A DNA stretch of 25,491 nt. Origin: a virus (lineage: Duplodnaviria; Caudoviricetes). Below the pieces are notes generated by a model that saw only the letters and a program-made list of their open reading frames with translations, searched no databases and was not told where the DNA came from. Where the stretch lies: positions 1 to 25,491 of IMG/VR virus record IMGVR_UViG_3300037044_000210, one strand, 5' to 3'. A program made the position numbers and the translations under genes. This document shows, one piece after another, positions 1-25,491 of the stretch (position 1 is its first letter; each line of letters starts with the position of its first letter).

Positions 1-648
1 CTTGCCGCCGCCGATAGCCTCGAACATGAGCTTGTTCGCCATCTTCGACGGGATCTTCAGGAGCTGGGCTTGATCCTCGTTGCGGCGGGCATGCGGGTTG
101 TAGTCGTCGGGCATAGCCGGGTTCGACCGACGCGGATCACGATGGGCATTGAACAGCATGGCGAGCAGGGACGATGTGCGGCGCCATTCCTCGGCTCCTC
201 GTGCCTCGGCCATCTCCAGGAGCTCGCGCAGCGTGAGCGGGCCGGGATCGACACCGACCTTTCCGGCCGCCTGATAGATCATCTCCCAGATTTCCGCCGA
301 GGTCGGCACCGGGCGATTGATCTTCGGCTTCGGAGCACCGGGGCGCGGCGACGGGAAGAACGCCAGGATGTCGCCATCGAGCGCCTCGGCCGCAGCCAGC
401 AGTATCCCCTTGCCGGTCAGGGCCGCACCGAAGTCCTCGTCGGTCATGCCACGCAGGTCGGCCTGCGGCAGGCAGACCGCATAGAGGACGTTGGTGAGAA
501 GGGCCAGATCCGAACCGAAACGACTCAGCAGGTTTGAGTGAATGGCCTCGAACAGGTCCACCCCGACGACGCCACGGACGCGCCTGACCGCAGCGACGTC
601 GATCGCCACGGTCCAGATGCGTCCTTGGTTGTCGCGGAATACCTGCAT
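1..648 (-). CDS. Tail assembly chaperone, G-like and T-like parts in one frame (3'-truncated at window edge; missing from ORF track)
   Basis: Hand translation from ATG 648: MQVFRDNQGRIWTVAIDVAAVRRVR...DILAFFP...IWEMIYQAAGKVGVDPGPLTLRELLEMAEAR...W...LLAMLFNAHRDP...PDDYNP. It is open for 216 codons to base 1, has an AAGGA SD, and follows the tail tube genes. Confidence 0.75.
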   Translation of the reverse strand, partial: MQVFRDNQGRIWTVAIDVAAVRRVRGVVGVDLFEAIHSNLLSRFGSDLALLTNVLYAVCLPQADLRGMTDEDFGAALTGKGILLAAAEALDGDILAFFPSPRPGAPKPKINRPVPTSAEIWEMIYQAAGKVGVDPGPLTLRELLEMAEARGAEEWRRTSSLLAMLFNAHRDPRRSNPAMPDDYNPHARRNEDQAQLLKIPSKMANKLMFEAIGGGK

Positions 649-659
649 GATCGGGATCC

Positions 660-1097
660 TTATACCGGGTCGCTGGGGCCGGTGGCGGTCCACTCGACAG
701 TGCGGTCGGTGTCGGCGTGGGGCTTGACGGCAATGGTGATCTCCATGACGCCGGAGTTTGGCTCGGCGCGGGGGCAGGAGATGACCTGGAAGTCGGCGTC
801 GATGCCGGCGCCGCCCTCCTCGTCAAGGACGGCCAGGGCGATGGCGGTTCCCTCGGTGAAGGAGTTGCGCAGGGCCTGATAGAAGGCGTCGGAGCCGTCA
901 GCGTTCATCTTCCAGTCGACGGAGCAGTCCTTGAGGCCGCGCAAGTAGGCCTTGTATCCGCCGTGGGCGCGGGTGGAGGCGTCGACCTCGTCGGCCTTGA
1001 GGTCGAGGGTGAGGTCGCGGATGTTCTCGGCGGGGGTGTCGGCCTGGGCTTCGGCGGCGCCGTAGTACAGCCGACCTTCGATTCCAATCCTGGGCAT
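660..1097 (-). CDS. Tail tube protein, paralog 2 (siphovirus TP901-1/lambda-like fold)
   Basis: 145 aa with NIRDLTLD..ADEVDASTR..GGYKAYL.GLKD motif, AGGAGG SD, and position before the chaperone. Confidence 0.8.
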   Translation of the reverse strand: MPRIGIEGRLYYGAAEAQADTPAENIRDLTLDLKADEVDASTRAHGGYKAYLRGLKDCSVDWKMNADGSDAFYQALRNSFTEGTAIALAVLDEEGGAGIDADFQVISCPRAEPNSGVMEITIAVKPHADTDRTVEWTATGPSDPV

Positions 1098-1131
1098 GGT
1101 TCAATCCTCCTGGATGATGGTTCGTTGTGGG

Positions 1132-1566
1132 TTAGGTCGGCAGGCCGGATCCGCCGGACCAGACCATGAGGCCTGCGGCCCCGGCGTGGGGCTTAGCGGT
1201 GATCTTCACGGCCATGACGCCGGAGTTGGGCTGGGCCTGGGCGAGGCCCATGATCTGGAAGTCGCCAAAGGCACCCTCGCCAGCGGTGGTGTCCAGGCAC
1301 TTGAGGGCGATGGCCGTGCCGTTGAGGAACGAGGCCAGGCAGGCCAGGATGAAGGCGTCTTCGGCGTCCCAGTTGGATTCCCATTCGATGGAGAAATCCT
1401 TGAGTCCGCCGAGGTAGGCCTTCCATCCGCCATGGGCGCGAGTGGTGGCGTCGACCTCGTCCCGCTTCGGGTCGAAGGTCACGTCGCGGACGTTGGTGGC
1501 CTCGGTCGCAGCCGCGCTGCCGGCGATGCCGTAGGAAAGCTTTCCGTTGATTCCGGTGCGTGGCAT
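1132..1566 (-). CDS. Tail tube protein, paralog 1
   Basis: 144 aa with NVRDVTFD..RDEVDATTR..GGWKAYL.GLKD. Aligns without gaps to 660-1097. Confidence 0.8.
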   Translation of the reverse strand: MPRTGINGKLSYGIAGSAAATEATNVRDVTFDPKRDEVDATTRAHGGWKAYLGGLKDFSIEWESNWDAEDAFILACLASFLNGTAIALKCLDTTAGEGAFGDFQIMGLAQAQPNSGVMAVKITAKPHAGAAGLMVWSGGSGLPT

Positions 1567-1587
1567 GGTTCAGCCCAGCCTTTCTGT

Positions 1588-2025
1588 TTATTTCGTTGCG
1601 TGTTGTGCGTCGAGCTCAAGAAGGTATGCGGAGCACGTGGAATCGGCCGCGACCGGCCGGAATCCCGTGGGACGGTAGATGACATCGTTGATGTTGAGGG
1701 CAGAGCGCGGCCCGTTCGGGGGGATGAAGAGGTCGGCGGCGGAGTCGAGCAGTGTCCAGATGGCGACAGCCTTCTTCTCGGCAGTCGCTTCGAACGGGGC
1801 GACCAGGAGGATGCCGGGGGAGACATCCCGGACCGAGACGGTGGGATCGTAGTCTCCGGGGCCGAGGCAGACGACGGCGGCGGGCAGCCGGGACAGCGTC
1901 GGGATGAACTTGTAGAGCTGCTCATGGCTGGTGATCGCGGCGACGCGAACTTCGCGGCAGATGGCGGCGGTTTCGATCAGGTCCTTGAGGTCCTGGGCCA
2001 TTTCGTTCAGGGTGCGTGCGGCCAT
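1588..2025 (-). CDS. Putative tail terminator / neck protein (Mu gp37-like position)
   Basis: 145 aa from ATG 2025 (SD AAGGGGG). PAAVV core motif and synteny between the morphogenesis gene and tail tube. Confidence 0.6.
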   Translation of the reverse strand: MAARTLNEMAQDLKDLIETAAICREVRVAAITSHEQLYKFIPTLSRLPAAVVCLGPGDYDPTVSVRDVSPGILLVAPFEATAEKKAVAIWTLLDSAADLFIPPNGPRSALNINDVIYRPTGFRPVAADSTCSAYLLELDAQHATK

Positions 2026-2027
2026 GG

Positions 2028-2597
2028 TCAAATCCCCCTTCCGGCTGCGCGAAGTTCGCGATCCAGCCACCACAGGGCCTCGCCGATGCCGATGCCCTCG
2101 ATCTCGGGGACGGTCGGGAACCAGGGATCCGGCTTCTGCGTGACCTTGGTGCGGAGCACGAACAGCGGATGGAACCCCACGCCCGGCTCGTCGTAACCCA
2201 GGATGCCGATGGTGTCGGCCTTGTCGGACGGCAGGACGAACAGGTCGCGGCCGCCAGCCGCGAACTCGCCTGCGGTCTTGCCTTTCGCCTCGTCGGAGAT
2301 CGGAATGGTGAGGGCGCGGCGGTTCTTCGGCCGGATGGTTCCGCCAAACTGCTTGTGGGCGGCGACGGGGTGATCGTTGTAGACGATGGCGGAATCGTCG
2401 GAGACCATGGTGACGGCGGTGCGGTCGGCAAGCTCTCGCCAGAACGAGCGGCCGCCCTTGGCGCGGGCGTTCATCCGCGCGAGCCTGGCGACCCTGCCTG
2501 CCCAGGTCTTGATGAACGGGCGCGTCCGCTTCAGGCGGGCTGCGAGATTCGCAAGTCCGCGCTCGGCGTCGGTGCTGTCAATCTTGACATCCAACAT
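2028..2597 (-). CDS. Phage virion morphogenesis / tail completion protein (Mu gpG-like)
   Basis: AAHKQFGGTIRPKNRRALTIP motif typical of this family, plus synteny. Confidence 0.75.
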   Translation of the reverse strand: MLDVKIDSTDAERGLANLAARLKRTRPFIKTWAGRVARLARMNARAKGGRSFWRELADRTAVTMVSDDSAIVYNDHPVAAHKQFGGTIRPKNRRALTIPISDEAKGKTAGEFAAGGRDLFVLPSDKADTIGILGYDEPGVGFHPLFVLRTKVTQKPDPWFPTVPEIEGIGIGEALWWLDRELRAAGRGI

Positions 2598-2599
2598 GG

Positions 2600-3034
2600 T
2601 CAGAATCCTTGGAGCTTCTTGCGCGTCATGACCGGGCGGTCGCGTTTGATGAGGACGGCGCTGCCGGCGCCGCCGGTGGACTCGGCGGGATCGGCGGGCA
2701 GGCGAAACTTTCCATCGGCGATGCGGGAGAGCTGCTCGCGGACGTTCTTGGTCATGGCCTTGACCTTCTCGGGCAGGTCGGCCCCGCCGGAGCGGCTGTA
2801 GGCCAGCTCCTCGGCGAGGGTCAGGGTCCAGGCCTTGAGCAGGGCCAGGGCGCCGTCGGCGGTGACCGGCACGGCATAGCGGGCGGCGATCGCGCCGTCG
2901 ATCTCGGCGGAGGCGGCGTCCAGGTCGGCGGTCATGAGGGACTCGTCGACGACGCCGGTTTCGTCGTCGCCGTACAGCGCGGCATAGGCGCGCCTGAGGC
3001 GGGAACTCAACTCGGCTGCTGTCGCGTATGCCAT
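2600..3034 (-). CDS. Head-tail adaptor, Mu gp36-like (DUF1320)
   Basis: MAYATAAEL...DAASAEIDGAIAARYAVPV...L.RIADGK.L signature; directly after the capsid gene. Confidence 0.85.
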   Translation of the reverse strand: MAYATAAELSSRLRRAYAALYGDDETGVVDESLMTADLDAASAEIDGAIAARYAVPVTADGALALLKAWTLTLAEELAYSRSGGADLPEKVKAMTKNVREQLSRIADGKFRLPADPAESTGGAGSAVLIKRDRPVMTRKKLQGF

Positions 3035-3082
3035 AGCGGGGAACTCAAGTTTAAGATTTCAGATTTCAGGTGGGGGAAGAGT

Positions 3083-3122
3083 CCGCCCTGGGGCGGCCGG
3101 AGATCCGGCCGCCCCGGGCGGG
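3083..3122 (-). terminator. Strong GC hairpin downstream of major capsid gene (partial terminator or mRNA-stabilising stem)
   Basis: CCGCCCTGGGGCGGCCGG-AGAT-CCGGCCGCCCCGGGCGG inverted repeat; only a weak U-tract on the minus strand. Confidence 0.5.
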
Positions 3123-3127
3123 GATGG

Positions 3128-4039
3128 TCAGGCGAAGTTGCCGATCACGAGCTGCGGGGCGAACCCGACGGACGCGCCACGGTAGTGGAGGCCGTAGTGG
3201 TTCTCGTTGTGGTCCTTGACGCAGAGGTCGTGGTCCTGGTCATAGGCGACCAGCGGGTTGATCTCCCGCTGCTGGACCGCGACCGGCATGAAGCCGCGGT
3301 TCAGGCAGAGCAGGAACCAGTAGCCGGCGGCGGTGCCGACCAGCCGCGGGTTGACCTCCAGCTCGACCTCGTCCTGGTGGACGTTGCTGACGGCCACGCC
3401 GCCGGAGACGACGAGGCTCGCCTTGACGATCTGCCGGCCGGTCTTCTCGTTGCTCGGGCCGACCATGAGGTGCGTCGGCACCAGGCCGAGGGGCTCGCCG
3501 TCGGCGCCGAGGAACCCCATCATGAGGCTGCGCGCGGTCTCGTAGTTGGCCTCAGAGAGGGAATTGGTGGTCTTGTTGACCATGACGCCGCTCTTGCCGA
3601 GCCGCCGGGCGCTGGCGCCGCTGCTGGTCGAGATGTAGAAGGTCTTGTCGTCGACCCACAGCGCCGTCTGGTCGGTCAGGGCTTCGGTGCCCAGGCGCGG
3701 CCAGAGGTTGTTGGCGTTGATGCCGATGGCGCGGAAGACCGGCGGGTAGAGTCCGACCAGGTCGTCCTTGATGTTGTTGCGCTTGACGCGCTCGGTGTGC
3801 TCGAAGTCGCGGTTGATGACCTTCATCATCTTGCCGTCGAGATCGTTGATCAGGCGGGGGCCGACCCACTCGCGCATGGTGCCGGTGACCAGGATCGACG
3901 GATACGCCTCGAGGGCGCCCTTGCTCGGGACGACCATGCACCACTTCAGGTGGCTCTGGTCGGCCTGCGCCAGCCCCTCGTTGAGGGCCGTGTCGAACCC
4001 GGTGAACAACGAGTCCAGGTTTTCTCGGGTGAGGTCCAT
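3128..4039 (-). CDS. Major capsid protein (Mu gpT-like)
   Basis: 303 aa with MREWVGPR..N.DFEHT..VKRN.I.DD..GLY, GEPLGLVPTHLMVGP and VNPRL..WFL motifs; AGGA SD. Confidence 0.92.
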   Translation of the reverse strand: MDLTRENLDSLFTGFDTALNEGLAQADQSHLKWCMVVPSKGALEAYPSILVTGTMREWVGPRLINDLDGKMMKVINRDFEHTERVKRNNIKDDLVGLYPPVFRAIGINANNLWPRLGTEALTDQTALWVDDKTFYISTSSGASARRLGKSGVMVNKTTNSLSEANYETARSLMMGFLGADGEPLGLVPTHLMVGPSNEKTGRQIVKASLVVSGGVAVSNVHQDEVELEVNPRLVGTAAGYWFLLCLNRGFMPVAVQQREINPLVAYDQDHDLCVKDHNENHYGLHYRGASVGFAPQLVIGNFA

Positions 4040-4096
4040 GGGATGCTTTCCTTTCTTGCCCGGCCGGGAAGCCCCCGGCCGATGCGGTTTTGACGG

Positions 4097-5269
4097 TTAG
4101 GCGGAGGCCATGATGTTCTGGGCCTTGAGGACGGCGATGATGGCGGCGAGGTCGACCTTGGCGGCGTTCAACTGGGTCGCGAACGTCTTGGCGTCGTTGA
4201 TCAGCACCACGTTGAGCGCCTGCTGGAGGTTCAGCTCGGTGGCGAACGACTTGGCGTCGTTGATCAGCACCGTGTTCAGCGCCCGCTGTGTGGCCAGCTC
4301 GGTGGTGACCTCCTTGAGGTTGTTCTGCGCCACGCCGGCCAGGGTGGCCAGCTCGATGACCTTCTGGGCCAGGTCGCTGTCGTTCTGGAGCAGGACGGCC
4401 AACGCCGTGCTGGTGGTGTTCAGCTTGGCCGCCAACTGGGCGATGGCGGCGGTGGTCGGCGCGAGGTCGGCGCTGCCGGCGTTGGCCGAGTTGGTGATCG
4501 AGGCGATGGTGTCGTTGGCGGGATCGACTCCGCCGGAACTGTCGGTGATCGCCGCCGCCGGCGTCGCCGCGGCGACGGTGTCGTCGTGGGTGGCGTCCTT
4601 GCCGGTGCTGTCGGTCAGCGTGACCGGCGCGGCCTGGGCGGCGACGGTGCCGTCGGCGGTGCCGCCGCCGTTGTCGGTCAGGTTGGTCGTGTTGGTCTCG
4701 GCGGCGGGGGCGGTGTTGGCCGTGCCGGTCATCGCGGTGACGGTCAGCGCGTCGATGTTGGTCTCGGCGGCGGGAGCCGTGTTGGCCGTGCCCGTCATCG
4801 CGGTGAGGGTCAGGGCGGAGGTGGTCGGGGTGACCATGGCGGACTGGGAGGCGCTGCCGGCGTCATGCAGGGCCTGCGCGGCGGCGCGGGCGGGGGCACG
4901 GGTGTCGACGAACACACCGTCATCGTCCACGTCCACGACCAGGCCGGCGATCACCGCGTAGGTGCCGGGATCGGAGGACACGGTCTCGCTGTCCTCGACG
5001 TAGGCGACCGAGCCGCGGTCGGCGCGGGTGAAGGCGTTGGTGCTCGAGTTCGTGAGGCGGAACACGCCGTCCTTGATCTCGGCGGTTTCGGCGGTGTCGC
5101 GGACGGCTTCGAAGCGCCCGGCGACGGTCAGGCCGGTGGCGTCCTCGGCGTTGAGGCAGTCGCCCGAGGCGTCGAGGCACGCGAGATGACCCTCGGTGGC
5201 CGTCTCGCCAGAGGCGATGTCGAACACGGCGACCGGGGAGGTCGATTTGATTTCCGGAGTCTTGCTCAT
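4097..5269 (-). CDS. Capsid decoration/cement protein with long repetitive head-fibre-like extension
   Basis: The N-terminal ~125 aa (G.VAYVEDSETV...AGLVVDVDDDGVFVD) resemble DUF2190/Mu gp33-type cement proteins. An Ala/Thr-rich stalk, heptad repeats and a terminal AIIAVLKAQNIMA follow. It lies between scaffold and capsid. Confidence 0.7.
   Translation of the reverse strand: MSKTPEIKSTSPVAVFDIASGETATEGHLACLDASGDCLNAEDATGLTVAGRFEAVRDTAETAEIKDGVFRLTNSSTNAFTRADRGSVAYVEDSETVSSDPGTYAVIAGLVVDVDDDGVFVDTRAPARAAAQALHDAGSASQSAMVTPTTSALTLTAMTGTANTAPAAETNIDALTVTAMTGTANTAPAAETNTTNLTDNGGGTADGTVAAQAAPVTLTDSTGKDATHDDTVAAATPAAAITDSSGGVDPANDTIASITNSANAGSADLAPTTAAIAQLAAKLNTTSTALAVLLQNDSDLAQKVIELATLAGVAQNNLKEVTTELATQRALNTVLINDAKSFATELNLQQALNVVLINDAKTFATQLNAAKVDLAAIIAVLKAQNIMASA
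4166..4305. repeat. Tandem 63-bp (21-aa) coding repeat
   Basis: TELATQRALNTVLINDAKSFA / TELNLQQALNVVLINDAKTFA / TQLN; units start at 4166 and 4229. Confidence 0.85.
4691..4816. repeat. Tandem 66-bp (22-aa) coding repeat
   Basis: ALT(L/V)TAMTGTANTAPAAETN twice; near-identical DNA at 4691-4750 and 4757-4816. Confidence 0.9.
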
Positions 5270-5330
5270 CTTCTTCCTCGTTGTTTTTGGGTTTCAGGAA
5301 CCTGGTTGATGGGGTTGGTTGAGGTTGCGG

Positions 5331-5912
5331 CTACTTGCCGGCTTCGGCCTTGGCCTTCTTGGTGGCGAGGAAATCCGCCTCCTTGATGCCGATGAGCTTG
5401 CAGACCTCGCGGTCGGACGCGCTCAGGGCGACGGAGTCCGGGGCGGTCACATGGGTCCGGTCGATCCGGCCCTGGACAACCACCGGGGCGACGGCGAGGA
5501 ACGCGCCGAGCGCAACGGAGTCCTGCTTCCTGGCCCACTCGAGCTGCGGCCCGTCGGTCAGCTTGCCGGCGGTGCGGCCCTGCTCGATGAGCTCGTCGCG
5601 CTTGCGGGTCTCGGCGGCCAGTTCGAGCGCGTCGACGCGGGTCTTGAGACCGTCTGCCTGGCGCGCCTTCTCGGCGAGGCCGAGGATGGCGCCCTGGGCG
5701 GCGTTCAGGTCGGCGTCGGCGCCCAGCGCGAGGGTATCGCGCACGGCGCCGAGGAACGAGTCCGCGGCGGACTTGACCTTGCGCAGGCCGGGCAGTTCGT
5801 TCTTGAGGGTTTCGATCTTTTCGACGACGCCTTCCGGCGCGTCCTGGTCCGCTCCGAGGGACAGGCTGTCCATCCCCAGGAGCCCGGCGAGAGCGGTGAG
5901 CAGCTTCTTCAC
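5331..5912 (-). CDS. Scaffolding protein (Mu gpZ-like) from internal in-frame start
   Basis: AAAGGAG SD followed by in-frame GTG at 5912 (VKKLLTALAGLLG). Coiled-coil, ending LSASDREVCKLIGIKEADF. The nested I/Z arrangement is known from Mu. Confidence 0.7.
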   Translation of the reverse strand: MKKLLTALAGLLGMDSLSLGADQDAPEGVVEKIETLKNELPGLRKVKSAADSFLGAVRDTLALGADADLNAAQGAILGLAEKARQADGLKTRVDALELAAETRKRDELIEQGRTAGKLTDGPQLEWARKQDSVALGAFLAVAPVVVQGRIDRTHVTAPDSVALSASDREVCKLIGIKEADFLATKKAKAEAGK

Positions 5913-6626
5913 GGACTTCTCCTTTGCGGGTTCGGTTTTCGGGTGGCGGTTGCGGGATATCTGATTCGCGCTGGCGGCGATGGCGTCGACCGCGCGGCCG
6001 ATCTCGGCGAGGGTGAGGGTGCGGGGTTTCGTGTCGGCGGATGCGGCGATGGCGTCGAGGTTGTTGATGGCGGGCTCATTCTCGAATGCCACGCTGGTGA
6101 TCCGGAGGCGGCCGTCGGCCAAGCCGCGCAGGACGGGGGAGAACCAGCGGAAGATGCCCTCGGCCATAAGGTCGCGGGCCAGGGGGACGTACTCGACGTT
6201 GACGGCCCAGAGGCCATCGTCACGCAGCTCCAGGTCGGCGTAGCCGAAGGTGCCGCGCCCGTAGGGTAGCAGGCGCAGGACTTCGGACTCGTCCACCCCA
6301 AACTTCTCGGCCAGGCGGTAGAGGAAGTGGCGGCTGTCCAGGGGAATCTTGCCGCCCTTCTCCTGGAAGTAGCCGACGATCTCCTGGAACATCTCCGGGG
6401 TGAAGTCGAGGACGATCCGCTCGTTGCCGTTGCGGGTGATCTCGGTGCGGCCGACCGGGAACAAACGCCAGGCGAACGGCACGCCGGAGGCGTCGCGCTC
6501 TATGGCCTGTGGCAGTCCGCCCGCCATCGCACCCAGGTCTTGCACGCCCAGCGCAACGGCGTTGCAGGCATCCGGCAGGGCCGCCGCAAGGGCGTTGCGA
6601 AATTCGCTGAATTTGCGGTTCTTCAC
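5331..6626 (-). CDS. Prohead protease (Mu gpI-like) with C-terminal scaffold
   Basis: GTG start at 6626 with AAGGA SD. Motifs: IPLDSRH, LELRDDGLWAVNVEY...A...FRWFSPV, SVAFENEPAINNLDAI. Confidence 0.85.
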   Translation of the reverse strand: MKNRKFSEFRNALAAALPDACNAVALGVQDLGAMAGGLPQAIERDASGVPFAWRLFPVGRTEITRNGNERIVLDFTPEMFQEIVGYFQEKGGKIPLDSRHFLYRLAEKFGVDESEVLRLLPYGRGTFGYADLELRDDGLWAVNVEYVPLARDLMAEGIFRWFSPVLRGLADGRLRITSVAFENEPAINNLDAIAASADTKPRTLTLAEIGRAVDAIAASANQISRNRHPKTEPAKEKSVKKLLTALAGLLGMDSLSLGADQDAPEGVVEKIETLKNELPGLRKVKSAADSFLGAVRDTLALGADADLNAAQGAILGLAEKARQADGLKTRVDALELAAETRKRDELIEQGRTAGKLTDGPQLEWARKQDSVALGAFLAVAPVVVQGRIDRTHVTAPDSVALSASDREVCKLIGIKEADFLATKKAKAEAGK

Positions 6627-6772
6627 TTGACTTTTCCTTCGGTGCGGGATAGGATGCGTACAGGAACCGTTGCGTCGTCCAAGGTAGTTAGGACGCCGGT
6701 GGCCCCGGTCGAGGCTGGGGAGCAAACGCCGGAAACGTCACGTGCAAGTCGTGGCTGCAACGGTTTTTTCAT
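6623..6772 (-). CDS. Possible 49-aa ORF bridging MuF and protease (antisense to tRNA-like RNA)
   Basis: ATG overlaps the MuF stop (ATGA) and its TGA overlaps the protease GTG (GTGA). No recognisable domain. Confidence 0.35.
   Translation of the reverse strand: MKKPLQPRLARDVSGVCSPASTGATGVLTTLDDATVPVRILSRTEGKVK
6627..6655 (+). promoter_or_regulatory. Sigma70-type promoter, antisense to the late operon
   Basis: TTGACT (6627-6632), 17-bp spacer, TAGGAT (6650-6655); predicted start near 6662. Confidence 0.75.
6663..6769 (+). ncRNA. tRNA-like RNA 1 with expanded anticodon arm
   Basis: Closing/acceptor stem GGAACCGTTGCG (6663-6674) / TGCAACGGTTTT (6756-6767). U8. D arm GTCC-AAGGTAGTTA-GGAC. Stem CCGGTG/CGCCGG enclosing hairpin CCCCGGT-CGAG-GCTGGGG plus AGCAAA. 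Variable loop AAAC. T arm GTCACG-TGCAAGT-CGTGGC. Ends in T6. Confidence 0.75.
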
Positions 6773-8133
6773 TTGGTCATGACCCCATTCAGTTCTGCGT
6801 GGACATCCCCGGGATAGTGAGCGGATACGATCTGCCAGCTCTCCCGGTCGCCACCGACGTTTTCCATGGTCGTGAATGCGCCTGTCTTCCTGTTCCACAG
6901 GTTCAGATAGGCGCGCTTCCCAACCATCTGGACCGACGGGCGCACGCCCGGCGAGAAGACCGTCTCGGCAATCGCCTGCTCGAACCGGCCATCGGCCAGC
7001 TCGGCGGCATGCCCTTTGGCCTGGTGCGCCAGTCCATAGCGACCGGCGGTTCCTGGCTCCAAGGCGATCTTGCCGGCCTTGATTCCGATGCCGTCGGCAA
7101 TCTCCCGGGAGAGGTTCCCGAGGACGATCTTGTCGGCGCCGATCTTGCCGCTTTCCGCGAAGCCCGCAGCCTGGCGGCGGATGAATGCGGCCGCCGCCGC
7201 CGGATCGCCGGCGACGGGGATCGTCGCCGACGCTGCGGCGGAGGGAATGCATCGCACCCTGCAACCCGGATTCTCACGGGCGAACGAGGCCATGCGCTCG
7301 ATGACGGCCTGGCGCATGGGGATGCTGCGCACGCGGCTCATGTCGCAGGTCTCGAACGCCTCCTTGACATCGAACACGAACCCGCTCTTGGGCGGGGTGA
7401 TGGCGAGGGATCGGCCCTGGTGGACGACGGCGTACCCCTCGCGGCCGCGGCCCGTCTCCGGCTTGGCGTTGCCCACGCCGAGGGCCTTGGCCTCATCCTC
7501 GTCGCAGCCCTCAATGGTGCATCGGCAGCCGAACTCCCAGGGGGGAGTGTGCGTGTCCCAAAAGGGATGATCCTTGGGGAGGACGAGGTTGTGGAGGGCG
7601 GCGTGTCCGTCGCGGGCACGTCCGTCCTGGGTGGCGATGTAGCGGTAGTAGGGCTCGCGCTCGACCATGTCGGGATCGAGGTCGAACTCGCGGCGGCCGA
7701 CGGCGGCGGCAATGGCGGCGTTCTGGCGGAGGACGAGGTTGAGGCGGGCCGTGGATGCGATGTTCGCAATGCCGCGGCGGGCCAGCCACTCCTCCTCGGA
7801 GACGCCTGCGGGCGGGGTCTTGGCACGGGCGACGTCGTCGGCCAGGCGCTGGGTCGGCGGGGGCTGCTTGCCGAGCCACTGCTTCACGGCGGTGCGGGCC
7901 TCGGCCAGGCCGATCTCGCCCTTGGTGTAGGCGTCGGAGACCTCGCGGAGTTTTTCGACCACGCGGGCCTCGGCGACCTTCGCCGAGAAAAAGCAATGGG
8001 CACGGACCTTGGGCGGGAAGTCCTTCGAGAGGGCCAGCTCCTTGCTGCCCATCTTCGTGGCTACGTTGGCGCGGCCGGCGAGCCACCGGTTTGCGGCGTC
8101 ATAGGTGACGGGTCCATTGAGGGCTGTGGTCAT
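6769..8133 (-). CDS. MuF (gp30-like) head morphogenesis protein with C-terminal putative nuclease domain
   Basis: MuF motifs RLNLVLRQN, YRYIATQDGRARDGHAALHNLVLPKDHPFW...PPWEFGCRC. About 190 extra C-terminal aa with YGLAH..KGH and WQIVSAH, reminiscent of BECR/PBECR-fold RNases. Confidence 0.85.
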   Translation of the reverse strand: MTTALNGPVTYDAANRWLAGRANVATKMGSKELALSKDFPPKVRAHCFFSAKVAEARVVEKLREVSDAYTKGEIGLAEARTAVKQWLGKQPPPTQRLADDVARAKTPPAGVSEEEWLARRGIANIASTARLNLVLRQNAAIAAAVGRREFDLDPDMVEREPYYRYIATQDGRARDGHAALHNLVLPKDHPFWDTHTPPWEFGCRCTIEGCDEDEAKALGVGNAKPETGRGREGYAVVHQGRSLAITPPKSGFVFDVKEAFETCDMSRVRSIPMRQAVIERMASFARENPGCRVRCIPSAAASATIPVAGDPAAAAAFIRRQAAGFAESGKIGADKIVLGNLSREIADGIGIKAGKIALEPGTAGRYGLAHQAKGHAAELADGRFEQAIAETVFSPGVRPSVQMVGKRAYLNLWNRKTGAFTTMENVGGDRESWQIVSAHYPGDVHAELNGVMTK

Positions 8134-9719
8134 CGGAGGGAAACCCTCCGTTGACGCCCGACCTGGGTTGGCCGTGCCGTTCTGATCCGCTGGGCCGAGT
8201 CGGCCATGCCGGTGGCCGCCGCCGCATAAGATGTGTCCTCGCCGGCCTTGGCCAGGTGGGAGGAGTCGAAATCGTCCAGGAAGTCTCCCGGGAACTTGTC
8301 GAACTGATCCAGGATGTCATCGTCGTCATCCTCGGAGATTGCGAATTCCGCGAGGCGGCCTGCGAACTTCGCACCCCATTTGTCCGCCCGCCCGGAGGCC
8401 TCGAACTCGGCGGCGGCGGCATCGGCCAGGACGTCGGTGTCCAGTTCCTCGGCGGCCAGCGGCAGGGAGCGGGAAGAGAACGGCATGGAGGCGGGGAGTT
8501 GCGGGCGACGGGTCAGCTTGAACCCGAACCGGTTGCTCATTTCCTCGGCATCCGCCTCAAGGCCAGCGGTATTGAGCTGGGACAAGGTCTCGGCCAGGGA
8601 CTTGGTGTTTTCCGGGGGCTCGGAATGGAAGGTGAACACGGGAGCGGCGACGCCGTCGGCGAGGCGGAATTCCGCCCAGACGGCGACGAGCTGGGAGTTG
8701 ACGGTGGTCGCCAGGGCGGTGCAGTCGCCCTCAAGGATATCCTGGCGGACCTGGGACTGGGCGCCGTTGTTGGACCAGCCGCCCTCGCCGGAGGTGCCGA
8801 GCTGGCCGAGCACGACCTTGGTGATGGCCTGGGCGAGATAGTCGAGCAGCTTGAAGTAGACGTCACCGGTGTTGTTGGCGGCTTGCAGCAGCTCGATCTC
8901 CATGGCCTTGGTGAAGAGGCCGCCGCCCGACGGGCCAAAATTCCGGATCAGGCTGCGCAGGACGTTGCGCTCGGTGGTCCAGCTCTCCTGGTCGACCTTG
9001 GCGACCACGAAGGGCATGCCGTAGCGCTCGATGAAGCTGAGCAGATCCTTGATGTTGATGTTGGCGAAGCAGTGCAGCCAGGCCAGCGGCCGGATGAGCC
9101 CGGCCCGAGCCACGTCCGGACCGCGCCGCCGCAGCCGGTGGATCACCAGCTTGCGGGGCGGCAGCTCGATTCCCTGGGGAGCGTCGCGGGTGATCAGCCG
9201 AGGCGTGGACAGGGAATCCCGGAACGAGAGGTGCCGCTGGTCGATGTATGCGAACCCGAGGATGGTGCCGCCCGGACCCCAGACGATCTCGGAGACGGCG
9301 AACCCGGGGAGCAGCGCCGAGAGCAGGTCGTTGAGCAGTTCGGAGAAGGAATCAATGCCCTCGTTCGGGTGGCCGGTTGCGGCCAGCTCGGCGGCGAGGA
9401 GCTCGGCGGCCTTGGCGGCGGCGGGGGTGTCGTCTCCGGGCTCGATCGTCCAGGGAATCCCCAGGACCGCCAGGCGGCGGGTCTGGATGGCCTGGGAGAT
9501 GTCCCAGTTCTTCTCCTCAAGCTCGAAGGCGAGGCGGGATTGGTCGGCCAGATCGCCGGAGTTGGCCGCCGTCAGGATCGCGTCCACCTTGGTCGGGGTG
9601 AGGCCGCGCGACACGTCCGGGTCACGGCGGTCCGCCGGCTCGGCAATGCACGTGCGGCCCGTGGCCGGAGCGACGGCCGGAGCTTCGGGAATGGGCCTGC
9701 CTTGGGGATCGTACAGCAT
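8130..9719 (-). CDS. Portal protein (Mu gp29-like, DUF935)
   Basis: Start MLYDPQGRP at 9719 (TGATG overlap with terL). Motifs GLIRPLAW, FIERYGMP and AITKVVLGQ..T. Confidence 0.92.
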   Translation of the reverse strand: MLYDPQGRPIPEAPAVAPATGRTCIAEPADRRDPDVSRGLTPTKVDAILTAANSGDLADQSRLAFELEEKNWDISQAIQTRRLAVLGIPWTIEPGDDTPAAAKAAELLAAELAATGHPNEGIDSFSELLNDLLSALLPGFAVSEIVWGPGGTILGFAYIDQRHLSFRDSLSTPRLITRDAPQGIELPPRKLVIHRLRRRGPDVARAGLIRPLAWLHCFANINIKDLLSFIERYGMPFVVAKVDQESWTTERNVLRSLIRNFGPSGGGLFTKAMEIELLQAANNTGDVYFKLLDYLAQAITKVVLGQLGTSGEGGWSNNGAQSQVRQDILEGDCTALATTVNSQLVAVWAEFRLADGVAAPVFTFHSEPPENTKSLAETLSQLNTAGLEADAEEMSNRFGFKLTRRPQLPASMPFSSRSLPLAAEELDTDVLADAAAAEFEASGRADKWGAKFAGRLAEFAISEDDDDDILDQFDKFPGDFLDDFDSSHLAKAGEDTSYAAAATGMADSAQRIRTARPTQVGRQRRVSLR

Positions 9720-11218
9720 CAGTAGCTCCAGGCGGGTTGGCGGTCGGGATCGTCGGCGGCGGAGTTGTCGGGACCGCCGTCGGCGCGCGTCTCGTTGGCG
9801 GCGTTGGCGGGCTCGGCACGGCAGGGGCCGAGGTCGCCGGTGGCACCCGCGTGCCAGGCCAGGGCCAGTGCCCAGAACCTGTCTGAGTGCCCCCCCTTGC
9901 CCCGGTCGGCGGTGATGCGGATGTTGCCGGCGGCGGTGGTCTCCTTGCGGATGGCGCGCAGATCGGCGCGGATCTCGGGGCTGCACGGGATGCGCAGGTT
10001 GAGGTCCTCGAATGCGGCCTTGAGCGGGTACGCGAGCTCTTCCTTGACCGGACCGGTGAAGGTGACGGCCTCGACCTTGTAGGTCCCGAACTTCTGCTGG
10101 GCACGCTCGGCGAGCTGGCGACCGATGCCCGTGTTGTCGATGCAGCAGCGGCGGACCTTGGGCAGGGCGAGGATCGGATAGAGCTCGGCCTCCTGGGCGT
10201 CGAAGGTCTCGTTCTTCATGGTGACGACCTTGCGGGTCAATCCGCGCCCGGCAGCCTTCTCGATCACCCAGATGACCGTCAGGTCATGGGTGCGGCCGAT
10301 GTCCACGCCCACATGGAGCGGGTTTGCGCACGCGGCGAGCTCGGCCAAAGTGGCCTCCCAGGAAAAGCCGGTGCCATACTCGCACGCGGCGATCTGATCG
10401 TAGGACAGGAACGCTCCGGCATCGTCGGCCGGGGCGCACATGTACTCCTGGAGAAAACTCTCCTCGTCGGCGCAGCCGGAGCGGATGAAGTCGAAGTAGG
10501 CGGCCTCGTCCATCTCCTGGCGGGGATCGTCGGGCGGCAGTTTGGCCTGGAGCTTGAACAGGAATCCTTGGTCTAGCGCGTCCTGGAGGGTGACGCGGTG
10601 GAGGCTGAACGCCTTCTTGTTCCCGCGCTCGCGAATCTCGCGGACCAGCTCGTTGAAGTAGTTGGCGCTGCCCCGGTGCGTGGAGACGATCTCAAGCTGG
10701 CCGCCCCAGGTGATGCCCGGATAGGCGATGGTGTAGAGCTTGCGGGGATCGGGATGGAGGGCGAACTCGTCGAGGACGCGGTCGCCGCGCTTGCCCGCCT
10801 GGGCGTCGGCGTTCGAACTCATGGAGTGGATGCGCAGGCCGTTGGCCAGGGCCAGGATGAACGCGGAGTTCCCCTGATCGTCGACCACCCGCTCTCCCAG
10901 GTCCTTGCCGCCCGCATGCAGGATGGCGGCAAAGGCCTTGCTGTCTTCAAGAAACAGCCTTGCCTGGGTCTCGTCGCGGCTGGACACCCATGCGTCCAGG
11001 ACGGCCCCCTTGCGGGCCTTGCGGCGGACGAGCGCATAGGCGGTGGCCCAGGAGATGCCGATCTGGCGCGCCTTCTCCATGAGCTTGAGGCGGGAATCGT
11101 CCAGCACCCAGCGCTCCTGGTAGGGCAGGAGCAGCGCGTCCCGTGTCGGGTAGACCTTGCAGCGCCCCGCGAACTTCGCGGGAACATGGGCGGGGCGGAT
11201 GTTGGTGACGGTATCCAT
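9719..11218 (-). CDS. terL: Terminase large subunit (Mu gp28-like)
   Basis: LLPYQ, EKARQIGISW (Walker A), VLDEFA (Walker B), QEYMC, GVDIGRTHD and GHSDRFWALALA. Confidence 0.95.
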   Translation of the reverse strand: MDTVTNIRPAHVPAKFAGRCKVYPTRDALLLPYQERWVLDDSRLKLMEKARQIGISWATAYALVRRKARKGAVLDAWVSSRDETQARLFLEDSKAFAAILHAGGKDLGERVVDDQGNSAFILALANGLRIHSMSSNADAQAGKRGDRVLDEFALHPDPRKLYTIAYPGITWGGQLEIVSTHRGSANYFNELVREIRERGNKKAFSLHRVTLQDALDQGFLFKLQAKLPPDDPRQEMDEAAYFDFIRSGCADEESFLQEYMCAPADDAGAFLSYDQIAACEYGTGFSWEATLAELAACANPLHVGVDIGRTHDLTVIWVIEKAAGRGLTRKVVTMKNETFDAQEAELYPILALPKVRRCCIDNTGIGRQLAERAQQKFGTYKVEAVTFTGPVKEELAYPLKAAFEDLNLRIPCSPEIRADLRAIRKETTAAGNIRITADRGKGGHSDRFWALALAWHAGATGDLGPCRAEPANAANETRADGGPDNSAADDPDRQPAWSY

Positions 11219-11763
11219 CAGAGCAGCTTCGCCTTGTGTTCGATCTCCTCAATGGCCTCGTCGGAAAGCCCGCCGGAGGAACGCTTCCCGCCGGTGAGAT
11301 TGGAAATGGTGACCGACAGCTCGGCGATCTTGGCCAGGAGCAGGGCGCGTTCCTTCTCCCACTCGCGGGAGACGGCGTCCTTGAGGACCTTGCCGAGGGA
11401 GGCGAGGTCGCGGGGGGCGAGCTCGCCGTGCTTGATCTGGTCCATGGCCTTGCGGACGAGCTCGTAGGCGGCGACATCGGTCATGTCGCGCAGGCCTCCG
11501 TCGGCATTGATCATCGCCGCCGCCATGCGGTCGCGGTCGGATTCGTCGGCCCAGGCCCGGCGACGCTCGCAAAACTCCGCGAACTCCGCGGACTCGCGGT
11601 AGGCGCCGAAGGTGGAGTTGTGCAGCTCAATGCCCTGGCACGCGGCGGCGATCTCGGCGTCGGCCCGGATCGCATCGTAGGTCGCGCCGTCGTCGAGCAG
11701 CTCGCAGATCCGGAGGCGGATCCCCGCCGGAAGCCTGGTGATGTTGTTGCGCGGACGTGCCAT
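11218..11763 (-). CDS. terS: Terminase small subunit (Mu gp27/DUF3486-like)
   Basis: MARPRNNITRLP..IR..I..LL..G.TY..I N-terminus and GLSDEAIEEI C-terminus. TAATG overlap with the upstream gene (alternative start 11769). Confidence 0.75.
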   Translation of the reverse strand: MARPRNNITRLPAGIRLRICELLDDGATYDAIRADAEIAAACQGIELHNSTFGAYRESAEFAEFCERRRAWADESDRDRMAAAMINADGGLRDMTDVAAYELVRKAMDQIKHGELAPRDLASLGKVLKDAVSREWEKERALLLAKIAELSVTISNLTGGKRSSGGLSDEAIEEIEHKAKLL

Positions 11764-12335
11764 TACCATTTCCCCGAGTGGGCGTTGAGTTGACTGAGGG
11801 CGGTCGGCGCGTGGGACACCATGAACGTGGCCGGGAAATTCGGCTCCGCGTCGATGGCGACCAGGCGCACCTGGCGGCGGGCTTCGGCTACCGACTCGGG
11901 CGTGTGGTGGCGCCAGGCATACAGCCAGCCGCCGGCGCGCACGCCGCTGTAGTTGGTGTTGCGGCGGGACCAGGAGACGCCCATGTCCTGCTGGAAGTCG
12001 AGGTACAGCCAGTCGCAGGTGGCGCGGTCGAACAGCTCAGCCTCGTAGGCGGCATCGTGGAAGACGCCCGGGATCAGGTCGCGTCCGCTGTACGGGTCGC
12101 CGACCGCCGTCCATGCCGCGCGCGGCTTGCTGTTCCCGTCCGTCAAATAGCCGGGCTCGAGCAACACCGACTGGCCACGATCCAGGAGATCGAAGCGCAG
12201 CGGCGATAGGCACATCATCCAGTAGCGACCATCCTCTTCGTCCCAGGTCGGGGCGAAGAGGGGCGTGCCGCGGATCGCCCAGCGCTTGAGCGGAGCGTCG
12301 TGAGGGACGTAGTGGCGGCGGGCTGGGGTGGTCAC
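11763..12335 (-). CDS. DUF1353 family protein
   Basis: PGYLTDGNSKPR...HDAAY...R..CD..Y......GV...R....Y.GVR.GG pattern; GTG start overlapping the upstream stop. Confidence 0.75.
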   Translation of the reverse strand: MTTPARRHYVPHDAPLKRWAIRGTPLFAPTWDEEDGRYWMMCLSPLRFDLLDRGQSVLLEPGYLTDGNSKPRAAWTAVGDPYSGRDLIPGVFHDAAYEAELFDRATCDWLYLDFQQDMGVSWSRRNTNYSGVRAGGWLYAWRHHTPESVAEARRQVRLVAIDAEPNFPATFMVSHAPTALSQLNAHSGKW

Positions 12336-12472
12336 TTCTTCTTCTCCATGAGCTTCTTGGCGGCCTTGGTCCCGGCCTCGATAGCCTTCTTGCGGTCTTC
12401 CTCGGGCACCTTCTCCCAGGTCGTCTTTCCCCAGGCGAACGCACCCTTGAACCAGGTCAGGAACTTGTTCAT
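12332..12472 (-). CDS. 46-aa cationic amphipathic peptide
   Basis: MNKFLTWFKGAFAWGKTTWEKVPEEDRKKAIEAGTKAAKKLMEKKK; ATGA and GTGA overlaps at the two ends. Confidence 0.7.
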   Translation of the reverse strand: MNKFLTWFKGAFAWGKTTWEKVPEEDRKKAIEAGTKAAKKLMEKKK

Positions 12473-12756
12473 TTCAGGCTGGCCCCCGAGAGGTTGATGT
12501 CCAGGATGTCGACGACCTTGCTGTCGCCCTCGCTCCAGAAGGACCAGCCCGTGTCCTCGCCGTACTGCACGGCGGCAAGCTCGCCGGTGGCGTGGTACTC
12601 GGCCCGCCATGAGGTGCGCGTGCGGCATCCCTGGAGGGCGGCCATGGCCAGCAGCAGCGCCGCCGCCAGGAGCAGGGCGCAGGCGAGGCGGCAATAGGGG
12701 TCGGCGGCCGCCATCCACGTGAAGGGAGTCGTGGGCCTCAGCGGGAACGGGCGCAT
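12469..12756 (-). CDS. Small lipoprotein (spanin-like or envelope accessory)
   Basis: GGAGG SD before ATG 12756; hydrophobic LACALLLAAALLLAMAA then lipobox-like LQGC. Confidence 0.65.
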   Translation of the reverse strand: MRPFPLRPTTPFTWMAAADPYCRLACALLLAAALLLAMAALQGCRTRTSWRAEYHATGELAAVQYGEDTGWSFWSEGDSKVVDILDINLSGASLK

Positions 12757-13181
12757 GAGGCACCTCCCCTCGGGCCGCCGGAGCAAACGGCCGGTTGTGG
12801 ACCACGATGGCCGCCCGGAGCAAAAGCGGGGCGGCCGCCGACCGAAGTCGTGAAGAGCATGAAGATGGTGAAGGTCACAGCCAGGATCATCAGCGCCTGG
12901 CGGCCCCAGAGGTACACGTCCAGCTTGACCTCGCGGTTGATCTGGTTCAGGCCGGCCGCCGTAATCCGGCGGTAGGCGCCGTTCGAGTCGGGAATGTTCT
13001 CGACGTACCCGTTGATCAGCAGGTTGCCCCATTCCTCGGCCACCTGGTCCCGCGTGACGCGCAGGAACGGCAGGCGGTAGAACCGCATCAGGTCGTCCAG
13101 GCTCAGGGGAATGCCCGGCGTGTAGTACACATGGGCCTCCAGGATCGCCTGGCGCAGCTCGTAGATCCGGTCGTCTCGCAT
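12738..13181 (-). CDS. Hypothetical protein, Mu gp26-like winged-helix region with hydrophobic C-terminal extension
   Basis: LRQAILE...VTRDQVAEEW..L...GYV....RITAAG pattern; GGAGG SD; position before terS. Confidence 0.6.
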   Translation of the reverse strand: MRDDRIYELRQAILEAHVYYTPGIPLSLDDLMRFYRLPFLRVTRDQVAEEWGNLLINGYVENIPDSNGAYRRITAAGLNQINREVKLDVYLWGRQALMILAVTFTIFMLFTTSVGGRPAFAPGGHRGPQPAVCSGGPRGGASCARSR

Positions 13182-13183
13182 GG

Positions 13184-13624
13184 TCAGTTGCCTCCGTGGA
13201 TGGTCCGGTTGTCGCGGTGGCGCTCGAAGTTGCCGGCCACGTCCTTGAGCCAGTTCTTGCAGTTGGAGAGGTCGGCCCGCTGTGCCTCGGAGGTGGCTGC
13301 ATATTGATCCAGCTTCGCGCTCATCCGACGCATCTCGCCGGTGATGTTCTGCAACTCGGTGAGGATGCGCTGCGACTGGTCGGCGGAGAGGTGATCCGCA
13401 ACGTCCGACTCAAGGATGCCGAGCCGTGTGTCGGTGACCTCGGACCGGTCGGCGGCGACATGCTTCTCGACCGCCGCCAGGCGCTTGTCCCGAACCTGGG
13501 CTATCTCCGCCTCAAGCCGGTCCATCCGCTCGATCATCCGCTGGAAAAGGAAGTACGCCACCGCCGCGACCAGTCCGCCGGCGCCGGTGCCGCTCAGCAG
13601 CCCAACAAAAACCGAACCATCCAT
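13184..13624 (-). CDS. N-terminal membrane-anchored coiled-coil protein (Mu gp25/holin-like position)
   Basis: One TM segment (FVGLLSGTGAGGLVAAVAYFLF) then heptads; AAGGGG SD; first gene of the late operon. Confidence 0.7.
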   Translation of the reverse strand: MDGSVFVGLLSGTGAGGLVAAVAYFLFQRMIERMDRLEAEIAQVRDKRLAAVEKHVAADRSEVTDTRLGILESDVADHLSADQSQRILTELQNITGEMRRMSAKLDQYAATSEAQRADLSNCKNWLKDVAGNFERHRDNRTIHGGN

Positions 13625-13699
13625 CGCCTTCCCCTTCGTTTAGCCGTCCTGCTTGCGCCGCAGCCGACGCGACGCAGCAGGCCGGTGGGCACTTTGGCC

Positions 13700-13793
13700 C
13701 TACACTAAAGGAGAGCTGGATAACATGTTTTTAGATGTACATGTTTATGGGCAACGAGTTATGAGTAACATTTTGCCCAAATAGGCATAACAT
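13700..13793 (-). promoter_or_regulatory. Putative activator-dependent late promoter region
   Basis: AT-rich island with TAACAT at 13721, 13766 and 13788 and a TGGGCAA/TTGCCCA inverted pair. A -10-like TAGTGT (13707-13702, minus) has no consensus -35. Confidence 0.45.
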
Positions 13794-13820
13794 AAAAAAG
13801 CCGCCCCGGCAGGGGGCGGC
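13794..13820 (-). terminator. Rho-independent terminator insulating the late operon
   Basis: GCCGCCCC stem (13800-13807/13813-13820) followed on the minus strand by T6. Confidence 0.8.
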
Positions 13821-13900
13821 GATGGGGAAGGGAGGATGATCGTCAGAGGCTACGCGGATTGTAGCCTAGGCTGCGCGAAATGTAGCGGGGGCGTCACGGC

Positions 13901-13940
13901 AAAAAAAAGGCCGACCGGGTTTGATCCCGGTCGGCCTTTT
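13901..13940. terminator. Rho-independent terminator (bidirectional; strongest on minus strand)
   Basis: A8-GGCCGACCGGG-TTTGAT-CCCGGTCGGCC-T4. Confidence 0.85.
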
Positions 13941-13969
13941 CCGTGTGGGGGCACACGGGAGGGGGCGGG

Positions 13970-14302
13970 CTAGTCTTTCGGCCACTTGGCCTCGGGTGGA
14001 CTCGACTGCGCGATAGTTACCTTGCAAAAGCTCGTCGGCGGAATGCAAACGATCTTCACCGCGCCTGGCGGCATCCGGCGCTGAATCCCGTCGATCACTT
14101 GATCCAACAGGCCGATGAACTCACGGTCAGACTTGGCCTGGCCTTCCTCGTATGCCTTCACCGCCCCGAGAATCCGGCGTACCTCCAACTGTTCAAGCAC
14201 GTATTCCGCGCTCAGTTGACCGTATTCGACCTCCGCCTTCCTCAACAGTCCAAGCCCCTCAAGCCGATGCTCCAAAGGCCCCTTGCTCCGCCGTGCTCCC
14301 AT
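13970..14302 (-). CDS. Hypothetical 110-aa protein (lysogeny-expressed accessory gene)
   Basis: GGAGG SD before ATG 14302; own promoter upstream and terminator downstream. Confidence 0.65.
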   Translation of the reverse strand: MGARRSKGPLEHRLEGLGLLRKAEVEYGQLSAEYVLEQLEVRRILGAVKAYEEGQAKSDREFIGLLDQVIDGIQRRMPPGAVKIVCIPPTSFCKVTIAQSSPPEAKWPKD

Positions 14303-14330
14303 GGCTATCCTCCGGTTCAGGTTGAGGCAC

Positions 14331-14358
14331 AATATACCCGAACTCAAGGCGGACGCAA
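14331..14358 (-). promoter_or_regulatory. Sigma70-type promoter for 13970-14302
   Basis: TTGCGT, 16-bp spacer, TATATT on the minus strand. Confidence 0.55.
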
Positions 14359-14360
14359 CC

Positions 14361-14834
14361 TCACCCCTTACCCTTCTTCCCTCCGGGGGCCGGGGTCTCT
14401 GCGGCCTGGGGGAGAGGGGGCGCGGATGGCGTCTGCGACTTGGCACGCGAAGACGCGATCTTCAATAGCTCGTCCTTCTGCTCCTGCGTCAACGCCTTCC
14501 AGTACATGAGCATATACAGCAATGACCCATCTTCCCCGATCCAGTCAACCGTCTTATGGCACATCCCAATCCATGCGGGATTTTCCGTCAAATTCATCTG
14601 ACCAATAATCTTGGCATTCATTTGGTTTACCTCATCCTCAGTCAATCCGAGCAGGTCGACTATCTCCCGTGTTCGCTCTGGCGGCATGCTCTCAACCCCC
14701 CTAAGCTGCTTCGACAACACGGATGGAGTAATACCCAGCCGTGAGGCGATTGCTTCTTGCGTGAAGCCTTTTTCCTTAATAGCCGACCGCAGAGCCTTTA
14801 GAAGCCCCTCCGAGCTCTTGTCGATTGTCTTCAT
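14361..14834 (-). CDS. Prophage repressor (XRE-family HTH)
   Basis: LRSAIKEKGFTQEAIASRLGITPSVLSKQLRG HTH; AGGAG SD; divergent from the early operon. Confidence 0.85.
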   Translation of the reverse strand: MKTIDKSSEGLLKALRSAIKEKGFTQEAIASRLGITPSVLSKQLRGVESMPPERTREIVDLLGLTEDEVNQMNAKIIGQMNLTENPAWIGMCHKTVDWIGEDGSLLYMLMYWKALTQEQKDELLKIASSRAKSQTPSAPPLPQAAETPAPGGKKGKG

Positions 14835-14855
14835 GGCTTAGGTCTCCTGGCTGGC

Positions 14856-14883
14856 AATGTATCTCCCCTGAAGAAAAATGCAA
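14856..14883 (-). promoter_or_regulatory. Repressor promoter
   Basis: TTGCAT (14883-14878), 16 bp, TACATT (14861-14856). Confidence 0.6.
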
Positions 14884-14901
14884 CTTTTTTGAAAATCCGG
14901 C

Positions 14902-14930
14902 TTGCATTGGGGAACTTTCGGAAATATTAT
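14902..14930 (+). promoter_or_regulatory. Early (lytic) promoter with overlapping palindrome
   Basis: TTGCAT, 17 bp, TATTAT; TTTCGGAAA palindrome in the spacer. Confidence 0.75.
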
Positions 14931-14967
14931 GGACATGTCAGGCGATTTCGGCAACAAGGAGGCCCCG

Positions 14968-15693
14968 ATGTCGGCACGGAAAACCAACCAAAGAGGAGCA
15001 GGGACGATGAAGCAGGAAGCGAAGGAAAGGACGGAGGGAACCATGACCGAGGCGCTGACGGTGTTCGACTTCCGCGGCCGTCCGGTGCGGACGGTGGAAT
15101 CCGCCGACGGAGAGACCTTCTGGATCGTCAAGGACGTGTGCGACATTCTGGGCATTGGCAACGCCAGTGATGTGATCCGCGCGCTTGAGCCCAGCGAGCT
15201 GGCCTCGATTAAAACGAGGTCAGGTTCCCAAATGAGGCCAATGAACGCCGTCAACGAGAGCGGCCTCTACGCCTTGATCATGCGGAGCCGGAAGCCAGAT
15301 GCCCGCGACTTCCGCAAGTGGGTCACCTCCGAAGTCCTGCCTTCTATCCGCAGGCATGGCGGATACATCAGCAAGCACGCCTCCGCCGACCAGGTTGCCG
15401 CCTTGATCGAAGATCATGCCCGCGAGCGGCAGGCCTTGTTCGCGACGGTTGGTGAACAAAGCATTGAGCTTTCCGAACTGAAGGCTGAACGCCGGAGGGC
15501 ACGCGAAGCGCTTGCCTTGATGCGCCCGGTCTGCGATTTCGGCGAAATCTCCCCCCGCAACAACCTCCCCCGTACCAAGTTCCGTCGCTCGACCTTCTGC
15601 TCTACCCAGGCCAACCTCGGGACCATCGCTCAGGCCGTTCAACTCCTACTGCCTTTTCTCCAGACTATCGAGCCGGAGGAGTCCCCGCGATGA
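14968..15693 (+). CDS. Bro-N domain protein (antirepressor-like)
   Basis: FDFRGRPVRTV...FWIVKDVCDILG...VNESGLYALIMRSRKPDARDFRKWVTSEVLPSIRRHGGY. Start is uncertain (14968, 15007 or 15043). Confidence 0.9.
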   Translation: MSARKTNQRGAGTMKQEAKERTEGTMTEALTVFDFRGRPVRTVESADGETFWIVKDVCDILGIGNASDVIRALEPSELASIKTRSGSQMRPMNAVNESGLYALIMRSRKPDARDFRKWVTSEVLPSIRRHGGYISKHASADQVAALIEDHARERQALFATVGEQSIELSELKAERRRAREALALMRPVCDFGEISPRNNLPRTKFRRSTFCSTQANLGTIAQAVQLLLPFLQTIEPEESPR

Positions 15694-16292
15694 CGACGCT
15701 CCGGACCAAGGTTGCTACGTCGGCCGACAAGCTATTCCCGCCGACGTACCCCGTCGCGCAGATCTTTAACTTTATCAACGAGGTAGCGCGGCTTTCCACC
15801 CCCAAAACCGGAGAAGGAGACGGAGCGATGAAGAGGAGCAAGAACGAGGTGACGATGCAGGAGACGCAGGATCAGTTGCTGGAGAGCGTCGGGATTCCCT
15901 GCCCGGCTGATCCCGCCTATGTGAGGGCGATGTTCCTCCTGACGGCGCTCCTGAGGCTGGGGCGCCTGTACGACGCTGTGCATCCGCAGCCGACCCCCGA
16001 GGAGATGTCCAGCTGGAATGAGGATCAACTCTTGGCCTTCAACCACATTGAATACTTCGCCAACGAGGAGCGCAAGAAGTGGCTGGCGAAGAACCCGTCC
16101 CCCATGGATCTGCACGAGAAGCAAAAGGATCAGGTGGTCGGCGATTTCCAGCAATTGATCGAGGAGTTCAACGCCAAGGGCAGGACGCACACGGATCGGC
16201 AACTGGACAACAGGATGCTCGACATACTGGCCGAGATGGTCAAGCGCAGCAGGAGCCTCAAGAGGCAGGCGCGCAGAAAGGCACGATCATGA
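15690..16292 (+). CDS. Hypothetical protein
   Basis: 200-aa ORF with ATGA overlaps at both ends; alternative start MKRSK near 15828. Confidence 0.65.
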   Translation: MTTLRTKVATSADKLFPPTYPVAQIFNFINEVARLSTPKTGEGDGAMKRSKNEVTMQETQDQLLESVGIPCPADPAYVRAMFLLTALLRLGRLYDAVHPQPTPEEMSSWNEDQLLAFNHIEYFANEERKKWLAKNPSPMDLHEKQKDQVVGDFQQLIEEFNAKGRTHTDRQLDNRMLDILAEMVKRSRSLKRQARRKARS

Positions 16293-16531
16293 CGACGCTT
16301 CGCCCGACGGTATTCATTGGCGACGCGCGCATGTCGCGCGCGATGGATCCTGCGCAGCAACCTGGCGGGGTGTCTCGGCCGTATGGCTGCCGTCGTCACC
16401 TGCGGATATCGCAACGTCGTCGTCGGATCGAGGCGACGAAGTGGGTGCTGTTCGCGATCGCCATGGTCATCGCCCTCGGCCCAGCCGCAGTCGCGGTCTG
16501 GGCCTGGGGACAATACTTCGGAGCCTGGTGA
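16289..16531 (+). CDS. Small membrane protein
   Basis: ATGA overlap; basic patch followed by TM segment WVLFAIAMVIALGPAAVAVWAW. Confidence 0.6.
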   Translation: MTTLRPTVFIGDARMSRAMDPAQQPGGVSRPYGCRRHLRISQRRRRIEATKWVLFAIAMVIALGPAAVAVWAWGQYFGAW

Positions 16532-16590
16532 TGTGCAGGATCAGTCAAGCCAATCTCAAGACCGAAACCCAAAAGGAGAGGAGCGAGAGA

Positions 16591-16812
16591 ATGAAAAAGG
16601 TTAAGGCGGAGAGGAAGCCGGATCTACGGGGTCCGGTTGTACAGGCGCGCACGATAAAGGAAGGAACCAGCGGAAAGGGCCCGGTGCTTTCAACCATCGC
16701 CGTTCTTTTTGACACCGAAGGAAAGCCTCTGCAAAAGATCACGCGGCACATTCACCTTTGCCCGCAGTGCTCTACCACAGTGACTTATCGCCCCCTTGGG
16801 CCCCGGGGATGA
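16591..16812 (+). CDS. Small basic protein with HxHxCxxC motif
   Basis: AGGAG SD before MKKVKAE; HIHLCPQC. Alternative start 16531. Confidence 0.5.
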   Translation: MKKVKAERKPDLRGPVVQARTIKEGTSGKGPVLSTIAVLFDTEGKPLQKITRHIHLCPQCSTTVTYRPLGPRG

Positions 16813-16966
16813 CCTGCGAATCACGCTTCAACTTGGAGACTTCCATGGCAAGATCGCGAATCATGGTGAGGATGGTGGCCAGGCCCTCCTTGTCCATTCC
16901 CTTGCCATGTCCCAGGCCGGCAATCGCCTGTTCGCACTTTTCCGCGACTTTTCTGGCATTGTTCAT
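16772..16966 (-). CDS. 64-aa hypothetical protein, counter-oriented (moron-like)
   Basis: AAGGGAG SD before MNNARKVAEK; own promoter upstream. Confidence 0.55.
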   Translation of the reverse strand: MNNARKVAEKCEQAIAGLGHGKGMDKEGLATILTMIRDLAMEVSKLKRDSQVIPGAQGGDKSLW

Positions 16967-17006
16967 GATTCTCTCCCTTTTTTCATTGGCTCCGGACGCA
17001 TCCCAA

Positions 17007-17035
17007 ACCCTATCCCGGATCATCGCCCCATGCAA
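17007..17035 (-). promoter_or_regulatory. Sigma70-type promoter, antisense to early operon
   Basis: TTGCAT, 17 bp, TAGGGT on the minus strand. Confidence 0.55.
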
Positions 17036-17233
17036 GTGAGCGAACACAAAACCCAAGGAACCCAGGCAGGTAGCTGCGGACAGCCCTGCGAGGTGTGGTC
17101 ACGTTGCTGCGGATATTTTCGCCCCATCTCCAACTGGAACCAGGGGAAGAAAGAGGAGTTCAAGGAACGGAAACCATTCAGGCCGCCAGCGGGACCGGCG
17201 AAGAAGGGAGCAGGGAATGGAAAGATGGAGTGA
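17030..17233 (+). CDS. Stand-alone NrdD C-terminal (glycyl-radical loop) small protein
   Basis: CEVWSRCCGYFRPISNWNQGKKEEFKERK matches the class III RNR C-terminal consensus (CEVYSRVVGYLRPV..WN.GK..EF..R). Start 17030 or GTG 17036. Confidence 0.85.
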   Translation: MQVSEHKTQGTQAGSCGQPCEVWSRCCGYFRPISNWNQGKKEEFKERKPFRPPAGPAKKGAGNGKME

Positions 17234-17519
17234 GGCGGTGGATCCCGATTCCCCCGACCGCATCTGCATGCGAGACGAGGAGGACAGGCATTACCGCCGC
17301 ATGACTGCGGAGGTAATGCTTCGGAAAGTTGAATGTGACTTTGAGAAAAAATGGCCGCGAAAGTATCTAACCTATCTTGCCTGGAAGAAGAACCCTGGAC
17401 AGTCGAAGAACAAGTTGGCAAGGCGTCTGAAAATCAGCCACATGACAGTCTGGCGTCATATCCGGGATTTCAACGACTACGCGCATAGCAGGTCGATCAA
17501 CAGGAGGAAGACGGCATGA
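17217..17519 (+). CDS. HTH DNA-binding protein (possible transcription regulator)
   Basis: C-terminal SKNKLARRLKISHMTVWRHI helix-turn-helix. Confidence 0.65.
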   Translation: MERWSEAVDPDSPDRICMRDEEDRHYRRMTAEVMLRKVECDFEKKWPRKYLTYLAWKKNPGQSKNKLARRLKISHMTVWRHIRDFNDYAHSRSINRRKTA

Positions 17520-18103
17520 ACAGCGATGGAGATAGGATTTTGGTGGCCATGTTTTCAATTCCGGCCCCGGCCTGGAGAACCTTGCGTCACTTGGCCACCA
17601 AGGACGAGGTCAAGGTCGAAGTGACGGGACTAAGGCTTTTGTGCATTCCCCGCCAAAATGTTGATCGCGCCAAGGTTTTAGGCAACGTCGCTGTCGTGGT
17701 AAACAGGAAGAGGCAGGCGAAAGGATGCAGAATCTTTTGGCGTGGCCATGAATTTTGCGGTGCCGATGTCATCGAAGCCACGGATTCCCTGCTTGAAAGC
17801 AACAATCCCTTGAACCGATCGAGGGAAATCCGGTGGGACGGTGATTCCGCCTGGCGTCTGCTGCGCACCCTGGCGCGTGGCGAAGGCGCTCTCTGGATCA
17901 TCGCGCGGAACAAGGGCCTGCTGGGGAAACCTGCGGACATGGGCGAAGTGGAGCTGACGATCCGGCCGGGAATGACCGGCTGCATCATTGTCTGGAACGG
18001 GGAGCGTTACCCTGGGAGCGACGTGACCGAGGCCGCCGCCAACCTGCGCCATCGGCTCAAATGCCTGGCGAAGCTGATCCAGCCGAAGGGGCATGCGGCA
18101 TGA
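17516..18103 (+). CDS. Hypothetical protein with two internal repeats
   Basis: AGGAGG SD and ATGA overlaps; AWR.LR.LA...GC.I.W.G....G.DV.EA occurs twice. Confidence 0.7.
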   Translation: MNSDGDRILVAMFSIPAPAWRTLRHLATKDEVKVEVTGLRLLCIPRQNVDRAKVLGNVAVVVNRKRQAKGCRIFWRGHEFCGADVIEATDSLLESNNPLNRSREIRWDGDSAWRLLRTLARGEGALWIIARNKGLLGKPADMGEVELTIRPGMTGCIIVWNGERYPGSDVTEAAANLRHRLKCLAKLIQPKGHAA

Positions 18104-18531
18104 CCAACAACCATTCAACCGCGCTGACCGAGGACATGGATATGATCCGTGACCGTCTCGAAGACCACTGCGACAGCCTGGAGATCTCCGCGATCGGCGA
18201 CTCCCTGATCTCGGTGTCGGCGACGGTGAATATGGTGGTGAGCCCCGCCTACGGATGCGCGGTGATGCATCCCCAGGTAGCGGCCGAGGTCGGCCGGTTC
18301 TACCGAGAAGACGGAAGCCTCGGAGAAAACCGCATCCTGATCCGCCTGGCCAGCGGACGCAAGGCAAGCATCAAGCTGACCCCCGGCACGGTTGTTGCAA
18401 AGCCCGTGCAACTGCGCTTCACCCCGACGCCCCAGGAGATCGAGGATAGCATCCGGGCCACGGTACCGGTCGGCCAGTATTGCCCGCCGGCTGCGGCCGG
18501 CAAGGAACTGTCCCAACCAACCCTTTTATAA
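18100..18531 (+). CDS. Hypothetical protein
   Basis: ATGA overlap; high-GC third positions; ends QPTLL. Confidence 0.65.
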   Translation: MTNNHSTALTEDMDMIRDRLEDHCDSLEISAIGDSLISVSATVNMVVSPAYGCAVMHPQVAAEVGRFYREDGSLGENRILIRLASGRKASIKLTPGTVVAKPVQLRFTPTPQEIEDSIRATVPVGQYCPPAAAGKELSQPTLL

Positions 18532-18543
18532 GGAGCAGGAGCC

Positions 18544-19083
18544 ATGCAGAGGAAAATGAAGACAGCGATGGACCCCGTGACCGAGGCAGACGAACTCATG
18601 ATGGAGATCGCCAAGCTGGAGATTTCTCTGGCGCGCAAGGCGGCCGCCATCGAGGAGCGGATCGCCGCGCTCAAGGACGGCCATGTCTCCGGATCCGCGG
18701 ATGCCATCGCCAGGCTGGAGGACGCCCAGGCCGGTCTCAACGATCGCATCGGCAAGATCTTCGGCAAGGAGCCTCCGCGCAGCCGCACCTGTCCGGCCGG
18801 CCGCTACGGCATCCACCGGGTGGCCCGGCTCAAGATCGTCAACCCCGCCAAGGTCATCAGCTTCGCCAGGCAGACCAGCCTGCCGCTGTTCACCACCGTC
18901 GAGCGCGTGGACAAGCAGGCGATCCGCGCCGCCATCAAGGACGGCTGGCGCGTGCCCGGGGCAATCCTCTCCGTCCAGGACACCCCGTGGCACAAGGTCG
19001 ACCGGGGCATGACCGACGACGCCGCCCAGTCCAGGACCATCGCCAAGGCCGGCAACGGCCATAGCCGGAGGGCCGTGGCATGA
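18544..19083 (+). CDS. gam: Gam-like host-nuclease inhibitor (DNA end-protection)
   Basis: N-terminal coiled coil, then GRYGIHR, and ERVDKQAIRAAIKDG..VPG; AGGAG SD; Mu early-region context. Confidence 0.7.
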   Translation: MQRKMKTAMDPVTEADELMMEIAKLEISLARKAAAIEERIAALKDGHVSGSADAIARLEDAQAGLNDRIGKIFGKEPPRSRTCPAGRYGIHRVARLKIVNPAKVISFARQTSLPLFTTVERVDKQAIRAAIKDGWRVPGAILSVQDTPWHKVDRGMTDDAAQSRTIAKAGNGHSRRAVA

Positions 19084-19265
19084 CCCGTGAACAGGAAATG
19101 GAATTTCTCCGGACGCTGCACAAGCTGAGCGTCGAGTCCGAGCAGCTCCGGCTGGGCGAGGTCGACGCCCTGAATGCCGTCGCCCTTGCGGCCATCATTG
19201 CCCGCAACCTCGAAGACAACCGGATCATCGCCGACATCGCCGGCGCAACCACGGAGCAAGGGTGA
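19080..19265 (+). CDS. Hypothetical 61-aa protein
   Basis: GGAGG SD and ATGA overlap. Confidence 0.6.
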   Translation: MTREQEMEFLRTLHKLSVESEQLRLGEVDALNAVALAAIIARNLEDNRIIADIAGATTEQG

Positions 19266-19266
19266 C

Positions 19267-19464
19267 ATGAGCAAGAGCATGAACGACCTGAGGGGGATGC
19301 TGGCCATGCAGGTCATGGAGGCGTCCAAGCGCGTCGAGGCGCATGACCGGGAAGAGGCCGAGCGCCGCAAGGAGGCCAAGGCCAAGCGCGCCGCCCTGGC
19401 GAAGAAGATCGGCGAGCTGCGCGGCATGTACGAGTCCGGCGCCATCCAGGAGGATTTGCTGTGA
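19267..19464 (+). CDS. Hypothetical 65-aa coiled-coil protein
   Basis: MSKSMNDLRG...IQEDLL; starts just after the previous stop; GTGA overlap with the next gene. Confidence 0.65.
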   Translation: MSKSMNDLRGMLAMQVMEASKRVEAHDREEAERRKEAKAKRAALAKKIGELRGMYESGAIQEDLL

Positions 19465-19805
19465 ACAGAAAAGTTCATGCCAACAAACCTCGCGGATGCA
19501 TCAATGGGATGAAGGAACGACTGCGTGGCTATGAACGAATGGCGTCGATCGCCCAAGGCAAAGACAACTTTGACCAAACGATCGAGGCTATTTGCATGGC
19601 TGTTTCAAGGGAATGCTTCACGAACGCAAAGGATTGGTTGGAATGGGCGCAGCTTTCCTTGGATCGAAATCCGAAAGAGTGCTACATGCTGCGCCGTCTT
19701 GGTGAATACCTCATGACCACTGCCAGCGATTACAAGGAATTGGTCGATTTTTCCCGAACCGTCAGGTTCTTTTCGAGGAGGGTTATTCATGCGAAAAAGC
19801 AATAA
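19461..19805 (+). CDS. Hypothetical protein
   Basis: GTG start with AGGAGG SD; lower GC than flanking genes. Confidence 0.6.
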   Translation: MNRKVHANKPRGCINGMKERLRGYERMASIAQGKDNFDQTIEAICMAVSRECFTNAKDWLEWAQLSLDRNPKECYMLRRLGEYLMTTASDYKELVDFSRTVRFFSRRVIHAKKQ

Positions 19806-20586
19806 ATCAATGTCAATCCCCGTGGCAACGGTCGACGAGCGTAACTCCAATGACCTTGACCAACTGTCAAACATCTATACCTCCATCGACACTCTCGCCA
19901 CCGGAACACAATTTCACAAGGCGATCATCGTATCCACCGCCAGGGAAAGCACCACGCAAAAGGCATGGATGAAATGGGGAACGGAACTCGGGTTGTCGAA
20001 GGTTGAGCTGCATCAACAGAAGATGATCGGCGATGTCGTGATTGCCGGTTGCGGGAGGATGGATAATTTGGGAACCCAAATTGGAAATAATTTGGTATCC
20101 CTAATTATTTCGAGATTTGCAACCACTGCCAGGGACAAGCTGATCAGGCTCTACCGCCTGCTTGATGGCGGCCCCGAGTCGATGATTGCATTCCTGGAAA
20201 CCAATGACCTGTCGCTTCTCACCCGCGAAGAAGTTGGCGTTGCTGTGGATGAGTGGATTGCCAGCAACGGAATGAAGAAGAAAAAGGCTGGACGCAAGAA
20301 GGCGAACAAGGAACCTGCTGGCGACCTGTCTGGATTTCATGCCCCAATACTTCCCCTTCCTGATCTGGCCAGCGAAGCCGCCGGCATGTACATGGATGCC
20401 GGGAAGATAAAGGAGGCCGCCAACACCAGGGAAATGGATCCCGTTGTTTGTCTCAAAGCGGGCGTCGCCTTCCTGCAGATTGGATTCGAGATGCTGGAGT
20501 CCGCCCCGCCTTCACTGTTTAATGGAAACGGATTTGCCAAGACGCTTCGGGAGATGGCGGATTTTTCTTCATCAATCCATAAATAG
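19789..20586 (+). CDS. Hypothetical protein upstream of transposase
   Basis: 265 aa; GAGGAGG SD; Lys-rich linker. Confidence 0.7.
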   Translation: MRKSNKSMSIPVATVDERNSNDLDQLSNIYTSIDTLATGTQFHKAIIVSTARESTTQKAWMKWGTELGLSKVELHQQKMIGDVVIAGCGRMDNLGTQIGNNLVSLIISRFATTARDKLIRLYRLLDGGPESMIAFLETNDLSLLTREEVGVAVDEWIASNGMKKKKAGRKKANKEPAGDLSGFHAPILPLPDLASEAAGMYMDAGKIKEAANTREMDPVVCLKAGVAFLQIGFEMLESAPPSLFNGNGFAKTLREMADFSSSIHK

Positions 20587-20595
20587 CGGATTCCC

Positions 20596-22614
20596 ATGCC
20601 AATTTTCAGCCTTATAGATTTTGGAAATACCGCCCCGGTTTTGCCGATTGTTCGGCAAGAATGCACCGTCGTCAACTTTGAGTCGGAGGCTGTTGTTCGC
20701 GAGGCGGCAGAAAAGCCTACCGCCGCCCTAACGGATGGGCAACGCAAGGTCATGCTGGAACGGCTCAAGTTCTGCCGCACGATATGGGAGATGAGCAGGC
20801 AGGGGATGCCGCAGGAGGAAGCCATCACTCTCGTCTCCGCCCGTGTAGATGAGTATCCGCTTCTTTCCTCCCGCGGCCGCCGTGGCGGCATCACTGCGCT
20901 GAAGCCACACAACTACCGAGGCTGGATGCGGCGCCTTGGCAAGCGTCGCGGAAAACCGAACTGGGCCAACGCCAACGCCCTTGCCGACCTCTATGGGAAG
21001 AACATCCGCGGTGCCGCAGGAGCACCGATCTTCTGGAAAATCTTCAACGGGATATACGAGACCAGGCAGCAACTCAGCATTCGTGAGTCATATCGCCGCG
21101 CCATCAAGTCCATGCAGAGGGAAAAACTTTCCGGATTGCAATGCCCCAGCGAACGCCAGGTGCGGTATTGGCTGGAAAACTATGCGGATCACGGTGCCAT
21201 CGAACTCGCCAGGAAAGGCGAGAAGTACGCCGACGACCGAATCCTTGGATACATCCGGAGAGATTGGTCTCAGGTGCCTCCCAACTGTGCATTGTTTGGC
21301 GACCACCATCAATTCGACTGCATGGTCAAGGTCCCCGGGGAGAGGCCAGGAGAATGGAAATCAGTCCGTCCGTGGATCACTGCCTGGATGGACGCCCGCA
21401 GCCACTACTTTGCCGGATATGTAATCCGTACCGAAGATCCAAGCCATGTCCCAATCGTCTTCTCGCTTGCCTACGCAATACTCGAAGCAAAGACTCCGCC
21501 GGAATACCTATATTTTGACAACGGCAAGGATTACCTGAAGACGGGATTCACCGAGCCATTCATTCCGCGTGGCACGGAAAACCAGATATCCGTTGCCGGC
21601 AACCTCGGAATCAAGACCATCAACAGCCTGCCATATCGCGCCAGGGCAAAGGTCATCGAACGCCTGTTCAGGGAAATCTGCTGCCGTTTCTCAAAGACCT
21701 TCGGGCACTACCTTGGAAGCTGCCCAGGTGACCGCCCAGAATCCTCAAAGTTTTTTCACGACAACCCGCAATATCTGCCAACTATTCAGGAGTTTATCGA
21801 ACTGTTCTCGAAGTTCCTCTCCGAAGACTACCACAGCCGTCCGCAGGATGGCAACGCCCTGGACGGCAAGAGTCCCGCAGAAATGTGGGCTACGCGCCCG
21901 GAAGGCAGGAAGATTGACGAGCGCGATCTGTGGCTTGACTGCATGATCCCGTACACAGAAAATTGCCCGAAGGTCGGGCGCGGTGCCGGCATCCGGGTGG
22001 ATGGCTCGGAATACCGTTCCGACGCACTCTGGAAGTACCGTGATAAATGCGTCATGGTCAAGTTAGATGTCCTCGGCGGAGGACCTCCGCACGCCTTCGA
22101 TCTTGAGGGACGCCACATCTGCCAATTAGAACAACCGCCGATGGTGCCAGCCATCGCCACCACCGACGCCGACCGCAAGATGATTTCAGACGGCATGCGA
22201 GAACAGCGGATGCAGAAGAAAGCCCTTCGGGAAAGGTTGATGGCGGATACCGGTGGCCTTCACCTTCTCGACGCCAACACCATCGAAACCTTCGATCCAA
22301 GCCAGCCGTTCGAGATCGTAAAGGTCGGCCATGGCCCAGGAGCAGTCAAGGCAGGCGGGCACAACTTCTCCCTTCACGTGGTGAAGACCGGCGGGTTCCC
22401 GGCGCAGGCTGCGGCCGGCGATCCGGATGAACGCGAACTGACCGCCGGAGAAGCCAGGCAGGTCAAGCTCCTGGAGTTTGGCCAGGCACAGCAGAATGAA
22501 GACACGGAGCCGGCGGCCGATGCCGAAAGCATCGCCGCCTTTCATTCTTTCCTAACCACCAAGGCAAGGAGCAAGGACGATGACGACCAGGACGGCAGGA
22601 TCGGCAACTTCTGA
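20596..22614 (+). CDS. MuA-like DDE transposase
   Basis: Catalytic motifs GDHHQFD, YFDNGKDY and RAKVIERLF; upstream HTH region (PSERQVRYWL); YHSRPQ...SPAEMW; C-terminal beta domain. Confidence 0.95.
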   Translation: MPIFSLIDFGNTAPVLPIVRQECTVVNFESEAVVREAAEKPTAALTDGQRKVMLERLKFCRTIWEMSRQGMPQEEAITLVSARVDEYPLLSSRGRRGGITALKPHNYRGWMRRLGKRRGKPNWANANALADLYGKNIRGAAGAPIFWKIFNGIYETRQQLSIRESYRRAIKSMQREKLSGLQCPSERQVRYWLENYADHGAIELARKGEKYADDRILGYIRRDWSQVPPNCALFGDHHQFDCMVKVPGERPGEWKSVRPWITAWMDARSHYFAGYVIRTEDPSHVPIVFSLAYAILEAKTPPEYLYFDNGKDYLKTGFTEPFIPRGTENQISVAGNLGIKTINSLPYRARAKVIERLFREICCRFSKTFGHYLGSCPGDRPESSKFFHDNPQYLPTIQEFIELFSKFLSEDYHSRPQDGNALDGKSPAEMWATRPEGRKIDERDLWLDCMIPYTENCPKVGRGAGIRVDGSEYRSDALWKYRDKCVMVKLDVLGGGPPHAFDLEGRHICQLEQPPMVPAIATTDADRKMISDGMREQRMQKKALRERLMADTGGLHLLDANTIETFDPSQPFEIVKVGHGPGAVKAGGHNFSLHVVKTGGFPAQAAAGDPDERELTAGEARQVKLLEFGQAQQNEDTEPAADAESIAAFHSFLTTKARSKDDDDQDGRIGNF

Positions 22615-23662
22615 TCGGGCGCACACTGAGGAAAACCCTGCGCCGGAAGGCGGCATGAGTCGCGATGTCGTGAACATCGGTCTCAACATCTTCAAGAACG
22701 GGATCAAGGACTACTCCGAGCCGGAGCGCGAGCTGCTCGAATGGCTGTGGGGCTACACCTTCGACGAGCTTGCCGGATCGAAGTCGGCCCTCTGCACGGC
22801 CGTCGGCTACGACTGGACTGTCCTCTTCAAGATCTTTACCGGCCGTTACGAGGCTGGCCTGGAGCGCTTTTGCGAGTCGGTCGCCAACCTGCGCAAGCGG
22901 TCCGAGGCGGGCGGAGCAAGGTTTGTCCAGACCGTCGTCACCGAACGGATCGTCGAGGCGCTCGACTACGCCAAGGACTCCCAGGCCATGGTCGCGGTCA
23001 CCGGGCCGACCGGACGCAGCAAGACCCACACCGCCCAATGGTGGGCCAAGCACAACAATCACGGCCGCGCCCGGTACCTGCGCATCCCCTCTGGCTGCAC
23101 CCGCCGCACCATGGTCCAGCTCCTTTGCCGCTCGTGCGGCATCGGCATCAACGGCAAGAAGACCTCGGATCTCGAAGCCCGACTGTTCAAGGCATTCGAC
23201 TTCCGCAACACGATCATAATCGACGAGGCTGGCCACCTGCTCCCCAGGTGCGGCACCGGCGTCAGCGCCATCGAGTTTGTCCGGGACATCCACGACATCT
23301 GCGGATGCGGAGTCGCCCTGGTCTTCACCAACGTCTATCTGGAGGAGTTCCGTCACGGTCGCCTGGCCGCCTACTTCGAGCAATACCTGGGGCGGATCAA
23401 GTTCACCGTGACCATTCCCCAGGAGGTTCTGCGCGACGAGGTCTCCGCCGTCGTCCGCGCCTACCGCGGGGACCCTCCCGAGAAGCTGCTGTCCCTCGCG
23501 ACCAAGCTGGCGCGCGGCCGAGATGGACGACTCCGCACCCTTTTCGAAGATCTCCAACGCGCCAAGGACTGGGCCACCAGGCACGGCCGGGATCTCGGCT
23601 ACGAGGATCTCAAGGTCGCCAGCGACTGGCGCCTGTCCGGCGGCATCTGGCCCACGGAGTAG
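22580..23662 (+). CDS. MuB-like AAA+ transposition ATPase
   Basis: N-terminal HTH-like region, Walker A GPTGRSKT and Walker B IIIDEA; follows MuA. Start 22580 or 22655. Confidence 0.9.
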   Translation: MTTRTAGSATSDRAHTEENPAPEGGMSRDVVNIGLNIFKNGIKDYSEPERELLEWLWGYTFDELAGSKSALCTAVGYDWTVLFKIFTGRYEAGLERFCESVANLRKRSEAGGARFVQTVVTERIVEALDYAKDSQAMVAVTGPTGRSKTHTAQWWAKHNNHGRARYLRIPSGCTRRTMVQLLCRSCGIGINGKKTSDLEARLFKAFDFRNTIIIDEAGHLLPRCGTGVSAIEFVRDIHDICGCGVALVFTNVYLEEFRHGRLAAYFEQYLGRIKFTVTIPQEVLRDEVSAVVRAYRGDPPEKLLSLATKLARGRDGRLRTLFEDLQRAKDWATRHGRDLGYEDLKVASDWRLSGGIWPTE

Positions 23663-23665
23663 CCA

Positions 23666-23857
23666 ATGAGTCATAAACAGTCTCTGCCGGATTCCGCAGC
23701 CGAGAAGGATCGCATCCATCTGTTGCACGAGGCCATCTGCCGATGCGTTACATGCAGGGGAACAACCGACAAGACCAAACTTTGCCGCGTCTGCGCCGCC
23801 AACGAACACGAAATTGAGAAGTTGGTGAATGCCGGACGCGACGCCGTTTCTGAGTAG
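23666..23857 (+). CDS. Small putative zinc-binding protein
   Basis: CVTC...CRVC motifs in 63 aa. Confidence 0.55.
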   Translation: MSHKQSLPDSAAEKDRIHLLHEAICRCVTCRGTTDKTKLCRVCAANEHEIEKLVNAGRDAVSE

Positions 23858-23883
23858 CCATCTTTTTCCACAAGATATATTAT
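23855..23883 (+). promoter_or_regulatory. Putative sigma70 promoter for tRNA-like RNA 2 / gemA
   Basis: TAGCCA, 17 bp, TATTAT within a short AT-rich island. Confidence 0.5.
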
Positions 23884-23893
23884 AGAAAGAACT

Positions 23894-24000
23894 GGGATGG
23901 TAGTTCAACTGGAACAGAACGTTGAAACAAATTCCTGGGCGCCAGCAAAAGCTACTCCCGGGTGGAAACAAAAATGCAGGTTCGATTCCTGCCCATCCCG
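23894..24000 (+). ncRNA. tRNA-like RNA 2 with expanded anticodon arm (no assignable anticodon)
   Basis: Acceptor GGGATGG/CCATCCC plus G discriminator. TA at 8-9. D arm GTTC-AACTGGAACA-GAAC. T arm GCAGG-TTCGATT-CCTGC. A 50-nt arm (23922-23971) with CCTGGG/CCCGGG and AGC-AAAA-GCT replaces the 17-nt anticodon arm. Confidence 0.88.
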
Positions 24001-24011
24001 CCTTACAGCTC

Positions 24012-24674
24012 ATGCTTGACCACCAATCCATTGCCCGCGTGAAGATGGCCCAGCGCGACGCCGGCCTTGATGATGCAGCGTACCGCCAACTGCTGCTCGA
24101 CCAGGCTGGCGTCACGTCGTGCAAGGATCTGGCTCCTGACCAGGTGGAGGCGGTGATCGAGGCCATCAAGGCGGCGGCGGGAGAGCGCAAGGGGTGGTCA
24201 ATGCGCCAGGTGCAGACCTTCCGTCGGTATGCCCGGCTGGCCGGTCTCGACACGCCCAAGGCCTGGCGCGTGTGGCTCATGGAGCAGAGGCACATCACAA
24301 GTGAGCAATCACCGTACCTCGGTCAATCCGATTTCGACCAGGCGATGTCCGACCTTGAGCAGCTCATTGAAGACAACCTGTCCTCTTCCAAGCTCAAAAA
24401 CCCCACCTACTGGCGGGACAAGCTCCCGGCCCCTGGTCGCATCTCTAGCCGGGAACGTCACCTGATCGATTCTCTCTGGTCTGAACTGGTCGGCTATCTC
24501 CCGGAAGAGCATCGTGCAGAAGCTTATCTGCTAGGCATCGCCGCCCAGGCCGCCCGCAAGCACCTGGATTCCCTGGACAAACTCAAGGCCATGGAAGCCC
24601 TGAAGGTCATCGAAGCCCTCAAGTACAAGCTCAACCACGAGCAGGCCAGCCTGGCCGCCTCGGTTCCATTCTAG
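24012..24674 (+). CDS. gemA: GemA-like protein (Mu gp16, DUF1018)
   Basis: IARVKMAQRDAGLDDAAYRQLL....GVTSCKDL and C-terminal LDKL...EA.KVIEALK; ATG 24012. Confidence 0.85.
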   Translation: MLDHQSIARVKMAQRDAGLDDAAYRQLLLDQAGVTSCKDLAPDQVEAVIEAIKAAAGERKGWSMRQVQTFRRYARLAGLDTPKAWRVWLMEQRHITSEQSPYLGQSDFDQAMSDLEQLIEDNLSSSKLKNPTYWRDKLPAPGRISSRERHLIDSLWSELVGYLPEEHRAEAYLLGIAAQAARKHLDSLDKLKAMEALKVIEALKYKLNHEQASLAASVPF

Positions 24675-24682
24675 GATCAACA

Positions 24683-24943
24683 ATGCCAGCCAAGTGCTCT
24701 GAAATCATCCTGCCGTCTCCTGCCGACAACCATGCCGATGACGCCGCCCTGACTGAAATCGTCATTGAGCTGAGGCGCGCCAGGTCTAAATTCCCTGGCA
24801 ATGACCGTCTCTTCAAGGCGCTGGTTGAAGAAGTCGGAGAGTTGGCCAAGGCAATGCTGGAAGGGGGAAACATCCGCGAAGAGGCCACTCACGTGGCGTG
24901 CGTTGCCATCCGCATCATGACCGAAGGCGAAAGGGTTGGTTGA
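24683..24943 (+). CDS. MazG-like nucleotide pyrophosphohydrolase
   Basis: ALVEEVGELAKAML...IREEATHVACVAIR all-alpha NTP-PPase motif. Confidence 0.75.
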   Translation: MPAKCSEIILPSPADNHADDAALTEIVIELRRARSKFPGNDRLFKALVEEVGELAKAMLEGGNIREEATHVACVAIRIMTEGERVG

Positions 24944-24944
24944 A

Positions 24945-25154
24945 ATGCCTTGCGTCAGGTTCGGCAATGCCATCCTTTGCGGGCCGCGGATATACCGCTG
25001 GCGGGGGTGGCTTTTTGAGATCCACAGCTATCACGGGCCATGGCCACTGCGCAAGCGGGACGGTGATCCCATGCGCCGTATACCGTCCAAGTTTTGGGAC
25101 GCCATGGATGCCTGGTCACATGTACCGAACAAGGCGGCGTTCAGGGTGGTATGA
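24945..25154 (+). CDS. Hypothetical 69-aa protein
   Basis: Fills the gap between neighbours; W.FE.HSY.GP.PL.K.DG pattern. Confidence 0.6.
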   Translation: MPCVRFGNAILCGPRIYRWRGWLFEIHSYHGPWPLRKRDGDPMRRIPSKFWDAMDAWSHVPNKAAFRVV

Positions 25155-25155
25155 G

Positions 25156-25491
25156 ATGAAGGTCTACATCAGCGGTCCGATTACCGGATGTCCTGGTTTT
25201 CGTCGAACGTTCTCGGCGCACCGCAAAGCGTTGATGGCTGAAGGCCATGTCGTTCTCGACCCGTCTCGCCATCCCGATGGCCTGACCTATGCCGAGTACC
25301 TGGACATCGACATGGCCATGATCCGGGCATGCGACGCCGTCGCGAGGATGGAGGGGTGGATGGATTCCCCAGGGGCCAGGGCGGAAGTCGCCTATGCCGA
25401 ATGCCTGGGGAAGGCGCTGATCGACCTTCCCTTGTTTTACCTGAAACGTTCGGTGGTGCAACGCCACCGCAAAGGCGTTGCAGACGCCTAG
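25156..25491 (+). CDS. DUF4406 family (nucleoside 2-deoxyribosyltransferase-like) protein
   Basis: MKVYISGPITG...L...GH.V.DP...Y...D.AMI..CDA....GW.DS.GAR.E...A..LG. Confidence 0.85.
   Translation: MKVYISGPITGCPGFRRTFSAHRKALMAEGHVVLDPSRHPDGLTYAEYLDIDMAMIRACDAVARMEGWMDSPGARAEVAYAECLGKALIDLPLFYLKRSVVQRHRKGVADA

Follow-up and report, generated by a model that had tools for sequence, protein, structure and literature searches.

A tRNA-shaped RNA gene in a Mu-like phage with a conserved 50-nt insert instead of an anticodon arm

A transposable Mu-like phage was found to carry a tRNA-shaped RNA gene of 107 nt (positions 23894–24000, plus strand) in which a 50-nt insert takes the place of the anticodon arm. 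The gene lies near the end of the analysed stretch of 25,491 nt, referred to here as the window, and has one homolog, L294, in an unrelated prophage. It is a real RNA gene, apparently under selection, and a two-member variant of the anticodon-less tRNA-like RNAs of phages. It is distinguished by an insert whose sequence is itself conserved and by the fact that the small temperate phages carrying it are unrelated and have no tRNA cluster at the site. With slightly better than even confidence, we propose that the element is a non-decoding RNA that would be freed from the phage transcript and whose insert would titrate a host RNA-binding protein.

The record is classed as a provirus, and the sequencing runs that best match the window are groundwater metagenomes. 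The gene for the transposase (20596–22614), a gene for a MuB-like transposition ATPase (22580–23662, plus strand, phrog_296), a 63-aa ORF (23666–23857, plus strand) and a GemA-family gene (gemA, 24012–24674, plus strand, PF06252) are arranged in this order. The element, with the MuB-like gene and the 63-aa ORF as its upstream neighbours, starts 36 nt past a stop codon and ends 11 nt ahead of the gemA ATG. The preliminary description had noted this distance and the lack of a Shine–Dalgarno (SD) sequence at gemA, and both observations held. The gemA leader showed no anti-SD pairing (+1.2 kcal/mol, compared to −3.3 to −8.5 kcal/mol for five other ORFs, with what we take to be the anti-SD motif). 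The probable host is a member of the Lentisphaeria, because a GemA relative is present in a Victivallales genome and the GemA alignment was matched in 48 of 351 genomes of the class. Contigs of run X8 match window positions 23614–23648 in the MuB-like gene and then enter repeated sequence resembling a CRISPR repeat, and thus phages of this group appear to be targeted by a host in that sample.

A candidate promoter had also been described. A putative sigma-70-like site with a 9/12 match is present at 23855–23883 on the plus strand, within an AT-rich spacer (28% GC), but no promoter-like site was found at L294, so the site was recovered in the window without being conserved. The search returned two sigma-70-like sites, compared to 0.2 in shuffles, and the better one is on the minus strand (10/12, 23908–23879), where it overlaps the D arm and is directed towards MuB.

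The element matched the Rfam tRNA family RF00005 over positions 23894–24000 on the plus strand, from the 5′ end of the acceptor stem to the discriminator G, with 46.7 bits (gathering threshold 29, E 3e-7 for the whole window), and the anticodon part was left unaligned. Rfam and a T-arm scan found only one such element in the window, so the earlier statement that it is the second of its kind was not supported. ARAGORN at default settings called no tRNA and no tmRNA in the window, in place of the undetermined or pseudo-tRNA call that had been anticipated, and the 134 calls that it made in the window at relaxed thresholds were uninformative. The canonical acceptor, D and T arms were confirmed, with Watson–Crick pairing at all 16 positions of the body stems. 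The 5′ strand of the acceptor stem (23894–23900) pairs with 23993–23999 (7/7), and three of the seven pairs are changed on both sides in L294 and still paired. The D arm (23903–23920) has a 4-bp stem (4/4) and a 10-nt loop with GG; the loop length and the final ACA are common to L294, and the D-arm pattern did not occur in 100 window shuffles. The variable loop (23972–23975) is 4 nt long, and the T arm (23976–23992) has a canonical stem (5/5) and loop, with 16 of 17 bases identical to L294. U8, A14, G18–G19 and A15 opposite U48 are all present, the last of these being A15 with C48 in L294.

The letters at the 3′ end are G-C-C-U and thus do not encode CCA, in agreement with the preliminary description. 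Neither copy encodes CCA, and the discriminator is G in the window and C in L294. CCA was encoded in 44 of 46 tRNAs of host-class loci and in 96 of 299 tRNAs in other, mostly viral loci; a missing CCA is thus ordinary for phages. The parentage of the body gave a best score of 39 over 51 nt, to a phage tRNA-Asp(GUC) at L003, followed by 36, and the isotype cannot be fixed on these scores. The element is not an assembly error, because its letters were unchanged in contigs of runs X2 and X7, and X3 listed no difference (eight runs compared in all), although these three runs possibly belong to one sampling campaign. None of the 13 runs was listed as an RNA dataset with the element.

The insert spans positions 23922–23971, and its length of 50 nt agrees with the arm described earlier. 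It is closed by a 3-bp stump (23922–23924 with 23969–23971), which has one compensatory change and one broken pair in L294, and contains a 6-bp helix (23934–23939 with 23957–23962) with one compensatory change. Three unpaired parts are conserved in both copies, namely ACAARUU (23927–23933), ACU (23954–23956, 3/3 identical) and UGGAAA (23963–23968, 6/6 identical). The top of the hairpin, between the helix strands, is less conserved; it includes a CAGCAA that varies in L294. Alone, the window insert folded no better than shuffles (z −0.76, 70/300), and so the structural model of the insert rests on the homolog.

The element lacks a usable anticodon. Removing a putative intron had been said not to restore the anticodon stem, and the best of 47 single deletions indeed gave three of five pairs in the window copy and two in L294. 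No 17-nt internal stretch with at least four pairs and U33 was found in either copy. The earlier statement that the RNA cannot decode but keeps the tRNA elbow is supported by the intact body and by the absence of an anticodon arm from both copies. With a slightly lowered threshold, ARAGORN accepted 573 of 610 shortened variants of the element, which shows only that the body passes as a tRNA regardless of its arm. A stop-free frame that runs from 23922 into gemA differs in frame in L294 and was taken as chance.

The homolog was recovered with a generic pattern searched over the 351 genomes of the class, which gave matches in 47 genomes and one true homolog (1/351). L294 (G036:C305) belongs to the tail region of a prophage in a Lentisphaeria genome, where it sits upstream of the tape-measure gene, about 14 nt past a stop codon and in the sense of the operon. 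By tblastx, the contig with L294 matched neither the window nor any of three Mu-like regions related to it, and no partner gene common to the two loci was found. The two elements are identical at 77 of 106 bases (73%), and the inserts at 35 of 50 (70%), a similarity that none of 2000 shuffles reached. The alignment score between window and L294 was 48 for the insert, compared to 21 and 18 for the flanks. Of the 25 modelled pairs, 18 are unchanged, six are changed on both sides and still paired (three in the acceptor stem, one in the D stem, one in the anticodon stump and one in the insert helix) and one is broken. This pairing pattern was reached by 10 of 500 shuffles, and slid registers gave no such pairs. 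With two sequences, the pair changes are suggestive and fall short of a formal covariation test. The predicted minimum-energy fold of L294 and the shared model are 2 kcal/mol apart, and the L294 insert, too, folded no better than shuffles. The identity over the insert together with the compensatory pairs in an unrelated prophage shows that the insert itself is conserved, and the alternative outcome considered beforehand, a decayed tRNA with an unconserved insert, was not what the homolog revealed.

Among related phages the element comes and goes. The closest phage, L015 (MuB 88%, GemA 79%), lacks it: the alignment runs to about 23824 and resumes just ahead of the gemA start, the genes in the gap are unrelated, and no tRNA match was found in the L015 record. 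In an X8 contig, position 23662 is joined to 24011 via 136 other letters, and in the provirus L163 gemA follows directly after MuB. Ordinary tRNAs only were found in 30 gemA loci (19 of them also searched by Rfam) and 10 longer Lentisphaeria stretches. Since the closest phage lacks the element while an unrelated prophage has it, the element behaves as an accessory, movable cassette, as far as these comparisons indicate. In L015, an extra copy of the gemA start (5760–5850) lies about 360 nt ahead of the complete gene (6124–6780), which suggests that the slot between MuB and gemA is a recombination hot spot.

Further searches returned no third copy. No homolog was found in cultured phages and plasmids, in IMG/VR pattern searches (one pattern covered 21 of 64 parts), among the 22 loci matched by a metagenome pattern, or with nhmmer over 319 collected sequences. 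The viral and metagenome blanks do not bound the family, because those patterns would not match L294. Similarly, blastn over the 351 class genomes gave no homolog and missed L294 as well; its best match, L165, lies inside a long ORF resembling an outer-membrane protein and was rejected. The covariance model R2, of the insert, found only G036 and three weak matches outside tRNA bodies over 121 genomes. The covariance model R1 over 52 sources gave other hits at no more than 46 bits, with ordinary tRNAs at about 32–40. No description of this RNA was found in a literature search that was thin on subscription papers.

Going by general tRNA biology, the element would be transcribed within the phage operon in the sense direction, and host RNase P and 3′-trimming enzymes would likely cut out an RNA about 110 nt long that is stable. 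Such release and trimming are expected because both copies lie in operons in the sense direction and have a 7-bp acceptor stem and a normal elbow. The differing discriminators and the missing CCA in both copies argue against charging. The tRNA body would then likely be a stable stand that presents the 50-nt insert as a putative binding site, and the insert would likely titrate a host RNA-binding protein during infection, with the host partner and the benefit to the phage as our guess. This reading comes from the conserved single strands around a short helix, which resemble a protein-binding site. Three functions had been suggested at the outset, namely a decoy, a processing signal and a scaffold displaying a protein-binding hairpin, and the scaffold gained most from an insert identical at 35 of 50 positions in an unrelated prophage, from the compensatory changes and from the conserved single-stranded motifs. 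Against the scaffold stand the small number of sequences (two), the thin covariation, the A15–C48 combination and the broken stump pair in L294, and the promoter-like site that is not conserved; shared ancestry without a present function is possible.

An unlikely alternative is that the element acts in cis, the tRNA fold marking a cut in the operon transcript and thereby fixing where the message of the following gene begins and how that gene is translated. The element ends 11 nt before a gemA ATG without SD pairing, related gemA genes without the element show purine-rich leaders by eye, and the available part of a study on Bacillus cereus tRNA-Other describes a tRNA-like part within a longer regulatory RNA (PMC3399842). 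However, L294 lies in a tail operon, where both the gene that follows it and the spacing to that gene are different, and the gemA loci and longer Lentisphaeria stretches surveyed above carry ordinary tRNAs only. Also, a conserved insert is unnecessary for processing alone. The suggestion of a processing signal specific to gemA was weakened in this way, both by the position of L294 beside the tape-measure gene and by the related gemA genes that lack the element. A cis effect is compatible with the scaffold explanation and is possible at gemA, but it cannot be the conserved role.

Somewhat less probable still is a decayed pseudo-tRNA carried as a passive passenger. The element is rare (1/351 class genomes) and absent from the closest phage, its insert is not unusually stable and its discriminator is not conserved, all of which a relic could explain. 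In contrast, pairing was kept by changes on both sides in six of the seven altered pairs, and the insert is conserved to the same degree (70%) as the RNA overall (73%), between flanks that are unrelated. We give little credence to a decoy role in which the elbow alone would attract defence proteins that target tRNAs or anticodon nucleases. The elbow nucleotides are retained, and many phages have tRNA bodies with long middles, with a 7/7 acceptor stem in 54 of 86 distinct viral hits. But neither copy has an anticodon loop with U33 on a stem of 4–5 bp, so that there is no loop to cut, which makes the anticodon-nuclease version suggested initially a weak one. An elbow decoy needs no conserved insert sequence, the conservation of which it leaves unexplained, and the literature search found nothing on the topic.

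It is very unlikely that splicing removes the insert as an intron and leaves a normal tRNA, the proposal made for the tRNAs of Lak phages, whose conserved inserts are termed introns in the accessible text of that study (10.1101/356790). Both copies allow a relaxed bulge-helix-bulge to be drawn, but it is about 5 kcal/mol worse than the model with the 6-bp helix and its product would have G33, and none of the 47 single deletions per copy reached four stem pairs. Even less weight was given to a CRISPR-repeat mimic or an antisense RNA (Racr-like) acting via the conserved GUGGAAAC. A Racr is reportedly a solitary CRISPR repeat and would resemble the host CRISPR repeat along its length. Arrays in two Lentisphaeria genomes (L323 in G012:C8 and L324 in G016:C124, presumably type I-G from their appearance) have a 36-nt repeat that ends in GUGGAAAC on one strand, a match in which seven of the eight letters were imposed by the search pattern. 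The L294 insert showed a co-folding gain of −10.6 kcal/mol (4/300 shuffles), but the window insert showed none (204/300; duplex 162/1000), similarity beyond the 8-mer was at chance (289/1000 and 371/1000), and the comparison concerns one repeat that is maybe not that of the host.

Membership in a family of CAGCAA-stem RNAs found beside DUF2828 (Ro60-like) genes was largely refuted: the CAGCAA of the insert lies three bases past a strand of the 6-bp helix, the commonest spacing in that family, and the tRNA-like RNA of the related provirus L163 contains CAGCAA too, but the insert scored 0.6 bits with the family profile (77/500 shuffles) compared to 4–29 bits for held-out members, its best pairwise score was equalled by 224 of 500 shuffles, the site fell outside the top 2000 of 50,948 positions with the family matrix, and CAGCAA is not kept in L294. 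DUF2828 was found in 2 of 351 class genomes and in none of three phage records, each less than 50% complete.

The element shares with decoding tRNAs (RF00005) the 7/5 acceptor/T branch, the D arm, a short variable loop and the invariant elbow bases. It differs in having no 5-bp anticodon stem, 7-nt loop or U33, in the 50-nt insert, in the unencoded CCA and in a discriminator that is not conserved between the copies. Engineered tRNA scaffolds, in which the acceptor, D and T arms and a stem stump hold a passenger RNA that replaces the anticodon loop, have the same design; the element is a natural counterpart whose passenger function is putative. It is not a tmRNA, since both copies have G3–C70 in the acceptor stem where a tmRNA has G3–U70 and ARAGORN at default called none. 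The Twister-sister ribozyme (RF02681) was rejected as well (21.7 bits for L294 against a cut-off of 34, and no match in the window).

Several natural RNAs come close, foremost the Lak tRNA introns and T4 RNAC, as far as they are covered by the accessible parts of their sources. Lak megaphage tRNAs have been described with 'enigmatic introns' for which isotype and excision points were predicted (Devoto et al., 10.1101/356790). Like the element, these phage tRNA genes are unusually long and have a conserved insert around the anticodon, whereas in the element no excision restores a tRNA and the gene stands alone in a Mu-like phage without a tRNA cluster. The two are set apart by description, and the Lak inserts may include relatives of the insert studied here. 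T4 RNAC and RNAD, small phage RNAs of the tRNA region listed without a known role (PMC3014915), are likewise comparable by description, and the element gave no match in the cultured-phage searches. YrlA Y RNAs (RF02553) combine a tRNA-like module with a protein-binding helix and are encoded beside Ro60, and processing by RNase P and CCA addition has been shown for the Mycobacterium smegmatis YrlA (PMC4201824). They are permuted and end at the Ro-binding stem, whereas the element has normal tRNA ends; L294 scored 13.9 bits against a cut-off of 69, YrlA had no Rfam match in the window, and no TROVE domain was found among the seven window proteins scanned with Pfam in this incomplete record. The tRNA-Other of B. 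cereus is a non-translating tRNA-like element of mobile DNA, with longer transcripts and a position at an island edge (PMC3399842), in contrast to an element inside phage operons with a conserved insert. The 8/4 and 9/3 tRNAs, as presented in the accessible part of PMC5389517, differ from the 7/5 arrangement of the element, and the available portion of PMC12386605 holds nothing relevant to it.

tRNA bodies with over-long middles are common among phages, with at least 121 viral loci in 21 of 64 parts of the collection. Other aberrant tRNA-like RNAs were observed along the way. The related Mu-like provirus L163 has a different one (5787–5873, plus strand) located 1.1 kb downstream of gemA, with the same T stem, an encoded CCA and an irregular anticodon arm containing CCAGCAA, which ARAGORN called Ala(CGC); at 40 bits with R1 it scored like ordinary tRNAs and was rejected as a family member. 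CAGCAA was present in 17 of the viral hits with an over-long middle, and these RNAs form arrays (L025, L029, L047–L051, L056, L074, L079, L126, L139–L141, L144, L147, L150, L154 and L155) in which they stand alone or within tRNA bodies, often beside a DUF2828-vWA gene. DUF2828 genes were seen in 6 of 10 CAGCAA loci, with some ORFs scanned per locus. In several, among them L139 (Asn), L126 (Asp) and L029 (Lys) as read by eye, an anticodon stem-loop survives and the CAGCAA module separates it from the D stem. RNAalifold gave no pairs on the CAGCAA alignment, and the accessible part of PMC7919456 bears on these RNAs. In a Lentisphaeria genome, L280 (3300–5200 of G011:C1) has a DUF2828 gene, after which come CAGCAA RNAs of permuted tRNA-like form, tRNAs and an ORF that resembles RtcB by eye.

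Two tRNA-like genes in L017 (1757–1860 and 1955–2025, both plus strand) are missed by ARAGORN; one has a hairpin in the anticodon loop with the 5-bp stem kept, and the other a shrunken anticodon arm. Viral records of about 40–60 kb (L018, L031, L033, L034, L060, L061 and similar) contain several tandem tRNA bodies whose middles are unrelated, pyrimidine-rich and without an anticodon arm. In Lentisphaeria, L316 (3360–3462, minus strand) and L317 (681–776, plus strand) are long tRNA-like genes with encoded CCA and inserts unlike that of the window.

Phage genes of this shape escape ARAGORN, and annotation usually treats them as pseudo-tRNAs or as tRNAs with introns. L294 shows that body and insert are kept together and can occur as a unit outside a tRNA cluster. 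A bolder version of the titration proposal, which we advance tentatively and regard as doubtful, is that the element is a naturally occurring aptamer on a tRNA scaffold. As a cassette of about 110 nt, it would be swapped between the early and tail operons of small temperate Lentisphaeria phages and would borrow host tRNA processing for its release and stability, its domain of ACAARUU, ACU and UGGAAA binding and disabling a specific host defence or RNA-processing protein. If so, it would be a compact device for counter-defence or host control, of a kind not known to have been tested in phages. At 107 nt, the element offers an easy case for the role of phage tRNAs that lack an anticodon, T4 RNAC and the Lak inserts among them.
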